Made by a program: the position numbers and the translations under genes
Assembly (NCBI GenBank): GCA_030648955.1
Contig: JAUSHB010000013.1
Coordinates: 12,675-76,674, forward strand
Direction of reading: 5' to 3'
Source: a bacterium
GTDB lineage: Bacteria > Patescibacteriota > Minisyncoccia > Phycocordibacterales > JAUSHB01
Length of the DNA stretch: 64,000 bases
Part shown: piece after piece, positions 1 through 64,000 of the stretch
How the letters are laid out: each line of letters opens with the position of its first letter
Numbering within the stretch: position 1 is the stretch's first letter
The notes under the pieces: generated by a model
What the model was told of the DNA's origin: nothing
The model's database searches: none
The model's input: only the letters and a program-made list of their open reading frames with translations

Positions 1-1075
1 TTTATCAACATTCAGATTTACTTTATGGAGCAAGAAATTTGCCAAAAAACCATCATCAATTCCTTGTGCCATAGTATATTCATAAGCGGCCTTAAAATTA
101 TTTTGAGGATTACCGAAGTATTTGTATGTGTTTATGTTTTCATCCTGCTTTGGCGTTGCAGTCATACCAAGATGAATGGCACTAGAAAAATGTTTTAAAA
201 TATCATTCCAATTTCCAAAACCAGAACGATGACATTCATCAATAATTACAAGGTCAAAAAAATCTTTTGGGTATTGCTCAAAAACACGCTTCCCATCTTT
301 TTCTCCGTACATTGATTGATAAATACTAAAATAAATATCTCGCGCCGTTGAAATTTCGCCATTTTCAATATAGCCACGAGCATTACCGAAAGGCTCGAAA
401 GTATTAAATGCCTGATCGCGTAGAACATTTCTATCTGCTAAAAACAAAACCCTTCGGATTTTACCGGCTTGTCTTAATTTCCACGCAATTTGAAACGCAA
501 TAGTAGTTTTACCAGTACCCGTAGCAAGATTAAGTAGGATTCTATTTCGTCCCTTACTTAGTTCTTCTATGGCTCGACGAATAGCAACCTGCTGATAATA
601 ACGAGGATTCTCATTAAAAGTTTGTTTGTTGTATGCAATAGTAAGAGGAGCGATATCTACTGATTCGAGGTTTCGTGCCTTAATAAATCGTTGATAAAGT
701 TCTTCGCGAGATGGGAAATTGGGAATAGTTTTTTGAGTATTTGTTGAAAAATCGAATTCTTCAATCTCGTGTCCGTTTGTTGCGTAGGCAAACATAATAT
801 CGAGGCGTTCGGCGTAGTCTTTTGCCTGTTGCATACCAGTCGTGGCAGATTTTTCTTCTTCTTTTGCTTCAACCACAGCAAGAGGTAGCGCGTCGTTGTA
901 TCGGAGTAAATAATCTGCCTTTTTAGGTTCTTTTCTTTTCGCCTCATCTCCGACAAGATAAATTTTTCCTTCGGTAAAATAAAATTCACGCGAAATAAAA
1001 TCCTCTACCCATCCAGATTGGTAAAGTTTTGGATCAATTATTTTTGCTCTTGTATCTGCTTCGTTGTATGCCATA
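1..1075 (-). CDS. hsdR: Type I restriction enzyme R subunit (HsdR), N-terminal part; continues past the window start
   Basis: Own translation from the ATG at 1075 gives MAYNEADTRAKIIDPKLYQSGW..., with the HsdR N-terminal nuclease region, a GTGKT Walker A motif and a DECH box. The frame stays open to position 1, so it is absent from the ORF track. The in-window track ORFs 246-428 and 657-989 are in other frames and look spurious. Confidence 0.8.
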
Positions 1076-1181
1076 AATTTATTTCAAAAGTTCACTGCTG
1101 GAAATATCCAATGCTCCAGCTATTTTTTCCAACGTCGAAAGAGTAGGATTCATTCGACCATTTTTGCCGATGTTTCTACTT

Positions 1182-1266
1182 GTGCGCAGGAGAGGACTTG
1201 AACCTCCACGCCCGTAAGGGCACATCCACCTCAAGGATGCTTGGCTACCAATTACAACACCTGCGC
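1182..1266 (-). tRNA. tRNA-Leu (anticodon GAG), type II with long variable arm
   Basis: The reverse complement folds as a cloverleaf with acceptor GCGCAGG/CCTGCGC, anticodon loop TTGAGGT, a long variable arm and a GGTTCAAGTCC T-arm. Confidence 0.8.
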
Positions 1267-1374
1267 AAATTTATATCCCTTTCTCACCAACTATACCCAA
1301 TACCTTGCGGATTTTCAACCCTTTTTCCTTGTCGTGAAAAAAGGCGGGACACCCCGCCTTTTAAAATTTCTTGA

Positions 1375-1851
1375 TTATTCTGATTTTGTTTTCCCGACGC
1401 TTTCGGTCGGGACCCCGACCTCTTCGGGCGTCGGGGCTTCACTCTCTTCGGGCTCCATGACTTCAAGCGCTTCTTCGGGAACTCCTTGCGGAAGTGCGCG
1501 GGAGTGTTTCATTTTTCTGCGAACTTCGCGGGCAACCTTTTCAGTGATGTAGTAGAGCTTTGATCGGCGCACTTTTGCTCGGCGCAAAACTTCAATTTTA
1601 TCAATGACTGGGGAATAGAGGGGGTACACTTTCTCAACACCAACTCCGCTTGTGACTTTATAGACAGTAAATGTTCCGCCGGATTGTTTTCCATGCTTAA
1701 GGCCGAGAACCATTCCCTCAAAAGCCTGGAGGCGAGTCTTCCCTTTTTCCTGTATCTTCGAGAAGACGCGCACCGTATCGCCCGCACGAATGTCGAGCTT
1801 TTTTCGTTCTTCAATATTTACGGGAGAAAATTTAATAGTGATCGGTTGCAT
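1375..1851 (-). CDS. rplS: 50S ribosomal protein L19
   Basis: The translation [49 protein letters not shown] is typical L19. The start was taken at the internal Met of track ORF 1375-2022. Confidence 0.85.
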
Positions 1852-1867
1852 ATAGGCAGATAATCTA

Positions 1868-2587
1868 TCACGAAAGCCCGAGCTGTGCAAGCGCCCCGGT
1901 AAAATCATCAGGTACAGGAGCTTCGATCGTGATATGAGTTTTATTGGGAGTATTGATTGATATAGAATAAGCATGGAGTGCCATCCGCAGAAGTCCCCCT
2001 TCGCAAAGCCGTTTCGATGCATAGAGTTTATCGCACAGTACCGGGTGTCCGATTGATTTTAAGTGCACGCGAATCTGGTGCGTCCTTCCCGTTTTTGGAT
2101 GAAGAGAAAGATAAGAAAAATCTTTTGTGCTTTTTAGAAGTTCATACTCCGTTGTTGCCTCACGCAACACCCCACGCGCTCCTTTTTCCGCAGACCATTG
2201 CCTGAAATCATTTCTACTTTTCCCGATGGGTTTATCAATGATCCCCTTTGTTTCTTTTACTCTCCCGTGCACGATCGCTCGGTATGTTTTTTGCACTTCG
2301 CGGTCCTGAAATTGATTTTTGAAAAACAAAAAAGCTTCTTGGTTTTTCGCGATAATCATAACGCCAGATGTATCGCGATCAAGGCGGTGCACAATGCCAT
2401 GTTTGGGAATTTCCTGACCAGATGCAAGCTTGATTCCCTCCCCCACTCCTCGTACTGACGGGTAGTGTTCAACAACCCAATCTGAAAGCGTTTTTTCTTT
2501 AGACCTCCCGTCGGTGTGTACTGTGATGCCCGCCGGTTTATTGATCGCAAGAATATCTTCATCTTCGTAAATAACAGAAATGTTCAT
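1868..2587 (-). CDS. RluA-family pseudouridine synthase
   Basis: It carries the [10 protein letters not shown] catalytic motif and RluA/RluD-like domain order. Confidence 0.8.
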
Positions 2588-2670
2588 GATATCTTTTAGC
2601 TTCCATAGCTTCGGTGGCTTCGAAAGCTTTTGAAGCTCGTGAAGCTAGAACCTATTGAAGCTCTCTTTGA

Positions 2671-3378
2671 TTATTTCCCATTTCTCCGCTCACGCGAAGA
2701 AAATTCATCGATCATGCCATTAAATTCTTTTTCGGTAAAATCTGACCAGAGCGTTTTTGTAAAAAAGAGTTCACTGTATGCGGATTGCCACAGAAGAAAG
2801 TTAGAAAGTCGCATTTCTCCCCCAGTTCGCAAAATAATATCAGGGTCTGGAATTCCTTGCGTGGAAATCTTTTCCGAAAAGCTTTTTTCCGTAAGATTTT
2901 GCATGTCCTCCAGAGAAAGTTTTTTTATTGCTGATATGATTTCATCTCGCCCGCCATAAGATAACGCCACAACAACTTCAATGTTCACACCACTCGCGGT
3001 TTCTTTTTCTGCTTCACGCACTTTGTTTACAACGTCAGGAGGAAACTGCTCGACGTTGCCGATAAATTTCAGCTTAATGCCCTCTTTTTTCAATGATTCA
3101 ACTTCAGTATCGAGCACCATGCGAAGCAGTTCGGTGATTTGACCCACTTCTGCCTCAGATCGTTTCCAGTTTTCTGTTGAAAATGCATACGCTACAACGT
3201 ACCGAGCACCCCGCTTCCGTGCCCACCGAATAAACTCTTTGAATTTTTTATACCCCTCGCTATGTCCCATAAACACAGGGAGTCCGCGCGCTTTCGCCCA
3301 CCGGCGATTCCCGTCCATAATAATCCCGATGCAATGCGGGATTTTACCGTTTTCTGGAGTAGTGATTGTATCCTTCAT
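2671..3378 (-). CDS. uppS: Undecaprenyl diphosphate synthase (isoprenyl transferase)
   Basis: The motifs HCIGIIMDGNRRWA ... AFSTENWKR ... LSNFLLWQSAY are the UppS signature. Confidence 0.85.
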   Translation of the reverse strand: MKDTITTPENGKIPHCIGIIMDGNRRWAKARGLPVFMGHSEGYKKFKEFIRWARKRGARYVVAYAFSTENWKRSEAEVGQITELLRMVLDTEVESLKKEGIKLKFIGNVEQFPPDVVNKVREAEKETASGVNIEVVVALSYGGRDEIISAIKKLSLEDMQNLTEKSFSEKISTQGIPDPDIILRTGGEMRLSNFLLWQSAYSELFFTKTLWSDFTEKEFNGMIDEFSSRERRNGK

Positions 3379-3426
3379 CTTGTTTACTAATTTTTATGTA
3401 GCCCCTCATGTGACTCACCCATAACT

Positions 3427-3723
3427 CTAATATAAAATCTGAAAATCAGGAAATGTTCCGGTGGATTCGCCCCACTGCTCATCAATATTTTCAACACGTG
3501 CAACCATTCGAGAAATAAGCGGTTTCTTCCGAAGTATCGGTATTAATTTTTTAAGTTGCCCTTCTTCCCCTTCCGCGACAACGTAGACCAGGTTATCAGC
3601 ACGATTTTCTACGGTTCCCACGAGGTCAAGCGAGAGCGCTGTACGCTTCACAAAATCACGAAACATCACTCCCTGCACAAGGCCGGTTATTTTGCATTCG
3701 AGACGTTTTTGCATTCGAGACAT
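3427..3723 (-). CDS. acyP: Acylphosphatase
   Basis: The 98-aa product contains the VQGVMFR acylphosphatase motif. Confidence 0.7.
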   Translation of the reverse strand: MSRMQKRLECKITGLVQGVMFRDFVKRTALSLDLVGTVENRADNLVYVVAEGEEGQLKKLIPILRKKPLISRMVARVENIDEQWGESTGTFPDFQILY

Positions 3724-3747
3724 CTTAGTGTAATTTTTAAAATAAAA

Positions 3748-4410
3748 CTAGACAATCAGTTTTTTTATCTTTTCAATCTGAGCAATGATCTGAAGAAATA
3801 ATTTTGTATTACAGACATAAATATCAAAAGTACCATACGGCAAACTATCTTTTTTATTCTTACTCGCAATACTCGGCTTCGAATACGTTTTGAAAAATTG
3901 TGAGCGCGGAATTCCTGAAACATGTGACCAATACCGCTCTGCGCTCTCAATATTGAGATGAGAGTGGATGTGGATATGGCCACGAAATTTTTTCTCCTCA
4001 ACCTTAAAAATCTCTCGAAAAAACCGCATCATTACCTTAATAACCGCGGGATCGCTATTTGAGATCCTTGCCGATCCTTTGTTTGTCTTTCCTCCTTCTC
4101 CCCAATATAAACATAACCCGATAAGATGTAAATCGTGGGTAGAAATATTTTTAATGTCTTTTTGCGCCAAAGTCGCTATGGCGTCCCTCTTTTCTTGTTC
4201 ATTGAGCAATCGTTTTTGGCGTCTTTTTTCGATTGCTTCGGATGAAAACCCTTTCCGTTTTAAAACACTCATCTGCTTTTTACTCAGCGTAATATTACGC
4301 ACCCACATACTCACACTCGCCTTTGAAACACTGGCGCTTCGAGCAATCTCTTTGATCGACATTCCTTCCTTACGCAACGCGATGACTTTTTGTTTTTCTA
4401 ATAATTTCAT
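3748..4410 (-). CDS. Hypothetical protein with N-terminal helix-turn-helix
   Basis: The N-terminus IALRKEGMSIKEIARSASVSKASVSMW is a transposase or sigma region-4 style HTH. The C-terminal ~150 aa have an unknown fold. The start was set at the MKLLEKQ Met. The gene lies next to tRNA-Val and its duplicated 3' end. Confidence 0.5.
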   Translation of the reverse strand: MKLLEKQKVIALRKEGMSIKEIARSASVSKASVSMWVRNITLSKKQMSVLKRKGFSSEAIEKRRQKRLLNEQEKRDAIATLAQKDIKNISTHDLHLIGLCLYWGEGGKTNKGSARISNSDPAVIKVMMRFFREIFKVEEKKFRGHIHIHSHLNIESAERYWSHVSGIPRSQFFKTYSKPSIASKNKKDSLPYGTFDIYVCNTKLFLQIIAQIEKIKKLIV

Positions 4411-4532
4411 ATATAGTGAACCACTAATACATATACTACATAAGATGTATTCTATCATCTGTATCGACTTTTACAAGTATTGAATTTATTTGAGAAATAC
4501 AGTATGATGCCTGTGTTCTTTATACCTTTGAC

Positions 4533-4608
4533 GGGCGATTAGCTCAGTTGGTAGAGCAGCGCATTTACACTGCGAAGGTCGGGGGTTCAAGCCCCTCATC
4601 GCCCACCA
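4533..4608 (+). tRNA. tRNA-Val (anticodon TAC), CCA encoded
   Basis: The cloverleaf has acceptor GGGCGAT/ATCGCCC, D-arm GCTC-AGTTGGTA-GAGC, anticodon loop TTTACAC and T-arm GGGGGTTCAAGCCCCTC, followed by ACCA. Pair 27-43 is a G·A mismatch. Confidence 0.8.
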
Positions 4609-4840
4609 TGTGAAAAATGTCCAACTTTTGTTGGGCATTTTTTGCATCATGCAAATGAGAAACGCGTAGCGTTTTGTAGGGACTTGAAAGCCGGAGCGTG
4701 GCGGCGCGAGGCGGGGTCGCGGAATTTTTCAACAGAAAAATATCCGTGACCAAGCCCCTCATCGCCCACAAAACATTAAATTCCGAAGCGATAGCTTTGG
4801 GTTTTTGATTTTGTGGATAGCAAGTAATCTCATTGTCTTT

Positions 4841-5653
4841 TTATTTTTCTTCAAAAGTTTTTTTAGGAATCACTTCGCGTATTGAAAAGTGCGCGATATC
4901 CAAACTCTTCCACCCATCGACACGAAACGTCGTTTCCCATCCTGCCCAAAGCGCGGCTTTGACATATTGGCCAGTAGAGACCCCCTCTATATCATTCCAT
5001 TCTGTATAAAGATGAAAATCGTTTCGGGGCGAGCCGTCCTCATTATAAGGATTAGTATCAAGATAGAGAAAGTTTCTTGTTCTTTTTTGTTGTTCTTCTA
5101 AAAAAGAAACGACTTTAACTGCGAGCCATTTGTTTTCTTGGATTGCATAATCAAATTTCCGGTTTATTGTGAGAAAGTCATAATCAGGATGATCTAACTC
5201 CTTGAATACTTTTGCTTTGAGATTTGCGTACGGGACCTGCATACCTATGCAGCTTGACCGAGGGTCGTGCGAGCCTCCATGAACACCTCCTCGAATGATC
5301 CATGAAAAGGAAGTGTGGGTTTTATTGAAATCATGAACCCGGAAATAAATGGTTGCTTCAAAATTCTCATTATCTTTTTCGGTGCCAATGTATCCGTGTT
5401 CGCTGGCGCCAGTACGCCATGTGTATTGTTGCGAGCCTGGTGCATGCATGCGCAAGCGGATTGTCAATCCATCTGGCTGGCCGTCAGCGTATGTAACTCT
5501 TTCTGCAACAACTTTATAATAAATGATGCCATTCTCCGTTTCTTTACCGACTATGGAACCACCGATTCCAAATCCTTCTTGTACTTGAGGATCTTCATCA
5601 AAAGACAATGTGAAGCTATTGCCCTCGGGGTTGTGTTTATAAAGATATATCAT
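4841..5653 (-). CDS. Hypothetical protein (270 aa)
   Basis: It is a long ORF with no recognisable signal peptide and no family I can assign. Confidence 0.45.
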   Translation of the reverse strand: MIYLYKHNPEGNSFTLSFDEDPQVQEGFGIGGSIVGKETENGIIYYKVVAERVTYADGQPDGLTIRLRMHAPGSQQYTWRTGASEHGYIGTEKDNENFEATIYFRVHDFNKTHTSFSWIIRGGVHGGSHDPRSSCIGMQVPYANLKAKVFKELDHPDYDFLTINRKFDYAIQENKWLAVKVVSFLEEQQKRTRNFLYLDTNPYNEDGSPRNDFHLYTEWNDIEGVSTGQYVKAALWAGWETTFRVDGWKSLDIAHFSIREVIPKKTFEEK

Positions 5654-6055
5654 TGAACTTATGATTATCTAAAAAATCCTACTTCAAATGAATTAAAATT
5701 TGGAAGAAGTTTTTAGGTAGTCCTGATGGGTTAGGTCCTTCGGTCATTAGAACCTCGCCCTGTATTATGTGTTTATTGTACCAAGCTCGAACCTATTTCC
5801 AAAATCGCTGATGTCGCACGCGCGAAGCGCGTCCCACCTTCTGGCTTTGAAAAAGCCGTTGAGTTCTGTGTTTATGCAGTATTCTTGAATTAGTCCGAAC
5901 GCATTTTTCCGGAAAATTCCCCCCGCGAAAATTCGGAAAGGCGGCGGAGCCACACCGCTGATTCAGCAGAATCACCTACTGGGTGACAATTTCAAGTTTT
6001 TTGACGGCATTCAATCCAAGAATTCGCAAAGCGAATACAAAATTATGAAGAAACT

Positions 6056-6616
6056 TTATTTCCCACTTTCAACCTTCTTTTTAGCAACACGATACTTCAT
6101 CCATTTTCTATTTGGATCAACTTCAAATGACACACCAAGCTCCAGATGTTCCTGTGAGATTTTGTGCATCAATTGGTATAAATCTTCCGGACTTTTCAAA
6201 TCGCCTGCGCTTACAATAAACGGGAGCCCGCCATCCATTCTTTTTTCGCGGTCAAGACTCCCATCTGGTTTAATTTGGAGAGCTTCCGAATACTCGCCAC
6301 TTTTTTTAATGCCGTCTTCAAACCATTTTGCCATCCAATTTCGGTTCTGTCGTGGCCATTCTTCGGCTCGTTGCGCTTTTTCCTCTGGTGTCATTTTCAC
6401 GTCCTTCTCTCGGTATTCCTGTCTCAAACACTCTCTTCCGGCTTCCTCTCCTTCTTCTCTTACTCGTGCGGTTTCAGAAGTTTCTCCTGGCCTAAACTCG
6501 AGACTTGGACCAACTTTTTTACCAAAAAGATTTCCTTTTTTCATAGTAAAACCCTCCCCTTTAATAGGTTCTTCTTTCTTGTTGGGAGGTTTTTCAAACG
6601 GATTTTCTATGCTCAT
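6056..6616 (-). CDS. Hypothetical charged protein (186 aa)
   Basis: The ORF is Lys/Glu-rich. The opposite-strand ORFs 6045-6632 and 6275-6628 have low complexity and are judged spurious. Confidence 0.4.
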   Translation of the reverse strand: MSIENPFEKPPNKKEEPIKGEGFTMKKGNLFGKKVGPSLEFRPGETSETARVREEGEEAGRECLRQEYREKDVKMTPEEKAQRAEEWPRQNRNWMAKWFEDGIKKSGEYSEALQIKPDGSLDREKRMDGGLPFIVSAGDLKSPEDLYQLMHKISQEHLELGVSFEVDPNRKWMKYRVAKKKVESGK

Positions 6617-6749
6617 AAATTTGTATGATTAAAAAATTTTCTTCCCCCAAAATTAAAATATGATTCGAGTCGATGTTTTTCTTTGGGTTCTTTTGAGGTT
6701 TTACTAGCCAACCTGTGCAATTATTGTAGCATATTTTCTTATTCGAATG

Positions 6750-7339
6750 CCCCTGGTAGGAATGTCCCACAGTTACTAAGCTCACTCAAAGCAAAGCTTC
6801 TCGCTCGATATCGAGCTCTTCGAGCGCAGGATCGACATGGTCACGAGTTACTAAGCATATTTCTTCGCTTTGCCTACCTGCCGGTAGGCAGGCTCGAAAT
6901 CTGCGTAAGTACACCACAAGAGTACTTCCAGTTTTCTAATTCGCTACGCTCATAAGAAAACTTTGGTCGCTCGCGAACCCCAGCTCGTGGCCTTGCGTGG
7001 TCGCAAGGCATCACTGTGCTTGCATAAAGTTAAAAAAGTGAAGCAGCGACCAAAATCTCTTGAGTGCAGCGATTAGAGATTTGAAGTACTCTTGTGGTGT
7101 TCACTTTTTCTTAACACTTTATGCCCTCGGCAGGATCGGTCACGAGTTACTAAGTGTTCTCGTCTGCTTTGCAGACTGCGAGCACTAAGTACTCTCGACC
7201 CCGACGGAGCGACAAGCACTCGCTTCGCCTGCCTACCGGCAGGCAGGCTCGTCTTGTATACCGCTTCCGTCCTTCGATTCCTGCCGAGGGCGATAAAAAT
7301 ATAATCACCCAATGCTTCGCATTGTTCTCGTTATTTTTA
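6750..7339. repeat. tRNA-3'-flanking GC-rich repeat array (two ~290-bp units, family A)
   Basis: GGTCACGAGTTACTAAG occurs at 6841 and 7139. The hairpin CCTGCCGGTAGGCAGGCTCG occurs at 6879 and 7224. TTTATGCCCTCGGCAGGA occurs at 7118 and 7337, copying the 3' end of the adjacent tRNA. 6752-6815 is the reverse complement of 20060-20125. Confidence 0.7.
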
Positions 7340-7411
7340 TGCCCTCGGCAGGAATCGAACCTGCATCTACGGCTTAGAAGTCCGCAGCACTATCCATTAT
7401 GCTACGAGGGC
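7340..7411 (-). tRNA. tRNA (probably Arg, anticodon TCT) with atypical enlarged anticodon loop
   Basis: The reverse complement has acceptor GCCCTCG/CGAGGGC, D-arm GCAT-AATGGATA-GTGC and T-arm GCAGGTTCGATTCCTGC. The anticodon stem pairs best as TGCGG/CCGTA around a 9-nt loop ACTTCTAAG, so the identity is uncertain. Confidence 0.55.
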
Positions 7412-7438
7412 AATTACAATTGATACACGCTACATGAT

Positions 7439-7771
7439 TTATATCGATGGGTCAATGATGGATGGTTTTTCAGCGCGGAGCATTTCGAGTTCTTTCTTTC
7501 TTTGCTCAAAAATTCCAATGGTATCCTTAAGTTTTTGTGTATTAAATGTTCTCACGCGGACCATTTCATTCTCTTTAGCAAGAAATATATCATCGTGTTG
7601 TATCCGAAGAAAAATGTAGTAACTCGCAGATCCCACCGCCACAATAAGAATTGTAAAAATAACGAATAACATCCGCCAATCACTGTGAGGTGTCATCTCC
7701 ATTTTCAGCTTGTCTTTGTCTCGTAGTTGGACAAATCTTTTCAATATTCTTTTTATATCAAAATTTTTCAT
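7439..7771 (-). CDS. Small membrane protein, last gene of the pilMNO cluster (PilP-like position)
   Basis: It has a single TM helix (LFVIFTILIVAVGSASYYIF), is co-oriented with and directly downstream of the pilO-like gene, and the start was set at MKNFDIKR. Confidence 0.45.
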   Translation of the reverse strand: MKNFDIKRILKRFVQLRDKDKLKMEMTPHSDWRMLFVIFTILIVAVGSASYYIFLRIQHDDIFLAKENEMVRVRTFNTQKLKDTIGIFEQRKKELEMLRAEKPSIIDPSI

Positions 7772-7775
7772 GTAG

Positions 7776-8369
7776 TTATTCTTTAATGTACCCGGAAATT
7801 TCAAGAGTAAAACTCGCATCCCACAATACTTTTCGTATATCGTTTTTTTCACTTTCAACTGATTCCCCACCCGAAAGAGACTTCGGTTGCGAATGTTCTA
7901 CAGCTGGCAAAGGAATGGCAGGTGCGTTTGAACTATTAAAAAACGCTTTTTTAAATTCTATCCGGTACGGTAGATGTTCAATAAGTTTTACAAAATAGTA
8001 AATATCTTCAAATGTACCACTCACACCGACATCGATCCCCAGAAGACTTTCCCGCTCAATGAGTCCCCCCAATTTTACAACAACATTACTTTCTGCCCCC
8101 AAAGACTCGAGGGAGTCAAAAAAGGTATTTATTGAACTTGAACGCACAAAATATGACTGGAGTTTCATTCGATCTTCTTTCATATCATTCACCGCATGAC
8201 GGAGTTGCGTGAGATCATCTTCGTTTGTTTGTCGCGCATTAAGCTCATATGACAACGTTGACGTTTCTTCGCTCGCCGTTTTAATGCGGTAAAACAAAAA
8301 ACCGTAAACACCAAAAAGTGCGGTGCTGACTATAATCATAGTAATTAATAATTTTTTTGTTTTGTTCAT
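7776..8369 (-). CDS. pilO: Type IV pilus assembly protein PilO-like
   Basis: It has an N-terminal TM helix followed by a coiled coil, and sits between the PilN-like gene and the small downstream membrane gene. Confidence 0.55.
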   Translation of the reverse strand: MNKTKKLLITMIIVSTALFGVYGFLFYRIKTASEETSTLSYELNARQTNEDDLTQLRHAVNDMKEDRMKLQSYFVRSSSINTFFDSLESLGAESNVVVKLGGLIERESLLGIDVGVSGTFEDIYYFVKLIEHLPYRIEFKKAFFNSSNAPAIPLPAVEHSQPKSLSGGESVESEKNDIRKVLWDASFTLEISGYIKE

Positions 8370-8474
8370 TCCGTTGTGTGCAATAAAACACAGAATGTTT
8401 TATTACGTAAACAATGTTGCTCGACCATCAAATGTATGTGTATTTTCATAATCTATGTGCTAACAATATAACCC

Positions 8475-9086
8475 CTAAGGTGCTTCGTCTTCTTCTGGTG
8501 GTGGTGGAGTTACTTGTTCCTTTTTCTTTGCCTTTTCATTTTCTTCATCTTTATATTTAATCATGATCGTGAAATCGATGTTTTTATCTTTTACGAGATC
8601 AGAAATCGGGAGACTCACGTCTTTAAACACTGCGTCTTTTTTAAGTATCTCGACAAAATTTGTAAGACTCTGGCGATTCGTTGCCATTCCTTTTAAAGAA
8701 AGGGTGCTTTCGATATCTGTTTTGTTGTAAAATATTCCCCGTATCTTTATATCTTCAGTTTTATAACGAGCTGTTTTTTGAAGCAGATCGGATGAAAGAG
8801 TAAATTTTTTCCCTTTCTCATTCAGTAGATCAATCGTGGTATCAGTTTCTTTGACAATCACCTCGAGGTTTTTTGCCTCTTGAAAAGATGTTTTTTTGTC
8901 GTCTGTTTTTGATAAATTTTCCACCACGATGGATTGTTTGTGAGACGCGAGAAGATACGCCGGGACAAGAAGTATTATTGCAATAATCATTGTTGTCGCG
9001 AGCATAACAAGCGCGGTAGTAGTAAGCCGTATGCGATACTCCGAGATGACCCTTTTTATTCCTGATATGGGAAGGAGATTTATCAT
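8475..9086 (-). CDS. pilN: Type IV pilus assembly protein PilN-like
   Basis: It has an N-terminal TM helix and lies immediately downstream of pilM, with PilN-like architecture and a Pro-rich acidic tail. Confidence 0.55.
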   Translation of the reverse strand: MINLLPISGIKRVISEYRIRLTTTALVMLATTMIIAIILLVPAYLLASHKQSIVVENLSKTDDKKTSFQEAKNLEVIVKETDTTIDLLNEKGKKFTLSSDLLQKTARYKTEDIKIRGIFYNKTDIESTLSLKGMATNRQSLTNFVEILKKDAVFKDVSLPISDLVKDKNIDFTIMIKYKDEENEKAKKKEQVTPPPPEEDEAP

Positions 9087-9125
9087 GATTTAGAATTCAT
9101 TTCAATAAAAACGGCGTTACGATTG

Positions 9126-10211
9126 TTATTCGGAGGGACGAAGCGCAAGACCAATTGCTGTCGCATAACTTAAGGAGTCGCCGAATTCGATTTCCGGTAT
9201 ATAACGATCAAAGGTATTAACGTTTACCATTGCATTACCAAGTTCTATTTCTGTCTTCAGGCCCGGTAAAACAAAATCAATAAAGCCCGTGAGGTTTGAA
9301 TCACTCCCGCACATAAATACTTTTTCTACCTTGGGTCTTTTTCCGCCATCTTGATCAAGGTGTGTGTTCCAATATATATAATGTTTATTGATCTCATCTT
9401 TTAAAATCGAAACGGTGGACATGAGTACGAGAAACATTTCCTGTGTTTCTTCGTTTTTCAAGAAACCCTTTTCTTTTTTTATATTTTCTGCCTCTTCTGT
9501 GCTAACTCCAAATTGTTTTTCTATTGCTTTTGTGAGCGAACTTCCTCCAATGTTTAGCGTCGAAGTAAAAACTACTGTTTCTTCACTGACAATCGATATT
9601 CCCGTTTGTGTTTTACCAAAATCTACAATCATATAAGTCCCCTTGTCGCCACGCGGAATAATCGAACGAGCAACGGCTTGAGCTTCAACTTCAAACGCGA
9701 TGGGCATGATGCCGGTATGTTCAAAAATACTGGTGTAACTTTCTGCAACAGTGCGGGGCACAGCAGCAAGGGAAAGTTCCATATGTTCTTTATCTTTGTG
9801 TGAACTATTTACAATATCGTAATCAAATGTCGCGTCCCCCATCGATATGGGAACGTATTCTTCAAGCTGAAGTTCCAGACTCCCTCGGATCTCGCTTTGT
9901 TTCATGGTGAGAACATTAATCGTGAGAAGGTACGATTGCTGTTCAGGTAATGAAACGTTGGCAAAATCAATATTGTGTTCTTGATGTATAGAGGATAAAA
10001 CTTTTTTAAGCTCCTCGGTATTTTTTATTTCTCCCCCTATAATAACTCCGGGAGCAATATTTCGAAATCCGTATTTTCCAATTACAAAACCTTTGCGTGT
10101 TTCAATAATTTCCACAAATCGTATAGCCTGATCCGAAATATCAAACCCAACGGAAGGCATTCTCAAAAATACCGGTGGGGGGAAAAATTTATAGAAAAGA
10201 CTTTTTTTCAT
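9126..10211 (-). CDS. pilM: Type IV pilus assembly protein PilM (actin-like ATPase fold)
   Basis: The sequence GFDISDQAIRFVEI ... MIVDFGKTQTGISIV ... LNIGGSSLTKAIEKQF is PilM/FtsA-like. The start was chosen at MKKSLFYKF. Confidence 0.7.
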   Translation of the reverse strand: MKKSLFYKFFPPPVFLRMPSVGFDISDQAIRFVEIIETRKGFVIGKYGFRNIAPGVIIGGEIKNTEELKKVLSSIHQEHNIDFANVSLPEQQSYLLTINVLTMKQSEIRGSLELQLEEYVPISMGDATFDYDIVNSSHKDKEHMELSLAAVPRTVAESYTSIFEHTGIMPIAFEVEAQAVARSIIPRGDKGTYMIVDFGKTQTGISIVSEETVVFTSTLNIGGSSLTKAIEKQFGVSTEEAENIKKEKGFLKNEETQEMFLVLMSTVSILKDEINKHYIYWNTHLDQDGGKRPKVEKVFMCGSDSNLTGFIDFVLPGLKTEIELGNAMVNVNTFDRYIPEIEFGDSLSYATAIGLALRPSE

Positions 10212-10455
10212 CCTGTAGTAGAAAAAGGCATTGCTCTTATCGAGCAAAATTGCTGCTTAGTGGATAAATAAAAAAACAAATCATTTGTTGTACTATGAAG
10301 AATATTATACCATTGTGGGTTGCTCCAATGCCATTTTTCACCGCAGGATTCATGAAATATTCAACGGTATCCTTGTTCCTCTATAAGTATACGGTGCAAC
10401 AGCATAATGCGCAAAGTAAACTTTCTGCGGAATGCGCACCACAGCGGTGCACGCA

Positions 10456-11058
10456 TCATTTCCCTTTATTTTTTACAAGTTCAATAATAATGGGGATGAA
10501 TGAAACAATGATGATTCCTATGACAATCGGCAGTAGATATCGTTCAACGCCAGGAATAATTGATCCGAGAAAATAACTTGCGGACGTAACGCCAGCACCC
10601 CAGAGAACACCGCCAATAATATTAAATTTCAAAAACGTGCCGTACGGCATCGTCCCCACCCCGGCAAGGATTGGGGTAAATGTGCGCACGATGGGAATAA
10701 AACGCGCAAACACGATTGCTCTTGAGCCGTATTTGAGGTAAAAATTATGGGTACGTTCAAGGTGTTGCTTATGAAAAAAGAAGGAGTCTTCTCGTGTAAA
10801 AATTTTGGGACCAATCTTTGCACCAAACCAATAACCAACATTGTCGCCCAATATCGCGGCGAGAATTATGAGCGGTACAAGTATCCAAATGTTAAGAAAT
10901 CCCTGTGAAGCAACGAGTCCCGCGGTAAAAAGCAAGCTATCGCCCGGCAAAAAGAATCCGAAAAAGAGACCGGATTCTGCAAACACAATAGCGAATATGC
11001 CAAGGTATCCGAATGTTTTTATGAGTGCTATTAAGTCAAAATGTAGAAAATCAAACAT
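10456..11058 (-). CDS. DedA/SNARE-associated family membrane protein
   Basis: The motif FAESGLFFGFFLPGDSLLFTAG ... VFARFIPIVRTFTPILAG is typical of DedA. Confidence 0.8.
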   Translation of the reverse strand: MFDFLHFDLIALIKTFGYLGIFAIVFAESGLFFGFFLPGDSLLFTAGLVASQGFLNIWILVPLIILAAILGDNVGYWFGAKIGPKIFTREDSFFFHKQHLERTHNFYLKYGSRAIVFARFIPIVRTFTPILAGVGTMPYGTFLKFNIIGGVLWGAGVTSASYFLGSIIPGVERYLLPIVIGIIIVSFIPIIIELVKNKGK

Positions 11059-11102
11059 GGCGAGGGAAGTTAGTAAATTAGTAGGTTAGTAAGTTTAAGA
11101 CC

Positions 11103-11534
11103 TTATTTAAGCGGTGTTCCTACGGGAACTTCTTTTGCTGGTTCGACGGTTGTGAAATGTTCCCCTTCTCCAACAGCATAAAGGATCATCCCCTGGCTTT
11201 CGTGTCCTCGAATCACACGTGGCGCAAGATTGGTGAGCACGGGTACTTGTTTCCCCACCAAAACAGACGGGTCAGGATAATGCATTGCGATACCGGAAAG
11301 AATTTGTCGCGGACTTCCTTCTCCGAGGTCAACCGTAAACTTAATGAGCTTATCCGCATCAGGAACTTTCTCCGCGGAAAGAATTTTCCCGATCTTTATT
11401 TTCAGTTTTGCAAAATCTTCAATCGAAACCATCCCAAGGTCTGACCTTGGGGAATTTTTAAGGTCTGCCTGCGCGGTAGACAGGTCAAACCTTTGCTCTT
11501 CAAGTTTTTTATTTTCACCGTCAGTCATGGGCAC
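11103..11534 (-). CDS. tRNA-binding domain protein (Trbp111/CsaA/MetRS C-terminal-like)
   Basis: The sequence IKIGKILSAEKVPDADKLIKFTVDLGEG...RQILSGIA is a tRNA-binding OB fold. Confidence 0.7.
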   Translation of the reverse strand: MPMTDGENKKLEEQRFDLSTAQADLKNSPRSDLGMVSIEDFAKLKIKIGKILSAEKVPDADKLIKFTVDLGEGSPRQILSGIAMHYPDPSVLVGKQVPVLTNLAPRVIRGHESQGMILYAVGEGEHFTTVEPAKEVPVGTPLK

Positions 11535-12541
11535 ATTGTATCATTATTTATTCTCCACGAATACAAAAATTTTTTGATTCCAACAGAGGGATCGTGCGTA
11601 TCCCCGTGAGAGAGGAGCCCGAGGTACGATTCGTACGTCTCCTTCGTTGGGCGTTTCTCTAAACGCCGAAACATCCTGCATTTGGTCGTTGTCCTGAGGA
11701 CCCGATGGTTTGTAAAGTGCACCCAGCCGAGAAAATCAATGCCTGATGCAAATGTCTTTATAAAAACCTTGTCGGGATGGAGAGTGAGCTTGAGTTTTAC
11801 TTCAAGAAATTCGGAAATTTTTGGGATAAGACTTTCAAGATAATTCTTGTCGCCATGCACTACCACAAAATCATCAGCATAGCGAATATAATGCTTCACC
11901 TTGGTCGTATGTTTCATGAACTGATCAAACTCATTCATATAGATATTGACAAGGAGCTGCGACGTAAGGTTGCCAAGCGGTAGACCGATGCCAATTTTGC
12001 CTTCAGTATGAAAACTATCAATAACCTGCCCCAAAAGCCAGAGAATATTTCCGTCTTTGATATGCCGAGCCAAAATATCTTTCAGTATTGCGTGATCTAT
12101 GCTTGCAAAAAATTTTCTGATATCGCACTTCAAAACCCATGCGGTATTCGTATAGTTAGATGAAACTTTCCCGCTATATTCTCTGAATCGGTTGATGGCG
12201 CGGTGCGTACCCTTGCCTAATCTGCAGGAATACGAATCAAAAATAAATTTCCGGTCAAAATAGGTATAAAGGGTGCGGTAAATCGCGTGGTGCACCAACC
12301 GATCACGAACCGTTGCTTTGTGAATATCACGCGGTTTCGGGTCATTGATCTTAAACGCATAATATCCGCCATGTGTGTATATTTTTGCCGCGAGTTCACC
12401 TCGAAGCAGGAACAGATTATCGGCAAAGTTCAATAAAAACTCCGCAACGTCCTTTCGTTTCCGTTTACCGCGCAAAAATTCCTGCCACGAGACAAGCAAA
12501 TTTTCTAGGGAAATGATATCATCATATCCATGGCGCAGCAT
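11525..12541 (-). CDS. Diversity-generating retroelement reverse transcriptase
   Basis: The N-terminus DIISLENLLVSWQEFLRGKR is DGR-RT style. Other RT motifs are DPKPRDIHKATVRDRLVHHAIY, GLPLGNLTSQLLVNIYMNEFD and the active-site YIRYADDFVVV. It is ~339 aa with no maturase or endonuclease domain. The start was set at MLRHGYDD, and the track ORF extends upstream through a (GA)n tract. Confidence 0.85.
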   Translation of the reverse strand: MLRHGYDDIISLENLLVSWQEFLRGKRKRKDVAEFLLNFADNLFLLRGELAAKIYTHGGYYAFKINDPKPRDIHKATVRDRLVHHAIYRTLYTYFDRKFIFDSYSCRLGKGTHRAINRFREYSGKVSSNYTNTAWVLKCDIRKFFASIDHAILKDILARHIKDGNILWLLGQVIDSFHTEGKIGIGLPLGNLTSQLLVNIYMNEFDQFMKHTTKVKHYIRYADDFVVVHGDKNYLESLIPKISEFLEVKLKLTLHPDKVFIKTFASGIDFLGWVHFTNHRVLRTTTKCRMFRRLEKRPTKETYESYLGLLSHGDTHDPSVGIKKFLYSWRINNDTMCP

Positions 12542-12886
12542 TTTCCTCTCTCTCTCTCTCTCTCTCTCGAAAACGCTTCGATCCTTCAGCGCATCAAAGA
12601 GGGATATTTGGTGTGGTTGAAGATTGTCTCGCATATTCCCAAAGGACAACGCTATACGTTAGGCGCTCGTATTGAAAACAAATTTCTTGATCTGCTCGAG
12701 GTTGCACACCAAGCATACTTCATTGAGCGGGAAAAGAAAATGGGGAAAGTCGTGCAGTGCATATTCCTACTCGACACGCTTAAGTTTCTCCTCCATGTCG
12801 GATGGGAAGCAAAACTTATCTCGCACAAACACTACGCCGAAATCGCAGAAAAGCTGGATGAGATCGGCAAAATGCTCGGTGGCTGA
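12530..12886 (+). CDS. avd: Avd-like four-helix-bundle accessory protein of the DGR (IVS-protein family)
   Basis: The motifs GQRYTLGARIENKFLDLLEVAHQAY...KKMGKVVQCIFLLDTLKFLLHVGW...KHYAEIAEKLDEIGKMLGGW match the Avd/23S-IVS protein family. The gene is divergent from the RT and overlaps its start. The true start is uncertain because the ATG at 12530 precedes the (CT)12 tract. Confidence 0.7.
   Translation: MAQHFPLSLSLSLENASILQRIKEGYLVWLKIVSHIPKGQRYTLGARIENKFLDLLEVAHQAYFIEREKKMGKVVQCIFLLDTLKFLLHVGWEAKLISHKHYAEIAEKLDEIGKMLGG
12543..12566. repeat. (CT)12 dinucleotide microsatellite at the RT/avd junction
   Basis: There are 24 bp of perfect CT repeats. On the minus strand they form a GA-rich tract immediately 5' of the RT start codon, and on the plus strand they encode LSLSLSLS in the annotated avd ORF. 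Confidence 0.9.
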
Positions 12887-12949
12887 AAGAAGAATCTGGA
12901 CAATCCTGAAAAGAAAAACCGCACATCATTATGAGTGCGGAAAAGAATG

Positions 12950-13088
12950 ACTTTCGGGAGCAGAAAACAAACTGGTTGTCGGCATTCCACCTGTTCGACG
13001 GCTTCGCGTTGTTCGCATTAAGCTTGAGTTCCACATCGTCGGCATTCAGATTGAACACATTCGGGTTACCATCACCGGTCAGTATTTG
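12950..13088 (-). repeat. DGR template repeat (TR)
   Basis: It is ~139 bp and ~85% identical to 13403-13541. On the coding (minus) strand every one of ~20 TR/VR differences has A in this copy, which is the adenine-mutagenesis signature. The ORFs drawn over it (12816-13220 minus, 12931-13197 plus) are not genes. Confidence 0.85.
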
Positions 13089-13379
13089 TATGCGATGCCA
13101 TCTGAGCCACCGCCAACCTAGCCCGCCAATCGGCGGAAGAGTGTCGACTGTATCGCATTTGAGATCTAAAATCCGCCAGCATCGCACACCAAGTTGATTT
13201 CTTTTTTGGGAAAAACGCATACCCTCTGCAAAAAACCGTAGCCATTTGCACCCTCAATACGCGCCAACTGGAAAGGTTTCGGGAAGCCATAACCGCCCGA
13301 TATGACCAAACCATTTTGAGTATATCAAAAAAATTTTCAAAAAGCGCCAAAGGGCTCAAGTGTCAAAATCACAAAATTC

Positions 13380-15233
13380 CTAAGATTCAGAGGCTTCAAG
13401 TTTCTTGCGGGAGCAGAAAACAAACTGGCTGACGGCATACCACCTGCGCGACGGCCTCGCGCGGTACGCATCAAGCTCGAGTCCCACACCGCCGGCATCC
13501 AGAGAGAACACACTCGGGTAACCATCACTGGTCAGAATTTGCTTCATGGCGATCAGTTTCCAATCCCTGCCCCCATACTGGAGTCGCAGGTACGGTCCGA
13601 TTTCGGCGGGAGCAAGTTCCAGTCCGAGTTTGATCGCTTTGGCGTATATCTCATCCGTCGTGGCGCCCTTAGGAAAATCGAGTTGTGCAACGGTAAATTG
13701 CACTAATTCGTAAGTTTTACTCTCTGTGCTGAATTCCGTTTTGTAGAGAATGTCTTTTCCCCACTCTGACAGATAGATGTTTTTGGCTTTCAGAGATTCT
13801 TCCGCTTTTTCCGGAGAGTTGACCGTAGGGTCGGTTTCCATGTGTCTCATGAATATCTCTTTGTCGGGAAATGATTCATAAAGATGCTTAATGTTCGGAT
13901 ATTGCTTAATGGTTTGGAAAATGGTCGGATTCCATTCGCCAATATACGCTTTTGTGTCATTATTAATCTCCTTCGGCACATGAGCGATCTCCTCTTTCAC
14001 GCATTCAAAGATGACGAGCATGTCTTCCTCCGAATTTCTCCCTTGGCGAAGTTCCTGGATGCGCGGATCGCTCTCATAGCCGAAGCCTTGGATGGGTGAA
14101 TCAATTTCGTAGAGAAAGATAAATTCGTCTTTGGTGAGCGGTTCGTTTTTCTTTGTTTTGTTTTCAATCTGAGTGAGAAGCTTCATGTCTTCGCTTTTCC
14201 TGCGGTACGTGTCCGCCTCACTTCCGAATTCTGCGAGTTTCTCGTCAAGCACTTCCTGCATGAGAGGCTCGACGCTTTGGTGTGGTAAAACGCCTCGTAT
14301 CTGACCGATCTGAGAACCACTCATTTGTATGGCAAGACGGGGATGAGTCGGTTCGCCACTTGCGTCATTGGTATAATAGACATAAAAATCGCCTTGCTTG
14401 ATATAACTGCTAGCTGTCGTCTTACCTTCCACACACCACCCTGTACCCTGACCCTGCATTGATTCAAAAAGGTTCTCTGCGTCCGTATTATTACCCTGTG
14501 CATACTTCATCCACTGTCCGCGAATTTCTTCGCGGTTCTCCATTGAAGCGGCGAGGGACTTTGAGATAAGCTCGGCATAGAGAGCAGGGAACTTTTTTGA
14601 AAATGCTTCTCGAATTTCCGGCTCTTTGAGATTTTTGTTGTCCGCTTTTACTTTTTCGTAAACATCGAGTATTTGCGCAAGCGCTCCCCGATGAATATCC
14701 GGGAATCGTGCCACGGTGGTGCTCGTTCGTTCTTTGAATTTGCCGAGTTCTTTATCAAATTGAGAAAGCTTGGTGATGTTCCGCCAGACGAAATATTTGA
14801 ACCATGTTGGATAGGCAACATCCTCTTCGCTGAGATAATCCGTCCACGCGTCAAGCGAGTGTTTTTGGTCTTCTATCGCCACCTCCATCATCTGCCTGCG
14901 GACATTTTCGGAGATTTCCTCCACGACCTCTCCGCGCTCACGCGCGATGCGCTTTTGAAGCTCAAAGTATGACTCGGGAAAATTCTCACGCTTGATGATG
15001 AGCGCGTCATATATCTTGTCGCGGAACATTTCAAGATTGCGCTCGCGCGTTCGTTCGTCGGGATTGAGAAAGATGTTCTCCAGACGATCCATATACGCTT
15101 CAATCCGCTCCGCAGGGTCGTTGGGTATCTTTTTACCCGTGTGCCGTTCCTCTCGCTCGACAGCATCTTCTACATCGGATGACGTTTGGAGTTCGGGGAG
15201 CTTTTTGTGGAGAAATTCAAAGTCTTCTTTCAT
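13380..15233 (-). CDS. DGR target protein (617 aa, variable C-terminal ligand-binding-type domain, no signal peptide)
   Basis: The VR occupies the last ~45 codons. The N-terminus MKEDFEFLHKKLPELQ has no signal peptide or TM helix. The remaining ~560 aa match nothing I recognise. Confidence 0.8.
   Translation of the reverse strand: MKEDFEFLHKKLPELQTSSDVEDAVEREERHTGKKIPNDPAERIEAYMDRLENIFLNPDERTRERNLEMFRDKIYDALIIKRENFPESYFELQKRIARERGEVVEEISENVRRQMMEVAIEDQKHSLDAWTDYLSEEDVAYPTWFKYFVWRNITKLSQFDKELGKFKERTSTTVARFPDIHRGALAQILDVYEKVKADNKNLKEPEIREAFSKKFPALYAELISKSLAASMENREEIRGQWMKYAQGNNTDAENLFESMQGQGTGWCVEGKTTASSYIKQGDFYVYYTNDASGEPTHPRLAIQMSGSQIGQIRGVLPHQSVEPLMQEVLDEKLAEFGSEADTYRRKSEDMKLLTQIENKTKKNEPLTKDEFIFLYEIDSPIQGFGYESDPRIQELRQGRNSEEDMLVIFECVKEEIAHVPKEINNDTKAYIGEWNPTIFQTIKQYPNIKHLYESFPDKEIFMRHMETDPTVNSPEKAEESLKAKNIYLSEWGKDILYKTEFSTESKTYELVQFTVAQLDFPKGATTDEIYAKAIKLGLELAPAEIGPYLRLQYGGRDWKLIAMKQILTSDGYPSVFSLDAGGVGLELDAYRARPSRRWYAVSQFVFCSRKKLEASES
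13403..13541 (-). repeat. DGR variable repeat (VR) within the 3' end of the target gene
   Basis: It is the counterpart of the TR. It encodes the C-terminus ...ILTSDGYPSVFSLDAGGVGLELDAYRARPSRRWYAVSQFVFCSRKKLEASES, where the TR encodes ...ILTGDGNPNVFNLNADDVELKLNANNAKPSNRWNADNQFVFCSRKSF. Confidence 0.85.
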
Positions 15234-15239
15234 GGTTTA

Positions 15240-15629
15240 TTATTCTTGATTCTTCTTTTTATCCAAATAACTTTGCAAAATGATTGCCGCCGCGGATGCA
15301 TCAATCATCTCTCCCTTCCCTTGCAAATGTTCCGCGGCGGCGGATGTCATGAATTCCCGCTCAAAGTGAACTGGCAAACCCGTGACATCCTCTAACTCCT
15401 TTTTAAACGGAGTTATCTTCTCCATAATAACATTTGGTTTCATTTTGTAATCAAGAGATTCACCGAGAACGATTTCGGCAATATGTTCTTTATCGCAGAG
15501 TTCTTTGATGGCAGGAATAAGTTTTTTGTCGTTGGGGAGAACCGTACGCGGGAAAGCCATACCGCCTTCACTATCTCCAGTCGCGATTCCTACGCGTTTT
15601 GCCCCATAATCAATGCCAAGAAATTTCAT
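15240..15629 (-). CDS. ruvX: Holliday-junction resolvase-like protein YqgF/RuvX
   Basis: The sequence MKFLGIDYGAKRVGIATGD ... AAAIILQSYLD is typical YqgF. Confidence 0.8.
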   Translation of the reverse strand: MKFLGIDYGAKRVGIATGDSEGGMAFPRTVLPNDKKLIPAIKELCDKEHIAEIVLGESLDYKMKPNVIMEKITPFKKELEDVTGLPVHFEREFMTSAAAEHLQGKGEMIDASAAAIILQSYLDKKKNQE

Positions 15630-15631
15630 AT

Positions 15632-16939
15632 TTATGAGGCGAGGTATTCCTTGATAGCCTCCGCAATAATTTCAAACCGCGATTGTAATTTTTTCTTATC
15701 AGATTCGAGAAGCGTGGTGCGGAATCCTTGGTAATTTGAGTTGAACCCCGAGAGCGGCACCACGCAGATACCGCGGGATGCCATAAGATAATATGCGAAT
15801 CGCCGATCAAACGGAATGTTGGTCATTTTTTTCTCAATAGCCTCTTTTGCGCGGCTGTTTGCGATTGAGAGTGTTTGATTTCCGCGGAGCGTCCCATCCT
15901 CAAACACCACCGTCATATAAAACGCGCCGCCGGGTTTTGGCGCAATAATACCAGAAACTTTTTTGAGAGCCGAATAGGCTATCTCGGCGCGCTCTTCGTA
16001 CTCGTGAGATTGCTCTGCAATGTGTTTGGAGTATCGCGGGTCAGAGAAAATTTCAGGAATCACTCGCTGGGGCAGAGTTGTTGAGCACACCTCAAGCATT
16101 TTTGCGTCAACGATTGTTTTTACATATCGAGCGAACATCGGATCTTTGTCTTTGTTGTACACCTCTATCCATCCACACCGCGAACCGGGCCATGGAATTT
16201 CTTTTGAAAGCCCGCGCATGGTTATACCGGGGACATCTCCTAAAACCTTCGCAATGGGAACCATTTTTTCAGGTCCGTAGGTTATGCGTGCATAGATTTC
16301 GTCAGAAATAACAAAGAGTCCGAATTCTTTTGCGATAGCAACGATTTCTCGAAGAACGCGCTCGGGGTACACCATTCCGGTCGGGTTGTCAGGATTGATA
16401 ATGAGAATTCCAGCGATATTGGGATTATATTTTACTTTGTTGCGCAGTTCCTCAAGATCAGGAAGCCAGTTGCGTTTTGGATTAAGTGTGTAGGTAATAT
16501 GCCGCGAGCCTGCGTGCGCTCCTTCTGCTGATGAATGGGTCGGATATGCGGGATTGGGACCGATCACGCGTGCGCTTTTATTGAGGTAGGTATACACTTT
16601 TGAAATCGCATCGCCCAAGCCATTGAAAAAAAGAATGTCTTCTGCGGTGATGTTTGTTCCGTTTTCTTTGTTAGCTTCTTTGGCAAGAAATTCTCGTGTC
16701 GCAAGAAGCCCCTTGGTAGGAGAATAGGCAAAACTTGCATTGTCCTCGCTTACGGTCTTTTTAATAATGTCGCGGATCCACGGAGGAACAGGGTGCCCCT
16801 TGGCGACAGGATCGCCGATATTTTCCCAAACGATCGAAATGCCTAATTTCTCAAGTTCCCGCCCAACCTCAAAGATCTCGCGGATCTCGTACGTCAGTTC
16901 ATCTGCTCCTGCATGGACAATGTTGGTTCGCATTTCCAT
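15632..16939 (-). CDS. Class I/II PLP-dependent aminotransferase (AlaA/AspC-like)
   Basis: The 435-aa product contains the LSKEIPWPGSRCGWIEV Lys-containing motif and aminotransferase fold signatures. Confidence 0.7.
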   Translation of the reverse strand: MEMRTNIVHAGADELTYEIREIFEVGRELEKLGISIVWENIGDPVAKGHPVPPWIRDIIKKTVSEDNASFAYSPTKGLLATREFLAKEANKENGTNITAEDILFFNGLGDAISKVYTYLNKSARVIGPNPAYPTHSSAEGAHAGSRHITYTLNPKRNWLPDLEELRNKVKYNPNIAGILIINPDNPTGMVYPERVLREIVAIAKEFGLFVISDEIYARITYGPEKMVPIAKVLGDVPGITMRGLSKEIPWPGSRCGWIEVYNKDKDPMFARYVKTIVDAKMLEVCSTTLPQRVIPEIFSDPRYSKHIAEQSHEYEERAEIAYSALKKVSGIIAPKPGGAFYMTVVFEDGTLRGNQTLSIANSRAKEAIEKKMTNIPFDRRFAYYLMASRGICVVPLSGFNSNYQGFRTTLLESDKKKLQSRFEIIAEAIKEYLAS

Positions 16940-17060
16940 AGAGTACTACGCGCGATTCAAAAAATCAAAAATTGCAATGCGGCACTTTTCTGGTACTATT
17001 GAGTCACAAATATTTAGGGCTTATCACGACATAATAGTGAGCAATATTTTACAGTAGTGC

Positions 17061-17147
17061 GGAGGAGTGGCAGAGTGGTCGAATGCACCGGTCTTGAAAA
17101 CCGGAATCTGCGAAAGCGGATCGTGAGTTCGAATCTCACCTCCTCCG
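17061..17147 (+). tRNA. tRNA-Ser (anticodon TGA), type II
   Basis: It has acceptor GGAGGAG/CTCCTCC, anticodon stem CCGGT/ACCGG around loop CTTGAAA, a long variable arm and a GTGAGTTCGAATCTCAC T-arm. Confidence 0.8.
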
Positions 17148-17289
17148 CACTGTGGTAAAAAGCGTTTATTAAAAATGTAACCAGTGAGCATGCGAAAACA
17201 CGGAACATGCGCAAGACCTTTTGAGATATTTTTGAGCCGATAAAATCGGTTAAGAAAATATCCAAAAGATGTACTGATTCTGTAAGAAT

Positions 17290-17343
17290 CGAGAAAAATA
17301 GGAGTCTGGGCAACCGGACCGTGAGTTCGAATCTCATCCCCCG
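17290..17343 (+). repeat. Partial duplicate of a tRNA 3' half (pseudo-tRNA fragment)
   Basis: CCGTGAGTTCGAATCTCATCCCCCG copies the T-arm of the upstream tRNA-Ser (17121-17139) but has a different acceptor strand. No matching 5' half is present within ~150 bp upstream of the fragment. Confidence 0.6.
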
Positions 17344-17366
17344 CAATTTTTCCCAATATTGTCTTC

Positions 17367-17600
17367 ATGGAAGAACTACCAAATTTTGAAAATAGAGAAT
17401 CGGTTATTGACGGACTTATCGACACTCTTGCTGAAAAAGAGGGGATGAGACCCGAAGATATAATTTCTGATATTATTACTTTTGCAGAATTATCAGAAAA
17501 AGATAGAGATGTAATTGGCTACTTTGAGGTGGTTGCGGAAAAGATAGGGATTCCCTACGATGAATTGATGGCGTACGCAATCAATAAAGCTAAAGAATAG
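17367..17600 (+). CDS. Hypothetical small acidic protein (77 aa)
   Basis: It is a clean ORF with a plausible start, and I can assign no family. Confidence 0.4.
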   Translation: MEELPNFENRESVIDGLIDTLAEKEGMRPEDIISDIITFAELSEKDRDVIGYFEVVAEKIGIPYDELMAYAINKAKE

Positions 17601-17719
17601 TAACTTTTTTAATTACTAACTTCATGCAGACAAAATTTTTTCAATAATTTGGGCATTTAAAATCTCACCCCCCCCACCGCATTGGGAATTACCGTGAGGA
17701 ACGTTTATAATAAGTACCT

Positions 17720-18385
17720 ATGTTCCAGCGCAGATACATTGTTGGCGTTGTTGTCATTGTCGCCATTGCGACGCTCTTTTTTCTTTCACCCACACTACAA
17801 GAAACATTTTTTAATATAACGCTGTCATTACAGAAGTACGCGATAAGTAATGGTGTTATGGCTGGTACAATCTTTGTGGCTCTTTCCGCTCTTTCCGCAT
17901 TGCTTTCACCCTTTAGTAGTGTGCCATTTATCCCAATTGCCATCACTATCTGGGGACAACTAATGACCATTACACTACTTCTTCTTGGATGGGTGTTAGG
18001 TGGTATTTGCACATATGCTATCGGACGTTATGCTGCACGTCCTATTCTCGAACGATTCGTGAAGCCAGAAACGGCTCACCGATATGCTGATTGGATAAAA
18101 GAACATGCGACATTTACGAAAGTTCTTTTGTTCCGCCTCGCACTTCCTGCGGAAATACTTGGATATGCCCTTGGAATTGTTCGATATCATTTCGGCAAGT
18201 ATATAGTGGCAACGTTTATAGCAGAACTTTTATTTGCATATGGCGCAACACAAGCATCAACAGCACTCGTGGATCTCAATCCAGCAGCATTTTTTGGGTG
18301 GACAGCAATTACCCTTGGAACTCTTTATGCGATATACCACCTATTCATCTCCGCAAAAAGAAAAATACACACCCATAGCCACTGA
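17720..18385 (+). CDS. Integral membrane protein (TVP38/TMEM64/DedA-like)
   Basis: It has about 5-6 TM helices, and the RYAARPILERF...ALPAEILGYALG segment resembles a VTT domain. Confidence 0.5.
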   Translation: MFQRRYIVGVVVIVAIATLFFLSPTLQETFFNITLSLQKYAISNGVMAGTIFVALSALSALLSPFSSVPFIPIAITIWGQLMTITLLLLGWVLGGICTYAIGRYAARPILERFVKPETAHRYADWIKEHATFTKVLLFRLALPAEILGYALGIVRYHFGKYIVATFIAELLFAYGATQASTALVDLNPAAFFGWTAITLGTLYAIYHLFISAKRKIHTHSH

Positions 18386-18635
18386 GTTTCTCTTCTATCA
18401 GAAAACGTAACCGCATTGTCGATTTATAAAAATCTTATCGTTTATATTCTTGTTTTTCTTTTTTTAGAAACTCTTTTATTTGTTCGTATAAAAAATATCC
18501 CTGCGGTTTTTCCACTTAAACTTGCGGTTTCTCCTATTGCCATGAGCCTTGTGCTTATGGTCTTCGCGGTATCGTATGGTTTTTGATTTTTTCAATTACA
18601 TACCGTTTTTCATTCAGACCCCCCATTTCTTCTTA

Positions 18636-18662
18636 ACAAAAAAACCGCATAAGCGGTTTTTT
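18636..18662. terminator. Bidirectional rho-independent terminator
   Basis: AAAAAACCGCATAAGCGGTTTTTTT is a GC stem flanked by A and T runs, sitting between convergent genes. Confidence 0.7.
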
Positions 18663-18680
18663 TGTTAAGAAGAATATCTT

Positions 18681-18860
18681 TTATTCCTCCTCTTCTTGTT
18701 CTTCCTCAATTTCTTCGATCTCAGAGAGACCATTGTGTTCCCCATCGGTGCAATCACAAAATTCAAGTGGCTTTCCTTCTTTTGAACATCCTTCGGTTTT
18801 GCAAACACCTGGCGTATCTGATATTCCTCCGCATCCTCCCGTACAAATATAATGTGGCAT
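18681..18860 (-). CDS. Small Cys-rich acidic protein (59 aa), putative metal-binding
   Basis: Own translation: MPHYICTGGCGGISDTPGVCKTEGCSKEGKPLEFCDCTDGEHNGLSEIEEIEEEQEEEE. It has 8 Cys in paired motifs and is below the 60-aa track cut-off. Confidence 0.55.
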   Translation of the reverse strand: MPHYICTGGCGGISDTPGVCKTEGCSKEGKPLEFCDCTDGEHNGLSEIEEIEEEQEEEE

Positions 18861-18915
18861 GTGAAATAGTTTATTAGTTTATAAGTTAATTAGTTTGAAG
18901 TATTCGACACGATGC

Positions 18916-19254
18916 TTACGTTTCTAACGATTTTTCTATTTTCCTCGCGACAATAAAGTCATTCCCCGAAAGTCCCCCGATTGCGTGCGTGGAAAGTTCG
19001 ATCTCCACCTTATTATAGTATATATGGATGTCGGGGTGGTGGTCTTCATTATTTGCAACTTCCGCGACCTTGCTCACAAACACCATCGCCTCTTTGAAAT
19101 CTTTGAATTTAAATTGCCGGGAGATTTTTTTATTGCCTTCCACGTTCCATAGAGTTTTAAGAAGTTTCGTGTAGCTCGCAACTTCTTCAAGCTTAAGGGG
19201 TAATGTTCCCCCCTCACACGGCACGCACTTTTTTTGAGATAGGTCTTCGTTCAT
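18916..19254 (-). CDS. phhB: Pterin-4a-carbinolamine dehydratase
   Basis: The sequence EVANNEDHHPDIHIYYNKVEIELSTH is the PCD/DCoH signature. Confidence 0.8.
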   Translation of the reverse strand: MNEDLSQKKCVPCEGGTLPLKLEEVASYTKLLKTLWNVEGNKKISRQFKFKDFKEAMVFVSKVAEVANNEDHHPDIHIYYNKVEIELSTHAIGGLSGNDFIVARKIEKSLET

Positions 19255-19378
19255 AAGGTATAGATTAAACTGTATGCAATATATTGTCCACCAAGATAGG
19301 GGGATATTGTTTGATTAAAATGATTCTGCTTGATAGAATTCAGACATCATATAAACTACCTCAACAATAGCACTTTTT

Positions 19379-19840
19379 ATGAATGAAGAAAAAATAACTT
19401 GGAGCGCGCTCGAATATCCGATTAGAGAAAAAACCACTGACTGGTATTGGGCCTTGGGAATTATGGCTATGGCAGGTGCTGTGGCTTCATATATTCTTGC
19501 GAATATTCTTTTCTCAATACTTATAATTCTTGGCGCATTTACAGTTGCGGTCTATGGTGCCCGCCATCCGCATGAGGTGCTCTTTGAAATTGATCGCCGT
19601 GGGGTTCGTTCCGGTGCGACACTCTACCCCCACTCTTCACTCACTTCGTTTTGGGTCATTGAGAGGAGAGAGGAATCAAAAATACTTCTTCAATCGAGTA
19701 AGGTTTTTATGCCATACATCGTCATCCCGCTCGGCGGAGAAAATCCGGAGATGGTCCGTGATGTCCTCCTCAATTATCTTAAAGAAGAAGAACATGTGGA
19801 GCCACTCGCGCAACGCATCATGGATTATTTGAGGTTTTAA
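19379..19840 (+). CDS. Hypothetical membrane protein (153 aa)
   Basis: It has two predicted TM helices near the N-terminus. Confidence 0.4.
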   Translation: MNEEKITWSALEYPIREKTTDWYWALGIMAMAGAVASYILANILFSILIILGAFTVAVYGARHPHEVLFEIDRRGVRSGATLYPHSSLTSFWVIERREESKILLQSSKVFMPYIVIPLGGENPEMVRDVLLNYLKEEEHVEPLAQRIMDYLRF

Positions 19841-19888
19841 TATCCTGTGATACGGTTTTTGTCTTTCTTGTTTATATTTTAATTATTC

Positions 19889-19960
19889 CTCCTTGTCGTT
19901 CAATGGATAGGATGCCTCCCTCCGAAGGAGGCGATGCAGGTTCGATTCCTGCCGAGGAGA
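19889..19960 (+). tRNA. tRNA-Arg (anticodon CCG)
   Basis: It has acceptor CTCCTTG/CGAGGAG (one G·U pair), anticodon stem CCTCC/GGAGG around loop CTCCGAA, and T-arm GCAGGTTCGATTCCTGC. Confidence 0.7.
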
Positions 19961-20344
19961 TTTTGAATAAAATGAAAAATCTCCGAGAGGAGTCAACTGC
20001 TTGACTCCGTGCAGGAATCGAACGGCGGAGTATGTTGCGAAGCAACAGCGAGCCGCGTCCAGCAGTACTTAGTGAACGAGAAGCTTTGCTTTGAGTGAGC
20101 TTAGTAACTGCGGGACATTCCTGCCGAGGGGACTATGTAGCGAAGCGGAATATTCTACTCGGAGAAAGTAAATTTATTTGCTTTCGGCGGGAATCGAACA
20201 GCGGAGCGATATTTTGTCAGCAGACAAAATCGCGAGCTGGTGCCCAGCCCGAGCCGAATGGCGGCGAGGTGAGAGGCGCGGGAGATTCCTACCTCTTTGT
20301 TGCCAGTAATCGAAATTACATAGGTCGAACCTATGTAATTTCGA
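19961..20344. repeat. tRNA-3'-flanking GC-rich repeat region (family B)
   Basis: It contains inverted T-arm copies (GCAGGAATCGAACGGCGGAG and GGCGGGAATCGAACAGCGGAG). A 65-bp block at 20060-20125 is the reverse complement of 6752-6815. It ends with a 20-bp perfect palindrome, AATCGAAATTACATAGGTCGAACCTATGTAATTTCGATT. Confidence 0.7.
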
Positions 20345-21127
20345 TTACTGTTTGAGTCCCAGCCCCTTGCGGATTAAATACCAATTGATCGCCATAAGAA
20401 TTACTGCCATCGCAAAAAGAATTCCCGTAGACATGTAGAGCGAAACGTCACTGATACCCAAAAATCCATAGCGAAATCCGTTTACCAGATAAAAAAGTGG
20501 GTTACTGTAGGTGATCGTTTGCCACCACTCCGGAAGCGCGTGAACGGAATAGAAGACGCCCCCGAGATACACAAGCGGGGTAAGTACAAATGTGGGAACG
20601 ATGTTTATTCCGTCTATGGATTTTGCGTAGACACCGTTTACCAGTCCTGCAAGGGAAAAGATGAGTGCGGTCAAAAGTCCGTATCCCAGCATAATGAGAA
20701 TATTATGGGTCGCCAGGTGAAGCCCCGTAAAGAAAAGAGACACCATAAGAACGAGGATGCCGACAATGGTTCCCCGTACCACCCCGCCCCCGATAAACCC
20801 GGCAATAAGAAGCCATGGCGGCGTAGGCGAAACGAGTATTTCGTCGATAGAGCGTCCGAAAAACTTTGAAGTAAAGAATACGAAGGATGTGTTGGAGTAA
20901 GAGCTAGTCACAATGGAAAGCATAACAAGCCCCGGCACAACAAATGTCATGTAGGAAATGCCCTGCATGTCTCCAATCCGCGAGCCGAGCACCGTACCGA
21001 AGATAAGGAAGTAGAGAACGGCTGTTATGACGGAGGGAAGAAATGTTTGTATCCAAACACGAAACATCCGCACAACATCCTTCCGGATTATGGTGTAAAA
21101 CGATATCCAGAGTCCAAATGAGTTCAT
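20345..21127 (-). CDS. ABC-2 type transporter permease
   Basis: It has 6 TM helices and the ABC-2 family pattern, and lies immediately downstream of the ATPase. Confidence 0.75.
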   Translation of the reverse strand: MNSFGLWISFYTIIRKDVVRMFRVWIQTFLPSVITAVLYFLIFGTVLGSRIGDMQGISYMTFVVPGLVMLSIVTSSYSNTSFVFFTSKFFGRSIDEILVSPTPPWLLIAGFIGGGVVRGTIVGILVLMVSLFFTGLHLATHNILIMLGYGLLTALIFSLAGLVNGVYAKSIDGINIVPTFVLTPLVYLGGVFYSVHALPEWWQTITYSNPLFYLVNGFRYGFLGISDVSLYMSTGILFAMAVILMAINWYLIRKGLGLKQ

Positions 21128-21128
21128 A

Positions 21129-22049
21129 CTATTGGTTGATTAGTTTAACGAATACTTCCTCAAGTTTTCCTGTTTTATTGCGAATGGTCTGCACGGGGAG
21201 ATTGTGGTTATTGAGTATGAGAATCGCATCATTGAGCCCTCTTCCCTCTCCTATTTCAATTTCAATGGATGTATCATCTATTTTTTTACAATTATATGCG
21301 CGCAGAGCTTGGAGCGCACTTTCGGTTACGGGTTTTGTGAGATCAATGGTAATCGTTTCACTTTTGAGTTTCCCTAAAATATCTTTCATGGTGCCAGAGG
21401 TGATAATTTGTCCTTTATTAATGATGGCGACGTGCTTGCAGAGCTGTTCTGCTTCTTCGAGATAGTGTGTGGTGAGAAGAATGGTGAGCCCTTTTTTAGT
21501 GAGAGAGCGGAGATAGTCCCACATTCCCCGGCGAAGTTCAACATCAACTCCCGCCGTCGGCTCATCAAGAATAAGAAATCGCGGTTCATGCACCAAAGCG
21601 CGCGCGATCATAAGACGGCGTTTCATCCCGCCCGAGAGAGTCATCGATTTTTCCATCATCTTGTCGCCAAGCCCCAGGTCTTCCAGAAGTTTTTTGGTGC
21701 GCGGGATCGCAATGGAACGCGGAATGCCGTAGTAGCCGGCTTGGTTGACAACAATGTCAAACGGTTTTTCAAATATATTGAAATTGAGTTCCTGTCCGAC
21801 AAGACCGATGTATGTTTTTGCTTTTTCTGTTTCTTTGTCTATATCGTGCCCAAACACGGAAACTTCTCCATCGGTTTTATTGACAAGACCGGCGACAATG
21901 CCAATGATAGTCGTTTTACCCGCGCCGTTCGGTCCAAGGAGCGCGAAAAAGTCGCCTGTCGGCACTGTAAGCGAAACACCCTTGAGGGCCTCCGTCCCCG
22001 TGGCATACTTTTTCTTGAGATTTTTAATAACGAGCGCTGGTTTGTCCAT
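21129..22049 (-). CDS. ABC transporter ATP-binding protein
   Basis: It has Walker A GPNGAGKTT, the signature LSGGMKRRL and Walker B LILDEPT. Confidence 0.85.
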   Translation of the reverse strand: MDKPALVIKNLKKKYATGTEALKGVSLTVPTGDFFALLGPNGAGKTTIIGIVAGLVNKTDGEVSVFGHDIDKETEKAKTYIGLVGQELNFNIFEKPFDIVVNQAGYYGIPRSIAIPRTKKLLEDLGLGDKMMEKSMTLSGGMKRRLMIARALVHEPRFLILDEPTAGVDVELRRGMWDYLRSLTKKGLTILLTTHYLEEAEQLCKHVAIINKGQIITSGTMKDILGKLKSETITIDLTKPVTESALQALRAYNCKKIDDTSIEIEIGEGRGLNDAILILNNHNLPVQTIRNKTGKLEEVFVKLINQ

Positions 22050-22080
22050 AGAGAGGAAATTATATCAGGAATTCTTTTTT

Positions 22081-24582
22081 TCAATAATCATAAAAATGAT
22101 CGATGGCAGCATCGCGCTCCCTTAATGCTCTGTAGACCTCGGGTATGTTCTCAACAGCAACTTCTGTGGTGATACGATCGGTGTATGTCATCTGACTGTT
22201 TATTATTTCATTGATTTCCACATCTCTCATAAGTTCTTTTGCGCCAGACGCAACCGGTGCACCCATGTCGTCCTGATAGGTAAGAGTGATCTTTTTATTT
22301 CCCGAAATATCGACAATGCGGAAATTCTTATTTCTTAACTCGCTTTCTAGCTCATTAAGAAGAAGTTTTGTGAACGGCTGATAATGCGGGGCGCTCACGA
22401 GCTCATAAGTCTTCCCGCCGTCTCTCGTAACTACTGCGTATACAACATCATCCTGAATGCCAAACTTTGTGTGTGTTGCAAACGCAATTACTTTTGAATA
22501 GAGGGTTTTAATCCCGAATTCAAGAGAAAGAAATAATTTTCTTTCAAGACGTCTGATATCTTGTAACCATGTGTAATTTTGTTTATTGTCGAGCGTCCAT
22601 ACACCCTTAAGAGATGAGAAATACGGGAAGTCATACCACGGATAATCATAAATAAAAACTGCGTAATCTTTTGCGACTTTTGCCGCATAAAGATCTTCGG
22701 CAACTTGCGTATTGCCTGCGATCCATTCAAAAAATCTGCCGATACTGTTTTCATAAAGACCTTTAATTATATTTTCAATGCTAAAGCTCCACCCAATGAC
22801 ATTTAACACGGTTTTATAATCATCGTTATTGTGGGTACTCGTTGCAGTCATTTCTACCACCCTACGATGTTGATTCCAATAATCCCCTATTGCTCCAAAG
22901 TAGCTGAATTTTGACGGAAGTGAGTCACGAAGAACTGTCGCATATTCATCCGCGCTATAAACAATATACCATTCCGGAATCGACAGATATGCATTGTCGA
23001 ACGGTCGATAATATTCTTTCGTGGTGCTTGCAACAGTAAGTTCTGTTTGTATTTTTTTGTAGTAGTCGAGCTTTTCTTGACTATAATATTTATCCCAAAG
23101 TTTATTGGTAAATTTATCGGTTGGGTCATATTTATTTTTTATCTCAAAATATTCGATAGCTCCGGGGTATGCACGGTGAAACTGATCATCTGTTGCCTGT
23201 AGTTGATAGGGCAAATAATATGTCCCGCCTACTGAGAGTACTTGGTCAATCATTTCTCTTGTCCACATTGTTACTTCTTTTTTTGCCGCATCATCAGTCC
23301 CTTGTTTGTAATACACTACAAACGCGAAACTTTCTTTTTTTGCCCAGGCAAGTTTTGCCCCAGAGTCCGCAAGTGCGTGCCTGATTGAGACATTAATTAC
23401 GTTTACATGATTATCATTGAACACTTTTTTCATCTTTAGTACCCACTCGTCAAAACGCTCAACAGGAACAAAATATTCCTGAAGAACATAGGTGGTTTGA
23501 TTTCGCATCTCCGGCTCAAGCTCGGCATAATCATAACTTGCTTCATAGTTGCGTGTATGAACCGGCGGGGTGGCACTATAGAGAACGGGGTCAATTATGT
23601 ACTCTCTGATCCATCTCCCTGCTGGCCACTCACTCATCACAATCCACGCAATTCGTTCTTTCCAGTAATCCTGCGCACGCGGAATGAGCCTGCTTTCTGT
23701 TGTGGGAGCTTTATCTGTTTTAGCCCAACTCACCCCAGAAACACTGTCGAAATCGGGTGGATAAAGGTCACCGTTATGAAAAATCACACTTGGGTCTGAG
23801 CGAACATATGCTTTAAAATAATCCCAGTACTGTGAGGTTGGCATTTTCACCTGCGCACGCTCAACATTCACATTATCGGCGAGTGCAAGGGTTACATCGG
23901 TAATAACACCGATACCGCCCATTCCGCCGATAGCGCTATAAAATATTTCAGTATGTTTTTCGGGTGATGCCTCAATAATACTTCCGTCAGCAAGCACGAT
24001 TATAAATTTCTTAACACTTAAAATAATCGGCCCGAGCCCAATATATCTGCCGTGCACATTCACCGAGAGCGAACCCCCAACGGTAAAGTTCGAGTAAGTT
24101 TGCATGATCTTTACCGAAAGGTTGTACGAATCAATGTAGTCTTGAATATCACGCCAACGAATGCCCGATTGGACAGTGATTTCTTTTGTTGTGGTAGAAA
24201 AATTGAGTATTTTGTTGTACTCGCGCATATCGATTTGCACCGCGCGTTCGCTTGCGGTTTGACCGCCCATGCTATTGCGCCCTCCCCCAATAGATACGTG
24301 GTTATTGTTTTTCACCGCTTGCGCAATTTCTTCCGTGGTGTGTGGCACAATAATGCCAATCACTTTTACTGGATTAATTTCTGTAACATCATTGACGATG
24401 TTTTTCGCCGTATTCATCCTTTCACGCTCGAGCTTATTGGGAATCGGATTTTCGCGGGTTATAAAAACAACATAGGTAAACCCTAAAACAATCAACAAAA
24501 GCAGGACGACTAGTCCTCTAAAAAAATATTTACGCTTAAAGATATTCTTTATGTGCTCCGCTACCCTATACAGTTTCTTCAT
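22081..24582 (-). CDS. Membrane-anchored FAD-linked oxidase domain fused to a ~450-aa C-terminal region of unknown function
   Basis: It has an N-terminal TM helix and a PCMH-type FAD-binding domain (GGGRNSMGGQ...VNVHGRY). Residues ~400-833 match nothing I recognise. Confidence 0.6.
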   Translation of the reverse strand: MKKLYRVAEHIKNIFKRKYFFRGLVVLLLLIVLGFTYVVFITRENPIPNKLERERMNTAKNIVNDVTEINPVKVIGIIVPHTTEEIAQAVKNNNHVSIGGGRNSMGGQTASERAVQIDMREYNKILNFSTTTKEITVQSGIRWRDIQDYIDSYNLSVKIMQTYSNFTVGGSLSVNVHGRYIGLGPIILSVKKFIIVLADGSIIEASPEKHTEIFYSAIGGMGGIGVITDVTLALADNVNVERAQVKMPTSQYWDYFKAYVRSDPSVIFHNGDLYPPDFDSVSGVSWAKTDKAPTTESRLIPRAQDYWKERIAWIVMSEWPAGRWIREYIIDPVLYSATPPVHTRNYEASYDYAELEPEMRNQTTYVLQEYFVPVERFDEWVLKMKKVFNDNHVNVINVSIRHALADSGAKLAWAKKESFAFVVYYKQGTDDAAKKEVTMWTREMIDQVLSVGGTYYLPYQLQATDDQFHRAYPGAIEYFEIKNKYDPTDKFTNKLWDKYYSQEKLDYYKKIQTELTVASTTKEYYRPFDNAYLSIPEWYIVYSADEYATVLRDSLPSKFSYFGAIGDYWNQHRRVVEMTATSTHNNDDYKTVLNVIGWSFSIENIIKGLYENSIGRFFEWIAGNTQVAEDLYAAKVAKDYAVFIYDYPWYDFPYFSSLKGVWTLDNKQNYTWLQDIRRLERKLFLSLEFGIKTLYSKVIAFATHTKFGIQDDVVYAVVTRDGGKTYELVSAPHYQPFTKLLLNELESELRNKNFRIVDISGNKKITLTYQDDMGAPVASGAKELMRDVEINEIINSQMTYTDRITTEVAVENIPEVYRALRERDAAIDHFYDY

Positions 24583-24973
24583 TGAGCTCGATGTGTTTAA
24601 TTGCTTTTATAAGCGCGTAGGTGACGAGAATTGTGATTCCGATATGTGGCCCATTGAGCATTAAGTTTGCTATGACTCCCTGTCCTGTCATAAACCCATT
24701 CACCACATAAAAGAGTGCGTCGAGAGCATAATATCCGCCAATAAGCATGAGATACTTCACTGTCCATCGGTATCCTTTTAGAAGTGCAGTGAAACCAAAG
24801 ATCCCTGATATTCCATGTGTTATATCGTCAACGAGAGAAATTTTGAAAACACCGAACATGAGCCATTCGTTTGGAACACCGGTCATCACCAAGACCCCGG
24901 GGAATCTTTCTATTGACACAATTCCAATAAAAAGCGCAGTTAAAAAAGCTGCAACATATTTGGCGGTTTTCAT
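24566..24973 (-). CDS. Small integral membrane protein
   Basis: It is 135 aa with 4 predicted TM helices and overlaps the upstream gene end by 17 bp. Confidence 0.45.
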   Translation of the reverse strand: MKTAKYVAAFLTALFIGIVSIERFPGVLVMTGVPNEWLMFGVFKISLVDDITHGISGIFGFTALLKGYRWTVKYLMLIGGYYALDALFYVVNGFMTGQGVIANLMLNGPHIGITILVTYALIKAIKHIELNEETV

Positions 24974-24987
24974 AGCTCCATCATATA

Positions 24988-25956
24988 CTATTTTTTCAAC
25001 GCATCAAACAATGCCGCGTCGAAACGTTCATAGTCTTCAATCATGGGGATGTGCCCTACTCCACTCAACGCGATTAGTTTTATGTTTGGTACGGTATCGA
25101 GCAATACTTTTGTGCCTTCTATTGGAGTGATCGTATCTTTGTCTCCCCAAATAAGCCTAACCGGCATTAAAATTTTTTCGTAGCTACTCGAAAGATTGCT
25201 CTGGTAATTAAGCGGGTCATTTACATAATCACGAAACCATTGAGATAGTCTCATTGTGGTGTTTTTTGTATCAAAATATCTCGTATAAACATCCAATAAT
25301 TTTTGATCAACGTGGTCTCGGATGTTCACAAAGGTCTTGAGTCGTGAAATCGCAAAAGAATCATTGTGGACGAGGACCCCTAAAAGAAAGTTTCTTAGGA
25401 AATCTATTTGTACCGGACTCTGTTTGTTGACCACCTTTGGCTCGTTGATATTCAATACTCCATCAATAATAATGAGTTTTTCAACCTTATCTTCGTGACG
25501 CATTGCATACTCGACACTTGGTCCCGCGCCGTATGAATGCGCCACGAGGATAATATGGTTTATTTTTTTATTTTCAACAACTCCCGCGATTCTTTCTGCT
25601 TGTGTATCCCGAAAGTAGTTTTTATCCGAACTGGGGATACTATACCCGAACGGAGGAAGGTCGATTACGAGATAATTAATGTCATTCCTTTTACTGTTTA
25701 TTTCACTTACGACCCTTTCCCATGTTCCACCCCATGCTGATAGTCCGCCAACAAAGACAGCTGTGGTTGACGCGTGATTATCCGTCTCTGTGTAAGCAAT
25801 TTTCTCGCCCCCAACGTCTATAAATTTTGTCGTAGCGGGAGCAGTAGAAATGGGCTCCCTTGATTCAACGATTTTGGTGTTATAAAAAAACAATAAAAAA
25901 ATAGTGATAATTCCTGCGATTACGAACCACAAAAAAGCTCTCAATACTTTTTTCAT
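24988..25956 (-). CDS. Alpha/beta-fold hydrolase with N-terminal membrane anchor
   Basis: It has an HSYGA nucleophile elbow, a GHIPMIED His motif and an N-terminal TM helix. Confidence 0.7.
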   Translation of the reverse strand: MKKVLRAFLWFVIAGIITIFLLFFYNTKIVESREPISTAPATTKFIDVGGEKIAYTETDNHASTTAVFVGGLSAWGGTWERVVSEINSKRNDINYLVIDLPPFGYSIPSSDKNYFRDTQAERIAGVVENKKINHIILVAHSYGAGPSVEYAMRHEDKVEKLIIIDGVLNINEPKVVNKQSPVQIDFLRNFLLGVLVHNDSFAISRLKTFVNIRDHVDQKLLDVYTRYFDTKNTTMRLSQWFRDYVNDPLNYQSNLSSSYEKILMPVRLIWGDKDTITPIEGTKVLLDTVPNIKLIALSGVGHIPMIEDYERFDAALFDALKK

Positions 25957-26093
25957 TATTTAGAATTTTATCATATTGCCCTAAAGTATTCTATTCTATC
26001 CTTAAGATAGAATTTCTGCTAAAATAGCTAGGCTCATTGATAATTCCCGATCAATAGAGTAGTTTATTGTATATTGTGAGGTAAGAAAAAATT

Positions 26094-26165
26094 GCGCCCG
26101 TAGTTCAACGGATAGAATGCAAGCTTGCGGAGCTTGTGATCGAGGTTCGATTCCTCGCGGGCGCA
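26094..26165 (+). tRNA. tRNA-Arg (anticodon GCG as read)
   Basis: It has acceptor GCGCCCG/CGGGCGC, anticodon stem CAAGC/GCTTG around loop TTGCGGA, and T-arm CGAGGTTCGATTCCTCG. Confidence 0.7.
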
Positions 26166-26169
26166 TAAA

Positions 26170-26295
26170 GTGAAGGAAAAGAGAACTGCTTCGCTTTTCC
26201 GAACATTTATGCGAACCGGAGCGATGTTTCGCCAGCAGGCGAAACCGCGAGGTGGGGTCGCGGAAATCTAACTGCGACGGCAGTTAGATTATCTG
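26170..26295. repeat. tRNA-3'-flanking structured GC-rich element
   Basis: CCGGAGCG...GCGAGGTGGGGTCGCGGAAAT is shared with 4692-4735 downstream of tRNA-Val. It also carries the hairpin CTAACTGCGACGGCAGTTAG. Confidence 0.55.
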
Positions 26296-26332
26296 TGACC
26301 ATACAAATTCTGCACTCAAAGAGTTCGACATT

Positions 26333-26362
26333 AACAAAAAATCATACGATATTGTCGTATGA
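26333..26362. terminator. Rho-independent terminator (hairpin with flanking A and T runs)
   Basis: AAAAAATCATACGATATTGTCGTATGATTTTTTG. Confidence 0.6.
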
Positions 26363-26380
26363 TTTTTTGTTCTACTAGTT

Positions 26381-26692
26381 TTATGCCTCCTCTGGAATCC
26401 GCTTGATTAACTCCTCGACACTTAGACCAACCCTGTCTGCAAGAACTAGTGCATTGATTAATTCTTTTACTGCTAATTTTTTCACTTTTTCGGTATCAAG
26501 GCTCTCTCCGTGATCTGCATCTTCACTAATAGATGCCAATTTCCCAGCAAGTTTTACAGAGTGAAGTGTGCAATGTCTAATGTCAAATTTTATCTTTTCA
26601 GTATCTGATAGTTTGGCAAGTTCCGGGTAATTCGCTTCTGTATTTTTGTATTTCTCGGTAATAAATTTTAACGCTTCTTCTAGGGTTTTCAT
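26381..26692 (-). CDS. Small MazG-like/all-alpha nucleotide pyrophosphohydrolase-like protein
   Basis: The product is 103 aa, and the E..E...D pattern in KLAGKLASISEDADHGE...LADRVGLSVEEL is suggestive only. Confidence 0.35.
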   Translation of the reverse strand: MKTLEEALKFITEKYKNTEANYPELAKLSDTEKIKFDIRHCTLHSVKLAGKLASISEDADHGESLDTEKVKKLAVKELINALVLADRVGLSVEELIKRIPEEA

Positions 26693-26700
26693 GGTTTATT

Positions 26701-27042
26701 TTATTCCCCCACCTTCATCCCTTTCTTCACCCATTCGCCAAATCCTCCGATGAGATTGTATGCGGAACCAAAGCCGAGTTCTTTCATTATCTTCACCGCC
26801 TTGCTCGAGCGTCCGCCGCCGGCGCAATGCACAATGTATGTTTTTGAACGATCAAGTTTTTCAAGTTTGTTTTTAAAATCCTGGTCGTAGAAGTTAATGT
26901 TCTCACTTCCCTCGATATATCCGCGTGTTCGTTCTCCTGGCGCACGCACATCGAGCACACACACGCTGTTCTCGCCGATTTTTCTTGCGGCATCTTCAAC
27001 AGTGATTTCATTTCCGACGGCTATATTTTTTGAAAAGACCAT
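26701..27042 (-). CDS. Rhodanese-like domain protein
   Basis: It has the active-site loop IVHCAGGGRS. Confidence 0.75.
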   Translation of the reverse strand: MVFSKNIAVGNEITVEDAARKIGENSVCVLDVRAPGERTRGYIEGSENINFYDQDFKNKLEKLDRSKTYIVHCAGGGRSSKAVKIMKELGFGSAYNLIGGFGEWVKKGMKVGE

Positions 27043-27077
27043 ATTGGACTACTTATATAAATATCCACTAAGTGTAC

Positions 27078-27106
27078 TAAATTAAAAATGCCCCGCAAGG
27101 GGCATT
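27078..27106 (-). terminator. Terminator downstream of rpsT
   Basis: AAAATGCCCCGCAAGGGGCATTTT is a perfect hairpin with A and T flanks. Confidence 0.7.
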
Positions 27107-27109
27107 TTA

Positions 27110-27376
27110 TTACTTCGTTGTTTTTTTGACAAGAGCGGAGAGGCGGGACTTTTTTCGTGAGGCGGTGTTCTTTTTGATAACACCGGTCTTTGCCGCCTTA
27201 TCGAGCGCTTGATATGCGGTTGAGAGGAGGGCTTTTGCCTCCTTTCCATTCCCTTGCGCGGAAAGACGCTTGATCTTCTTGGTAATATCCTTGAGGGTTG
27301 CGCGCCTTGTGTCGTTGTACGCTTTTTTGTGTACAGACGCTCGCAGTGCTTTTTTTGCTCCTTTTAGTATTGGCAT
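27110..27376 (-). CDS. rpsT: 30S ribosomal protein S20
   Basis: The 88-aa product is basic, and ...AKKALRASVHKKAYN...GKEAKALLSTAYQALDKAAKTGVIKKNTASRKKSRL is typical S20. Confidence 0.85.
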   Translation of the reverse strand: MPILKGAKKALRASVHKKAYNDTRRATLKDITKKIKRLSAQGNGKEAKALLSTAYQALDKAAKTGVIKKNTASRKKSRLSALVKKTTK

Positions 27377-27470
27377 AGATTATTTCGTATTGAATGTATA
27401 TGTGCTGGTCATACTAACAGATTCTTATTTCATCTGCAACTATTCGTAAAAATAGTGTATCATTGGATTA

Positions 27471-28061
27471 ATGATTTCTCACCTCAGAGGCATGGTTATT
27501 TTTTCAAGCGATAAGTTCGTTGTTTTGGATGTAGCCGGAGTCGGATACAAAATCGGGGTAACCCCCGATACACTCCGAAGATCTAGTTCGGAAAAAGGAA
27601 CGGAAATTTCGCTTTGGATTCATCTTGCGGTACGGGAAGATTCTATGAGTATGTATGGTTTTTTAGAACGACAGGAACTTGAGCTTTTTGAAATGCTCAT
27701 CGGGATATCGGGTGTGGGACCGAAGTCAGCGATCGGCGTACTTTCTGTCGCCTCTGTTGACGCACTGAAATCTGCCATCGCATCGGGCGACACATCGTAT
27801 CTCACCAAAGTGTCAGGCATCGGAAAAAAGAACGCGGAAAAGATCGTACTTGAACTTCGAGACAAGCTTAGTGGCAGTGACAACAATGGAGCAGGCCATG
27901 CTGGCTTTAAGGAGGAGCTGGATGTAGTTGAGGCACTTAAATCTCTGGGCTATTCGCAACGAGAAGCGCGCGAGGCGCTCAAAGATATTCCTGATACCGT
28001 AAAAGGAACAAGTCATCGCGTGAAGGCGGCACTTAAAAACCTTGGTAAACAACCTGAATAA
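27471..28061 (+). CDS. ruvA: Holliday junction branch-migration protein RuvA
   Basis: It has MISHLRGMV...VGYKI..., the HhH motifs IGISGVGPKSA and VSGIGKKNAEKI, and C-terminal domain III. Confidence 0.85.
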   Translation: MISHLRGMVIFSSDKFVVLDVAGVGYKIGVTPDTLRRSSSEKGTEISLWIHLAVREDSMSMYGFLERQELELFEMLIGISGVGPKSAIGVLSVASVDALKSAIASGDTSYLTKVSGIGKKNAEKIVLELRDKLSGSDNNGAGHAGFKEELDVVEALKSLGYSQREAREALKDIPDTVKGTSHRVKAALKNLGKQPE

Positions 28062-28127
28062 TCCGATATTCCAAAGCGAGGCTTTGGAAATTAACCGAGT
28101 ATTTAAATATTAATCAAGTGTAAATAT

Positions 28128-28463
28128 ATGTTTTCAAAAGAAAGATTACTTCGTCCTTTTTCATTAAGGTTAAGTTCTGCAGCAAATGCGCTATTGTGTT
28201 GGGTTAGTGTGATGGTAGTAAAGCCATTATTTGCTGTTGTTCTAGCCATGACGGGGAACTTTTGTTTTGATCATTGCCCCCCACTCTCTGTGTCCATGCA
28301 AATTACTAATCTGGGATTTTTAATATTCATATCATTATTCTTGTGTTACGGGATTACACTCGGAGTTATTGACGCAATCCGTGGTCCTAATCGAGGTCTT
28401 GGTATTTTTGCATTACTATTAAATGGCTTGTGGCTTAGTATGCTTATTTTTATGTTTTCATAA
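28128..28463 (+). CDS. Hypothetical membrane protein (111 aa)
   Basis: It has three hydrophobic helices and no identifiable family. Confidence 0.35.
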   Translation: MFSKERLLRPFSLRLSSAANALLCWVSVMVVKPLFAVVLAMTGNFCFDHCPPLSVSMQITNLGFLIFISLFLCYGITLGVIDAIRGPNRGLGIFALLLNGLWLSMLIFMFS

Positions 28464-28492
28464 ACCTGTTTCGCAACATCAATTCTTTTCAT

Positions 28493-29770
28493 ATGGAAAA
28501 ACTATTACAATCAATTAAAAAATTCATCCCAAAAATGGTTTTTGAGGCGCTCGCGCCGATTTATCACTACAAGCTCGCGCTCGTAGGAGCGCTCCTCTAC
28601 CGCTTCCCCTCTAGAAACATACAGGTGGTTGGAGTGACAGGAACAAAAGGAAAAACGACCACCATTGAGCTTGTGAACGCGATCCTGCAAGAAGCGGGAC
28701 AAAAAACTGCGCTCGCAGGAACACTCCGCATTAAGATTGGAGAGAAGTCCCAACCGAATATGTTCAAGATGACGATGCCGGGACGTTTCTTTGTTCAACA
28801 ATTTCTCCGAAAGGCAGTGTCGGCAAAATGCGATTGGGCAATTCTTGAAATGACGTCTGAAGGAACCAAGCAATTTCGTCACAAGTTTCTTGACCTTGAT
28901 GCGCTCGTGTTTACCAATCTTTCTCCAGAGCATATCGAATCGCATGGCTCGTATGAAAACTACGTGAATGCGAAACTCAAGATTGCCAAAGCGCTCGAAC
29001 GGTCACACAAAAACAATAAAACTATTATTGTAAATAACGACGACAAAGAAGCGGAGAAATTTTTGGAGATAGATGTTCAGAAAAAAATCGCCTACTCGCT
29101 TGATCGCGCAAAACCATTTTCCACGACAGACCACAATGTTTCGCTTACTCTCGATGGCAAAAAGGTGTCCGTGGGTATTCCGGGGGAATTCAATATTTAT
29201 AATATCCTAGGAGCTGTAGCGTTTGCAAAGAGCCAGCGCATCAGTCCTGACATTGTGCGAAAAGCCCTTGAGAAATTCAAGGGGGTACGAGGACGAGTTG
29301 AGAAGGTGGATGAAGGACAAAATTTTTCCGTCGTTGTAGACTACGCGCACACACCTGATTCACTCCTGAAGCTCTACCAAACGTTTGGCGATTCAAAAAA
29401 AATCTGCGTGTTGGGAGGCACTGGCGGCGGAAGAGATCGTTGGAAGCGTAAAGAGATGGGGCGCATCGCAGACGAACACTGCTCGCGCATTATTCTCACC
29501 AATGAGGATCCGTATGACGAGGACCCTCGCCAGATCGTCGGCAATATCTCCGAAGGAATCCGCAAGGCCCCCCAGATGGTCATTATGGATAGACGCCAAG
29601 CCATCATGCGCGCATTTGAATCCGCGAAAAAGGGAGACGTCGTGCTCATCACCGGCAAAGGCACCGACCCGTACATTATGGGTCCGAATGGAACTAGATT
29701 GCCGTGGGATGATGCTCAAGTTGCGCGAGAGGAGCTCAAGCGACTAGCGACCAAGAATTTTAAAAGGTGA
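28493..29770 (+). CDS. murE: Mur ligase family protein, MurE-like (UDP-MurNAc-tripeptide synthetase)
   Basis: It has the P-loop GVTGTKGKTTT, the DYAHTPDSL motif and a shortened N-terminal domain. Confidence 0.65.
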   Translation: MEKLLQSIKKFIPKMVFEALAPIYHYKLALVGALLYRFPSRNIQVVGVTGTKGKTTTIELVNAILQEAGQKTALAGTLRIKIGEKSQPNMFKMTMPGRFFVQQFLRKAVSAKCDWAILEMTSEGTKQFRHKFLDLDALVFTNLSPEHIESHGSYENYVNAKLKIAKALERSHKNNKTIIVNNDDKEAEKFLEIDVQKKIAYSLDRAKPFSTTDHNVSLTLDGKKVSVGIPGEFNIYNILGAVAFAKSQRISPDIVRKALEKFKGVRGRVEKVDEGQNFSVVVDYAHTPDSLLKLYQTFGDSKKICVLGGTGGGRDRWKRKEMGRIADEHCSRIILTNEDPYDEDPRQIVGNISEGIRKAPQMVIMDRRQAIMRAFESAKKGDVVLITGKGTDPYIMGPNGTRLPWDDAQVAREELKRLATKNFKR

Positions 29771-29940
29771 GATAACTGAATATTTTATTCCCCAGACTCA
29801 CTCTCCTCTATTTCGTCAATTTTTTTCAATATCTGTTCACAAAGATCTTCTTCGTTCACTTGAGAAGCATACAAAAGAACATCTTCGAGGTGTTCGAGGG
29901 CTCCTGTTGTGTCCCCTGTTGCAAGATACAAAATGGAAAA

Positions 29941-30429
29941 TTATCGGTCAAAAATCCTAAACAAAGCAATTCCCGCGGAAATGGAAACATTTAACGACTC
30001 TTTCTTCCCGCTCATCGGGATCTCTATCACCTTGTCGCAAAGTTTTAAAATACTTTTTTCTATCCCCCCTACTTCGTTGCCAAGGATGAGCGCGAGCGAA
30101 TTTCTTGGTTTAAATGTTTTGTAATCAATGGAATTCTCTGCCTGCTCAAGCGCAATGATCTCTATTTTTTCTTCTTTAAATTTTTTGAGAAGTGTTTTGA
30201 TGTTTGCAACATGCTCCCAGGGAACGGATATCTGCGCGCCTAGAGCGACCTTCGCGATATCTTTGCGCGGTCTTCCGAAGCGGTCTAAAGGTGCTGGAGT
30301 ATAGCCCGTGAGATATATTTTGGAGACGCCGGCCGCGTCCGCGGTTCTAAAAATCGAGCCGACGTTGTGGGTGCTTCTGATATTGTGCAAGATGAGATAC
30401 GTTTTTAGTGTCTGAGTGTTTTTTACCAT
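29941..30429 (-). CDS. SpoU/TrmH-family RNA 2'-O-methyltransferase
   Basis: It has HNVGSIFRTADAAGV ... LILGNEVGGI ... IEIPMSGKKESLNVSISAGIALF. Confidence 0.8.
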   Translation of the reverse strand: MVKNTQTLKTYLILHNIRSTHNVGSIFRTADAAGVSKIYLTGYTPAPLDRFGRPRKDIAKVALGAQISVPWEHVANIKTLLKKFKEEKIEIIALEQAENSIDYKTFKPRNSLALILGNEVGGIEKSILKLCDKVIEIPMSGKKESLNVSISAGIALFRIFDR

Positions 30430-30489
30430 AATTTTTTTGGGTTACAGGCTATAGGTTACATGTTACAAGACTTTTGATATACTGTCTTC

Positions 30490-30903
30490 ATGCCAAAATT
30501 ATTAAGTGTTTTCCCAGACCTTCTTACCTACAGTCTCATTGCGCCTTTTATATTGAGAGTTTCTTTGGGGTTAATTTTGATTTATTTTAGTTACTTAAAA
30601 TTTTTCTCGGAGCGACAAGATAAGGCGGCATTTTTTGATTCAGTGGGTATGCGACCCGGAAGTATATTTTCGAGCGCCATTGGTGCAACTAAACTTGCGG
30701 GGGGAGTCATGCTCGTGGTGGGTTTTTACACCCAAATTGCAGGGCTTGTTGCCTCACTCATCATGCTTGTGGCGATTTTCATTAAGTGGCGACATCCAGC
30801 ATCGCTACGCAACGATATTGAATTTTACATGCTTCTTTTTATTGTCTCCCTCTCACTTGTATTCACCGGCGCGGGCTTCTTCGCGTTTGATTTGCCATTG
30901 TAA
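30490..30903 (+). CDS. DoxX family membrane protein
   Basis: It is 137 aa with 4 TM helices and a DoxX-like topology. Confidence 0.55.
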   Translation: MPKLLSVFPDLLTYSLIAPFILRVSLGLILIYFSYLKFFSERQDKAAFFDSVGMRPGSIFSSAIGATKLAGGVMLVVGFYTQIAGLVASLIMLVAIFIKWRHPASLRNDIEFYMLLFIVSLSLVFTGAGFFAFDLPL

Positions 30904-30953
30904 CCAGTAAGCAAAAAGTGGTTGATGATTTTTAGTACCACTATGTTGAAGAA

Positions 30954-31649
30954 TTATGGGTAGTTTCTTCCATCTTCAGATATTGGAATTTTCTCCCCCA
31001 AATATTTCGGCTTTCTATTGAACATAAGATCTAGTATTGCTTTCTCGTCCGCAAAGACCTCGCGTACGTTATTACGGAAAAGAATATTGCCAACATCAGC
31101 ATTTACTCCATACGCATTCATTCCAAGTCGACGCGCAATAAAAACGGCGCGCGGCAAATGAAATGATTGAGTAGTGATTACAACAGAAGAAACACCAAAA
31201 ATATCACGGGCACGATACATAGAGCTGTAGGTGTCAAAACCTGCGTGGTCAAGAAAAATATCTTTATCCGGAATGTCTTTACTTAAAAGATAAAGGCGGA
31301 CTGGATTTACTTCGTTGTGACTCACAGTACTATTGTCCCCAGAAACGAGAATTTTTGACACTCTTTTTTCCTCATATAATTTTATGGCCATATCCACGCG
31401 GTCTATAAAAATAGACGAGAGTGTACCATCTTTGAAAATTGCCGCACCGGGAATCAGGACTGTCTCTGTGTTCGGAGTCTCCATAGTATCACGGTAGATA
31501 TATGGTTTTGTCGACAGGTAAAAAACTATATTGGTGACAAGAATAAAAATAATGAGAAGTCCAAAAGAGAGCGCGACAAAAAGAAAGAGTTGTTTTATAC
31601 CACGAGTATACAATTTTCTGATGCTTTCCATTTTACCACGTTGATGCAT
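30954..31649 (-). CDS. DUF218 (SanA/YdcF/ElyC-like) membrane-anchored protein
   Basis: It has an N-terminal TM helix and the DUF218 core KILVSGDNSTVSHNEVNPV...AGFDTYSS...VITTQSFHLPRA. Confidence 0.7.
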   Translation of the reverse strand: MHQRGKMESIRKLYTRGIKQLFLFVALSFGLLIIFILVTNIVFYLSTKPYIYRDTMETPNTETVLIPGAAIFKDGTLSSIFIDRVDMAIKLYEEKRVSKILVSGDNSTVSHNEVNPVRLYLLSKDIPDKDIFLDHAGFDTYSSMYRARDIFGVSSVVITTQSFHLPRAVFIARRLGMNAYGVNADVGNILFRNNVREVFADEKAILDLMFNRKPKYLGEKIPISEDGRNYP

Positions 31650-31798
31650 TCTGGACTCCCGCCTGCACAGCCAGGCGAATTTATCTCGGGTTAACTCTTT
31701 GGTATGCTTGTAACCACATTCCGCTTACTTGCAGTTTTGAATGAAATTGAAACCCTTATTAAGAACCACCGAGTGTTCTATGTTTTTGAATTATTTGA

Positions 31799-32149
31799 TT
31801 AATGGAGAGTACTGTCTATTGCCCCCTGTTCAATTTTTAAAATAGCTTCTTCGGTTGGAGGAATATTTTTTGCAAAAACAGTTAGCTCTTTTTGTTTTCG
31901 AAGATCTTCTTCCAGTTTTATATTTTCCTTTTTTAGATTTTTGTACCTAAAGTAGTTTTTAATACTTTCTGGAAGTATGAGGAGGACGGTAATGAGAACG
32001 CCCGTGCTGATAGCCAGTGATAAAATAAGAGCGAGAGAACCTGTTAAGTGCCAGGAGAAAAAAGTGACAGTAATGACGGCAATATTTTGTAATGAAAATA
32101 TAACAGCAACCGCACCAAGTAATAACCCAACAATAAATAGTATCGTCAC
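31799..32149 (-). CDS. LapA-family (DUF1049) inner-membrane protein
   Basis: It has two N-terminal TM helices followed by a coiled coil, which is the LapA/YciS pattern. Confidence 0.5.
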   Translation of the reverse strand: MTILFIVGLLLGAVAVIFSLQNIAVITVTFFSWHLTGSLALILSLAISTGVLITVLLILPESIKNYFRYKNLKKENIKLEEDLRKQKELTVFAKNIPPTEEAILKIEQGAIDSTLH

Positions 32150-32279
32150 CTAGACATTATATACTTTCTTCCATTCAAATCAATGGCGATTGGAATATAT
32201 GGGACAAAAATTCAAATTTAAACCAACTTGACACATCAAAAGTGTTGCTCTATTAGCACCTGCCAGTAGGTTTCATGTG

Positions 32280-32447
32280 ATAGCCCGCCGGGCAGTCTCG
32301 GTCACGAGTTACTAATTCGCTACGCTCATAAGTACTCTCGACCCCGCCTCGTTCCCGCAAAGCGGGATACTGCGGCTTTCGATTCCTGACGAAACACAAG
32401 CAGTTGTGTTTCTCCGCGCGGACACTCACTCACTTCGTTCATTCGTG
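32280..32447. repeat. tRNA-3'-flanking GC-rich repeat (family A/C)
   Basis: It contains GGTCACGAGTTACTAATTCGCTACGCTCATAAGTACTCTCGACCCCG, the same modules seen at 6841/6936/7185, and it abuts the 3' end of tRNA-Lys. Confidence 0.7.
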
Positions 32448-32520
32448 TCCGCCCGGCAGGAATCGAACCTGCGACCGTTTGCTTAAAAGGCAACTGCTCT
32501 ACCGACTGAGCTACGGGCGG
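32448..32520 (-). tRNA. tRNA-Lys (anticodon TTT)
   Basis: The reverse complement has acceptor CCGCCCG/CGGGCGG, D-arm GCTC-AGTCGGTA-GAGC, anticodon loop CTTTTAA and T-arm GCAGGTTCGATTCCTGC. Pair 27-43 is a G·A mismatch. Confidence 0.8.
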
Positions 32521-32619
32521 ATATGAACTAAACAGTATTCAACTTACAACAAAAACTGTCAAAAAGCAAAGATTTTGTGTAACTTACTAAAACTTTTCTT
32601 TGTTTGCTATACTAACCCC

Positions 32620-33180
32620 ATGAAACGAATCTTCATCATCCACGGCTGGGCAGGAAACAGCAAGAGCGACTGGCTCCCCTGGCTTAAATCAGAACTGGAA
32701 AAGCTCGGGTATAAAGTTTTTGTACCAGATATGCCCGACACGGAAAATCCGGTGATAGGAAAGTGGGTCAATCATTTGAGAGACCTTGTGGAAACGCCCG
32801 ATAAAGATACGTATTTTGTGGGACATAGTATCGGATGTCAGACGATTCTTCGCTACCTCGAAACTGTTTCGACTCCGGTAGGCAAAGCAGTATTCATCGC
32901 GGGATGGTTTGATTTAAAAAACCTTGAGGATGACGAGGCGGAAAAAATTGCTGAACCGTGGATCACAACCCCGATAGATATCGCGAAGGTGCGAAAAGTC
33001 CTTCCCTCTTCCACGGTTATCATTTCCGACAACGACCCGTTTGGCACATTTGAGGAAAATAAAAAGAAATTCGTCGAGCTTGGTTCTAAGATTATTATCC
33101 TCCACAATGCAGGACATATTGATAAAGAAAGTAGCTACACAAAACTTCCGGAAGCGTTGGAGGAGTTTAAAAAGTTGTAA
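32620..33180 (+). CDS. RBBP9/YdeN-family serine hydrolase (alpha/beta fold)
   Basis: It has MKRIFIIHGWAGNSKSDW ... the nucleophile elbow GHSIGC ... and HNAGHI. Confidence 0.7.
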   Translation: MKRIFIIHGWAGNSKSDWLPWLKSELEKLGYKVFVPDMPDTENPVIGKWVNHLRDLVETPDKDTYFVGHSIGCQTILRYLETVSTPVGKAVFIAGWFDLKNLEDDEAEKIAEPWITTPIDIAKVRKVLPSSTVIISDNDPFGTFEENKKKFVELGSKIIILHNAGHIDKESSYTKLPEALEEFKKL

Positions 33181-33184
33181 TTTT

Positions 33185-33694
33185 ATGCTCACTCTCTACA
33201 ACGTACTATCTTCCGATGGATTCATCGCCGCAAAAGACGGGGGTGAGGATTTTATTCCCGACGAGGTGTGGGGTGATTTCTTAGAGCTGTGCACAAAATA
33301 TGGCGCTCTCATTATGGGTAAGAATGCTTATGGCGCGATACAATCCTTTGACAAAGAACTTGTGGAGCCGTTTGAGAATTTAAGTATTGAAAAAATAGTA
33401 GTAACAAGGGATAAAAATTTAAAACCTAAAAGGGGGTATGCGGTGATTAATTCTTTGCGCGAAGCGGCGACACTCCACCCCAATATGCTCCTCTGCAGCG
33501 GTCCCAAGCTCAATACGGCATTTCTAAAAGAAAAACTTATTGATAGAATTATTTTAAATAAACTTCCTATTGCTATTGGCGAAGGAATCTCTCAATTTGA
33601 AGAAGGGGTGCATCCTCAACTGATCCCCCAGTCCGAATTGGATATAAATAAAGGCAACGGCAGAACATTGGTTTTTTACAAAGTTATGTATTAA
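33185..33694 (+). CDS. Dihydrofolate-reductase-like protein (RibD C-terminal domain family)
   Basis: It has MLTLYNVLSSDGFIAAKDGGEDFIPDEVW ... ALIMGKNAY... and the start was taken at the internal Met of track ORF 33041-33694. Confidence 0.65.
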   Translation: MLTLYNVLSSDGFIAAKDGGEDFIPDEVWGDFLELCTKYGALIMGKNAYGAIQSFDKELVEPFENLSIEKIVVTRDKNLKPKRGYAVINSLREAATLHPNMLLCSGPKLNTAFLKEKLIDRIILNKLPIAIGEGISQFEEGVHPQLIPQSELDINKGNGRTLVFYKVMY

Positions 33695-33699
33695 AAATC

Positions 33700-34135
33700 A
33701 CAATCGCCCCAACGGGTTTTTGGTTTTTACCCCAGTACCAATTTTGTGAGTTGCGTACTATTGTTTGTGGTAATGCTAAGTAAAATTTATTTTTCAATAA
33801 AGCAATGCTTCGCCCGACGAGGGTTGGGCTATTCGCCCGCGCATTGCTTATGTAATTCAAAAGCAAAATTGATACGGGGTCCTCAAAAATCATAGTCGCC
33901 TAAACGGCTCCTTGATTTTTGGGACTTATCCACACCCCCCCCCACTTGCACTTGTCTTGCAGAAAGATATACTGGCTTCAGACAAGTGATGGACATTCGT
34001 CAAAAAAGTATTAGCCACTTTATGGCATAAACAAAAACCCCGACGAAATCCCCATTTCACACAGCACCTTATCCTCAGTGATCTTTTGATCACAACAACC
34101 TATTCAGAATAAAGTCCACCTCGGTGGGCTTTTTT
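33700..34135 (+). ncRNA. Candidate structured non-coding RNA (~430 nt), identity unknown
   Basis: The region has no credible ORF on either strand. It contains the hairpin GCAATGCTTCGCCCGACGAGGGTTGGGCTATTCGCCCGCGCATTGC and a C9 run, and ends in the intrinsic terminator GTCCACCTCGGTGGGCTTTTTT at 34113-34135. Confidence 0.3.
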
Positions 34136-34169
34136 CATGGTTAATTACAGAAACTATTTCAATATTAAA

Positions 34170-34886
34170 CTAAATACTCAACACAAACTTCTCAAGCGCC
34201 ATCCCAAGTTCATCCCCTCCTCGACGCGCTTCGTGATAGATGGAGACTAAGCGCGATGAAAGATTTTTTAATTCTTCTTCGGTGAAGTTTTTTGCAAACG
34301 AAAGTGATTTTCTGAATACAAATGGATTGAGCCCCGCCTCTCCGGCGGTTTTTGAGGACACAGCAAGAATCATGGATTTCACCTGCCAGAAAAGCATCCC
34401 ATGAATTTCCTCTGCCACCCCTCCCGCATCAAAAGATTTTTGAAGAAGAACCCACGCGTCTTTCTTACTTCTCCTCCCAAGCGCGTCACTCAATGCAAAG
34501 CGATCAAACTCAATTTTTTTTGCTATTTTTTCTACCGTAGACTCTTGTGTGGTTTCCGTTTTTTTTGCAACTCGTTCTGCAGTGACTTTAGTGAGTTTCC
34601 CCTCAATGATGACAAAAATATTGGGGGAGTCTTTCATCTCTTTGAGCTTCTCAAGAACAGTCCCCTCCGCATCTATATCTTGAAGAAGAGAGTCGAGAAC
34701 AATAACACTCCTCCCTCCGAATAGTCCGCGTGATGCCAAAAGTTCTCCAAATTTCTCCTCACTCCACGATTCCGCGTTCATTTCAAACATAGGCGCATCG
34801 GGATTTTTTGCAAAAAAACCATCCAGAAACTCATGGAATTTTTCCCGTACTCTGGCGCTATTTTCTCCGTAGAAAAAATGGATCAT
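34170..34886 (-). CDS. holA: DNA polymerase III delta subunit
   Basis: It has MIHFFYGENSARVREKF...GRSVIVLD... and HolA-like helical C-terminal domains. Confidence 0.65.
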   Translation of the reverse strand: MIHFFYGENSARVREKFHEFLDGFFAKNPDAPMFEMNAESWSEEKFGELLASRGLFGGRSVIVLDSLLQDIDAEGTVLEKLKEMKDSPNIFVIIEGKLTKVTAERVAKKTETTQESTVEKIAKKIEFDRFALSDALGRRSKKDAWVLLQKSFDAGGVAEEIHGMLFWQVKSMILAVSSKTAGEAGLNPFVFRKSLSFAKNFTEEELKNLSSRLVSIYHEARRGGDELGMALEKFVLSI

Positions 34887-34899
34887 GATGCTTTTTTAT

Positions 34900-35739
34900 T
34901 TACCAAATAATTTCCATATTCTCAACTGCATGAAGCAGTTCTTTGCGCGCAAGTGCCAAGAGTTCTGGCGACATATTTGGAGATATTGTGAAACTCACCT
35001 CGACAATCACCTCTTGCCCTCTAGTGACTATAGAAAAATATGCTTCGTTGTTTGTTGATTCAAAAAGCGTCAAGCGCTGATCTTGTGCGCTGGTCGTGGC
35101 GGGTGATTGTATGAAAATTTTTGCATCAGCTCCGACATCCGTACTCTTTTTGTGACGCAAATAGATCATAATATGTTTTGTCCCATCCGTTGATTCAATA
35201 AATTGTTTGTCCGAATATCCGGGGAATATAGGGTCATATGTATCAGGAAGAATGATGTATGTTTCTTTGAGTGCGACCTCGCCGGGATACGGCCACATTG
35301 TGTACCGTGCGTTTCGCAGTGACGCAAAAGGACTTCCGCTTTCGGCAATGAGAATGTCGTTCCACGGGGTCGCTTTTTTCATCGTGGTCGTCCCTGTTCC
35401 GAAAGAAAGGAGGGGTGATGTGTTTCTGTTTAAGATTTCTACGGGGTTTATCTCTTCGATTCTCATATTTGCCATATCAGGAGGTAGCCCAATGGCGACT
35501 GGGCATACTGGGACCATACTTCCATCTGGCGCTTGCATTATGGGACAGGGAGGCATTACTGGTATTGTTGATGGAACAGATGTTACAATTTCTTGAATAG
35601 TTTCCTGTATCGGATTGTTTTGTATCTTACTCTTCTTAAAATACGCAACATATGCTCCTCCACCAAACAGAGAACCCGCCACAAATATAATTAAACCAAA
35701 AAATATATTTTTATTGTTTTGCATATTAAGATTATACAT
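34900..35739 (-). CDS. Membrane-anchored hypothetical protein (279 aa)
   Basis: It has an N-terminal TM helix, a Pro/Cys-rich linker, and no identifiable family. Confidence 0.4.
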   Translation of the reverse strand: MYNLNMQNNKNIFFGLIIFVAGSLFGGGAYVAYFKKSKIQNNPIQETIQEIVTSVPSTIPVMPPCPIMQAPDGSMVPVCPVAIGLPPDMANMRIEEINPVEILNRNTSPLLSFGTGTTTMKKATPWNDILIAESGSPFASLRNARYTMWPYPGEVALKETYIILPDTYDPIFPGYSDKQFIESTDGTKHIMIYLRHKKSTDVGADAKIFIQSPATTSAQDQRLTLFESTNNEAYFSIVTRGQEVIVEVSFTISPNMSPELLALARKELLHAVENMEIIW

Positions 35740-38182
35740 TCTGCTCCTTTAATCCCCCCCATGAATCCCCGACAGAAATATTGACCTCAAGCGGTATGGA
35801 AAGTTTGGCAACACTTTCCATCCCGTGTTTGATGATTTTTGCCACCGCGGGAATCGTGTCTTCTTCAACTTCATAAATAAGTTCGTCATGAACCTGGAGA
35901 ATGATGTGTGCTTTTTTCAAGAGCCCCTCTTTCTCAAGTGCGTCATCAACCTTTTTCATCGCAATCCTTATGAGATCGGCGGCAGTTCCCTGGATGGGAG
36001 CATTTTGCGCCATGCGTTCCGCGGAAGCTCTGATGAACGGAAGTGATGATTTGATGCTTTCAAAATAACGCCGCCTGCCAAAAAACGTCTCGGTGTACCC
36101 CTTCTTCCGCGCGGCGTTCTTGGTATTTTCAAAATATGCCGCAATGCTCGGAAACTTTTTGAAATAATTATTGTAAAATTCCTGTGCTTCTTCGCGTGTC
36201 CCGCCAAGATTCCCACGCAAGGCGTTCACCCCCATGCCATAGATGATCCCGAAGTTGATGACTTTCGCCTTGCGTCGCATGTCCTTGGTCACTTCGTTTT
36301 CTTTCACGCCAAATACAAATGCCGCGACTCCCGCATGCACATCTTTTCCTTCTTGAAAAAATTTCCGCAGATGTTTGTCTTCCGAAAGCTCTGCCAACAC
36401 GCGCATCTCGATCTGCGAATAATCTCCCGCTATGAGCTTGTGTCCCTTCGCGGCGATGAAAGCATTGCGAATCGCTTTGCCAAATCCTTCGCTTGTCGGG
36501 ATGTTCTGAAGGTTGGGATTACTTGATGACATCCTACCTGTGGTCGTCCCTGTCTGGTTTAAATTCGCATGAAGTCTGCCGTCTTTACCTGCCATTTCGG
36601 GAATGTTGTCGATGTAGGTAGAGAGAAGTTTTTGAAGCTCGCGATATGCAAGAATGTGGTCGATGACGGGATGCACGCCTTGGAGTTTCTCCAATTCAGA
36701 CTCGCGCGTTGAACGCGCACCACCCGCGGTTTTCTTGAGTCCTTTCACCGATAATTTCATATTATCGAAAAGAACGACACCAAGCTGTTTTGGTGAATTG
36801 ATATTGAATTTCTCTCCAGCACTTTCCCATATCTTCTCTTCAAGCACGGAAAGTTTTTTGTGATAATCCTTGGAAAGGTCTTTGAGATACGCGATATCGA
36901 CAAGCACACCACGCTCTTCGGCGCGTTTTATAATCGGAATGAGGGGAAGCTCGATTTCGTGATAAAGCTTTTCAAGTCCTCGCGTTTTTAGTTCCTTGAG
37001 AAGTTCCCCGAGTGATTCCTGTATGGTATCTTTTCCGCCTGCCTGCACTGGTGTCGCAGGCGCGGTAGGCAGGCTCCACTGCAAAATGTCTTCTCTCTTG
37101 GGATTGGTGATATCTGAATTGATGAGCCAGAGCGCAATTTGCGCTTTTTTAAAATCTTCTTCGGAGATCGGCTCTTGGTCGAGAGAAAGTTTCATGTTTC
37201 CCGTTTTAGTCGTTGTTTCACTGGTTGCTTGTGTGGATTCTTTTTTTGCTTCCGTGGGATTCAAAATATCCTTCACGCGGTCTCGCAAGCTTCTGAAATC
37301 AAGGTCGGTAAAAAGAGTCTCGAGTTTTTTTGGTTCAAACGACGCGCGCCATTCCTCTTTCGGGATGGAAAATTCGATGGGCGCATCACGGCGAATCGTC
37401 GCAAGTGTTTTTGAAAAGATTGCTTCTTCCTCGCCTTCTTCCAAAAGTTTTATAATACGATCTTTGATTCCCACGTCCTTCAGTGCTGTGGGATTTTTCT
37501 TGAGTTTTTTATACATATCCTCAATGGTATGGAAATTGGTGATGAGTATTGTTGCGGTTTTTTCGCCAATCCCTTTTATACCAATAATATTGTCCGATGG
37601 ATCACCACGAAGCCCTTTCCAGTCGGGAAGAAATTTCGGTTCAAATCCAAAACGCTTCATTACTTCGTCTTCGTCATACGTAATGGTGTCATTGATCCCT
37701 TTTTTAAGCGTATATACAACGACCCGTTTGTCGTCAACAAGCTGGAGTGTGTCCATATCGCCTGACGCGATAATAATTTTTACATTGTTGTTGTTTTTGA
37801 GTTTTTCGACAATGGTTCCTAAAATATCATCGGCCTCAAATCCTGCTTTTTCGTAGATGGGAATCCCAAACGCAGTAAAAACATCTTGGGAGCGCTTGAT
37901 TTGATGCACAAGTTCGTCGTCTGTTTTAGGACGACCTACTTTATACGCATCATATGCTTCATGGCGAAATGTTGGCTCAGGTCGGTCATAACAAGCAATG
38001 ACGTAGTCAGGAGTGAGTTCGCGGATGATCTTCATAAGCATCGTGGAGAGTCCATAGAGTGCGCCAGTGGGTTCGCCCTTGCGTGAAGAAAAACCCGGGA
38101 GCGCGTGGTACGCCCGATGGAGGATCGCGTGTGCATCCAAAAGAACTATTGTCTTTTTTTCCTTGTCTGATTTTTGCTTCAT
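35732..38182 (-). CDS. polA: DNA polymerase I (5'-3' exonuclease plus polymerase domains)
   Basis: The N-terminal 5'-nuclease is LLDAHAILHRAYHA. The polymerase motifs are A (DYSQIEMRVLA), B (RRKAKVINFGIIYGM) and C (VHDE). Confidence 0.9.
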   Translation of the reverse strand: MKQKSDKEKKTIVLLDAHAILHRAYHALPGFSSRKGEPTGALYGLSTMLMKIIRELTPDYVIACYDRPEPTFRHEAYDAYKVGRPKTDDELVHQIKRSQDVFTAFGIPIYEKAGFEADDILGTIVEKLKNNNNVKIIIASGDMDTLQLVDDKRVVVYTLKKGINDTITYDEDEVMKRFGFEPKFLPDWKGLRGDPSDNIIGIKGIGEKTATILITNFHTIEDMYKKLKKNPTALKDVGIKDRIIKLLEEGEEEAIFSKTLATIRRDAPIEFSIPKEEWRASFEPKKLETLFTDLDFRSLRDRVKDILNPTEAKKESTQATSETTTKTGNMKLSLDQEPISEEDFKKAQIALWLINSDITNPKREDILQWSLPTAPATPVQAGGKDTIQESLGELLKELKTRGLEKLYHEIELPLIPIIKRAEERGVLVDIAYLKDLSKDYHKKLSVLEEKIWESAGEKFNINSPKQLGVVLFDNMKLSVKGLKKTAGGARSTRESELEKLQGVHPVIDHILAYRELQKLLSTYIDNIPEMAGKDGRLHANLNQTGTTTGRMSSSNPNLQNIPTSEGFGKAIRNAFIAAKGHKLIAGDYSQIEMRVLAELSEDKHLRKFFQEGKDVHAGVAAFVFGVKENEVTKDMRRKAKVINFGIIYGMGVNALRGNLGGTREEAQEFYNNYFKKFPSIAAYFENTKNAARKKGYTETFFGRRRYFESIKSSLPFIRASAERMAQNAPIQGTAADLIRIAMKKVDDALEKEGLLKKAHIILQVHDELIYEVEEDTIPAVAKIIKHGMESVAKLSIPLEVNISVGDSWGGLKEQNV

Positions 38183-38319
38183 GGTTTTATTAAAACTGTA
38201 TTGTGGTACTTATCTTAATTCAAAGTTTAAAAATCAAAATGTAAAACTACAGTGCAAAATGTAAAAATGAAAATTTTTTGAACTTTTACCTGCCATTTTG
38301 ATTTTTAATATTTTAACTT

Positions 38320-38766
38320 TTATTTTACTCTAATTTCCCTCGTATGTTCACTTACGAACCGAAATTCTATTCTCATTGCATCTTTTGGCAATGCCCCCTT
38401 TACGCATTCCGGCCACTCAATCAATATCAATATTTTGGAGTCTTCTATGACCTCATCCCAATTAAGTGCGTTTAATTCTTTTTTGTCTTCCAATCGATAC
38501 GCATCAATGTGAACAAGTTTTGAAAATTCTTTGCCTGGCGGAAGTGTGTAGATTTTCTCAAGAACAAAAGTTGGGCTCGTGACGGTGTTTTTGACCCCGA
38601 GTGCTTGCGCCACTCCTTTTACAAACGCCGTTTTTCCCGACCCAAGCTCGCCAGAAAGACCAACAACAGTGGCGCCTAGTTGTTTTTTTTGTTTCGATAT
38701 CTCGCGAATAAATTGCGCAGCAAATTTCTCCGTGTCTTTGATGTCCTTCGATGTAAAAACTGCCAT
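38320..38766 (-). CDS. tsaE: tRNA threonylcarbamoyladenosine biosynthesis protein TsaE
   Basis: It has the P-loop GELGSGKTAFVKG and the SPTF motif. Confidence 0.8.
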   Translation of the reverse strand: MAVFTSKDIKDTEKFAAQFIREISKQKKQLGATVVGLSGELGSGKTAFVKGVAQALGVKNTVTSPTFVLEKIYTLPPGKEFSKLVHIDAYRLEDKKELNALNWDEVIEDSKILILIEWPECVKGALPKDAMRIEFRFVSEHTREIRVK

Positions 38767-38956
38767 AGGGTCATTCTACACTGGAAAAAACCTACCGCCA
38801 ACAACCGACAATATTTGACACATATCTCATACCTAGGCATGAGATATGTGTCATGGGTGTCATTACTCAACAGAACAAAAAAATATTTGTTTTGTTAAAA
38901 AAAGTTTGTGCTCTATAATAAACCTGGTTCGTTTATCACAACTAATAAATTTGTAC

Positions 38957-40108
38957 ATGAAAATTGAGCAAAAAAAATGGACACCTGAAACTGGGTGGAA
39001 AACACTATCGTTTACTACGCCCATAGATGCCCCGGAGCTTGTGTTTCTTTTTGGAGGAAATGCGCCACTCAAAAATCAGATGATGTTTGGTGAAGTTCGT
39101 TCGTGGTACCCCCACTCACACATCATAAGCGCTTCCACGGCAGGGGAAATAATTGGGACAGAGGTCTCTGATGATACGTTGGTTTTAATGGCGATAAAGT
39201 TTGAAAAAACCACACTTCAATTTACCGAGGCGCATATTGACCATACCGAAGAAAGTGAACTTGTTGGTAAAAAACTCGCGCAAGCGCTTCCGAAGGAAGA
39301 GTTGGTTCATGTGATGATTTTTTCTGATGGTCTTTTTGTGAACGGAACCGCCTTAGTGAAGGGACTTCTTTCAGAATTACCCCCGCATGTTTCTGTAACA
39401 GGAGGTTTGGTGGGTGACGGATCTCGCTTTAAAGAAACCCTCCTTGGACTTGATAAATTACCAGAAATAAAAAAACTTGTTTGTGTTGGGTTTTACGGCT
39501 CAAATATAAAAATAGGGTACGGATCGTTGGGGGGATGGGATTCATTCGGTGTTTCTCGTCTTATTACCAAGGCAACAGGAAATGTACTTTATGAGCTTGA
39601 TAGTAAGCCAGCTCTCACTATCTACAAAGAATACCTTGGTGATTTAGCAAAAGATCTTCCCGCAAGCGGTCTTCTCTTCCCGATTAGCTTAAAAGTGATA
39701 AACGATAAAGGAGAGGAAGATGAGCTCGTGCGAACACTCCTTGGGGTTGATGAAGAAACTCAATCAATGACTTTTGCTGGCGATATGCCAGAGGGGGTTG
39801 TTGCCCGATTCATGAAGGCAAACTTTGATCGTCTTATTGACGGCGCTTCTCGAGCGGCAAATATGAGTATTGAAAGTTTGGGAAATGAAAAGGCTGATAT
39901 CGCAATTTTAATTAGCTGTATCGGCAGAAAGCTTGTCCTTAAAGAACGCACCGAGGATGAACTTCTGGCAGTGCAAGAAAAAATAGGGCGCCAGGCGGCA
40001 ATCATCGGGTTTTACTCATACGGCGAAATCTGTCCAACAACTTCCACTGAACGACAGTGTCAGCTTCATAACCAAACCATGACGATCACCACATTTCGAG
40101 AACTATAA
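38957..40108 (+). CDS. FIST sensory domain protein (FIST-N plus FIST-C)
   Basis: The sequence ...GGNAPLKN...HIISASTAGEI...ILISCIGRKLVLKERTEDE...IGFYSYGEICP is FIST_C-like. The start was set at MKIEQKKW. Confidence 0.65.
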   Translation: MKIEQKKWTPETGWKTLSFTTPIDAPELVFLFGGNAPLKNQMMFGEVRSWYPHSHIISASTAGEIIGTEVSDDTLVLMAIKFEKTTLQFTEAHIDHTEESELVGKKLAQALPKEELVHVMIFSDGLFVNGTALVKGLLSELPPHVSVTGGLVGDGSRFKETLLGLDKLPEIKKLVCVGFYGSNIKIGYGSLGGWDSFGVSRLITKATGNVLYELDSKPALTIYKEYLGDLAKDLPASGLLFPISLKVINDKGEEDELVRTLLGVDEETQSMTFAGDMPEGVVARFMKANFDRLIDGASRAANMSIESLGNEKADIAILISCIGRKLVLKERTEDELLAVQEKIGRQAAIIGFYSYGEICPTTSTERQCQLHNQTMTITTFREL

Positions 40109-40113
40109 AAACG

Positions 40114-41169
40114 ATGCACCACATCCTTGAACGCCAAGTAAGAAAATTTTTCAAAGAAGGCACCCCGCTTTCTTTGGACATACAGACTTTGCTAAAAATA
40201 GTGAGCGATACATATGATAACTACGACAAAGATCGCCAGTTTATGGAACGTTCGTTCGACCTAAGTTCAGAAGAGTTCATGGAACTCAACCACAAAATAG
40301 TGAAGTTGTTCGAAGAATTAAAAGCAGAAAAGGAGAGTGTTGAACAAAAAGTAGTACAAAGAACTCAAGAACTCAAACAAAAAATAGAGGAGCTCAATAT
40401 AAGCAACCAGCTACTTATTAAACGCGAGGAAGATCTTGTTCGCGCAAATGACCGCCTACGCGAACTTGATAAAATAAAGACTGAATTTATCTCCGTAGCA
40501 GCACACCAACTTCGTACCCCGCTTTCTGCAATCAAGTGGACCCTTTCATTATTAATCGATGAGCACTCAGACAACCTTAATCCAAAACAACGATCCCTTC
40601 TTCAAAAGGGATTCGAAAGCAATGAACGTATTATTACTCTTGTTAATGAAATGCTTGTGGTAACGCGCATAGAGTCAGGTAAAATGCGATATGATTTTAC
40701 GTTCATTCACACCGAGGATTTGATTGACAGCGTACTTTCCGACTTTGTAAGCCCGGCCAAGGTACGGAACATCAACCTGTCATACGAAAAACCCCCTATT
40801 TCATTGCCTCGCATTAATGCGGATCCTGGGAAAATACGTGCGGTACTTCAAAATTTAATTGAAAATGCGATCTTTTACACCCGCGAGGGCGGTAGGGTTA
40901 CTGTTTCTACAAAAATAGAAAATGATTTTGTAAAATTTATTGTGAACGATAACGGAATCGGTATTCCCGAGCAACAGCAGTCAAGTATTTTTACTAAATT
41001 CTTTCGCGCTGATAACGCAGTGAGACTTGAAACTGACGGCTCTGGGCTTGGTCTTTTTATAGCAAAAAGTATTGTGGATAAACATGGTGGAGCCATTGGT
41101 TTTGACAGCAAGGAAAATATCGGCACCACTTTTTATTTCACCATACCGATTGTTGGTATTCCCATGTAA
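40114..41169 (+). CDS. Sensor histidine kinase (cytoplasmic, coiled-coil, HisKA, HATPase)
   Basis: It has the H-box AAHQLRTPLSAIKW, the N-box LQNLIENAIFYT and G-boxes DNGIGIP...GSGLGL. Confidence 0.85.
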   Translation: MHHILERQVRKFFKEGTPLSLDIQTLLKIVSDTYDNYDKDRQFMERSFDLSSEEFMELNHKIVKLFEELKAEKESVEQKVVQRTQELKQKIEELNISNQLLIKREEDLVRANDRLRELDKIKTEFISVAAHQLRTPLSAIKWTLSLLIDEHSDNLNPKQRSLLQKGFESNERIITLVNEMLVVTRIESGKMRYDFTFIHTEDLIDSVLSDFVSPAKVRNINLSYEKPPISLPRINADPGKIRAVLQNLIENAIFYTREGGRVTVSTKIENDFVKFIVNDNGIGIPEQQQSSIFTKFFRADNAVRLETDGSGLGLFIAKSIVDKHGGAIGFDSKENIGTTFYFTIPIVGIPM

Positions 41170-41210
41170 AATTTATTTAAAATATTTCATATAATCATAG
41201 TACACACGCC

Positions 41211-42008
41211 ATGGAACAACATAAAAAAATTCTTATCATCGAAGACGACCACACATTAGGAAACCTTCTTTTGGATAAATTGACTGCCGAAGGATACACT
41301 GTTTTTTTTGAAACCGACGGTCAGGTGGGGCTTCAAAAGATACGTGATTTAAAGCCAGACATGGTCCTTCTTGATATTGTACTGCCAAACAAGAATGGAT
41401 ATGATATTCTTGATGAAGTAAGTAAAGATCCCGAGCTTAAGAAAATCTGTATGATCGTTATTTCTGGTTCCGGTCAGCCGGTTGATTTGAAAAGAATTTT
41501 GGATCTTGGCGCAAAGGATTATCTCATTAAAACAGAGTTTGACCCCGGCGAATTGCTTATAAAAATGAAAAAACATCTTGCTGATGAAAACTCGCAAGTA
41601 AAAAAAGTGATGAGTAAAAAAAATTCTGATATAAAAATTATGATTGTGGAGGATGATCCATTTCTTTCTTCTATCGCCTCTTCGCGCATGGAAAGAGAGG
41701 GCTACAAGATTTCTGTAGCAATGAATGGGGAAGAAGCCCTGACTCTTCTTGAAAACAATATTCCGGACTTGATACTTCTCGATATTATTATGCCGGGTAT
41801 GAACGGATTTGAAGTGCTCAAAAAAATAAAATCCAATGAACGCTTGAAAGACGTACTCATAATTATTTTTTCTAATCTTAGCCAAGAACACGAGATCGAA
41901 GAAGCAAAAAATTTAGGCGCAGATGATTTTCTCATTAAAGCGAATTTTACCCCCATGGAGATCATTGAGAAAATAAACATTCTTTTAAAACAAAAAGGTA
42001 AACTGTAA
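41211..42008 (+). CDS. Response regulator with two tandem receiver (REC) domains and no output domain
   Basis: KILIIEDD...LLDIVLP and KIMIVEDD...LLDIIMPGMNG each carry the conserved Asp and Lys. Confidence 0.85.
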   Translation: MEQHKKILIIEDDHTLGNLLLDKLTAEGYTVFFETDGQVGLQKIRDLKPDMVLLDIVLPNKNGYDILDEVSKDPELKKICMIVISGSGQPVDLKRILDLGAKDYLIKTEFDPGELLIKMKKHLADENSQVKKVMSKKNSDIKIMIVEDDPFLSSIASSRMEREGYKISVAMNGEEALTLLENNIPDLILLDIIMPGMNGFEVLKKIKSNERLKDVLIIIFSNLSQEHEIEEAKNLGADDFLIKANFTPMEIIEKINILLKQKGKL

Positions 42009-42042
42009 AATACCGCGTGACTCCGTGGGATTTTGTATAGTA

Positions 42043-43101
42043 TTACTTAATCACCCGTGACACATCTTCACCATCTTCTCTTTCACTCACCACACTCAAC
42101 TCATGTCGTTTCTTTTCTTCTTTTCTTTTTTGATATCTGTCAACCACGTGGTCAATTGCGATCACAATAAGGATAATAAGTAAGAATATAAGGAGCCAGC
42201 CGGCGAGGGAATTTGGGAATCCATCACTGAAAATACCCACCATTGCTGTGTTGGTTGCTTTACTTGAAGATGTCTTTGTTGTTTTAGGTGGTGTTGTATT
42301 TGTTTCTCCGCCTATTTCGGAAGGAAAACTTTCTGTGGTGGAAGCGGACGTAATGGAAGTGACTCCTGTGGACGGAGTCGACGTAATACTATTTATGTCT
42401 CCTGTTTTAAAACTGTAAATACTCCCCGGTGCTAGTCCATCAGCATTTTGTGCAACTGCTTTGAAATAATAAATAGTGTTGGGGCTTAGATCAGAAAGCG
42501 AGTAGTTAAAATTTCCCGCCAAGGTACCTTGATTTGCTTTTGGTGTTTGTTTCCCTAATGACTGCGTCGTCCCCCATTCAAACCAGCGTACGGTATCAGA
42601 TGTTCCGAGCGGATTTACCGCCCCATTAAGCACCGCCGAAGAACCAGTTACATTACTCGCCGTTCTCGTTTCTACGGTTGGAATCTGTTGAGAAGGATAT
42701 TGGATTTTTGTAGTACTAAAACTTAATGTTTGGCCATATTGCGTTTCCCCTGTCTCGTGTGATACGGCAACGGCTCGATAATAATATGTTTTTCCTTGTT
42801 CTAGTCCATATTGAGATTTACGGAATACTCCAGAACCAGAAATAGCTGCGATTCCAGTTGTATTATTAAGTAAATAGCTTTCTCCCCATTCAAAATATAT
42901 AGTGCTATATCCGCCGAGGTTAGAAACAAATCCATTCAATATTGCCCCTCCTTGATTAACACCCGTAACATCATTGGTTTTCACCGTGAGATTCCCCGCA
43001 AATGCGGGAAATGAAAAAACGGGTACCGAGAAAACAACGGCAACCGCAAGTAGAATTTTAAGGAATATATTAACTTGTTTATTTCTTGTATCTTTTCTCA
43101 T
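42043..43101 (-). CDS. Cell-surface protein with repeated Fn3-like domains and a C-terminal TM anchor
   Basis: It has an N-terminal signal/TM, three repeats (AILNGFVSNLGG...FEWG; AVLNGAVNPLGT...FEWG), and a C-terminal hydrophobic helix with a basic tail. Confidence 0.6.
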   Translation of the reverse strand: MRKDTRNKQVNIFLKILLAVAVVFSVPVFSFPAFAGNLTVKTNDVTGVNQGGAILNGFVSNLGGYSTIYFEWGESYLLNNTTGIAAISGSGVFRKSQYGLEQGKTYYYRAVAVSHETGETQYGQTLSFSTTKIQYPSQQIPTVETRTASNVTGSSAVLNGAVNPLGTSDTVRWFEWGTTQSLGKQTPKANQGTLAGNFNYSLSDLSPNTIYYFKAVAQNADGLAPGSIYSFKTGDINSITSTPSTGVTSITSASTTESFPSEIGGETNTTPPKTTKTSSSKATNTAMVGIFSDGFPNSLAGWLLIFLLIILIVIAIDHVVDRYQKRKEEKKRHELSVVSEREDGEDVSRVIK

Positions 43102-43286
43102 ATCGCAAGTAATGTTTTTATATGGTTAGCACTTTATCATATATTATATATTATGTCAACCCCCTCGTAATCTAGGTTCAACAAGTAAGTGCAACGTGCT
43201 CAATTAATCGGGAAAAGAAAAACCCGGCAGGAATCATTATGATTCGCTCGCCGGGCTCAAGATGCATAAGCATCTTACAATGTACT

Positions 43287-43856
43287 TTACCTATGTCGAT
43301 ATCGGTAGTAGGTTCTTGACTTCCGATCATTCTCGCGACGGAAGTTGTCCCACCATGCATCATAGTTTCCATTTCTCCGTCCATGGTAACTCCCGCCATA
43401 GTCATCACCCCCCACACCATCAACTTTGACCATGAGTTTTTCAGTTTCAACTCGCGCCCCGTTTACAGATGCTTGGTGAAAAATGTAACTGCAATCAGGG
43501 ATTTCTCTTTTCGCGTAGGTGCTGGATGTGCTCGCGCGAAGCTCTTGGCACGTGTTATACAATTCAACAGCTTCTTTGCTGTTGGCCTGTCCACGAAGAG
43601 CGGTTGTGCTTTTGTTTCCTCCTCTTTTTTCTACCATCTCAATTTCCTTGGCATCTTTGCGATTCTGCGAATCGCTCAAAACACCAATTCCCGCACCGAG
43701 AAGACCTCCGATAACTGCGCCCTTGTTGCCATGGACTGCACCTCCAATAAGACCCCCGGCAACCGTATTGGTTACTGTATTATTGTAACCGTCAGTTGCA
43801 CAACCCGTCATCACTGCAAGTAAAACCGCAACAACAGTAAACCGAATTGTTTTCAT
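43287..43856 (-). CDS. Glycine-zipper lipoprotein
   Basis: It has a lipobox LAVMTGC followed by a GxxxG zipper AGGLIGGAVHGNKGAVIGGLLGAGIG. Confidence 0.6.
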   Translation of the reverse strand: MKTIRFTVVAVLLAVMTGCATDGYNNTVTNTVAGGLIGGAVHGNKGAVIGGLLGAGIGVLSDSQNRKDAKEIEMVEKRGGNKSTTALRGQANSKEAVELYNTCQELRASTSSTYAKREIPDCSYIFHQASVNGARVETEKLMVKVDGVGGDDYGGSYHGRRNGNYDAWWDNFRRENDRKSRTYYRYRHR

Positions 43857-44042
43857 AGTAAACTCCTTCCGGAAAAGCCGGATATGGTTAATGGGTATTT
43901 TCTGCGGTCATTATAGAGTATTTCTATTACTTTGTCAAGCTCACGTTAGTGCCTCAACTAAGCCTTCTTTTTGGTACACACGAGCCCCTGTTTTCAACAA
44001 AATGTGTTGTGTTTTGAGGGCATTAAGGTACTATTGAGTCAA

Positions 44043-45728
44043 ATGGTGCAATTTGACGAAACAAAACAGAAAAAAAGGCTCGAGGAGTTGCGTAGACACG
44101 AGGAAGAACAGCTTATGCAGATGCTCTCTTCAAAATATGGCATTCCTTATATTGACCTCGCCTCCACCCCGATAAGTAATGATGCAATCACGCTCGTCAC
44201 CGAAGAATTTGCTCGAGAAAACGGCATTGGATTATTTAAAAAAACAGGGAAAGACCTTTTGGATGTTGCTATTGTTTCTCCTAATAACGAAAATACAACC
44301 CGTGCGCTTGGCATTCTTGAAGAACGCGGTTATAAAATAAATCTCCACCTATCTTCACATGCGAGTCTGGAAAAAATCTGGGATCGTTATAAAGATGTTT
44401 CCCTCGCGCAAAAATCAGAAGCGGGTGTGTTTGATATTTCCCATGCCGGTGTAGAAGAACTCGCGGAAAAACTCCACAGCCAAGGAGATGTAGAAAAACT
44501 TATCACAGAAATTACGTCACAGAAGGGCATTCATCAAGTCTCGAAAGTTTTTGAAATTATTCTTGGTGGTGCAATTGCGATTGGTGCTTCCGACATCCAC
44601 CTTGAACCGCAAGAAGGGGATGTGCGTTTGCGATACCGTCTCGATGGAATTCTGGAAGACGTTACGTCAATTGACCACCGAATATATAAACTTCTCATCT
44701 CTCGTCTCAAGTTACTTTCAGGACTTAAGTTGAATATTTCCGGCGACACGCAGGATGGTCGCTTCAGTATTAAACTCAAAGGAATCGATATTGAGATTCG
44801 TACATCCCTTCTCCCTGGCTCATATGGCGAAGGAGTGGTACTTCGAATCTTGAATCCAGAATCAATATCTGTTTCCCTTGAAAGTCTCGGCATGGAAGAG
44901 GATCTTCTTAAGGTGATTTACCATGAGATTAACAAACCAAATGGAATGATTTTGACTACCGGTCCAACCGGTTCGGGAAAAACTACTTCGCTCTATGCGT
45001 TTCTCCGTAAGGTATACACGCCGGAAATTAAGATCATCACCATCGAAGATCCGATTGAATATCACTTGAAAGGAATTACACAAACCCAAGTGGATACTAA
45101 TTCAAACTACACCTTCCTCTCTGGACTCCGAGCCGCACTGCGCCAAGATCCCGATGTCATCATGATCGGCGAGATCCGCGATGGCGAGACGGCAAAAATC
45201 GCCATTAATTCAGCACTCACTGGTCACTTGGTGCTCTCAACCCTTCACACGAACAATGCCGCTGGGGTCATTCCGCGTTTAATCGACCTTGGTGTGAACC
45301 CGAAAGTGCTCTCCGCCGCACTCACTCTTTCAATCGCCCAACGTCTTGTTCGTAAATTATGCCAGTTTTGTAAAAAAGAAGATGCACCCAACGAGCGCGA
45401 GGTAAAAATTTTAACAAAAATTTTAGCATCCGTGGAAGAAAAGAAGCAAGGGAAAAGTTATCCATTGACGAAGGTGTGGCGCGCGGTAGGATGTGATAAG
45501 TGTAATCATACTGGGTACAAAGGTCGCCTTGGTGTATATGAGGCAATCCTCCTAGACGCAAAGGTTGAGAAAGTCCTTACACAAAACCCCAATGAACGCG
45601 ATATTATTGAGGCATCAAAGGGACAGGGTATTTTGGATATGAGAGAAGACGGAGCGGTGAAAATTTCCACGGGCGTTACTTCAATGGAAGAAGTGGAACG
45701 AGTGGTAGATATGGAGAAAGATCTTTAA
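44043..45728 (+). CDS. pilB: Type IV pilus assembly ATPase PilB/GspE family
   Basis: It has Walker A GPTGSGKTTSLYA, Asp/His boxes, a tetracysteine CQFC...CDKC and a GspE N-domain. The start was set at MVQFDETKQ. Confidence 0.85.
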   Translation: MVQFDETKQKKRLEELRRHEEEQLMQMLSSKYGIPYIDLASTPISNDAITLVTEEFARENGIGLFKKTGKDLLDVAIVSPNNENTTRALGILEERGYKINLHLSSHASLEKIWDRYKDVSLAQKSEAGVFDISHAGVEELAEKLHSQGDVEKLITEITSQKGIHQVSKVFEIILGGAIAIGASDIHLEPQEGDVRLRYRLDGILEDVTSIDHRIYKLLISRLKLLSGLKLNISGDTQDGRFSIKLKGIDIEIRTSLLPGSYGEGVVLRILNPESISVSLESLGMEEDLLKVIYHEINKPNGMILTTGPTGSGKTTSLYAFLRKVYTPEIKIITIEDPIEYHLKGITQTQVDTNSNYTFLSGLRAALRQDPDVIMIGEIRDGETAKIAINSALTGHLVLSTLHTNNAAGVIPRLIDLGVNPKVLSAALTLSIAQRLVRKLCQFCKKEDAPNEREVKILTKILASVEEKKQGKSYPLTKVWRAVGCDKCNHTGYKGRLGVYEAILLDAKVEKVLTQNPNERDIIEASKGQGILDMREDGAVKISTGVTSMEEVERVVDMEKDL

Positions 45729-46132
45729 AAACCATAGAACGTAGAGCGTTGAACAAAAACACTCCAGCACATAAACCTCTAAGCAATTCTTTTGGCATTA
45801 TGCCGAAAGTGAAGCACGCTTCAAAGGATAACCCCAGGAAATCTTCCGCAAGGGAAGGTACCAGAACGTCCTCGATGCGTACCATGGAAACATTGGCTGT
45901 TCAATTGTTTAGAGGTTTATATGCTGGAATCCCGTGTGAAGTTGTCGGTGTTCGATTGCCAAATTGTTGTATACTTATCTCAATGTTTGCTTTTGAAACA
46001 TTGGGCAATAAAAACAATTACAACTTCTGACGGGACTGGAACAAAAAAGTAATTTTCCAAAAAATAAAAGGAAAGCTACTTGAGAATTTAGTTTTTTAAG
46101 AACTGCGTAAAGCATAGCATAAAGAGAAAAAT

Positions 46133-54339: not shown

Positions 54340-55560
54340 TTATTGTACGGCGATTTTTAAAAATCTTTTTTTGCCAATCTTAAAGATTCCATTTTGTTCT
54401 ATTTTGAAACTTTGGTCTTGAATTATTTCTCCTGTTTCTGTGTTTTCTACAGCACGCTGGTCTATGAGCCTTCTCCATTCTGTTTTTGATGCCACAAGAC
54501 CAAGCGCGATTACGACTTCACGCAACACTGTTCCTCGCACAACTACTTTTTCCTTGAGGTCGGTAGGCGCTCCGCGTTTTGCGAACGTGTTTATAAAATC
54601 GTTTCGTGCCTGTAGGGCTTTCTTTCCTCCGTGATACAGCGCGGTAATTTCTTCGGCAAGTTTGAGTTTCGCATCGCGCGGGTTTACGGTGTTCCCCTTG
54701 AGAGATTGTTCTATTGTCTTCACTTCTTCCATTGATACTCTCGTGCAGTGTATAAAATATTTTACAATAAGAGAGTCGTTCAAACTCATGACTTTGCCAA
54801 ACATGTTTTGCGGTTCATCGAGAAGATCTATGGTATTTCCCCACGAGGAGCTCATTTTTCGCCCGTCCGTGCCTTCGATAAGATTCGTCATGAGAATATC
54901 TTGCGGTTTCTGTTTTGAACGCTCCTGAAGCCTCCTTCCAGCGAGCATGTTGAACTTCTGGTCAGTTCCCCCTATTTCAACATCTGCCTTAATGGCGACG
55001 CTATCCTGTCCCTGCATCAATGGGTAGAGAACTTCGCGAAGCGAAATGCGTGAACCAGACTCAAGACGTTTTTTTATATTCTCCCTTGAAATGAAGTCGG
55101 CGAGAGAAAACGCATCTGCCTGTTCTCCGATCTCGTCATACCGAAGTTTGCCGAGCCATTTTGAATTGTAGTGAATCTCGAGATTTTTTGGCGAAAGGAT
55201 TTTTTTTGCTTGAGCGATGTACGACTTCATGTTTTCTTTCACTTCTTTTTTGGTGAGCATCGGTCGTTCGCTGTCCTTATCGGATGTGTCACCAATCACG
55301 CCCGTAAAGTCCCCCACAATAAATACGATGGTATGTCCAAGATTTTGAAAATCTCTTAGTTTCAAAAGAGAGACAGCCCTTCCGAGGTGTATATTAGAAC
55401 TCGTCGGATCAATGCCGTATTTAATACGAAGTTTTTTCCCTGATAAAAGTTTTGCGCGCAAACTATCCTTTTGAATAACTTCGGCAACACCACGTTCGAG
55501 AATTTCGTCGATTGTTTTTTTGTCAGTTACAATAGCCATATAGTGATTACTGTACCACAC
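54340..55560 (-). CDS. tyrS: Tyrosine--tRNA ligase
   Basis: It has the HIGH-type motif GIDPTSSNIHLGRAV, a KMSKS-type KMSSS, and a C-terminal S4-like domain. Confidence 0.85.
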   Translation of the reverse strand: MWYSNHYMAIVTDKKTIDEILERGVAEVIQKDSLRAKLLSGKKLRIKYGIDPTSSNIHLGRAVSLLKLRDFQNLGHTIVFIVGDFTGVIGDTSDKDSERPMLTKKEVKENMKSYIAQAKKILSPKNLEIHYNSKWLGKLRYDEIGEQADAFSLADFISRENIKKRLESGSRISLREVLYPLMQGQDSVAIKADVEIGGTDQKFNMLAGRRLQERSKQKPQDILMTNLIEGTDGRKMSSSWGNTIDLLDEPQNMFGKVMSLNDSLIVKYFIHCTRVSMEEVKTIEQSLKGNTVNPRDAKLKLAEEITALYHGGKKALQARNDFINTFAKRGAPTDLKEKVVVRGTVLREVVIALGLVASKTEWRRLIDQRAVENTETGEIIQDQSFKIEQNGIFKIGKKRFLKIAVQ

Positions 55561-55647
55561 AACGGCTGTTTTTTAAATTCCGCCGCGCTGGGTGACCTAA
55601 AGCAATACGTGTATGTGTTTATTGGTCTATTCCGTAATTAGTAAAAT

Positions 55648-56496
55648 TTGTCTAAATCTAATACAATGAGATTATCTGTGGTGAACAAATCAACAACTAG
55701 GTTAAATCCCAAAAAACGCTATTTACAGGTGGCATTGAACGGCACACTTGAAGACGCTCATGAAATAATCAGCAGCTTGCCAAAAAGCGACCGAATTATT
55801 ATTGAAGCAGGAACGCCACTTATAAAAAGATATGGCGAGTACGGAATTCGCCAAATTCGTAATTGGTATGAAACGCATCTGTCAGGACAAATTTTAGCAC
55901 CCGTGGCTATGGCTAATGTATCGGCGAATTCCGTACTTTCAACATTATTTCAATCGGCACTTTCTAGAACAGCAACCGCTCAAAAATCAACCTCGCAAAC
56001 CATACAAAGTGATGAATTTTTTCCTTACATAGTTGCCGACTTGAAAACAATGGACAGAGGAGAAACGGAGGTTGAAATAGCCGCGCGAGGCGGAGCAAGT
56101 GCCGCGATTGCTTTAGGAAGTGCGCCAATAGAAACCCTTAATTCGTTTGTGGAAAAATGCGAGGAGAACGGCCTTGACGCGATGATTGACATGATGAATG
56201 TCGAATTTCCTTTGTCTGTTTTGCGCGCACTAAAAAAGGTTCCCCCAGTCGTTATTATCCACCGAGGCGTAGACGAGGAAAAATTTAATCGAGAAAAACA
56301 AATCCCTTTACATGAAATCCGCCGAATAAAGGGAAGCTACAACATTATGATCTCTATTGCTGGGGGCGATACCCTTCGCGAGGTGGAGCGGTCATTTTTT
56401 AACGACGCGGATATTGTCGTGATTTGGAAATCAGTATTTCAAAAGACGGACGACACGGTCGCCCTCATCGAAGGCTTTTTGAAAGAAATAAAGTAG
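55648..56496 (+). CDS. OMP-decarboxylase/3-hexulose-6-phosphate-synthase superfamily protein
   Basis: It has a YLQVALNGTLEDA motif (KGPDC/HPS-like LQVALD) within a TIM barrel. At 282 aa it is longer than canonical HPS. Confidence 0.45.
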   Translation: MSKSNTMRLSVVNKSTTRLNPKKRYLQVALNGTLEDAHEIISSLPKSDRIIIEAGTPLIKRYGEYGIRQIRNWYETHLSGQILAPVAMANVSANSVLSTLFQSALSRTATAQKSTSQTIQSDEFFPYIVADLKTMDRGETEVEIAARGGASAAIALGSAPIETLNSFVEKCEENGLDAMIDMMNVEFPLSVLRALKKVPPVVIIHRGVDEEKFNREKQIPLHEIRRIKGSYNIMISIAGGDTLREVERSFFNDADIVVIWKSVFQKTDDTVALIEGFLKEIK

Positions 56497-56577
56497 CGTT
56501 AGGAACCACCAAGTAACTGATCTAATTTTTCTCGCACAATATCATTAAAGTCTGCGGGCATGTTTTAAATACTTTAT

Positions 56578-57360
56578 TTATTTCTTGTCCAAATATTTCG
56601 AGAGACTTTTTATTCCTTCAAAAAATTCTATTGGCAAAGCAAAAATAACCGTTTTGGAAGGATCGGGATTTATTTTCTCTATTGTTTGTAGGGTTCGCAT
56701 TGAAATACCGCCCGGCGTACTGCTTAAGACACCCGCCGCTTGAGCAAGTCGCTCTGACGCCGCAAATTCTCCTTCTGCCTTGATGATAACTGCTCGACGT
56801 TCACGTTCTGCCTCCGCTTGCTTTGCCATGATGCGCTTCATGTCCGCTGGAAGTTCTATATCTTGGATTTTAATATCAGTAACTAAAATGCCCCAGGACC
56901 CCGTTGCTTCCGCAACAATCTTTTGGATTTCTTCGGCATTTTTTTCTCTTTCTGACAAAAGCGAGTCAAGTTCAATACTGCCGATAACATCTCGAAGTGC
57001 TGCCTGTGCGTATTGGGAAACCGCGAGCGTGTAATCTTTTATAGTCAAAACAGCCTGCTCGGCATTTTGAACTTGAAAATATACCACCGCATTAATACCA
57101 ACGGGAACATTGTCCTTGGTGATAACTTCTTGTTGTGGGATATCAGTAGTGGTAATACGCAAATCAACCTTGGTCATTTTCTGAATTCCAATCAGAATCC
57201 ACGTCAAACCAGGCGTTCGCGTTCCTGTGTATTTACCGAGAGTAAGCACGACTCCGCGCTCATATTGATCAACTATCCGGAGTCCAAATAGGACAAGGAA
57301 AAACACGAAACCAATTATCGGCCAAATTAATGTTTCCATAGTGTTTTTATTATAGCACAA
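56578..57360 (-). CDS. SPFH/band-7 (stomatin/prohibitin-like) membrane protein
   Basis: It has an N-terminal TM helix followed by an SPFH domain and a coiled coil (QAEAERERRAVIIKAEGEFAASERLAQAA). Confidence 0.8.
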   Translation of the reverse strand: MCYNKNTMETLIWPIIGFVFFLVLFGLRIVDQYERGVVLTLGKYTGTRTPGLTWILIGIQKMTKVDLRITTTDIPQQEVITKDNVPVGINAVVYFQVQNAEQAVLTIKDYTLAVSQYAQAALRDVIGSIELDSLLSEREKNAEEIQKIVAEATGSWGILVTDIKIQDIELPADMKRIMAKQAEAERERRAVIIKAEGEFAASERLAQAAGVLSSTPGGISMRTLQTIEKINPDPSKTVIFALPIEFFEGIKSLSKYLDKK

Positions 57361-57494
57361 GCCCAGAAAGCACAGTGGATCAAGCCCTGTGGATTTTCAT
57401 TCTTTTTTAGCATATCATACTCCAACTAAACCAGTAAACGATTCCCCCCGCACGCATTAAGAAGTGAGGATGTTTCATGATATAATTCTTCTAT

Positions 57495-60050
57495 ATGTCA
57501 AGGAAAAAATCTGAAACGAAACGGGCGCGAGGGATTTTTCGTGTTCCCCCGCTTAAAACGTTGGGGCTCTTTTTTTTAAGTTTGGGATTTTTTTCCGCGG
57601 GAATTATTGCTATTTTTATCGTGACCATAAGGGTTCCTGATTTTAGATCGTTTGAGGAGCGAAAGATTGTGGAATCAAGTAAAATCTACGACCGAACAGG
57701 GAAAATTCTTCTCTATAGCATCCAAGACACCACCAAAAGAACTGTCGTTCCTCTTGACCAAATATCTCGTTATGTTAAAAATGCGACGGTGGCAATAGAG
57801 GACGCCGAATTTTACCAACACTTTGGAATCAAGCCCTCTTCAATCATCCGTGCAATACTCGCCAATATCACCACAGGAAGCTACGGGCAGGGTGGGTCAA
57901 CGATTACCCAGCAGGTGGTAAAAAACGCGCTTCTCACAAAAGAAAAAACCATATCGCGAAAACTTAAAGAATGGGTCCTTGCGGTTAAAATTGAAAAAAT
58001 TCTCAATAAAGAACAAATTCTTACTCTGTATCTCAACGAAGCTCCGTACGGAGGAAACATATATGGTGTTGAGGAAGCATCACTCGCTTTTTTTGGTAAA
58101 CATGCGAGCGAACTTGATCTTGGAGAGTCCGCGTACCTCGCCGCACTTCCTCAAGCACCCACGTTTTACTCACCATATGGAAACCACAAAGACCGTCTTG
58201 ATGAAAGAAAAAAGTTGGTTCTTTTAAGGATGCGTGAATTAAGTTTCATAACCGTTGAAGAATTTGACAAGGCGATTGCCGAAAATATTACTTTTTTACC
58301 CCAGGAGACGCATGGTATTAAGGCGCCACACTTTGTGACATGGGTAAGGGAATATCTCGCAGAAAAATATGGGGAAGAGGCACTGACGGGACTCGGGCTC
58401 AAGGTTATCACAACCCTTGATTACGATCTTCAAAAAAAGGCCGAGAGTGCTGTAGAAACATTCGGAAATGAAAACGAGAAAAAATTCAATGCAAAAAATG
58501 CCGGCATGGTAGGAATCGACCCACGCACCGGAGAGGTGTTGGTTATGGTCGGGTCGCGCGATTATTTCAATCGAGAAGCTGAAGGTAATTTTAACATCGC
58601 CCTTGCACATCGTCAGCCTGGTTCTGCGTTTAAACCATTTGTTTATGCGGCAGCGTTTGAAAAAGGTTACACGCCGGAAACGGTGGTGTTTGACCTTGAA
58701 ACAGAATTTGATACACGGTGTGATACAAACGGAAAACCCCTTAACTCTGCCACAGATCCAAAAGTTTGCGACAGACCGGGAAATTATGACAATGTATTCC
58801 GTGGTCCCGTGACTCTCCGAAACGCCCTTGCTCAATCAATCAACATCCCCGCCATGAAAGTTCTTTACCTTGCGGGAATCAAAGACTCAATCGAAACCGC
58901 CAGAAAGATGGGTATTGAAAAACTTGCGGGAGAAAATCAATACGGCCTCACTCTTGTATTGGGAAGCGGAGAAGTTTCTCTGCTTGATATGACGAGTGCC
59001 TATGGTGTGTTTGCAAACAATGGCGTGCGTAATCCCCATCAGGGAATATTGCGGGTTGAAGATAAGGGTGGCGCGGTGCTCGAGGAGTTCTATCCTCGCT
59101 CAACAGAGGTTCTTTCAAAAAACGTGGCGCTTCAAATCAGTGATGTGCTTTCGGATAATGTGGCACGTACTCCAGCATTCGGGGCACAATCGTATTTATA
59201 TTTTCCGGGAAAAGATGTGGCGGTAAAAACAGGTACTACCAACGATTACAAAGATGCTTGGATTGTTGGTTATACACCCACATTTTCGCTCGGTGCATGG
59301 GTTGGAAATAATGACAACACCCCGATGGAAAAAAAGGTGGCGGGATTTATTGTTGCGCCGATGTGGAACTCGTTTATGAAAGAAGTTTTGAGCGACCCTG
59401 ATTATCAAAGTGTTGTGTTTGAAAAACCGGTGCTAAAATACCCGACAACACTTAAACCAATTTTACGCGGTATTTGGAAAGGTGGAGAAGCTTATACTAT
59501 CGATCGTATTTCCGGAAAGCTTGCAACAGAATACACACCAGAGGAAACAAAAGAGGAGCGCATTTTGACGAATGTCCACGAAATCCTTTACTGGGTTGAT
59601 AAAAATAATCCACTCGGCCCCCGTCCGGAACATCCTGAAGGTGACCCCCAATTTTCTTTATGGGAAAAGCCTGTGAGGGAGTGGGTTGCGAGACAGGGTA
59701 TTGGTGAACAATCAAGAGATATCATCCCGAAAGAGGTTGATGATGTTCATGGACCGGGATTCTCGCCAAATATTACCGTGGTATACCCCAACGATGGCGC
59801 ATCGTTACATGCTAGTGGAAAAGTATTTGTAAGTATTAACAGCGCAGGAAGATTCCCTCTTGCCCGTGCAGATTTTTTTGTGAATGACATATTTATTGGA
59901 TCTTCAAACAAAGATCCTTTTGGTTTTTCTTTTATTCCCAACGAGATAGATGGTATGAAGCCACAAGGAAACACCCTTCGTGTTGTTGGATATGATTCGG
60001 TTTTTAACACGAGTTCGGTAAGTGTTTTGTTTGGTATAAATAGTGATTAA
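57495..60050 (+). CDS. Class A penicillin-binding protein (glycosyltransferase plus transpeptidase) with C-terminal extension
   Basis: The GT51 motifs are EDAEFYQHFGI and GGSTITQQ. The transpeptidase motifs are SAFKP, SINIP and KTGTTND. About 150 extra C-terminal residues follow. Confidence 0.85.
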   Translation: MSRKKSETKRARGIFRVPPLKTLGLFFLSLGFFSAGIIAIFIVTIRVPDFRSFEERKIVESSKIYDRTGKILLYSIQDTTKRTVVPLDQISRYVKNATVAIEDAEFYQHFGIKPSSIIRAILANITTGSYGQGGSTITQQVVKNALLTKEKTISRKLKEWVLAVKIEKILNKEQILTLYLNEAPYGGNIYGVEEASLAFFGKHASELDLGESAYLAALPQAPTFYSPYGNHKDRLDERKKLVLLRMRELSFITVEEFDKAIAENITFLPQETHGIKAPHFVTWVREYLAEKYGEEALTGLGLKVITTLDYDLQKKAESAVETFGNENEKKFNAKNAGMVGIDPRTGEVLVMVGSRDYFNREAEGNFNIALAHRQPGSAFKPFVYAAAFEKGYTPETVVFDLETEFDTRCDTNGKPLNSATDPKVCDRPGNYDNVFRGPVTLRNALAQSINIPAMKVLYLAGIKDSIETARKMGIEKLAGENQYGLTLVLGSGEVSLLDMTSAYGVFANNGVRNPHQGILRVEDKGGAVLEEFYPRSTEVLSKNVALQISDVLSDNVARTPAFGAQSYLYFPGKDVAVKTGTTNDYKDAWIVGYTPTFSLGAWVGNNDNTPMEKKVAGFIVAPMWNSFMKEVLSDPDYQSVVFEKPVLKYPTTLKPILRGIWKGGEAYTIDRISGKLATEYTPEETKEERILTNVHEILYWVDKNNPLGPRPEHPEGDPQFSLWEKPVREWVARQGIGEQSRDIIPKEVDDVHGPGFSPNITVVYPNDGASLHASGKVFVSINSAGRFPLARADFFVNDIFIGSSNKDPFGFSFIPNEIDGMKPQGNTLRVVGYDSVFNTSSVSVLFGINSD

Positions 60051-60117
60051 ACAAAACAGTCCATTCGTTGTATCCGCAACAAGACTGAGGAGGATTACGG
60101 CATCCAATAAAGATTTG

Positions 60118-60381
60118 TTATCGGATATCAGTGGGAGAATTATTCCCCAGTTTTTCTTTTAATGCTTCGAGGATTTGCTGTTTGTGTATAAAAATTACTG
60201 ATTTTACTCCAGGGCTTTCATTGATCGAAAGGATGTTATTTTTTGTGGAGATTTTTTCTAGATTTACCATTACCCCCGTTTTTTTATGTATTGTTTCTAT
60301 TATTTCTTTTTTTATTGTTTCATGTGATATCGCAAGTCGTCGCCATTTATTAAGAAGGGTGGATAGTTTTTGAAGTTCCAT
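60118..60381 (-). CDS. Hypothetical small protein downstream of dnaN
   Basis: It is an 87-aa ORF with no recognisable motifs. Confidence 0.35.
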   Translation of the reverse strand: MELQKLSTLLNKWRRLAISHETIKKEIIETIHKKTGVMVNLEKISTKNNILSINESPGVKSVIFIHKQQILEALKEKLGNNSPTDIR

Positions 60382-60446
60382 ACTTTATTAAGCTTTTAGC
60401 TTCGGAAGTTTTTGAGTGTCGAGAAGCTGGTGAAAATTTTTCTTAA

Positions 60447-61547
60447 CTATTTATTAATCGGCATCACTAAATAAAGAAATGAGTTATCACCGAGTCCCCT
60501 TATGGTCATAGGTTTATTTTCTCCATTAAACTGCATAACAACACTATCTTCTTTGATAAACTGGAGGCAGTCAAGAATATATTTATTATTAAATCCTATC
60601 TCAAGAAGATCTCCTGAAAGTGCAGCATCTATTTTTGTCATATTTTCTCCGACGTCCGCGTTTTGTGTGTTAATCTCAAATAATTTATCTTGGGGGTGAA
60701 TAACGAAGTTTGTTTTATGGAACTTATCTGAAAAAATATTACTTACCTTGAGTGCGTTTATAAGGTCTTGTTTGAGCACAATAATTTCGGTGGTATATGT
60801 CTTAGGGATAATTTGTTTATAGTCGGGGAAAATTCCATTTATGATTCTTGAGGTTATATATACACTATCGTAATACATAGAAAGTTGGTTTTTGTTTGTG
60901 TGAATAGTTATGTCTTCATTGGTATTTTCAATAATTCTCACTATTTCAACGACATTTTTCAGTGGAATAATAATCCCAGGAAACTCGTTTGTTTTTTTGT
61001 TTTGTATTTTTTTCTCGGCAAGCCGAAATGAATCGGTCGCAGTAAATAATATATATTCCCCCTCTGTGTGGATGAAAACACTTGCGATTTCTGGTTTTAT
61101 ATCAGAAGATGAAGCGCTAAATAACACGGATCTTAATCCCTCGGTAAGTTTTTTTGCGGGTATTATCACGGGTTCCCCTTCCTTCACAACAGGAAGTGTT
61201 GGAAAATCATCTGGTTGAAAACTTTTTATTGTTGTTGACGTGTGTTCTGTGGAAAGAAAAAGATTGTTGTTTAATAAATCGATGGATATGTTTTTTGCAT
61301 CTTGTAAACCAGTAAGTGTATTGGATAATATTGACCCGGGAACAGATATGGTTCCCTTTTTTTCTACTTTCGCTGGAATCTCAAATTCCACACCAATATC
61401 AAGATTTGTAGCGCGAATTTTTAATGTCTTTCCTTCGCTGGTTAATAATATTGATTGAAGAATGGGAAGTCCTTGAGATCTTCCGGTAATCTTTTCCGCA
61501 AGTGAAACTATTTCTTTTAATTTATCCTTCACGCATTCTAACTTCAT
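60447..61547 (-). CDS. dnaN: DNA polymerase III beta sliding clamp
   Basis: It has a three-domain clamp (MKLECVKDKL...LSNTLTGL...) and the conserved position after dnaA. Confidence 0.85.
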   Translation of the reverse strand: MKLECVKDKLKEIVSLAEKITGRSQGLPILQSILLTSEGKTLKIRATNLDIGVEFEIPAKVEKKGTISVPGSILSNTLTGLQDAKNISIDLLNNNLFLSTEHTSTTIKSFQPDDFPTLPVVKEGEPVIIPAKKLTEGLRSVLFSASSSDIKPEIASVFIHTEGEYILFTATDSFRLAEKKIQNKKTNEFPGIIIPLKNVVEIVRIIENTNEDITIHTNKNQLSMYYDSVYITSRIINGIFPDYKQIIPKTYTTEIIVLKQDLINALKVSNIFSDKFHKTNFVIHPQDKLFEINTQNADVGENMTKIDAALSGDLLEIGFNNKYILDCLQFIKEDSVVMQFNGENKPMTIRGLGDNSFLYLVMPINK

Positions 61548-61769
61548 ATATATGTTTATTTATATTAAAAATATATTATATATACTATCCCTGTGTATAT
61601 GTTGATAAATCAAAAATATCCTTTCCCTGTAATCCATTTTTATTTTTTATATGTGTATAAAATGTTATTTAAAAAAACACACTGTGGGTAGTAAATAAAA
61701 ATTCCATCGCCTATACATTTTTATTAACAGTTATTTTTTTAAAATACACACCTTGTAAACACCCCTACA
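61548..61769. promoter_or_regulatory. AT-rich dnaA-dnaN intergenic region, candidate oriC/DUE segment
   Basis: It is ~220 bp and >80% AT, with degenerate DnaA-box-like CTGTGGGTA. Confidence 0.4.
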
Positions 61770-63176
61770 CTACAATATTCCGCGAATCTGCTCTATTTCT
61801 TGTAATAAAAAATTATCATGTTTAATATCATTTTTTATTTTTTCACAAGAGTGAATCACTGTGGTGTGATCTCTCCCACCAAGTTTTTGACCAATAGAAG
61901 GGAAAGAAATATTAAAATCTTCCCGCAAAATATACATAACAACCTGACGAGGCTTCACTACTTCTTTCCTTCTCGTTTTCTCATAAATAGTTTCTTCTTC
62001 GATGTTATAAAATTCAGCAACAGTTTTTATAACATCCTTGATAGAGACCGATTTTCTTGGTTTGGCGCTGTTTTTAATAAGCACCTTGATTTCATTGAGG
62101 TTTAGATACCTGTTTTTGAGTTGAGATTGGCATATTACAAGGTTTAATACACCCTCAAGGTCCCTAATGTTCCCTTGTATGATTGACGCAAGATACTCAA
62201 GAGTTTCGTCGGGGGGTGAAAAGTTACTTGTTCCTGCTTTGGATTTCAAAATCGCGAGTCGCGATTCATAATCCGGTGTTTGTATGTCAACAATCATTCC
62301 TGCGCCAAATCTTGATTTGAGACGATTTTCAAGATCAGGAATGTAGGTTGGGTGTTTGTCTGAAGAAAAAATAATTTGTTTATTGTTGTCGTATAGGGTG
62401 TTAAATAAATGAAACAATTCTTCCTGCGTCTTTTCTTTGTTTGAAAGAAACTGAATATCATCCATGATTAAAATATCATACTTTCTGTATTTTTCCTTAA
62501 AACCGTTTACTTTATTTGCCTGAACCGAATTTATATAGTCAATCGAAAATTTTTCAGACGTAGTATAGTGTATTTTTTTCCCCACCCCCATTTTTTTTAC
62601 ATAGTTTCCTATTGATTGGATGAGGTGTGTTTTACCCAATCCCGTTTCTCCATAAATGAAAAGCGGATTATATGCTGTACCAAGTTTTTTTATGACTGCC
62701 TGTGAAGCCGCGTGGGCAAGTTCATTAAAGGGACCAATAATGAATGAGCTGAATACATATCTTGGATTCAGGTTATCCTCTTTATCTATATATAAATCAT
62801 TAAATGAAGGAAGTGGTGTTCCTATGGGTTCGCGCAGTTCTTTGTGGGTACCCTGGGCGCTTTCTTTTGGAGGATGATCGTCTTTGTATACAATATACTC
62901 AAGGCCACGAGTCCCTTCCTCGGTCACACGAAGGGCCTTGAGGATAAATTTGTGGTATTTATTAAATAACCAATCTTTTACAAATTCATTGGGAACTCCT
63001 AAAAAAACTGTTCCGCTGTCACGCTTTATAATATGAGTGTTTTTAAACCATGTGCTAAAATTTGCTTTCGATACATTCAACTCAATCTCGACGAGCGCAT
63101 GTTCCCAAAGTTGTTTGTTATCAAGCATAGATAGATTTAATAGTTTCGTGCTTGTAATTATATACTTAATTAACAA
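61770..63176 (-). CDS. dnaA: Chromosomal replication initiator DnaA
   Basis: It has the AAA+ motif GETGLGKTHL, sensor motifs, and the C-terminal DnaA-box-binding helix ...IGQKLGGRDHTTVIHSCEKI. Confidence 0.9.
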   Translation of the reverse strand: MLIKYIITSTKLLNLSMLDNKQLWEHALVEIELNVSKANFSTWFKNTHIIKRDSGTVFLGVPNEFVKDWLFNKYHKFILKALRVTEEGTRGLEYIVYKDDHPPKESAQGTHKELREPIGTPLPSFNDLYIDKEDNLNPRYVFSSFIIGPFNELAHAASQAVIKKLGTAYNPLFIYGETGLGKTHLIQSIGNYVKKMGVGKKIHYTTSEKFSIDYINSVQANKVNGFKEKYRKYDILIMDDIQFLSNKEKTQEELFHLFNTLYDNNKQIIFSSDKHPTYIPDLENRLKSRFGAGMIVDIQTPDYESRLAILKSKAGTSNFSPPDETLEYLASIIQGNIRDLEGVLNLVICQSQLKNRYLNLNEIKVLIKNSAKPRKSVSIKDVIKTVAEFYNIEEETIYEKTRRKEVVKPRQVVMYILREDFNISFPSIGQKLGGRDHTTVIHSCEKIKNDIKHDNFLLQEIEQIRGIL

Positions 63177-63448
63177 TTGTAAAACTTACCAAAAAAAGAC
63201 AGATATGTTCATAAGGTGTGCGTAATGTGTGGATATTGTACTCGTCTATTAAAAAACAATCAACCCCCTATAATAAGCTTACCCCCCGTATTGATTCAAT
63301 ATTCTTTATTATCCCGACCATGGGGACTTGAAAATTTATTAGAGTGATGTACAATGAGCCCGTAAGTAAGTACCATCAAGGTACATTGCTTGTTTGTGGA
63401 AGGACGCAAAAAATAAAATTAATCATCTTCATGCAATAAATAAATATT
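63177..63448. promoter_or_regulatory. dnaA-rpmH divergent intergenic region with a DnaA box; candidate oriC and dnaA promoter
   Basis: TGTGGATAT at 63229-63237 is the reverse complement of the ATATCCACA DnaA box. Flanks are AT-rich. Confidence 0.45.
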
Positions 63449-63583
63449 ATGTCCAGAACATATCAACCCAAAAAGAAGAAACGACAAACAACACACGGAT
63501 TTCTTGTAAGAAAACAAACAAAAGGCGGAAAAAATGTTCTTAAAAGAAGGGCGAGGAAAGGAAGAAAGCGCCTCAGTGTGTAA
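63449..63583 (+). CDS. rpmH: 50S ribosomal protein L34
   Basis: Own translation [44 protein letters not shown]. It is below the ORF-track size cut-off. Confidence 0.85.
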
Positions 63584-63687
63584 TACTAGTAAATTAGGCC
63601 CTAAATGTTGGGGGTTAAGGGAAAAGCTACCCCTGTTATTGCGTTGAGTGTTCTAATCTGCCTAGCGCCTAATATCCAAAACTCCTC

Positions 63688-64000
63688 ATGCTTCCACAAA
63701 AAAGAAAGGTCGGTACAGAGCTATTTCCCCTCATAATAAAAAAAGGTAAAACTATTTCCTCCGACCATTTTTCTTTCAAGTTTTCACCACTTCCCGGAAT
63801 CACAGAAAGTAAATTCTCCTTTGTTGTTTCAGGTAAAATATCAAAAAAAGCGACAGAGAGAAACTTACTCAAACGACGCGGATATAATGTTATTAAAAAA
63901 AACAGCGCGTTGAAAATAATTCCCGTGGTCGGAGTGTTTTTCGCTAAAAAGGGTTCAACGGCGTTGTCTTTTTCAACACTTGAACAGGAAATAAATAACT
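63688..64000 (+). CDS. rnpA: Ribonuclease P protein component (partial, runs off window end)
   Basis: It has MLPQKRKVGTELFP...NLLKRR.. and sits in the conserved position after rpmH. Confidence 0.7.
   Translation, partial: MLPQKRKVGTELFPLIIKKGKTISSDHFSFKFSPLPGITESKFSFVVSGKISKKATERNLLKRRGYNVIKKNSALKIIPVVGVFFAKKGSTALSFSTLEQEINN

What the first reader, a model, noticed from the sequence alone, without database searches (positions are those of the whole stretch)
6750..7411. Family of GC-rich, hairpin-rich repeats fused to the 3' side of tRNA genes (loci at 6750-7339, 19961-20344, 32280-32447)
Three tRNA genes are each followed on their 3' side by 170-600 bp of unusually GC-rich sequence built from shared modules. 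These are GGTCACGAGTTACTAAG (6841, 7139, 32309), CTAATTCGCTACGCTCATAAG (6936, 32324), GTACTCTCGACCCCG (7190, 32346), the hairpin CCTGCCGGTAGGCAGGCTCG (6879, 7224), a 65-bp block at 6752-6815 that is the reverse complement of 20060-20125, and multiple degenerate copies of the tRNA T-arm/acceptor 3' half (GGCAGGAATCGAAC). Locus A is a tandem of two ~290-bp units. The orientation relative to the tRNA is the same at all loci. This could be a lineage-specific tRNA-linked MITE/SINE-like element, serial attachment-site scars, or co-transcribed small RNAs.
Basis: seen in the sequence. Interest (0 to 1): 0.65.

Follow-up and report, generated by a model that had tools for sequence, protein, structure and literature searches.

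The report
Structured RNA-like modules trailing Patescibacteria tRNAs
Most tRNA genes in this candidate-phyla-radiation bacterium are followed by a conserved folded module of about 100 bases, framed by an inverted and a direct copy of the tRNA's own 3' end; the family is widespread in the phylum and was not found in Rfam or in the papers searched.

Summary
Five of the seven tRNA genes in the window (Val-tac, Arg-tct, Arg-ccg, Arg-gcg, Lys-ttt) are followed on the tRNA strand by a conserved two-helix core (P2, P3). A sixth (Ser-tga) carries a different core in a similar setting.

A covariance model of the core finds 47 copies in Patescibacteria genomes and 121 in metagenome contigs. It finds none in the non-Patescibacteria pattern hits and none in the 39 viral pattern hits. 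Rfam gives nothing even at E<=10.

- **Structure:** 97.6% of cells are paired, 12 of 15 pairs show double compensatory changes, and a G.U wobble is conserved on the sense strand.
- **Location:** about 75% of copies lie within 400 nt downstream of a tRNA or tmRNA (28 anticodons). Four genomes have one just after the ftsZ stop codon.
- **Arms:** the core is bracketed by an inverted copy of the host gene's 3' end, ending sharply at T54, and often by a direct copy.

Cores at different tRNAs are old and diverged, so this is not a recent MITE burst or ordinary integrase scars.

Best reading (about 0.45): a new family of co-transcribed, structured trailer RNA modules whose host-derived repeats cause tandem amplification. 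The function is unknown. A hairpin-mediated mobile element remains a serious rival.

The parts
7339..7412 (-). tRNA-Arg(tct), host gene of locus A; its last ~20 nt plus trailer are the sequence X that the arms copy
   Evidence: ARAGORN; Rfam tRNA 66.8 bits
7273..7300 (-). A1 5' arm (X'): reverse complement of the tRNA-Arg T loop, T-stem 3' strand, acceptor 3' strand and 7 nt of trailer
   Evidence: I11 (26 nt, 88% complementary to 7334-7359)
7203..7272 (-). A1 P2 region, enlarged, with the GCCUGCCUGCCGGUAGGCAGGC hairpin
   Evidence: fold; coordinates
7138..7202 (-). A1 P3 helix: GGGGUCGAGAGUACUUAG...CUUAGUAACUCGUGACC
   Evidence: CM R1 hit 7138-7230, 57.4 bits, E=4e-11
7117..7137 (-). A1 3' arm: direct copy of the tRNA-Arg 3' end (CCTGCCGAGGGCATAAA)
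   Evidence: (score 18, X from -14 to +3)
6839..7116 (-). A2, a rearranged composite unit: a long rod-like hairpin (6909-7104) plus the 3' half of a P3 (6839-6908). It shares modules with A1 and with locus C
   Evidence: D9, D15, D16; weak CM hit, E=0.13
6744..6838 (-). A3, a partial unit: a P3-like hairpin plus a diverged 3' arm (ATTCCTACCAGGGGCA). 57 nt are 91% identical to the matching part of B1
   Evidence: I1; short-read contigs break inside this block
19889..19960 (+). tRNA-Arg(ccg), host gene of locus B
19980..20022 (+). B1 5' arm, split by a hairpin with loop AACUGCUU (19989-20008) at the junction of the acceptor and T-stem complements
20023..20116 (+). B1 core (P2 + P3)
   Evidence: CM R1 63.2 bits, E=2e-12
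20117..20133 (+). B1 3' arm (ATTCCTGCCGAGGGGAC), a direct copy of the tRNA 3' end
20180..20295 (+). B2, a second diverged unit: 5' arm GCTTTCGGCGGGAATCGAA, a typical P2, a replaced P3 and a short 3' arm
   Evidence: (weak CM hit, E=0.2)
32447..32520 (-). tRNA-Lys(ttt), host gene of locus C
32378..32423 (-). C 5' arm, with an inserted AACUGCUU-loop hairpin (32392-32411)
32300..32377 (-). C core (P2 + minimal P3)
   Evidence: CM R1 64.4 bits, E=1e-12
32283..32299 (-). C 3' arm (GAGACTGCCCGGCGGGC), a diverged direct copy of the tRNA-Lys 3' end
4679..4769 (+). Unit E: short 5' arm (4679-4688), core (4689-4751) and 3' arm (4752-4769), which is a perfect 18-nt copy of tRNA-Val 4589-4606. A terminator-like hairpin follows at 4782-4801
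   Evidence: (43.9 bits, E=5e-8)
26161..26300 (+). Unit F, the trailer-type variant. X is the last 5 nt of the tRNA plus trailer (26161-26172). Then come the AACUGCUU hairpin (26173-26201), X' (26202-26213) and the core (26214-26300). There is no 3' arm
   Evidence: (48.4 bits, E=5e-9)

Best explanation
These are copies of an apparently undescribed, Patescibacteria-wide family of structured modules that act as single-stranded nucleic acid, most likely RNA. They sit in the 3' trailers of tRNA genes, tmRNA genes and a few protein genes such as ftsZ.

Core (about 60-125 nt):
- P2 is a 3-bp base helix, a bulged G, a tandem G.A/A.G motif (GGAG / CGAG) and a variable hairpin.
- P3 reads GGUCG-A-GAGUACUUAG ... 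CUUAGUA(A)CUC-G-UGACC, with an invariant bulged A and a conserved G.U.

Flanks:
- Upstream of the core lies X', the reverse complement of the host gene's last 20-30 nt. For tRNAs this runs from T54 through the discriminator into the trailer.
- An optional hairpin with loop ACUGCU often sits exactly at the junction of the acceptor and T-stem complements.
- Downstream there is often a direct copy of the same host segment.

Proposed working:
- The module is transcribed with the tRNA by read-through.
- X' can pair either with the tRNA's own 3' half (P0), or with the distal copy (P1). P1 closes the module with a helix that mimics the acceptor/T-stem minihelix.
- The host-derived direct repeats make the loci recombine, which gives tandem arrays and module exchange.

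Shown here: the conserved fold, the strand, the association with tRNA 3' ends, the anatomy of the arms, the age of the copies and their taxonomic range.

Inferred only: transcription, processing (for example by RNase P, RNase Z or RNase III) and any cellular role (trailer processing or turnover, or a protein-binding small RNA).
For: Fold and strand:
- In the hand-made seed alignment, 9 of 15 pairs show compensatory changes.
- In 121 metagenome copies, 97.6% of cells are paired, 12 of 15 pairs carry double changes (183 cells) and 0 of 500 shuffles reach the observed values. Slid controls give only 14-57% paired.
- A G.U wobble is kept in 97 of 117 sequences, and one pair shows the series GC 64 / AU 24 / GU 20. 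This fits folding of the sense strand only.
- Sense-strand folds are more stable than antisense folds for the 6 segments that span a whole unit or locus; A2 alone slightly favours antisense.

Distribution:
- There are 5 strong copies in the window, each 48-109 nt after a tRNA on its strand.
- There are 47 copies in genome loci. Most carry Patescibacteria labels, three carry uninformative 'bacterium' labels, and L083 is labelled Flavobacteriaceae and looks mis-binned.
- 80 of 110 metagenome copies lie within 400 nt after a tRNA or tmRNA, covering 28 anticodons.
- Copies also follow tmRNA (L085), an intron-containing tRNA (L172) and ftsZ in four genomes.

Age: cores at different tRNAs of one genome are about as diverged as cores between genomes. 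This fits long residence rather than recent spread.

Co-transcription is plausible: no terminator was found between tRNA and core in 54 of 78 cases, and no promoter-like site lies between them in the window.

Arms:
- X' reaches T54 in 41 of 42 alignments but rarely goes further.
- P0 is present in 60% of units and the direct copy in 44%, against shuffled controls.
- P1 mismatches favour G.U over A.C by 16 to 6.

Not previously catalogued: no Rfam match even at E<=10, and no description in five literature searches.
Against: - No expression data are available, so transcription of the modules is not shown.
- About 31% of first units have a terminator-like hairpin between the tRNA and the core. 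The finder was crude and missed the one at locus E.
- P0 mismatches are strand-symmetric (G.U 24, A.C 25). This is what DNA-level copying predicts, not selection on an RNA helix.
- P1 is detectable in only about 29% of units. It decays at the ftsZ loci, where X' follows ftsZ rather than the distal copy. A minihelix-like closing stem therefore cannot be essential.
- The arms never co-vary away from the tRNA sequence (0 of 47 variable positions).
- Predicted minimum-energy folds of the co-transcripts disrupt the tRNA in favour of P0. That would be harmful unless kinetics or processing prevent it.
- GNA triloops of the GCGAAGC type are common in the hairpins. From my own knowledge, this motif is especially stable in DNA.
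- The alignment used for the large covariation count was fitted to the model, and it was retrieved with a pattern that fixes part of P3.
Confidence: 0.45

Rival explanations
1. A non-autonomous mobile DNA element that inserts through a folded hairpin. In its free single-stranded form, X - loop - X' would form a stem that copies the duplex of the target gene's 3' end. A host tyrosine recombinase acting in trans would exchange one strand inside the stem. The known parallels are CTX phage attP(+) with XerCD, or integron attC with IntI. The conserved core would then be the cis-acting recognition structure.
For: - A single-strand exchange in the stem of a hairpin predicts exactly the observed order: X (rebuilt target) - loop - X' - body - X (displaced copy). 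This is my own derivation.
- The order holds for tRNA, tmRNA and ftsZ hosts.
- The junction is sharp at the palindromic TCGA of the T loop, which from my own knowledge is a classical crossover sublocation for tRNA-targeting integrases.
- tRNA and tmRNA genes are classical integration targets.
- Tandem arrays repeat X + trailer + X' at 100% identity (L022, L050, L229).
- P0 mismatches are strand-symmetric.
- Other core types occupy the same frame.
- GNA triloops are common in the hairpins.
Against: - Cores are old and as diverged within genomes as between them, so there is no sign of recent transposition.
- No polymorphic empty site was found; the only near-identical loci were duplicate assemblies.
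- The arms vary and the centre is conserved, the reverse of attC or attP(+).
- How arms would be re-made for more than 28 different targets is unexplained.
- No recombinase gene lies next to the window loci.
- None of the 39 viral-contig pattern hits matched the model.
- Units lie on both strands within one replichore-like stretch. Their orientation follows the tRNA rather than replication.
Confidence: 0.25
2. Ordinary decayed attachment-site scars. Serial integration and loss of integrase-encoding islands or prophages at tRNA 3' ends left direct repeats and short remnants.
For: - Direct repeats of the tRNA 3' end begin in the T loop.
- The tRNA-Ser and L050 tRNA-Val loci show plain duplicated 3' halves.
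- L083 has about 600-nt inserts containing a small ORF between repeats.
- Two unannotated ORFs sit between the convergent arrays at 4841-6616. They are absent in syntenic L050.
Against: - The intervals hold a conserved fold with strong covariation found across the phylum. Random remnants would not look like this.
- The inverted copy X' is not explained.
- The same architecture occurs after ftsZ in four genomes.
- No integrase is nearby.
- No copy was confirmed among the viral-contig pattern hits.
Confidence: 0.1
3. A neutral by-product of replication errors. Template switching at terminator hairpins and unequal crossing-over would extend palindromes and duplicate tRNA ends, and the core would have no function of its own.
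For: - P0 mismatches are strand-symmetric.
- X' follows the evolving ftsZ sequence, as repeated re-copying would produce.
- Long perfect palindromes occur elsewhere in the window (I15 and I16).
- Terminators that extend into the tRNA end exist without a core (L244).
- Some tandem duplicates are 100% identical.
Against: - It cannot explain a core kept across classes of the phylum with compensatory changes and invariant unpaired bases.
- It cannot explain the core's fixed position and strand.
- Such elements persist in very compact genomes.
Confidence: 0.08

Closest known systems
tRNA/tmRNA-gene attachment sites of integrase-type genomic islands and their miniature derivatives (CIME-like remnants)
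   Same: - A direct repeat of the tRNA 3' end starts in the T loop.
- tmRNA genes are also used as hosts.
- Units build up in tandem next to the tRNA.
   Different: - The interval is only 100-280 nt and holds no integrase or cargo.
- It holds a conserved covarying fold and an additional inverted copy of the att-like segment.
- It also occurs after ftsZ.
Folded single-strand recombination substrates: CTX phage attP(+) hairpin (XerCD/dif) and integron attC
   Same: - A hairpin stem imitates a double-stranded target.
- The predicted integrated order X - loop - X' - body - X matches what is seen.
- Structure is conserved on one strand only.
   Different: - Here the stem sequence varies with the host gene and the centre is conserved, which is the opposite of attC and attP(+).
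- No recombinase link has been shown.
- The body is only about 100 nt.
Bacterial intergenic repeats: REP/BIME, and MITEs such as Correia, RUP and ERIC
   Same: - Small, G+C-rich and hairpin-forming.
- Many copies per genome, located between or after genes, and sometimes clustered.
   Different: - The terminal repeats are not a family constant; they copy the neighbouring gene.
- There is no short target-site duplication.
- Copies are old and diverged.
- The fold is complex and specific to one strand.
- Copies are tied to tRNA 3' ends.
tRNA-like small RNAs released by tRNA-processing enzymes (mascRNA/menRNA type) and engineered tRNA scaffolds
   Same: - When P1 forms, the closing helix is an acceptor plus T-stem mimic.
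- An extra hairpin sits where the D and anticodon arms would branch.
- The module lies in the same transcript direction as a real tRNA.
   Different: - The helix often continues past the acceptor end.
- P1 is absent in most copies.
- There is no evidence of cleavage or CCA addition.
- The organisms are bacterial.
Large ornate bacterial RNAs often found near tRNAs (ROOL, GOLLD)
   Same: - Structured non-coding elements next to tRNA genes.
- Function unknown.
   Different: - No Rfam match to them.
- The modules here are much smaller and have a different fold.
- They carry host-derived arms.

Membership tests
Any Rfam 15 family (including tRNA-like, group I/II introns, ribozymes, ROOL, GOLLD, Y RNA/YrlA) | Match to the family covariance model | tested here: not met
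   Only the tRNAs pass at gathering thresholds. At E<=10, locus A gives only chance microRNA-like hits, and locus B and the best-scoring relative L037 give none.
Structured non-coding nucleic-acid family (generic) | Conserved secondary structure supported by compensatory changes, on one strand | tested here: met
   9 of 15 pairs; 12 of 15 pairs, 183 double-change cells, 0 of 500 shuffles, slid controls far lower, and a conserved G.U.
MITE | Terminal inverted repeats shared by all copies of the family | tested here: not met
   The arms differ at every locus and match the adjacent tRNA, tmRNA or ftsZ.
MITE | Short target-site duplication, and high similarity among copies from recent transposition | tested here: not met
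   The flanking direct repeat is a 17-75-nt copy of the host gene end. Copies in the same genome at different tRNAs have median identity 0.63, against a background of 0.61.
SINE-like retroposon | tRNA-derived head carrying a promoter, reverse-transcriptase dependence, 3' tail | tested here: not met
   Only the 3' 20 nt of the tRNA are copied, and in both orientations. There is no D or anticodon part and no tail. No reverse transcriptase lies near the window loci.
Integrase att-site scar at a tRNA gene | Direct repeat of the tRNA 3' end beginning in the T loop or anticodon loop | tested here: met
   The 3' arm begins at about C56/G57 and runs to the discriminator or beyond. At locus E the copy is a perfect 18 nt.
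Integrase att-site scar at a tRNA gene | Integrase gene or element cargo, or their remnants, between the repeats | tested here: not met
   The intervals of 100-280 nt hold the conserved core. The 10 ORFs scanned near the window tRNA loci, including those beside the E, A, B, C and F units, give no integrase match in Pfam. There are 0 model hits in the 39 viral loci.
Hairpin-substrate recombination site (attC / CTX attP(+) type) | Integrated order: target copy - loop - inverted copy - body - target copy | tested here: met
   Seen at tRNA, tmRNA and ftsZ hosts. P0 is present in 60% of 147 units.
Hairpin-substrate recombination site (attC / CTX attP(+) type) | Dedicated or host recombinase acting on the folded strand; presence/absence polymorphism | not testable with these tools
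   No closely related loci differing by a unit were found.
tRNA-like processed small RNA (minihelix-framed) | Closing helix that mimics the acceptor and T stem, ending at the discriminator | tested here: inconclusive
   P1 is present in A1, B1, C and E and in about 29% of all units. Complementarity dips at positions 70-72. However, the helix often continues into the trailer, and P1 is absent in the trailer-type and ftsZ units.
tRNA-like processed small RNA (minihelix-framed) | Defined ends made by RNase P and RNase Z; added CCA | not testable with these tools
   No transcript data are available.
Group I intron in Patescibacteria tRNA genes (PMC13011429) | Intron inside the anticodon loop that matches the group I model | tested here: not met
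   The units lie after complete tRNAs and have no Intron_gpI match. Real group I introns were detected elsewhere (L172, L238).

The most novel reading that the evidence does not exclude
The triple arrangement X - X' - core - X may be a functional strand-exchange device, or the footprint of a new insertion mechanism.

(a) As RNA, the tRNA body could use either its own 3' half or the distal copy while X' captures the other. This would make a co-transcriptional switch that couples tRNA folding or 3' processing to release or destruction of the trailer module.

(b) As DNA, a roughly 100-nt structured element without any gene would integrate through a hairpin that imitates the 3' end of whatever gene it targets. 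That would be a programmable, CTX/attC-like pathway using host recombinases, not described before for tRNA genes.
Probability: 0.25. Interest if true: 0.85.

Novelty: new variant of a known kind. Interest (0 to 1): 0.7.

Why it matters
Patescibacteria have very small, tightly packed genomes, yet most tRNA genes seen here carry 100-600 nt of this extra structured sequence. A module conserved across classes of the phylum and placed after tRNAs, tmRNA and ftsZ suggests an unrecognised step in how these organisms make, check or dispose of stable RNA transcripts. Alternatively, it points to a new way for a gene-less element to insert by copying its target.

In practical terms:
- The family explains assembly breaks at tRNA loci.
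- It offers a marker for Patescibacteria contigs.
- It gives a defined RNA target for transcriptomics and for pull-downs in the few cultivable Saccharibacteria.

Tried and rejected
- **Rfam:** the whole window at gathering thresholds, and loci A, B and L037 at E<=10, gave nothing but tRNAs.
- **Group I intron idea:** raised by a paper on Patescibacteria tRNA introns and rejected. The units follow complete tRNAs and do not match the intron model.
- **Viral origin:** 39 pattern hits in IMG/VR, none confirmed by the model.
- **Presence/absence polymorphism:** exact-protein look-ups returned only contigs from the source sample (SRR13727527), 100% identical to the window. All-against-all megablast of the unit-bearing loci found only duplicate assemblies.
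- **Weak model hit at 15288-15424:** rejected, because it lies inside a coding region that is YqgF/RuvX-like by my own reading of the sequence.
- **Recent intragenomic spread:** not seen in pairwise core identities.
- **Compensatory evolution between the two arms, independent of the tRNA:** not seen.
- **Promoter between tRNA and unit:** none found by the consensus scan.
- **My first terminator finder:** undercounted bidirectional terminators and was replaced. The second is still crude.
- **Hammerhead-like or K-turn readings of the junctions:** considered by eye only. The P2 motif has a one-base bulge, not the three-base bulge of a standard K-turn, so no membership is claimed.
- **Literature:** five full-text searches found no description of the family.
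Full report
**What is in the window.** ARAGORN finds seven tRNA genes. The gene content (pilM/N/O-like genes, ribosomal protein L19, RuvA) and the closest syntenic relative place the window in Patescibacteria. That relative, L050, is a Parcubacteria MAG with the same Leu-gag / Val-tac / Arg-tct order. Short-read contigs from Logan sample SRR13727527 are 100% identical to the window. They end at 20101 and 6774, inside the block shared by two of the repeat loci, so the repeats are real features of the genome.

**Checking the observation.**
- The 17-mer CTTAGTAACTCGTGACC occurs three times against 0.04 expected.
- T-arm-like strings occur 11 times against 1.8 expected.
- The '65-bp' inverted block is 57 nt at 91%.
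- The loci have 49-56% G+C against 41.8% for the window.

**Anatomy.** I read the loci on the tRNA strand. The 'degenerate T-arm copies' turn out to be ordered.
- Each unit begins with the reverse complement of the neighbouring tRNA's T loop, T-stem 3' strand, acceptor 3' strand and first trailer bases. I call this the 5' arm, X'.
- Each unit ends with a direct copy of the same tRNA segment, the 3' arm.
- Between the arms lie two helices. P2 has a three-pair base, a bulged G, a tandem G.A/A.G motif (GGAG/CGAG) and a variable hairpin.
- Several units have an extra hairpin with loop A-ACUGCU-U, 13-14 nt before the core. That is exactly where the acceptor complement meets the T-stem complement.
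- Folds of the tRNA strand are more stable than antisense folds for the 6 segments that span a whole unit or locus. A2 alone slightly favours the antisense strand.

**The family.** A genome-wide pattern scan returned mostly chance hits plus a set of Patescibacteria loci with the same architecture next to tRNAs of many kinds.
- A 14-sequence alignment gave a consensus fold with compensatory changes in 9 of 15 pairs. I built covariance model R1 from it.
- With filters off, R1 finds five strong copies in the window.
A2 and B2 give weak hits.
- R1 finds 47 copies in the genome loci. Most sit in MAGs labelled Parcubacteria, Paceibacteria, Yonath-, Kaiser- or Nomurabacteria, Minisyncoccia, Saccharibacteria or Patescibacteria group. 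Three sit in MAGs labelled only 'bacterium', and one contig labelled Flavobacteriaceae (L083) looks mis-binned.
- It finds none in the roughly 90 chance loci from other phyla.
- A viral-contig scan gave 39 pattern hits and no model hit.
- Rfam 15 has no match, even at E<=10, for loci A and B and the best-scoring relative. Five literature searches found no description.

**Structure support.** I counted base pairs on the 121-copy alignment.
- 97.6% of cells form standard pairs.
- 12 of 15 pairs have double changes, in 183 cells.
- 0 of 500 shuffles reach any observed measure.
- Sliding the partners drops pairing to 14-57%.
- One pair is G.U in 97 of 117 sequences, and another shows GC 64 / AU 24 / GU 20. 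This means the fold is read on the sense strand.
- A bulged A in P3 is invariant.

Two caveats apply. The alignment was fitted to the model, and the retrieval pattern fixes GTACTTA and TTAGTAACT. The hand-built seed alignment shows the same compensation, and window units E and F lack those strings yet keep the fold.

**Context.**
- 35 of the 47 genome copies, and all five window copies, lie downstream of a tRNA on the same strand, nearly all within 350 nt.
- In metagenomes, 80 of 110 copies not at a contig edge lie within 400 nt after a tRNA or tmRNA. These cover 28 anticodons plus tmRNA.
- Other copies follow a tmRNA (L085) and a tRNA that contains a group I intron (L172).
- In four independent genomes a copy follows the stop codon of ftsZ.
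- Among 160 tRNAs in unit-bearing loci, 100 have an R1-type core downstream. This figure is biased by how the loci were chosen. Many of the rest have diverged or different cores in the same frame.

**The arms.**
- Across 147 units, the 5' arm pairs with an upstream segment (P0) in 60%. A direct downstream copy is found in 44%, and pairing between the two arms (P1) in about 29%.
- For tRNA hosts the inverted copy has a sharp inner edge. 41 of 42 alignments reach T54, 18 reach G53 and 6 go further. Complementarity dips at acceptor positions 70-72.
- The direct copy starts at about C56/G57.
- In a second variant (window unit F, L016, L059 and others), X' matches only the last few tRNA bases plus trailer, and there is no 3' arm.
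- At ftsZ, the last roughly 30 coding bases, a hairpin over the stop codon, their complement, the core and a decayed copy of the coding end follow in that order.
- At those ftsZ loci X' follows each genome's own ftsZ sequence. The decayed copies, in contrast, resemble each other between genomes.
- P0 mismatches are strand-symmetric (G.U 24, A.C 25), whereas P1 mismatches lean to G.U (16 to 6).
- The arms never co-vary away from the tRNA: of 565 compared positions, 518 are identical in all three copies and 0 show arm-arm agreement against the tRNA.

**Dynamics.**
- Some arrays repeat tRNA end + trailer + X' + core at 100% identity (L022, L050, L229).
- Within the window, modules are shared between loci: A3/B1 share 57 nt at 91%, C/A2 share 21 nt, and A1/A2 share a hairpin.
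- Overall, however, cores at different tRNAs of one genome are no more alike (median 0.63) than cores from different genomes (0.61).
- Most copies are therefore old residents with occasional local duplication and exchange, not a recently spreading repeat.

**Transcription.**
- No promoter-like site lies between the tRNAs and the units in the window. A promoter-like site precedes tRNA-Lys, and a terminator-like hairpin follows unit E.
- With a crude finder, 54 of 78 first units have no terminator between tRNA and core. Co-transcription is therefore plausible but unproven.
- Minimum-energy folds of tRNA+unit transcripts pair the tRNA's 3' half with X', and in four of the five window loci they pair the tRNA's 5' acceptor strand with the distal copy.
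- If the RNA equilibrated it would therefore disrupt the tRNA. Either kinetics and processing prevent this, or the alternative pairing is the point of the device.

**Interpretation.** The core is a genuine, conserved, strand-specific structure. That fact, together with its age and its persistence in very compact genomes, argues for function, most simply as RNA carried in the trailers of highly expressed stable RNAs. I rate this reading at about 0.45.

The arms behave differently from the core. They look like DNA-level copies of the host gene's end that are kept identical to it. The order X - loop - X' - body - X is exactly what a single-strand exchange inside a target-mimicking hairpin would leave behind, as with CTX phage or integron attC. 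I therefore keep a hairpin-mediated mobile element as a serious rival (0.25).

The remaining readings explain less:
- Plain integrase scars (0.10) do not account for the conserved fold or for X'.
- Neutral palindrome growth (0.08) does not account for the conserved fold either.
- MITE and SINE membership fail their defining tests.

No integrase, transposase or reverse transcriptase matched among the 10 ORFs scanned near the window's tRNA loci.

**Verdict.** The finding is real and more extensive than reported. It belongs to a large family restricted to Patescibacteria that was not found in Rfam or in the papers searched. Its mechanism is open. The decisive data would be transcript ends and strain-level gain or loss of units.

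Noticed in passing
window 17149-17345 (+), after tRNA-Ser(tga) 17061-17148: A different conserved core ('type II', 17218-17290: CTTTTGAGATATTTT...AAAATATCCAAAAGATGTACTGATTCTGTAAGAATC) is followed by an 81%-identical copy of the tRNA-Ser 3' half (17294-17345). The same core motif occurs in 9 other fetched Patescibacteria loci, for example after tRNA-Val in L060 and after tRNA-Leu in L256.
   Followed up: partly
window 18627-18674 and 20304-20350: Two perfect palindromes with 22-nt arms and 3-4-nt loops (I15 and I16). The second lies directly after unit B2. They are longer than usual terminators and may reflect a general tendency of this genome to extend palindromes.
   Followed up: no
window 4841-6616 (-): Two ORFs (270 and 186 aa) with no Pfam match lie between the convergent tRNA-Val and tRNA-Arg(tct) arrays. 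In the syntenic relative L050 the two tRNAs are only about 440 nt apart, so this may be a small inserted island.
   Followed up: partly
window 3748-4458 (-): An ORF of 236 aa just upstream of tRNA-Val has an N-terminal helix-turn-helix, with only sub-threshold Pfam matches. By eye it has a GLCLYWGEGG motif reminiscent of LAGLIDADG-type proteins.
   Followed up: no
window 48836-52476: Several diverged direct repeats: 178 nt at 89% (49613/52299), 82 nt at 77% (48836/49799) and 41 nt at 83% (49100/50068). They are reported and look like duplicated genes or intergenic blocks.
   Followed up: no
L083 (JBLHQB010000003.1, labelled Patiriisocius sp.): This contig carries five units. It also has repeated inserts of about 600 nt, each ending in a copy of the tRNA-Trp 3' end plus trailer. 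The Flavobacteriaceae label is probably a binning error.
   Followed up: partly
L172 4331-4534 and L238 11149-11418: Group I introns were detected in Patescibacteria loci. In L172 the intron-containing tRNA, which ARAGORN missed, is followed by a unit (compare PMC13011429).
   Followed up: partly
L231 560-700 (-) and L229 12100-13500 (+): Arrays of partial units. L231 repeats only the P3 3' strand plus the 3' arm after ftsZ. L229 has tandem units at 100% identity whose repeat boundaries differ between two tRNAs.
   Followed up: partly

What the first reader, a model, noticed from the sequence alone, without database searches (positions are those of the whole stretch)
11525..15233. Complete diversity-generating retroelement: RT, divergent Avd, template repeat and a variable repeat showing the adenine-mutagenesis signature
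A 139-bp non-coding repeat (12950-13088) is ~85% identical to the 3' end (13403-13541) of the 617-aa gene at 13380-15233. All ~20 mismatches lie where the non-coding copy has A on the coding (minus) strand, with VR substitutions to C, G or T. One extra G/A difference is not at a TR adenine. Between them lie an RT with a DGR-type N-terminus and a YADD active site (11525-12541) and an Avd/IVS-family four-helix-bundle gene (12530-12886). At protein level the TR-encoded Asn (AAY) codons appear in the VR as Tyr, Ser, Gly, Asp and Arg (N-N-N-D-D-K-K-N-N-N-N-N versus Y-S-S-G-G-G-E-Y-R-R-Y-V). Unusually, avd is divergent from the RT and target instead of co-directional.
Basis: partly seen in the sequence, partly recalled or inferred. 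Interest (0 to 1): 0.85.

Follow-up and report, generated by a model that had tools for sequence, protein, structure and literature searches.

The report
Candidate-phyla-type diversity-generating retroelement
This is a genuine diversity-generating retroelement of the kind already catalogued in ultra-small "candidate phyla radiation" bacteria, so the element itself is ordinary, but its relatives share two features I did not find described: a large folded RNA in front of the template and a slippery simple repeat where the two enzyme genes meet.

Summary
Read on the minus strand, the template repeat (TR, 12955-13088) and the variable repeat (VR, 13408-13541) differ at 20 of 37 TR adenines and at 1 of 97 other bases (Fisher p = 9e-13). 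The VR is the 3' end of the 617-aa gene.

The reverse transcriptase (RT) matches the Bordetella phage DGR enzyme best. The Avd call passes Pfam's cut-off. The variable domain models as a C-type-lectin-like fold.

The "unusual" divergent avd is not unusual. TR-(avd)-RT is published Architecture B3, which covers 90% of DGRs from candidate phyla radiation (CPR) bacteria. All ~105 related cassettes I examined have it.

- The 290-nt "gap" between target gene and TR holds a conserved extended -10 promoter and a ~225-nt RNA domain with strong covariation. It abuts the TR and matches no Rfam family.
- A covarying hairpin plus U-tract lies 14-16 nt after the TR and overlaps the avd 3' end.
- 101 of 105 cassettes carry a simple repeat, (CT)n or poly-C, inside the avd 5' coding region at the RT start. 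avd is in frame in only 36 of 101. This suggests phase-variable control.
- This copy's avd has a TGA at a conserved Trp codon.

Verdict: a new member of a known kind, with possibly new family-level features.

The parts
13380..15233 (-). Target (variable protein) gene, 617 aa. The first ~500 residues have no recognisable family. The C-terminal ~120 residues form a C-type-lectin-like domain that carries the VR.
13408..13541 (-). Variable repeat (VR), the last ~44 codons of the target gene before the conserved FVFCS tail.
   Evidence: The hypervariable columns of the family alignment fall here. In a 90%-identity cluster of relatives, 30-45% of all differences fall in the last 60 residues.
13319..13327 (-). 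Predicted extended -10 promoter (TGATATACT) of the template RNA, preceded by a T-run.
   Evidence: A TGnTAnnnT or near variant sits at the same place in most of 25 related cassettes, 8-10 nt before the conserved start of the RNA domain. This is a consensus match only. No transcription data.
13190..13312 (-). 5' part of the structured RNA domain: two hairpins that share a CGGYUACGGYUU loop motif, then an A-rich linker.
   Evidence: Alignment A5 with RNAalifold: 24 predicted pairs, 22 with compensatory changes. Invariant G-U pairs fit only this strand.
13088..13190 (-). TR-proximal part of the RNA domain: a 12-bp long-range helix P1 (13190-13179 pairing with 13098-13088) enclosing hairpins P2 and P3. 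The 3' arm of P1 abuts the first TR base.
   Evidence: Alignment A4: 22 pairs, 91.5% of cells paired against 75% in shuffles and 23-44% in slid controls, 18 pairs with changes on both sides, 0 of 500 shuffles reach the observed value. Covariance model R1 hits the window once (13074-13209, E = 5e-19). It gave 65 hits in 64 of 80 independent metagenome cassettes, once each except two in L099, all on the RT strand at a near-constant distance upstream of the RT. No Rfam family matches.
12955..13088 (-). Template repeat (TR). It may extend to about 12951.
   Evidence: It encodes no protein of its own; the overlapping ORF 12816-13220 has no family match.
12908..12940 (-). Stem-loop (CCGCAC...GUGCGG, 12940-12919) followed by UUUUUCUUUUC. 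It looks like an intrinsic terminator and sits where the Bordetella DGR RNA has its Avd-binding stem-loop.
   Evidence: Present 10-18 nt after the TR end (mostly 14-16) in nearly all 33 cassettes, with many different stem sequences that keep pairing. Predicted in the single-sequence fold. The comparison with Bordetella comes from bioRxiv 10.1101/2023.10.23.563531.
12530..12886 (+). avd accessory gene, divergent from and overlapping the RT start by 12 nt. The ORF ends at a TGA (12884-12886) where relatives have Trp; the frame stays open to 12934 (KKNLDNPEKKNRTSL*).
   Evidence: Pfam bAvd 49.9 bits, above the cut-off of 40. NCBIfam DivGenRetAVD E = 1.5e-17 but below its cut-off. PHROG 3206. Tail comparison. 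TGA is an ordinary stop in this window, ending 9 of 44 long ORFs.
12546..12568 (.). Simple-sequence repeat (CT)11C in avd sense, (GA)n in RT sense. It covers avd codons 6-13 and ends 5 nt before the RT start codon.
   Evidence: Sequence. An equivalent (CT)n, poly-C or (AC)n tract is present in 101 of 105 distinct related cassettes. An independent Logan assembly of SRR13727527 breaks exactly at 12546.
11525..12541 (-). DGR reverse transcriptase, 338 aa, with YADD and GNLTSQ motifs.
   Evidence: Pfam RVT_1 E = 3e-20. Best PDB match bRT 8ub7, E = 7e-37. PHROG 1423 E = 5.7e-105.

Best explanation
This is a chromosomal diversity-generating retroelement of the lineage found in candidate phyla radiation (Patescibacteria) bacteria, with the published TR-(avd)-RT layout.

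Shown here: the parts, their order and their conservation.

Inferred working model:
1. An RNA of about 400 nt is transcribed on the minus strand from an extended -10 promoter at about 13327-13319.
2. It consists of a folded 5' domain of about 225 nt, the 134-nt template, and a hairpin with a U-tract.
3. The RT, with Avd, copies the template into cDNA and misincorporates opposite adenines.
4. The cDNA replaces the VR at the 3' end of the 617-aa gene, rewriting about 16 surface codons of a C-type-lectin-like domain.

By analogy with the Bordetella RNA-protein structure, helix P1, which abuts the 5' end of the template, probably stops cDNA synthesis. The hairpin just after the template probably binds Avd and may also terminate transcription before it runs antisense into avd.

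The simple repeat at the avd/RT junction probably makes Avd expression, and hence mutagenesis, switch on and off by slippage. In this copy avd is in frame but lacks its 16-residue tail because of a TGA codon.
For: - Adenine-specific TR/VR differences, p = 9e-13.
- RT closest to bRT. Avd above Pfam's cut-off. PHROG DGR families matched.
- C-type-lectin-like fold of the VR domain.
- About 38 related loci show the same TR/VR pattern with almost only A mismatches.
- The cassette TR - antisense avd - RT is conserved in three placements relative to the target gene and in 74 of 74 metagenome contigs where both genes are visible.
- The layout matches published Architecture B3 and the Patescibacteria-restricted DGR clade 2.
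- 5' RNA domain: strong covariation on the TR strand and a covariance model that finds it at a near-constant distance upstream of the RT, once per cassette with one exception.
- 3' hairpin with compensatory stems.
- Conserved extended -10 box.
- Repeat tract in 101 of 105 cassettes. Codon periodicity begins right after the tract, so translation must pass through it.
- Tract lengths differ between near-identical cassettes: G10 against G8 with identical 60-nt flanks, and C11, C14, C18 in contigs that encode an identical target protein.
Against: - No read-level data. An independent assembly of the same run is identical across 12546-17096, so there is no sign of VR heterogeneity here.
- avd carries a premature TGA, so this copy may be impaired.
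- The RNA ends, the priming site and the roles of P1 and the hairpin are inferred from a distantly related system.
- The in-frame fraction of avd (36 of 101) equals the 1/3 expected if frame did not matter (p = 0.67). This fits fast switching. It equally fits a tract with another role.
- Homopolymer lengths in assemblies are error-prone, and some contigs are visibly garbled at the tract.
Confidence: 0.9

Rival explanations
1. A relic: a DGR that was active in the past but is now disabled in this genome. The VR would then be frozen at its last state.
For: - avd has a TGA at a Trp codon that is conserved in every relative.
- One non-adenine TR/VR difference has accumulated.
- Two assemblies of the sample give an identical VR.
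- About two thirds of related cassettes have avd out of frame.
- Many target homologs have no cassette within 6 kb.
Against: - The RT ORF is intact with its catalytic motifs.
- The core bAvd domain is complete to profile position 102 of 107.
- TR and VR have no indels, and only one of 97 non-A positions differs.
- The RNA domain scores as well as those of relatives.
- The frame after the TGA is still open, which suggests a recent change or read-through.
Confidence: 0.2
2. The repeat tract at the avd/RT junction is not an on/off switch of Avd. It could be a ribosome-binding or promoter-spacer element of the RT, or merely a tolerated by-product of the head-to-head gene overlap.
For: - In (GA)n cassettes the tract ends in GAGAGG 3-5 nt before the RT ATG, like a Shine-Dalgarno site.
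- In many poly-G cassettes a TATAAT-like hexamer follows the tract directly, as if it were a promoter spacer.
- The in-frame fraction equals chance.
- 47 of 101 cassettes have a possible in-frame start codon after the tract.
Against: - 54 of 101 cassettes have no in-frame ATG, GTG or TTG between the tract and the conserved Avd helix.
- Codon-position periodicity starts at the first codon after the tract.
- 64 of the 65 out-of-frame cassettes keep an ATG in another frame within 45 nt upstream of the tract; in-frame ones have it 7-44 nt upstream, most often 16-20.
- Three different repeat types occupy the same place, which suggests that mutability rather than sequence is what is kept.
- The roles are not exclusive. 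A tract in a divergent overlap could tune both genes.
Confidence: 0.35
3. A retron, group II intron or defence-type reverse transcriptase that happens to sit next to a chance repeat.
For: NCBIfam and PADLOC list group II intron, retron and defence-RT models among the RT's matches, as expected for any RT.
Against: - All those matches are far below their curated cut-offs (for example group II 135 bits against 300).
- bRT is the best solved relative by 15 orders of magnitude.
- An Avd gene, an adenine-only mismatch pattern (p = 9e-13) and the same pattern in about 38 related loci cannot be coincidence.
Confidence: 0.01

Closest known systems
CPR/Patescibacteria DGRs: Architecture B3, TR-(avd)-RT, of Wu et al. 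2018 (PMC5758913); DGR clade 2 of Roux et al. 2021 (PMC8144416)
   Same: The gene order and orientation match: avd is on the strand opposite to TR and RT. The host lineage matches. The element is cell-encoded in a housekeeping neighbourhood. The target has no transmembrane or known N-terminal domain, and the VR is C-terminal.
   Different: Nothing in the element itself departs from this type. The conserved 5' RNA domain, the hairpin overlapping the avd 3' end and the junction repeat tract are not mentioned in the papers I could read. Paul et al. 2017, the main CPR DGR paper, was not available to me.
Bordetella phage BPP-1 DGR (mtd-avd-TR-brt), including the bRT-Avd-RNA structure (PDB 8ub7 series; bioRxiv 10.1101/2023.10.23.563531)
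   Same: - RT family, with 130 bits to bRT.
- Avd family.
- Adenine mutagenesis signature.
- A stem-loop just after the TR.
- A duplex that involves the nucleotides immediately 5' of the TR.
   Different: - In Bordetella avd is co-directional and lies upstream of the TR. The 140-nt functional spacer RNA lies between TR and brt, and the stop duplex pairs upstream with downstream sequence.
- Here avd is inverted and fills the TR-RT interval.
- I found no conserved structure in the antisense-avd stretch.
- The large conserved structure lies 5' of the TR, and the TR-abutting duplex P1 forms wholly within that upstream domain.
- The target is cellular and apparently cytoplasmic, not a phage tail fibre.
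Simple-sequence-repeat phase variation (contingency loci), for example the (TA)n tract between the divergent hifA and hifB genes of Haemophilus influenzae and the poly-G/C tracts of Neisseria and Campylobacter. This rests on my own knowledge plus the general reviews listed.
   Same: The tracts are homopolymers of 7-14 nt or dinucleotide repeats of 9-43 nt. They lie in a 5' coding region and between divergent genes. Both in-frame and out-of-frame states occur among relatives, and length differs between near-identical sequences.
   Different: Switching has not been demonstrated here. The regulated function would be a mutagenesis machine rather than a surface structure or a methyltransferase. My literature searches found no paper that links DGRs with such tracts.

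Membership tests
Diversity-generating retroelement (DGR) | Reverse transcriptase of the DGR clade, with the [I/L/V]GxxxSQ motif in place of the group II QG motif and closest to known DGR RTs | tested here: met
   Best PDB match is bRT 8ub7, E = 7e-37, against 2e-21 for the next class. GNLTSQ aligns to bRT's GSLTSQ, and YADD is present. PHROG 1423 E = 5.7e-105. No phylogenetic tree was built.
Diversity-generating retroelement (DGR) | Template and variable repeat pair whose differences fall at template adenines | tested here: met
   20 of 37 A changed against 1 of 97 non-A, p = 8.9e-13. The same pattern appears in about 38 related loci.
Diversity-generating retroelement (DGR) | VR inside a protein-coding target, usually at the C-terminus in a C-type-lectin fold | tested here: met
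   [not shown]
Diversity-generating retroelement (DGR) | Accessory protein Avd | tested here: met
   Pfam bAvd 49.9 bits, cut-off 40. PHROG 'Avd protein of DGR' E = 8e-16. NCBIfam DivGenRetAVD scores 63.8 bits, below its cut-off of 80. This copy lacks the family's 16-residue tail.
Diversity-generating retroelement (DGR) | IMH / IMH* elements at the 3' ends of VR and TR that direct homing | tested here: inconclusive
   TR and VR share an identical 21-nt 3' stretch that ends in CTCCCG, then diverge. No GC-rich inverted repeat after the VR was evident by eye in the sequence. Function cannot be judged from sequence.
Diversity-generating retroelement (DGR) | Ongoing diversification: VR heterogeneity within populations or cDNA production | not testable with these tools
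   No reads are available. Two assemblies of the sample agree. Indirect evidence in relatives: 30-45% of the differences within a 90%-identity cluster fall in the last 60 residues.
CPR DGR Architecture B3 (Wu et al. 2018) | Core order TR-(avd)-RT with avd on the reverse strand | tested here: met
   On the minus strand: TR 13088-12955, avd antisense 12886-12530, RT 12541-11525. Definition from PMC5758913.
DGR clade 2 (Roux et al. 2021) | RT phylogenetic placement in the Patescibacteria-restricted clade | not tested
   No reference tree is available. The host is consistent: target homologs and related RT loci that carry a plausible name are nearly all CPR/Patescibacteria MAGs.
Rfam RT-associated RNA motifs (RT-1 to RT-19, including the RT-10 DGR spacer motif) | Match of the RNA flanking the TR to a curated covariance model | tested here: not met
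   cmscan of 11400-13500 on both strands at E <= 1 gave no match to any of 4227 families.

The most novel reading that the evidence does not exclude
The CPR-type DGR lineage to which this element belongs has two family-wide features that have not been described.

1. Its functional non-coding RNA elements lie 5' of the template rather than 3' of it. They are a ~225-nt domain with twin CGGYUACGGYUU-loop hairpins and a TR-abutting helix. This relocation would go together with avd being inverted into the TR-RT interval.

2. A hypermutable simple repeat sits inside the avd 5' coding region, at the RT start or promoter. It would act as a stochastic on/off switch of the mutagenesis machinery: a contingency locus that controls a targeted hypermutator.
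Probability: 0.4. Interest if true: 0.65.

Novelty: new member of a known kind. Interest (0 to 1): 0.42.

Why it matters
The element itself adds one more example to thousands of catalogued DGRs.

The comparative anatomy may matter more. All mechanistic knowledge of DGR RNA comes from one phage system in which the essential RNA lies after the template. A lineage where the conserved structure lies before the template would test which RNA elements are truly required for priming and stopping cDNA synthesis. It would also give compact new parts for engineered DGR mutagenesis.

If the junction repeat really is a switch, it would be a simple answer to an open question: how cells limit the cost of a hypermutator that can destroy a well-adapted protein.

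The target family is about 613 aa, 60-70% identical across CPR lineages, apparently cytoplasmic, and has an N-terminal region of about 500 residues with no recognisable family. It is a widespread unknown whose ligand-binding tip is under programmed diversification.

Tried and rejected
- **Target identity.** Pfam, NCBIfam, PADLOC and PHROGs gave nothing. PDB sequence searches with the single protein gave only chance-level hits and with a 120-sequence profile none. Foldseek against PDB gave no significant match for the N-terminal 500 residues. The AlphaFold database library was not available.
- **Second VR.** None in the window.
- **Literature.** Paul et al. 2017, the main CPR DGR paper, could not be opened by DOI or PMC id. 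A 2026 preprint that mentions DGRs and covariation was also not held. My statement that the new features are undescribed therefore rests on an incomplete search.
- **Same-strain data.** An exact-protein look-up of the RT found nothing. The metagenome scan found no relative above 71% identity, so tract length and VR variation could not be measured for this strain.
- **Spacer RNA in antisense avd.** I looked for a Bordetella-like structure in the 190 nt after the TR. RNAalifold predicted no conserved pairs there. The variable-length hairpin was also missed by that alignment and was established separately.
- **Self-priming idea.** I considered that the U-tract after the hairpin pairs with the conserved AAA just after the TR to prime cDNA synthesis. 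I dropped it because the first of those A's appears substituted in this VR (A to C at about 12954), which implies that it is copied rather than paired with a primer.
- **Whole-region fold.** The single-sequence fold of TR plus flanks is no more stable than shuffles (z = 0.36). The structural evidence is comparative only.
- **Alternative genetic code for the avd TGA.** Rejected, because TGA ends 9 of 44 long ORFs in the window.

Full report
**1. The observation**

I read them on the minus strand, the coding strand of the 617-aa gene.
- TR 12955-13088 and VR 13408-13541 differ at 21 of 134 positions.
- Twenty of the differences are at the 37 template adenines. One is at the other 97 bases: G in the TR at 13076, A in the VR at 13529.
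- Fisher's exact test gives p = 8.9e-13.
- A further A-to-C difference lies just past the boundary, at about 12954.
- Nineteen of the 20 substituted adenines are at first or second codon positions. The TR contains ten AAC or AAT codons.
- A scan of both strands of the whole window for sequences matching the non-adenine positions of the TR found only these two copies.

**2. The genes**

The RT (11525-12541, minus strand, 338 aa from the ATG) contains YADD.
- It matches Pfam RVT_1.
- Its best solved relative is the Bordetella phage DGR enzyme bRT (8ub7, E = 7e-37). The next classes, retron-type and group II intron RTs, score about 2e-21. GNLTSQ aligns with bRT's GSLTSQ.
- It scores 5.7e-105 against PHROG 1423.
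- Matches to group II intron, retron and defence-RT models are all far below their curated cut-offs.

The plus-strand ORF 12530-12886 is an Avd.
- It passes Pfam's bAvd gathering score, 49.9 bits against 40.
- It matches PHROG 3206, 'Avd protein of DGR'.
- It falls short of the stricter NCBIfam equivalog cut-off.

**3. The target**

The 617-aa protein has no match in Pfam, NCBIfam, PADLOC or PHROGs, and only chance-level hits among PDB sequences. It does have more than 1300 homologs.
- They are about 613 aa long and 60-70% identical. Those that carry a name come from Patescibacteria/CPR genomes: Microgenomates, Uhrbacteria, Sungbacteria, Paceibacterota and others.
- Their alignment is highly conserved except for a set of hypervariable columns in the last ~50 residues.
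- Within one 90%-identity cluster, 30-45% of all differences fall in the last 60 residues.
- By eye, the N-terminal sequence has no signal peptide or membrane segment.

Structure prediction gave the following.
- The AlphaFold2 model built with 120 homologs is confident, pLDDT 82.

I conclude that the VR sits in a compact, divergent C-type-lectin-like domain, as in other DGR targets. The fold evidence is moderate.

**4. Is the divergent avd unusual?**

No. I fetched 80 genome loci that encode homologs of the target. Then I located RT, avd and TR in each.
- In every locus with both genes, avd and RT are head to head.
- The TR lies just beyond the 3' end of avd, antisense to avd and on the RT strand.
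- This cassette (TR, antisense avd, RT) occurs downstream of the target on the same strand as here, upstream inverted, or downstream inverted.
- About 38 loci show TR/VR pairs whose mismatches are all, or all but a few, at adenines.
- In 80 further metagenome contigs found through the RT, avd is on the opposite strand in all 74 where it is visible.

Wu et al. 2018 define exactly this as Architecture B3, TR-(avd)-RT. [quoted passage not shown] Roux et al. 2021 describe a cell-encoded, Patescibacteria-restricted DGR clade whose targets lack recognisable domains (PMC8144416). The element is therefore a typical member of a known lineage.

**5. What lies in the 'gap'**

The 290 nt between the target stop codon (13380) and the TR (13088) are conserved among relatives on the TR strand. 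Reading 5' to 3' on the minus strand, they contain three features.

*Promoter.* A T-run and an extended -10 box, TGATATACT at 13327-13319, recur at the same position in most of 25 cassettes.

*Twin hairpins.* Two hairpins with the same CGGYUACGGYUU loop motif follow, one nested in a longer stem. In alignment A5, 22 of 24 predicted pairs show compensatory changes. Invariant G-U pairs would be C-A mismatches on the other strand.

*P1-P3 domain.* After an A-rich linker comes a 12-bp long-range helix P1 that encloses hairpins P2 and P3 (alignment A4).
- The 3' arm of P1 (13098-13088) abuts the first TR base.
- 91.5% of cells are paired, against 75% in column shuffles and 23-44% when partners are slid.
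- 18 of 22 pairs change on both sides.
- 0 of 500 shuffles reach the observed values.

A covariance model built from the genome loci finds this domain as follows.
- Once in the 64-kb window, at 13074-13209, E = 5e-19.
- In 64 of the 80 independent metagenome contigs: one hit each, except two in L099.
- Always on the RT strand.
- At a near-constant distance upstream of the RT.

No Rfam family matches the region at E <= 1. That includes the RT-associated motifs of Weinberg et al. 2017, one of which is the Bordetella DGR spacer.

**6. After the TR**

A stem-loop followed by a U-tract lies 10-18 nt (mostly 14-16) beyond the TR end in essentially all 33 cassettes examined.
- The stems are unrelated in sequence but keep pairing: CCGCG, CUGGAC, CCUUGC, CUCCCC, CAGCCG, CUCUCUC, CUUCC and others.
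- In the window it is CCGCAC-loop-GUGCGG (12940-12919) followed by UUUUUCUUUUC.
- The avd stop codon of relatives falls in its loop or 5' arm. The conserved Avd tail (EKKNR or KQNSP) is the antisense reading of the U-tract and 3' arm.
- Beyond it, in the stretch antisense to avd, RNAalifold finds no conserved pairs.

In the Bordetella RNA-protein structure the essential elements are arranged differently (bioRxiv 10.1101/2023.10.23.563531).
- An Avd-binding stem-loop lies immediately after the TR.
- The priming strand follows it.
- A 'stop' duplex pairs the 11 nt just before the TR with spacer RNA.
- An RT-binding stem-loop lies further downstream.

In position, the hairpin after this TR corresponds to the Avd-binding stem-loop, and P1 corresponds to the stop duplex. 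Here, however, P1 is made entirely from upstream sequence. I infer that in this lineage the functional RNA has moved to the 5' side of the template. That leaves the 3' side free for an inverted avd. This is inference from position and covariation. The priming site is unknown.

**7. The junction repeat**

The avd ATG (12530) and the RT ATG (12541) overlap head to head by 12 nt. Between the avd ATG and the Avd domain lies (CT)11C (12546-12568). Read in RT sense it is (GA)n, ending in GAGAGG just before the RT start codon.

Related cassettes carry an equivalent tract.
- 101 of 105 distinct cassettes have one.
- Fifty have (CT)n of 9-43 nt, fifty have poly-C of 7-14 nt, and one has (AC)n.

The tract appears to be translated.
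- The stretch right after it shows codon periodicity from the first codon: entropy lowest at position 2 and highest at position 3.
- 54 of 101 cassettes have no in-frame start codon between the tract and the Avd helix.
- Avd translation must therefore usually pass through the tract.

avd is in frame with an upstream ATG in only 36 of 101 cassettes. That is the fraction expected by chance (p = 0.67).

Tract length differs between close relatives, and assemblies have trouble at the tract.
- L165 and L166 have G10 and G8 with identical 60-nt flanks.
- Contigs that encode an identical target protein have C11, C14 and C18.
- An independent Logan assembly of the window's own run is identical to the window from 12546 to 17096 and breaks exactly at the first base of the tract.
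- Some contigs are garbled at the tract, so part of the length variation may be sequencing error.

The most natural reading is a slippage-driven on/off switch of Avd. It may also tune the RT, because the tract lies at its ribosome-binding site or just before a -10-like hexamer. The chance-level in-frame fraction fits rapid switching. It equally fits a tract whose length does not matter for Avd.

**8. State of this copy**

avd is in frame through the repeat, but it ends at TGA 12884-12886.
- Every relative has the Trp of a conserved GGW motif at that position.
- The frame continues unbroken for 15 more codons that encode the family's tail, down to a second TGA at 12932-12934.
- TGA is an ordinary stop in this window, so this is most simply a recent TGG-to-TGA change.
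- The core Avd domain is intact.

Whether this copy is still active cannot be decided without reads.

**9. Verdict**

The element is a new member of a known kind. Its interest lies in the family-wide features that the comparison exposed: the 5' RNA domain, the terminator-like hairpin shared with the avd 3' end, and the junction repeat. They are well supported as conserved sequence features. Their proposed functions remain inference.

Noticed in passing
window 12884-12886 (and 12887-12934): avd ends at a TGA exactly where all related Avd proteins have the Trp of a conserved GGW motif. The frame stays open for 15 more codons that encode the family's tail (KKNLDNPEKKNRTSL). This is probably a recent nonsense change or a read-through site.
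   Followed up: partly
window 12546-12568; equivalent sites in L002-L073 and L088-L167: A (CT)n, poly-C or (AC)n tract sits in the avd 5' coding region at the RT start in 101 of 105 related cassettes. avd is in frame in 36 of 101. Tract length differs between near-identical cassettes. The Logan contig of SRR13727527 breaks exactly at the tract.
   Followed up: yes
window 13088-13327 (minus strand): A conserved extended -10 box is followed by a ~225-nt covarying RNA domain (twin CGGYUACGGYUU-loop hairpins, then helix P1 abutting the TR). It matches no Rfam family and is found at a near-constant distance upstream of the RT in 64 of 80 independent cassettes.
   Followed up: yes
L004, L012, L024, L025, L028, L040, L043, L045, L053, L055 and others: Many genomes encode the ~613-aa target homolog with no RT or avd within 6 kb. 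The family therefore exists with and without an adjacent DGR. L023 and L065 have degraded TR-like copies, with many or several non-adenine mismatches respectively.
   Followed up: no
L011:4187-11196: One locus has two copies of the target gene with identical 3' ends (210 nt compared), two avd copies and one full RT plus an RT fragment. This looks like a recent tandem duplication of the whole unit.
   Followed up: no
L082:254-1597: In one related strain a serine recombinase gene (Resolvase, Recombinase and Zn_ribbon_recom domains) lies directly beside the RT. This may hint at how the cassette moves or inverts relative to the target.
   Followed up: no
[not shown]
   Followed up: no
window 8475-10247 and 15240-16939: The neighbours are housekeeping genes: ORFs that look like PilM and PilN, a DedA-like and a tRNA-binding-domain protein (all four judged by eye from the translations), and RuvX and an aminotransferase (Pfam-annotated). 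The DGR is therefore chromosomal with no obvious phage context.
   Followed up: partly

What the first reader, a model, noticed from the sequence alone, without database searches (positions are those of the whole stretch)
12530..12570. (CT)12 microsatellite exactly at the divergent RT/avd junction, a possible slipped-strand phase switch for DGR activity
A perfect 24-bp CT repeat lies 1 nt upstream of the RT start codon on the minus strand, where it forms a purine-rich GAGAGAGG-AAA-ATG ribosome-binding context. It also lies inside codons 5-12 of the avd ORF if avd starts at the ATG at 12530. Gain or loss of a CT unit would frameshift avd and alter RBS spacing for the RT. Dinucleotide SSRs of this length are rare by chance in a ~40% GC genome, and their usual role in bacteria is phase variation. 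This would put DGR mutagenesis under stochastic ON/OFF control.
Basis: partly seen in the sequence, partly recalled or inferred. Interest (0 to 1): 0.7.

Follow-up and report, generated by a model that had tools for sequence, protein, structure and literature searches.

The report
Slippery repeat gating a DGR's Avd
A 23-base CT repeat sits between the start codon and the folded body of the helper protein (Avd) of a diversity-generating retroelement; the same spot carries a length-unstable repeat in most related elements of tiny uncultured bacteria, so it very likely works as a heritable on/off switch for this targeted mutation machine.

Summary
The repeat is real but slightly mis-described. 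It is (CT)11.5, 23 nt, at 12546-12568, and is the only dinucleotide repeat in 64 kb. It lies in a confirmed DGR with RT, Avd, TR/VR (21 of 22 mismatches at TR adenines) and a target gene.

It is not a chance microsatellite. In 73 of 80 related Patescibacteria loci with the same divergent avd/RT layout, a (GA)n or poly-G tract (RT strand) sits at this junction. Only 3 such tracts occur elsewhere in 597 kb.

Tract length is the only or almost the only difference between otherwise identical contigs:
- C9/C10/C11 over 3324 nt with 0 mismatches.
- (GA) tracts of 15/17/19 nt, 32/34 nt and 29/37 nt.

The changes are never frame-preserving. About half of tract-bearing loci lack an in-frame avd start. 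All 7 tract-less relatives read in frame from the homologous ATG (p=0.001).

In the window, Avd is in frame from ATG 12530. Losing one unit shifts it to ATG 12513, and gaining one unit leaves no start. The RT has its own ATG 4 nt after the tract, so the RBS-spacing idea fails.

A phase switch on Avd, and hence on DGR activity, is the best explanation (~0.6). The expression effect is untested. I found no prior report.

The parts
12546..12568 (.). Simple-sequence tract: (CT)11C on the + (avd) strand, (GA)11G on the - (RT) strand
   Evidence: It is the unique dinucleotide SSR in the window, with 0 expected by shuffling.
12530..12886 (+). avd (118 aa, four-helix-bundle accessory protein). The leader M1-N15 includes the tract-encoded (LS)n.
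   Evidence: PF22296, E=5e-13; in the AF2 model, residues 1-13 are disordered and helix 1 spans residues 18-33. NCBI MDO8572742.1 uses the same start.
12530..12532 (+). ATG1, the avd start codon, in frame with the Avd body at (CT)11.5. It is the reverse complement of RT codon 4 (His, CAT).
   Evidence: The homologous ATG starts avd in frame in tract-less relatives: 6 of the 7 tract-less loci use it, while L051 uses an intergenic ATG.
12513..12515 (+). ATG2, an alternative upstream ATG in another frame. It comes into frame with Avd after loss of one CT unit.
11525..12541 (-). DGR reverse transcriptase (338 aa). Its ATG lies 4 nt after the tract, in the context GAGAGG-AAA-ATG.
   Evidence: RVT_1; the best PDB hit is Bordetella bRT 8ub7 (E=4.9e-37), and the N-terminus aligns to bRT residue 6. 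P0001 is 100% identical.
12632..12634 (-). Upstream ATG on the RT strand (reverse complement of the avd His35 codon). It is in frame with the RT through the tract as (ER)n only at 11.5 units, or 11.5 plus or minus 3 units.
   Evidence: In some relatives this kind of upstream start is the only canonical RT start.
12951..13088 (-). Template repeat (TR)
13404..13541 (-). Variable repeat (VR) at the 3' end of the target gene
   Evidence: 22 mismatches, 21 at TR adenines and 1 G>A.
13380..15233 (-). DGR target gene (617 aa, no Pfam hit)
   Evidence: An identical protein is found on Logan contig L001.

Best explanation
The tract is a conserved contingency repeat built into the 5' coding leader of avd, in a clade of Patescibacteria (CPR) DGRs whose avd and RT genes are divergent and overlap at their starts.

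Shown:
- The only canonical start codons upstream of Avd helix 1 lie on the far side of the tract, inside the first RT codons on the opposite strand.
- The tract encodes a disordered (Leu-Ser)n linker, or Pro-Pro-Pro in poly-C relatives.
- The tract changes length between otherwise identical genomes in steps that are never multiples of 3 nt.
- In the window, the present (CT)11.5 allele puts ATG 12530 in frame. Losing one unit puts ATG 12513 in frame. Gaining one unit leaves no start.

Inferred:
- Slipped-strand mispairing during replication makes these changes.
- Out-of-frame alleles make no full-length Avd. From Bordetella work, Avd is needed by the DGR RT for cDNA synthesis and mutagenic homing, so the DGR would be switched off heritably but reversibly in part of the population.
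- In many relatives the RT's only canonical start also lies beyond the tract, so there both genes would be gated together. In this window the RT has its own ATG just after the tract and is probably frame-independent.
For: The element is a DGR.

The tract is conserved at this junction.
- 73 of 80 GTDB loci have (GA) of at least 5 units or G of at least 8 within 150 nt upstream of the RT, always purine on the RT strand and directly 5' of the avd helix-1 codons.
- Only 3 such tracts occur elsewhere in 597 kb, a roughly 1000-fold difference in density.
- 58 distant phage-type DGR RT loci have none.
- The closest Avd relative (87% identity, L100) carries C11 instead of (CT)n at the same place. The property conserved is therefore a slippery homopyrimidine run, not a particular sequence.

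The tract is hypermutable.
- L091/L092/L093 differ over 3324 nt by 0 mismatches and one gap, C10/C11/C9.
- L129/L167/L193 have 19/17/15-nt tracts with 0-3 mismatches over 1.4-1.9 kb.
- L191/L206 have 34/32 nt with 4 mismatches in 4155 nt, and L152/L181 have 29/37 nt.
- None of these changes preserves the frame.

The tract lies in coding sequence.
- The AF2 model has residues 1-13 disordered and helix 1 at residues 18-33.
- The Pfam match begins at residue 20, profile position 5.
- There is no canonical start between the tract and helix 1 in the window or in most class A loci.
- All 7 relatives without a tract read avd in frame from an upstream ATG, and in 6 of them this is the ATG homologous to 12530. 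By contrast 43 of 119 unique (GA)n alleles do (Fisher p=0.0012).
- L079 encodes the same PPP with interrupted CCG codons, in frame.

ON and OFF alleles coexist within strains. In each polymorphic set at least one allele is in frame and others are not.

Window states were computed.

The window's own sample gives an indirect sign. Logan contigs L001 and L002 both end with the whole 23-nt tract plus 8 nt, which is one 31-mer. This is the signature of a de Bruijn branch caused by a longer allele (k=31 per PMC12424806).
Against: - No expression data exist. The link from frame to Avd level and DGR activity is inferred.
- The fraction of in-frame alleles among tract-bearing loci (36-53%) is about what random frames would give, so the data alone do not show selection on frame.
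- In class A loci a near-universal TTG (Leu27), preceded by an SD-like AAAGAGGGATAT, could start a shorter Avd independent of the tract. Gene callers pick it in out-of-frame loci.
- Some class B loci have a TTG right after the tract.
- The strict strand asymmetry (purines always on the RT strand in about 190 loci) is not explained by slippage alone and hints at an additional or different role.
- Two strains sampled 4 and 2 times showed no length variation.
- The window's Avd also carries a TGA at a conserved Trp and lacks the basic C-tail, so this particular copy may be impaired regardless of the tract.
Confidence: 0.6

Rival explanations
1. Homopurine/homopyrimidine structural element. The tract acts as DNA or RNA rather than as codons. 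It could form H-DNA or a stable R-loop, or act as a polypurine RNA segment in the RT-sense transcript. In that role it would insulate or couple the two head-to-head, antisense-overlapping transcription units, or serve the retroelement's RNA. Length variation would be a side effect.
For: The strand asymmetry is strict. G or GA is always on the RT-sense strand in all loci examined, and (GA)n and poly-G are interchangeable even between close relatives. The tract lies on the path of any transcript running TR -> antisense avd -> RT.
Against: - It does not explain why tract-less relatives keep an in-frame ATG-to-helix-1 ORF (7/7).
- It does not explain why L079 keeps PPP with non-slippery codons.
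- The position is fixed relative to the avd body but variable (4-35 nt) relative to the RT start.
- There is no Rfam family at the locus.
- No test of structure was possible.
Confidence: 0.15
2. Isoform switch rather than on/off. A shorter Avd is always made from the conserved TTG (Leu27) with its SD-like AAAGAGGG. The tract only decides whether a longer form with the complete helix 1 and the leader is also made.
For: Prodigal-108-aa Avd proteins from it in out-of-frame loci.
Against: - A start at Leu27 removes 9 of the 16 residues of predicted helix 1 and 11 of 107 Pfam positions.
- Many class B and tract-less loci have no start codon at that position.
- Residues 16-26 are conserved as protein.
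- The TTG may be held by antisense constraints, since it pairs with CAA on the other strand.
Confidence: 0.1
3. Purine-rich ribosome-binding or translation-enhancer tract for the RT.
For: In the window the tract ends GAGG-AAA-ATG. About a dozen relatives have an ATG 1-9 nt after the tract.
Against: - Unit number does not change the SD-to-ATG spacing.
- Only 42 of 114 class A alleles have any canonical RT start downstream of the tract.
- In class B the poly-G ends 9-21 nt before the ATG.
- An SD needs 4-6 nt, not 23-43 nt, and need not be hypervariable.
Confidence: 0.07
4. Transcriptional or translational slippage on the tract restores frame in a fraction of messages. Expression would then be constitutively low rather than heritably switched.
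For: Long homopolymers are known slippage sites for RNA polymerase (general knowledge). About half of natural loci are out of frame yet keep intact avd bodies.
Against: RNA polymerase slippage is best documented for A/T runs, and it is not established for dinucleotide (CT)n during elongation. Genomic length polymorphism is directly observed, so DNA-level switching exists in any case.
Confidence: 0.05
5. Chance microsatellite or assembly artefact with no function.
For: None beyond the fact that single SSRs can arise by chance. Two contigs (L016, L053) begin with implausibly long C48 and G26 runs that may be artefacts.
Against: - 0 are expected by shuffling.
- 73 of 80 independent assemblies carry a tract at the same site, against 3 elsewhere.
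- The same tract appears in the NCBI MAG and in Logan contigs.
Confidence: 0.01

Closest known systems
Helicobacter pylori outer-membrane protein genes with 5' CT dinucleotide repeats (oipA/hopH, sabA, hopZ). From my own knowledge, not tested here.
   Same: A perfect (CT)n tract lies a few codons after the start codon, in a structurally tolerant leader. One-unit slippage shifts the frame and switches the protein on or off. Poly-C tracts are used interchangeably in the same genomes.
   Different: In H. pylori the switched gene is a surface adhesin. Here it is the accessory factor of a retroelement that itself mutates another gene. Here the tract is also shared with a second, divergent gene on the other strand.
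Poly-G/C contingency loci of Neisseria, Haemophilus and Campylobacter, including phase-variable DNA methyltransferases ('phasevarions'). From my own knowledge.
   Same: Homopolymeric G/C tracts of 8-12 nt in 5' coding regions, with length polymorphism between near-identical strains. In phasevarions the switched gene is a regulator with downstream genome-wide effects.
   Different: The host is a Patescibacteria/CPR bacterium, for which my searches found no paper on phase variation. The controlled function is targeted hypermutation, not surface structure or methylation.
Haemophilus influenzae hifA/hifB fimbrial switch: (TA)n in overlapping divergent promoters. From my own knowledge.
   Same: A dinucleotide SSR placed exactly between two divergently oriented genes, so that one tract affects both.
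   Different: In hif the tract is a promoter spacer between the -35 and -10 elements. Here no promoter-like hexamers flank the tract, and the tract lies inside open reading frames on both strands.
Canonical DGRs (Bordetella phage BPP-1 mtd-avd-TR-brt; bRT-Avd structures 8ub7 and related entries)
   Same: An RT homologous to bRT, an Avd four-helix bundle, TR/VR with adenine-specific changes, and VR at the 3' end of the target gene.
   Different: avd is inverted relative to target, TR and RT, and overlaps the RT start head-to-head. An SSR is built into the junction. 58 phage-type DGR RT loci checked have no such tract.

Membership tests
Diversity-generating retroelement (DGR) | Reverse transcriptase of the DGR type | tested here: met
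   RVT_1, E=3e-20; the best solved relative is Bordetella bRT 8ub7, E=4.9e-37, aligned from the N-terminus.
Diversity-generating retroelement (DGR) | TR/VR near-repeat whose differences fall at adenines of the TR | tested here: met
   a 138-nt repeat with 22 mismatches, 21 at TR adenines (A>G 11, A>T 6, A>C 4) and 1 G>A.
Diversity-generating retroelement (DGR) | Avd-type accessory protein next to the RT | tested here: met
   PF22296 bAvd, E=5e-13; four helices, pLDDT 85.7.
Diversity-generating retroelement (DGR) | VR at the 3' end of a target ORF | tested here: met
   VR 13404-13541 lies inside ORF 15233..13380, ending 8 codons before the stop.
Diversity-generating retroelement (DGR) | IMH/IMH* and downstream hairpin; actual mutagenic homing | not tested
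   The 3' ends of TR and VR are identical (CAGTTTGTTTTCTGCTCCCG) and then diverge. No further analysis was done, and activity cannot be tested here.
SSR contingency locus (phase variation by slipped-strand mispairing) | Perfect repeat tract long enough to slip | tested here: met
   11.5 CT units. Relatives carry 5-21 GA units or G8-G12.
SSR contingency locus (phase variation by slipped-strand mispairing) | Tract lies between the start codon and the functional body of the gene (or in its promoter), so unit changes alter expression | tested here: met
   ATG 12530 lies 16 nt 5' of the tract and helix 1 starts at residue 18, with no other canonical start between them. All 7 tract-less relatives read avd in frame from an upstream ATG, and in 6 of them it is the homologous ATG. 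Frame states were computed.
SSR contingency locus (phase variation by slipped-strand mispairing) | Tract-length polymorphism between otherwise identical sequences | tested here: met
   Shown in relatives: C9/C10/C11 with 0 mismatches in 3324 nt, and GA tracts of 15/17/19, 32/34 and 29/37 nt. For the window's own strain the evidence is only indirect: Logan contigs break at tract plus 8 nt.
SSR contingency locus (phase variation by slipped-strand mispairing) | Both in-frame and out-of-frame alleles occur in natural populations with the gene body intact | tested here: met
   43 in-frame and 76 out-of-frame among 119 unique class A alleles. In GTDB representatives the split is 34/30. avd bodies align full-length in both groups.
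SSR contingency locus (phase variation by slipped-strand mispairing) | Measured reversible switching of protein expression at high frequency | not testable with these tools
   This needs reads, reporters or culture, and the organism is an uncultured MAG.
Promoter-spacer SSR between divergent promoters (hifA/hifB type) | Tract lies between the -35 and -10 hexamers of one or both promoters | tested here: inconclusive
   no sigma-70-like site spans the tract. There are 4 sites in 2.1 kb, against 3.1 expected. Promoter rules for Patescibacteria are uncertain.

The most novel reading that the evidence does not exclude
A single hypermutable tract is a two-way frameshift switch for a whole clade of CPR DGRs. 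Each gene's start codon is the reverse complement of a conserved His codon in the other gene (avd ATG = RT His4 codon; upstream RT ATG = avd His35 codon), and the two starts lie on opposite sides of the tract.

One slippage event therefore sets the frame of Avd and, in loci that lack a tract-proximal RT start, of the RT as well. Targeted hypermutation is thereby placed under stochastic, heritable control: a mutable switch on a mutator.

This would explain why many DGRs look silent in metagenomes, and it predicts that VR diversification tracks the tract state.
Probability: 0.35. Interest if true: 0.9.

Novelty: new variant of a known kind. Interest (0 to 1): 0.8.

Why it matters
How DGR activity is regulated is largely unknown, and uncontrolled mutagenesis of a working receptor is costly. 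A built-in contingency repeat would give cells a simple way to lock in a good variant (OFF) while keeping a subpopulation that still diversifies (ON).

The hypothesis is directly testable from existing metagenomes. Tract length can be read from the same reads that report VR heterogeneity.

It would also be the first case I could find of SSR phase variation in Patescibacteria/CPR, and of an SSR controlling a retroelement. No paper in the searchable library links DGRs to SSRs or phase switching.

There is a practical consequence. Gene callers give Avd and RT inconsistent starts and lengths at these loci (101-141 aa for Avd; 286-380 aa for RT), and assemblies break there.

Tried and rejected
- Exact look-ups of the window's Avd and RT returned nothing, although both proteins are in the collection as P0121 and P0001. 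The target and DedA look-ups worked and gave the Logan contigs.
- The look-up of RT P0024 (11 contigs) was uninformative by construction. That RT is called from a TTG upstream of the tract, so identical protein forces identical tract length.
- Avd P0221 (4 contigs, (CT)10) and P0230 (2 contigs, C10) showed no length variation.
- No close orthologue of the window's own locus exists in the databases. The next RT is 73% identical or less, and the next Avd is 87% identical on a 1.9-kb contig. Repeat-length comparison at the strictly orthologous locus was therefore impossible.
- The promoter/terminator scan around the junction was not above shuffled expectation.
- Rfam found only tRNAs in the window.
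- A PDB sequence search with Avd gave no meaningful hit.
- Paul et al. 2017 (CPR DGRs) is not held in the library, so I could not check whether it mentions the tract.
- I rejected chance, on shuffles and conservation.
- I rejected an RBS-spacing change for the RT, because the tract's RT-proximal end is fixed.
- I rejected an obligatory N-terminal (ER)n extension of the RT in this window, because the ATG at 12541 matches the bRT N-terminus.
Full report
**Observation**

The sequence at 12540-12569 reads attttcc(tc)11g. Tandem Repeats Finder reports a perfect period-2 array at 12546-12568 with 11.5 copies. The tract is therefore 23 nt, not 24, and lies 3 nt to the right of the stated coordinates.

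A 12-nt CT run is expected 0.00 times in 100 dinucleotide-preserving shuffles. A regex scan shows it is the only dinucleotide SSR of at least 5 units in the 64-kb window, which has 41.8% GC.

On the minus strand the tract is followed by G-AAA-ATG, so it ends 4 nt before the RT start. In the avd frame from ATG 12530 it covers codons 6-13.

**Context: a bona fide DGR with an inverted avd**

- ORF 12541..11525 (-) is a reverse transcriptase (RVT_1, E=3e-20). Its best solved relative is the Bordetella DGR RT (8ub7, E=4.9e-37). The alignment starts at bRT residue 6 opposite the window's Arg3, so ATG 12541 gives the same N-terminus as bRT.
- ORF 12530..12886 (+) is Avd (PF22296, E=5e-13).
- A 138-nt repeat (12951-13088 and 13404-13541) read on the minus strand has 22 differences. 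Of these, 21 are at TR adenines and one is G>A.
- The VR ends 8 codons before the stop of a 617-aa target ORF.

Target, TR and RT are thus on the minus strand, and avd is on the plus strand. The avd and RT start codons overlap head-to-head by 12 nt. NCBI annotates exactly these starts (MDO8572741.1 and MDO8572742.1).

**The tract is a conserved feature of a DGR clade**

A scan of one genome per GTDB species with the RT returned 80 loci, nearly all Patescibacteria MAGs, with RT identity of 59-73%. In 74 of them avd is adjacent and divergent, as in the window.

In 73 of the 80, a simple-sequence tract lies within 150 nt upstream of the RT:
- 32 have (GA)n of 10-43 nt (median 22.5).
- 41 have poly-G of 8-26 nt (median 10).

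Only three comparable tracts occur anywhere else in the 597 kb fetched. That is about 5.9 per kb at the junction against 0.005 per kb elsewhere.

The tract is always purine on the RT strand. It always abuts the codons for the start of Avd helix 1 (..ASILQRIKEGYL, or ..LLPVLQKIK.aY in the poly-C class). Its distance to the RT start varies.

The closest Avd relative of the window (87% identity, Logan contig L100) carries C11 where the window has (CT)11.5, and that contig begins 14 nt before the tract.

As a control, 58 distant DGR-type RT loci from IMG/VR (29-38% identity) have no tract within 200 nt upstream of the RT.

**The tract is hypermutable**

Avd P0234 is called from a TTG downstream of the tract, so its sequence does not depend on tract length. 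It occurs on 23 contigs from many samples.
- L091, L092 and L093 are identical over 3324 nt (0 mismatches) except for one gap: C10, C11 and C9.
- Counting collapsed duplicates, there are about 16 C10, 4 C9 and 2 C11 contigs.

Among groups with 100% identical 200-nt flanks on both sides, three are polymorphic:
- L129/L167/L193 have 19/17/15-nt tracts, with 0-3 mismatches over 1.4-1.9 kb.
- L191/L206 have 34/32 nt, with 4 mismatches in 4155 nt.
- L152/L181 have 29/37 nt.

All observed changes (±1 nt; ±1, ±2 or ±4 dinucleotide units) shift the frame, and none preserves it.

For the window's own population there is only indirect evidence. Two Logan contigs from SRR13727527 carry the window's target gene and DedA gene. 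Each ends with the complete 23-nt tract plus exactly 8 nt of unique flank, which is one 31-mer. Logan graphs use k=31 and drop k-mers seen once (PMC12424806). A symmetric stop at that k-mer is what a branch caused by a longer allele would produce. Sequencing stutter cannot be excluded.

**The tract lies in the avd coding leader**

- An AlphaFold2 model of the window's Avd (44-sequence alignment, pLDDT 85.7) has residues 1-13 disordered and helix 1 at residues 18-33.
- The Pfam match starts at residue 20, profile position 5.
- Between the tract and helix 1 there is no ATG, GTG or TTG in the window or in most class A loci. The only canonical starts lie beyond the tract.
- The nearest one, ATG 12530, is the reverse complement of the RT's His4 codon. 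A second ATG (12513) lies 17 nt further on, in another frame.
- Symmetrically, an ATG on the RT strand 66 nt before the tract (12634) is the reverse complement of the avd His35 codon. When avd is in frame with ATG1, the RT body is in frame with that upstream ATG, reading (ER)n through the tract.

Relatives without a tract are decisive for the start codon. In L019, L051 and L079 (GTDB) and L227, L228, L230 and L231 (IMG/VR), avd reads in frame from an upstream ATG straight into helix 1. In six of the seven this is the homologous ATG, and L051 uses an intergenic ATG instead. L079 encodes the PPP of the poly-C class with interrupted CCG codons. That makes 7 of 7 in frame, against 43 of 119 unique class A alleles (Fisher p=0.0012).

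In GTDB representatives, long tracts give 34 in-frame and 30 out-of-frame loci. Short or absent tracts, including the four IMG/VR loci, give 13 and 2 (p=0.02). Out-of-frame loci keep full-length, conserved avd bodies, so they are not decaying pseudogenes.

**States in the window**

- (CT)11.5, the assembled allele: Avd is in frame from ATG 12530 (MAQHFP(LS)3L-ENASILQRIKEGY...).
- Minus one unit (or plus two): in frame from ATG 12513, with a longer leader.
- Plus one unit (or minus two): neither start is in frame, and the ATG1 frame stops after about 30 codons.

The RT keeps its own ATG 4 nt after the tract in every state.

In relatives the RT situation differs. Among 114 class A alleles with RT information:
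- 42 have a canonical start downstream of the tract.
- 43 have one only upstream, reading through the tract.
- 29 have none in frame.

In the poly-C strain, gene calls for the RT change from 337 aa (C10) to 314 aa (C9, C11), while avd is in frame only at C9. In part of the clade the tract therefore sets the frame of both genes.

**Mechanism proposed**

Slipped-strand mispairing changes the tract length. This places the avd start codon in or out of frame with the four-helix bundle. Without full-length Avd, the RT cannot carry out mutagenic homing (established for Bordetella bRT-Avd; not tested here), so diversification of the target's VR is switched off heritably and reversibly.

The following are shown:
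- the anatomy of the locus;
- conservation of the tract;
- its hypermutability;
- its coding position;
- the coexistence of ON and OFF alleles.

The following are inferred:
- the replication-slippage origin of the length changes;
- the effect on Avd level;
- the effect on DGR activity.

**Caveats and rivals**

- The share of in-frame alleles among tract-bearing loci is close to random expectation, so selection on frame is not demonstrated.
- Class A loci carry a near-invariant TTG (Leu27) behind an SD-like AAAGAGGG that could yield a truncated Avd independent of the tract. This start would remove more than half of helix 1 and is absent in many class B and tract-less loci.
- The invariable purine bias on the RT strand is unexplained by slippage. 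It leaves room for a DNA or RNA structural role (H-DNA, R-loop, or a polypurine segment of a TR-antisense-avd-RT transcript), perhaps in addition to the switch.
- Promoter-like sites around the junction are not above chance, and Rfam finds nothing there.
- The window's Avd also ends at a TGA where homologues have a conserved Trp followed by a basic tail. The downstream frame still reads KKNLDNPEKKNRT, so this copy may be partly impaired.

**Comparison with known systems and novelty**

The tract works like the 5' CT-repeat and poly-C contingency genes of Helicobacter, Neisseria, Haemophilus and Campylobacter. It recalls the hifA/hifB (TA)n switch in sitting between divergent genes. These comparisons rest on my own knowledge.

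It differs from them in three ways:
- It lies in open reading frames on both strands.
- It occurs in Patescibacteria.
- It gates a targeted hypermutation system.

Full-text searches combining DGR with phase variation, slipped-strand, simple sequence repeat, contingency or homopolymeric, and Patescibacteria with phase-variable, found no report of such a tract. Wu et al. 2018 (PMC5758913) does not mention it. Paul et al. 2017 could not be read.

I rate the finding a new variant of a known kind, with interest 0.8.

Noticed in passing
window 12884-12886: avd ends at TGA exactly where homologues have a near-invariant Trp followed by a basic tail (W-KKSLxNPEKKNRxL). The downstream frame still reads KKNLDNPEKKNRT, so this looks like a recent TGG>TGA nonsense change that removes about 16 residues. 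The same base is present in Logan contig L001.
   Followed up: partly
window 33926-33943: A perfect DnaA-box-like TTATCCACA is immediately followed by a C9 run, the only homopolymer of at least 9 nt in the window. It lies in a 475-nt gap between the convergent ORFs 33041..33694 (+) and 34170..34886 (-). DnaA-box-like 9-mers are not clearly enriched window-wide (25 found against 16.6 expected).
   Followed up: partly
junction tracts in L003-L226: The strand asymmetry is strict. The tract is always G or GA on the RT-sense strand (C or CT in avd sense) in about 190 loci, and never the reverse or any other motif. Slippage alone does not explain this.
   Followed up: no
window 12530-12541 and 12632-12634; same positions in relatives: The start-codon geometry is reciprocal. 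The avd ATG is the reverse complement of the RT His4 codon, and the upstream RT-strand ATG is the reverse complement of the avd His35 codon. One tract therefore links both frames.
   Followed up: yes
L016 1-48; L053 1-26; L030, L065, L080, L100 contig ends: Several independent assemblies break at or within a few nt of the junction tract. Two contigs start with very long runs (C48, G26), which may be assembly or poly-G sequencing artefacts or unusually long alleles.
   Followed up: no
window 13053 region (TR) against the VR: There is one non-adenine TR/VR difference (TR G, VR A, in ACCGGTG against ACCAGTG) among the 22 mismatches.
   Followed up: no
L091-L093 (3324 nt each): Contigs that differ in tract state (C9, C10, C11) are otherwise identical, including the 3' part of the adjacent 638-aa ORF (presumed DGR target, not checked for a VR). 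No VR diversification is therefore visible in these consensus sequences.
   Followed up: no
class A junctions, e.g. window 12593-12610: The motif ATCAAAGAGGGATAT-TTG (IKEGY-L) is almost invariant at the nucleotide level across more than 120 metagenome contigs. It doubles as an SD-like GAGGG plus a TTG, which gene callers use as the avd start in out-of-frame loci.
   Followed up: partly

What the first reader, a model, noticed from the sequence alone, without database searches (positions are those of the whole stretch)
13380..15233. DGR target is a large protein with no signal peptide or TM segment
Most characterised DGR targets are secreted or surface ligand-binding proteins with a C-type-lectin-like VR scaffold. 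This one begins MKEDFEFLHKKLPELQ..., has no hydrophobic leader, and has ~560 residues of unrecognised sequence before the VR. That is compatible with a cytoplasmic target, possibly a diversified intracellular binding or sensing module as proposed for some small-genome and archaeal DGRs.
Basis: inference. Interest (0 to 1): 0.7.

Follow-up and report, generated by a model that had tools for sequence, protein, structure and literature searches.

The report
Leaderless DGR target protein in CPR bacterium
This gene is the hypermutated target of a complete diversity-generating retroelement in a small-genome (CPR-type) bacterium, and like several hundred relatives examined it has no export signal, but the family and this trait are already in published DGR catalogues, so it is a typical member of a known, functionally unexplained class.

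Summary
ORF 13380-15233 (-) encodes 617 aa starting MKEDFEFLHKKLPELQ. Two in-frame TAA codons lie directly upstream, so no leader can be added. It has no hydrophobic N-terminal region, Tat motif, lipobox or TM-like segment. It is a DGR target: VR 13404-13541 matches TR 12951-13088 with 22 mismatches, 21 at TR adenines, and an RT and an Avd gene lie next to it. The trait is family-wide: only 1 of 314 relatives has an N-terminal hydrophobic stretch, and it looks like a miscalled start. The 560 'unrecognised' residues belong to a very large Patescibacteria family (7,044 clusters at 50% identity). Its parts are a helical N1, an alpha/beta N2 with weak GNAT-like fold similarity and an invariant Cys267, 1-5 copies of an M repeat, and a C-terminal C-type-lectin-like domain carrying the VR. 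About 40% of the listed relatives keep N1-N2-M but end in something else, including helical or LRR-like repeats. Only RT and Avd are conserved neighbours, and no viral copies were found. A 65%-identical homologue is in the Roux et al. 2021 target catalogue, and that paper notes that CPR targets lack TM domains. Cytoplasmic location is the most economical reading but is untested. Verdict: a new member of a known kind, of modest interest.

The parts
13380..15233 (-). DGR target (variable protein) gene, 617 aa plus stop; no signal peptide or TM segment
15237..15242 (-). Two consecutive in-frame TAA codons (the first is the RuvX stop), one codon upstream of the ATG; they rule out an N-terminal extension
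14529..15233 (-). N1: all-helical N-terminal domain (aa 1-235); no structural match; the family N-terminus MEKHPLHxKxPELQTS is conserved (here MKEDFEFLHKKLPELQTS)
14154..14528 (-). N2: alpha/beta domain (aa 236-360) with beta1-alpha1-alpha2-beta2-beta3-beta4-alpha3 order; weak GNAT-like fold similarity; carries family-invariant Cys267, Arg299 and Gly314 and near-invariant Arg313
14433..14447 (-). GTGWC motif (aa 263-267); Cys267 is invariant even in relatives 27-35% identical over the N-module
13824..14153 (-). M: linker/repeat module (aa 361-470, motif FLYEI..I.GFGY..DPRI.ELR..RN); present in 1-5 copies in relatives
13383..13823 (-). C-terminal domain (aa 471-617); pLDDT about 90 up to roughly residue 560, 53-86 across the VR and 31 at the tail; C-type-lectin-like fold that carries the VR
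13404..13541 (-). Variable repeat (VR), codons 565-610
12951..13088 (-). Template repeat (TR), 40 adenines, 10 AAY codons; lies inside a non-genic ORF (12816-13220) that mimics the target's C-terminus
12530..12886 (+). Avd accessory gene (bAvd PF22296, E = 5e-13; NCBIfam DivGenRetAVD, E = 1.5e-17), lying between TR and RT on the opposite strand
11525..12649 (-). DGR reverse transcriptase (RVT_1, E = 3e-20; LGNLTSQ and YADD motifs). The listed ORF starts at TTG 12649; the likely real start is the ATG at 12541

Best explanation
The ORF is the variable protein of a complete, apparently functional CPR-type DGR. Shown: TR, VR, RT and Avd are all present and intact, and TR/VR differences fall almost only at TR adenines. 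Inferred from established DGR biology: TR RNA from the - strand is copied by the RT with Avd, adenines are misread, and the cDNA replaces the VR. That recodes about 20-30 positions, including 10 AAY codons, in the C-terminal half of a C-type-lectin-like domain. The protein is made without any Sec, Tat or lipoprotein signal or membrane anchor. It is therefore most likely a soluble cytoplasmic protein, or at least one that does not use classical export. Its design is a constant N-terminal module joined to an exchangeable recognition domain. The constant part is a helical N1 plus a GNAT-like alpha/beta N2 with invariant Cys267 and Arg299 and near-invariant Arg313. About 40% of the listed relatives attach the same N-module to other C-termini, among them roughly 40-residue helical repeats and LRR-like repeats. 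The most likely working model is that the diversified lectin-like domain captures a fast-changing ligand and brings it to, or reports it to, the conserved N-module. What the N-module does chemically is unknown.
Confidence: 0.6

Rival explanations
1. It is a surface-exposed or released adhesin that reaches the outside by a non-classical, signal-independent route. The conserved N-module would dock it onto a surface structure such as pili, and the diversified lectin domain would bind changing host-cell surfaces. This is the standard idea for CPR episymbionts.
For: The literature view is that CPR DGRs diversify host-attachment proteins. The closest structural matches of the C-terminal domain are adhesin tips and lectins such as Bd2740 and CTLDs. 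The family N-terminus MEKHPLHxKxPELQTS is strongly conserved and could be a targeting peptide. Type IV pilus assembly genes lie about 3 kb away in the window.
Against: 313 of 314 relatives have no N-terminal hydrophobic region. No secretion or pilus gene is a conserved neighbour across 80 loci, and the cassette sits among varied housekeeping genes. The protein is highly acidic and has an invariant, apparently unpaired Cys. In the better model the N-terminal peptide is predicted helical and part of the fold.
Confidence: 0.27
2. It is an intracellular immune sensor-effector. The diversified lectin domain recognises phage or other invader proteins, and this switches on a GNAT-like acyltransferase or toxin activity in the N-module, by analogy with tRNA-acetylating GNAT toxins. 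This would be an abortive-infection type of defence.
For: The leaderless state fits a cytoplasmic location. The N2 domain has GNAT-like fold similarity, with TacT3 and AtaT among the hits. Invariant Cys, Arg and Gln residues suggest an active or ligand-binding site. The N-module is paired with LRR-like or helical-repeat sensor-type domains in paralogues. DGR-diversified cytoplasmic sensors have been proposed in other bacteria.
Against: There is no PADLOC hit. The GNAT similarity is partial and the CoA-binding motif is missing. No antitoxin or partner gene is conserved nearby. TacT and AtaT appear only as two of dozens of equally weak GNAT hits. [quoted passage not shown]
Confidence: 0.1
3. It is a phage- or prophage-derived receptor-binding protein, as with Mtd of the Bordetella phage, in which case lack of a signal peptide would be expected.
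For: [quoted passage not shown] A serine recombinase lies nearby in 7 related loci, which suggests mobility.
Against: No relative was found in 2.9 million IMG/VR viral contigs. PHROGs gives no meaningful hit. The flanking genes here and in related loci are housekeeping genes such as RuvX, an aminotransferase and tRNA synthetases, with no phage structural genes.
Confidence: 0.03

Closest known systems
CPR (Patescibacteria) clade-2 DGR targets catalogued by Roux et al. 2021 (and, through their REF_DGR set, earlier surveys), e.g. REF_DGR_[t302] LCES01000001.1 from Microgenomates GW2011_GWC1_38_12
   Same: It is the same protein family: the catalogued sequence corresponds to P0007, which is 65% identical over 97% of the query. 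Both have the same N-terminus, the GTGWC motif and a C-terminal VR, and both lack TM segments and recognisable domains.
   Different: Here the RT, Avd and TR lie directly next to the target. In t302 the RT lies about 62 kb from the target on the same contig. No function has been published for either.
Bordetella phage BPP-1 Mtd, Treponema TvpA and nanoarchaeal AvpA (structurally characterised DGR variable proteins with a C-type lectin / FGE-type fold)
   Same: The VR is C-terminal, uses AAY codons and sits on a C-type-lectin-like scaffold. The mutagenic homing components (RT, Avd, TR) are the same.
   Different: There is no detectable sequence similarity to any of them and the structural similarity is only weak. 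Mtd is a phage tail-fibre protein and TvpA a lipoprotein (my own knowledge). This protein has neither context, and it carries a 470-residue conserved N-terminal module that they lack.
Cytoplasmic DGR targets of multicellular bacteria (STAND NTPase or MoxR-associated C-type lectin 'antigen sensors', Dore et al. 2024)
   Same: Both are leaderless, predicted cytoplasmic proteins in which a DGR-diversified C-terminal lectin domain is fused to a conserved N-terminal or central module.
   Different: This protein has no NTPase. The GWCxxGK stretch is not a Walker A motif, because the Lys position varies (K/R/A/I/S/H/L) across homologues. There are no conflict-system neighbours. By homologue taxonomy the RT belongs with the CPR elements, which Roux et al. 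place in clade 2 rather than clade 5, but I built no RT tree.
GNAT (GCN5-related N-acetyltransferase) superfamily
   Different: Only about 95 residues align, at 4-10% identity for the best hits. The C-terminal half (beta5-alpha4-beta6) is not evident. The Q/RxxGxG/A CoA motif is absent (the sequence is RGVLPHQSVEP). No Pfam acetyltransferase model matches.

Membership tests
Diversity-generating retroelement (system) | TR/VR repeat pair whose mismatches fall almost only at TR adenines | tested here: met
   138 nt, 22 mismatches, 21 at TR adenines
Diversity-generating retroelement (system) | Adjacent reverse transcriptase with the DGR-type [ILV]GxxxSQ motif and a YxDD box | tested here: met
   RVT_1 E = 3e-20; LGNLTSQ at aa 225 and YADD at aa 257 of the ORF. 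That the motif is DGR-specific rests on my own knowledge of DGR RTs.
Diversity-generating retroelement (system) | Avd accessory protein | tested here: met
   PF22296 bAvd E = 5e-13 (above the Pfam cut-off). NCBIfam DivGenRetAVD E = 1.5e-17 but 63.8 bits, below its 80-bit cut-off. It is encoded antiparallel to the RT.
Diversity-generating retroelement (system) | VR at the 3' end of an intact target ORF, with AAY-rich TR codons that avoid stop codons | tested here: met
   VR covers codons 565-610 of 617; 10 AAY codons
Diversity-generating retroelement (system) | Ongoing diversification (VR polymorphism within a population) | not testable with these tools
   Only one sequence of this exact protein is on record. 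Diversification at family level is evident.
C-type-lectin-fold DGR variable proteins (Mtd/TvpA/AvpA type) | C-type lectin / FGE-type fold carrying the VR | tested here: inconclusive
C-type-lectin-fold DGR variable proteins (Mtd/TvpA/AvpA type) | Sequence membership in a known VR-bearing domain family (FGE-sulfatase, DUF1566 and the like) | tested here: not met
   No Pfam or PDB sequence hit for the protein, the family profile or the C-terminal profile
CPR DGR target family in published catalogues (Roux et al. 2021, Supplementary Data 8) | Full-length sequence homology to a catalogued target | tested here: met
   The family motifs KLSQFDK, GTGWC, SYFELQ and DFYVYYT occur in catalogued targets. 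t302 corresponds to P0007, 65% identical over 97% of the query.
Classically exported or membrane proteins (Sec, Tat, lipoprotein, TM anchor) | N-terminal hydrophobic h-region, twin-arginine motif, lipobox or TM helix | tested here: not met
   Best N-terminal 10-mer hydropathy -0.26 and best 19-mer 0.73, against 2.3-3.3 for membrane-protein controls; no RR motif or lipobox; upstream extension impossible. No dedicated predictor was run.
GNAT acetyltransferase superfamily | GNAT fold (beta1-alpha1-alpha2-beta2-beta3-beta4-alpha3-beta5-alpha4-beta6) | tested here: inconclusive
GNAT acetyltransferase superfamily | Acetyl-CoA pyrophosphate-binding motif Q/RxxGxG/A between beta4 and alpha3 | tested here: not met
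   The loop reads R313-G-V-L-P-H-Q319-S-V-E-P323 (family consensus RGILPHQxxEP)
P-loop NTPase (as in AAA/STAND-fused DGR targets) | Walker A motif GxxxxGK[ST] with a conserved Lys | tested here: not met
   G265-W-C-V-E-G270-K-T fits the pattern here, but the Lys position is K/R/A/I/S/H/L across homologues

The most novel reading that the evidence does not exclude
The family is a cytoplasmic, DGR-programmable recognition enzyme or sensor specific to CPR bacteria. A constant GNAT-like, Cys-dependent catalytic or effector module would be aimed at, or triggered by, whatever the hypervariable lectin domain binds. Non-DGR paralogues would use hard-wired LRR-like or helical-repeat binders instead. 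This would be an antibody-like targeting system coupled to an enzyme.
Probability: 0.12. Interest if true: 0.75.

Novelty: new member of a known kind. Interest (0 to 1): 0.33.

Why it matters
Roux et al. 2021 explicitly left open whether CPR DGR targets are truly non-membrane proteins. This locus does not settle that question, but the family analysis sharpens it. The leaderless state is a conserved trait of a very large family, not an annotation gap. The family has a constant N-terminal module with an invariant Cys/Arg site, reused with different binding domains. Only RT and Avd travel with it. That yields testable predictions about cytosolic location, a ligand or enzymatic site around Cys267, and binding through the VR face. 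If the family proves to be an intracellular diversified sensor or enzyme, it would extend DGR biology beyond surface recognition in a quarter of bacterial diversity. As it stands, this is a representative example and not a discovery.

Tried and rejected
1. A longer ORF or alternative start that adds a leader: rejected, because two in-frame TAA codons lie directly upstream and the homologues start at the same place.
2. Sequence annotation of the 560 N-terminal residues: Pfam, NCBIfam, PADLOC, PHROGs, and PDB searches with both the single sequence and the family profile all came back empty or insignificant. Long relatives also gave no Pfam domains.
3. P-loop NTPase reading of GWCVEGKT: rejected, because the Lys is not conserved.
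4. Phage origin: no relatives in IMG/VR and no phage neighbours.
5. Conserved partner genes such as secretion, toxin-antitoxin or pilus genes: none beyond RT and Avd across 80 loci.
6. Additional VRs or paralogues in the window: none. The only other match to the target's C-terminus is the TR-containing pseudo-ORF.
7. Sequence link between the C-terminal domain and known lectin or FGE families: none.
8. Foldseek against AFDB50 was not available, and the Paul et al. 2017 paper is not held, so their cluster naming for this family could not be checked.
9. The Rfam scan of the window found only tRNAs.

Full report
**Observation**

The ORF at 13380-15233 on the - strand encodes 617 residues and begins MKEDFEFLHKKLPELQTS. 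The sequence just upstream in the same frame reads TAA TAA ACC ATG, and the first TAA is the stop of the preceding RuvX gene. No earlier start codon can therefore add a leader.

The most hydrophobic 19-residue window scores 0.73 on the Kyte-Doolittle scale, against a TM threshold of about 1.6. The most hydrophobic 10-residue window in the first 45 residues scores -0.26. Three membrane proteins in the same window score 2.3-3.3 on the same measures. There is no twin-arginine motif and no lipobox, and the protein has a net charge of -24. No dedicated signal-peptide predictor was available, so this check is rule-based.

**It is a DGR target**

- A 138-nt direct repeat links 12951-13088 (TR) to 13404-13541 (VR). 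It has 22 mismatches, 21 of them at TR adenines.
- In the target's reading frame the TR carries 10 AAY codons. The VR spans codons 565-610, and adenine randomisation would allow about 1e20 protein variants.
- Downstream on the same strand lies a reverse transcriptase. It matches RVT_1 at E = 3e-20 and carries LGNLTSQ and YADD motifs.
- Between TR and RT, on the opposite strand, lies an Avd gene. It matches bAvd at E = 5e-13 and DivGenRetAVD at E = 1.5e-17.
- There is no second VR and no paralogue elsewhere in the window.

**The family**

The protein is not an orphan. A word-indexed search found more than 1,300 homologues of about 613 aa, the best 120 at 58-70% identity (plus the identical sequence itself). 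Where they are named, they are labelled as Patescibacteria/CPR lineages or 'hypothetical'. An exhaustive profile search found 7,044 cluster representatives at 50% identity with E <= 1e-3, and 1,601 with E <= 1e-30.

In an alignment of 40 homologues the first 560 residues or so are strongly conserved. The last 45 or so are hypervariable at the positions that are adenine-containing codons here. Entropy is 2.92 bits at AAY-equivalent positions, against 0.94 at codons without A and 0.6-1.2 elsewhere in the protein.

Eighty related loci were fetched from GTDB genomes (three more came).
- 42 loci have a TR within 8 kb with mismatches mostly at TR adenines. Two more hits were a short fragment at a contig end and an identical tandem copy.
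- 35 loci have an RT match, and nearly all of those also have an Avd match (Avd matches in 38).
- The internal order of the cassette is always TR, then antiparallel Avd, then RT. The whole cassette can lie downstream, convergent or divergent relative to the target.
- About ten loci with nearly full 8-kb flanks have no RT or TR.

In the Roux et al. catalogue a homologue sits about 62 kb from its RT, so remote targeting is plausible for the loci that lack an RT. Apart from RT and Avd no gene is a conserved neighbour. The flanks are varied housekeeping genes, and a serine recombinase is nearby in 7 loci. No relative exists in IMG/VR viral contigs.

**Leaderless as a family trait**

Among 314 family proteins, one has an N-terminal hydrophobic stretch. 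That one looks like a miscalled start placed upstream of the conserved MEKHPLH. Three have any TM-like segment. The family N-terminus MEKHPLHxKxPELQTS is itself conserved.

**Architecture**

Segment HMMs run on 150 representatives show N1 (aa 1-235), N2 (236-360), M (361-470, in 1-5 copies), C1 and VR. About 60% have the full N1-N2-M-C1-VR layout or lack only a recognisable VR segment. About 40% keep N1-N2-M but end in something else. The tails read include roughly 40-residue helical repeats and LRR-like repeats (LTSAEGLxLPExVGGDLxL). None of these tails has a Pfam match in the proteins tested.

Relatives only 27-35% identical over the N-module still keep Q123, W130, R169, F215, Y219, G239, C267, A274, P298, R299, G314, I381 and R391.

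**Structure**

- The full-length AlphaFold2 model has mean pLDDT 76 and pTM 0.53. The C-terminal domain is at about 90 up to roughly residue 560 and falls to 53-86 across the VR.
- Foldseek against the PDB found nothing significant. Its top hits are C-type lectin domains at E = 1.4-4.
- The VR scaffold is therefore lectin-like, but only weakly supported, and it has no sequence link to known families.
- A second model of residues 1-365, built from a more diverse alignment, reached pLDDT 83.7 and pTM 0.78.
- The matched region has the secondary-structure order beta1-alpha1-alpha2-beta2-beta3-beta4-alpha3 (aa 239-334). The second half of a GNAT domain is not evident, and the CoA-binding motif Q/RxxGxG/A is absent. 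I therefore call N2 GNAT-like in fold only.
- N1 has no structural match.
- The stretch GWCVEGKT mimics a Walker A motif, but its Lys position is not conserved.

**Literature**

- Roux et al. [quoted passage not shown] They say it remains to be established whether these are genuine non-membrane-bound targets.
- Their target FASTA contains members of this family, for example REF_DGR_[t302] from Microgenomates GW2011_GWC1_38_12. That sequence corresponds to P0007, which is 65% identical to the query.
- Dore et al. 2024 describe predicted cytoplasmic DGR targets fused to NTPases. They cite Paul et al. 2017 for lectin-AAA fusions as the commonest CPR architecture.
- Reviews repeat the host-attachment hypothesis for CPR DGRs.

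**Interpretation**

The DGR assignment is secure. The most economical reading of the missing signal is a soluble cytoplasmic protein, or at least one that does not use classical export. Three things support it: the trait's conservation across several hundred relatives examined, the absence of linked export genes, and the invariant, apparently unpaired cysteine.

In that reading a DGR-diversified lectin-like domain supplies variable recognition to a constant N-terminal module, and paralogues couple the same module to fixed repeat-type binders. I give this about 0.6. A surface adhesin exported by a non-classical route is the main rival, at about 0.27. A defence-type sensor-effector with a GNAT-like toxin is a speculative refinement, at about 0.1. 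A phage origin is essentially excluded. None of these was tested experimentally.

**Verdict**

The phenomenon and the family are already in the literature and its datasets. This is a new member of a known kind. The added value lies in the family-level description: its size, its modularity, the GNAT-like N2 domain with an invariant Cys, and the fixed TR/antisense-Avd/RT cassette.

Noticed in passing
window 12530-12886 (+) relative to TR 12951-13088 (-) and RT 11525-12649 (-); also loci L006-L076: The Avd gene lies between TR and RT on the opposite strand. A TR-RT transcript would therefore run antisense through avd. This TR, antiparallel Avd, RT order is kept in nearly all of the 35 related cassettes that have an RT, whatever the cassette's orientation relative to the target.
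   Followed up: partly
window 12816-13220 (-): A 134-aa ORF spans the TR, and its translation is 52% identical to the target's last 60 residues or so. It looks like a remnant copy of the target's 3' end that hosts the TR, not a gene.
   Followed up: partly
window 12541-12649 (-): The mechanical RT ORF starts at a TTG that overlaps the avd start region. A query started at the ATG at 12541 (MLRHGYDD...) aligns with homologous RTs from about its residue 4, so the first 36 codons are probably not translated.
   Followed up: partly
loci L028, L043, L046, L048, L056, L058, L067 (full-length family members with nearly full 8-kb flanks): These full-length family members have no RT, Avd or TR within 8 kb, although their C-termini vary at the same positions. 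In the Roux et al. catalogue a homologue lies about 62 kb from its RT, so remote (trans) targeting or loss of the cassette are both possible.
   Followed up: partly
L014 8001-9815 and 11370-13184: Avd plus target appear as a tandem duplication with a 3,369-bp period, and the last 183 nt compared (VR and gene end) are 100% identical in both copies. It could be a real recent duplication or an assembly artefact.
   Followed up: no
proteins P0128, P0129, P0151, P0153, P0155, P0263, P0266 (relatives found): The conserved N1-N2-M module is fused to long arrays of an unannotated helical repeat of roughly 40 residues (..LA..LI..G....V..NL..F..LD..) or to LRR-like repeats instead of the lectin/VR domain. 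P0153 also has an 880-residue N-terminal extension with one TM-like segment.
   Followed up: partly
L053 4325-5647 and six other related loci: A serine-recombinase-like gene of about 440 aa lies near the cassette in 7 of 80 loci. The flanking housekeeping genes differ between loci. Both points suggest that the target-DGR unit moves between CPR genomes.
   Followed up: no
window 8475-10247 (-): PilN-like and PilM-like type IV pilus assembly genes lie about 3 kb from the DGR. They are not conserved neighbours of the family in other genomes.
   Followed up: partly
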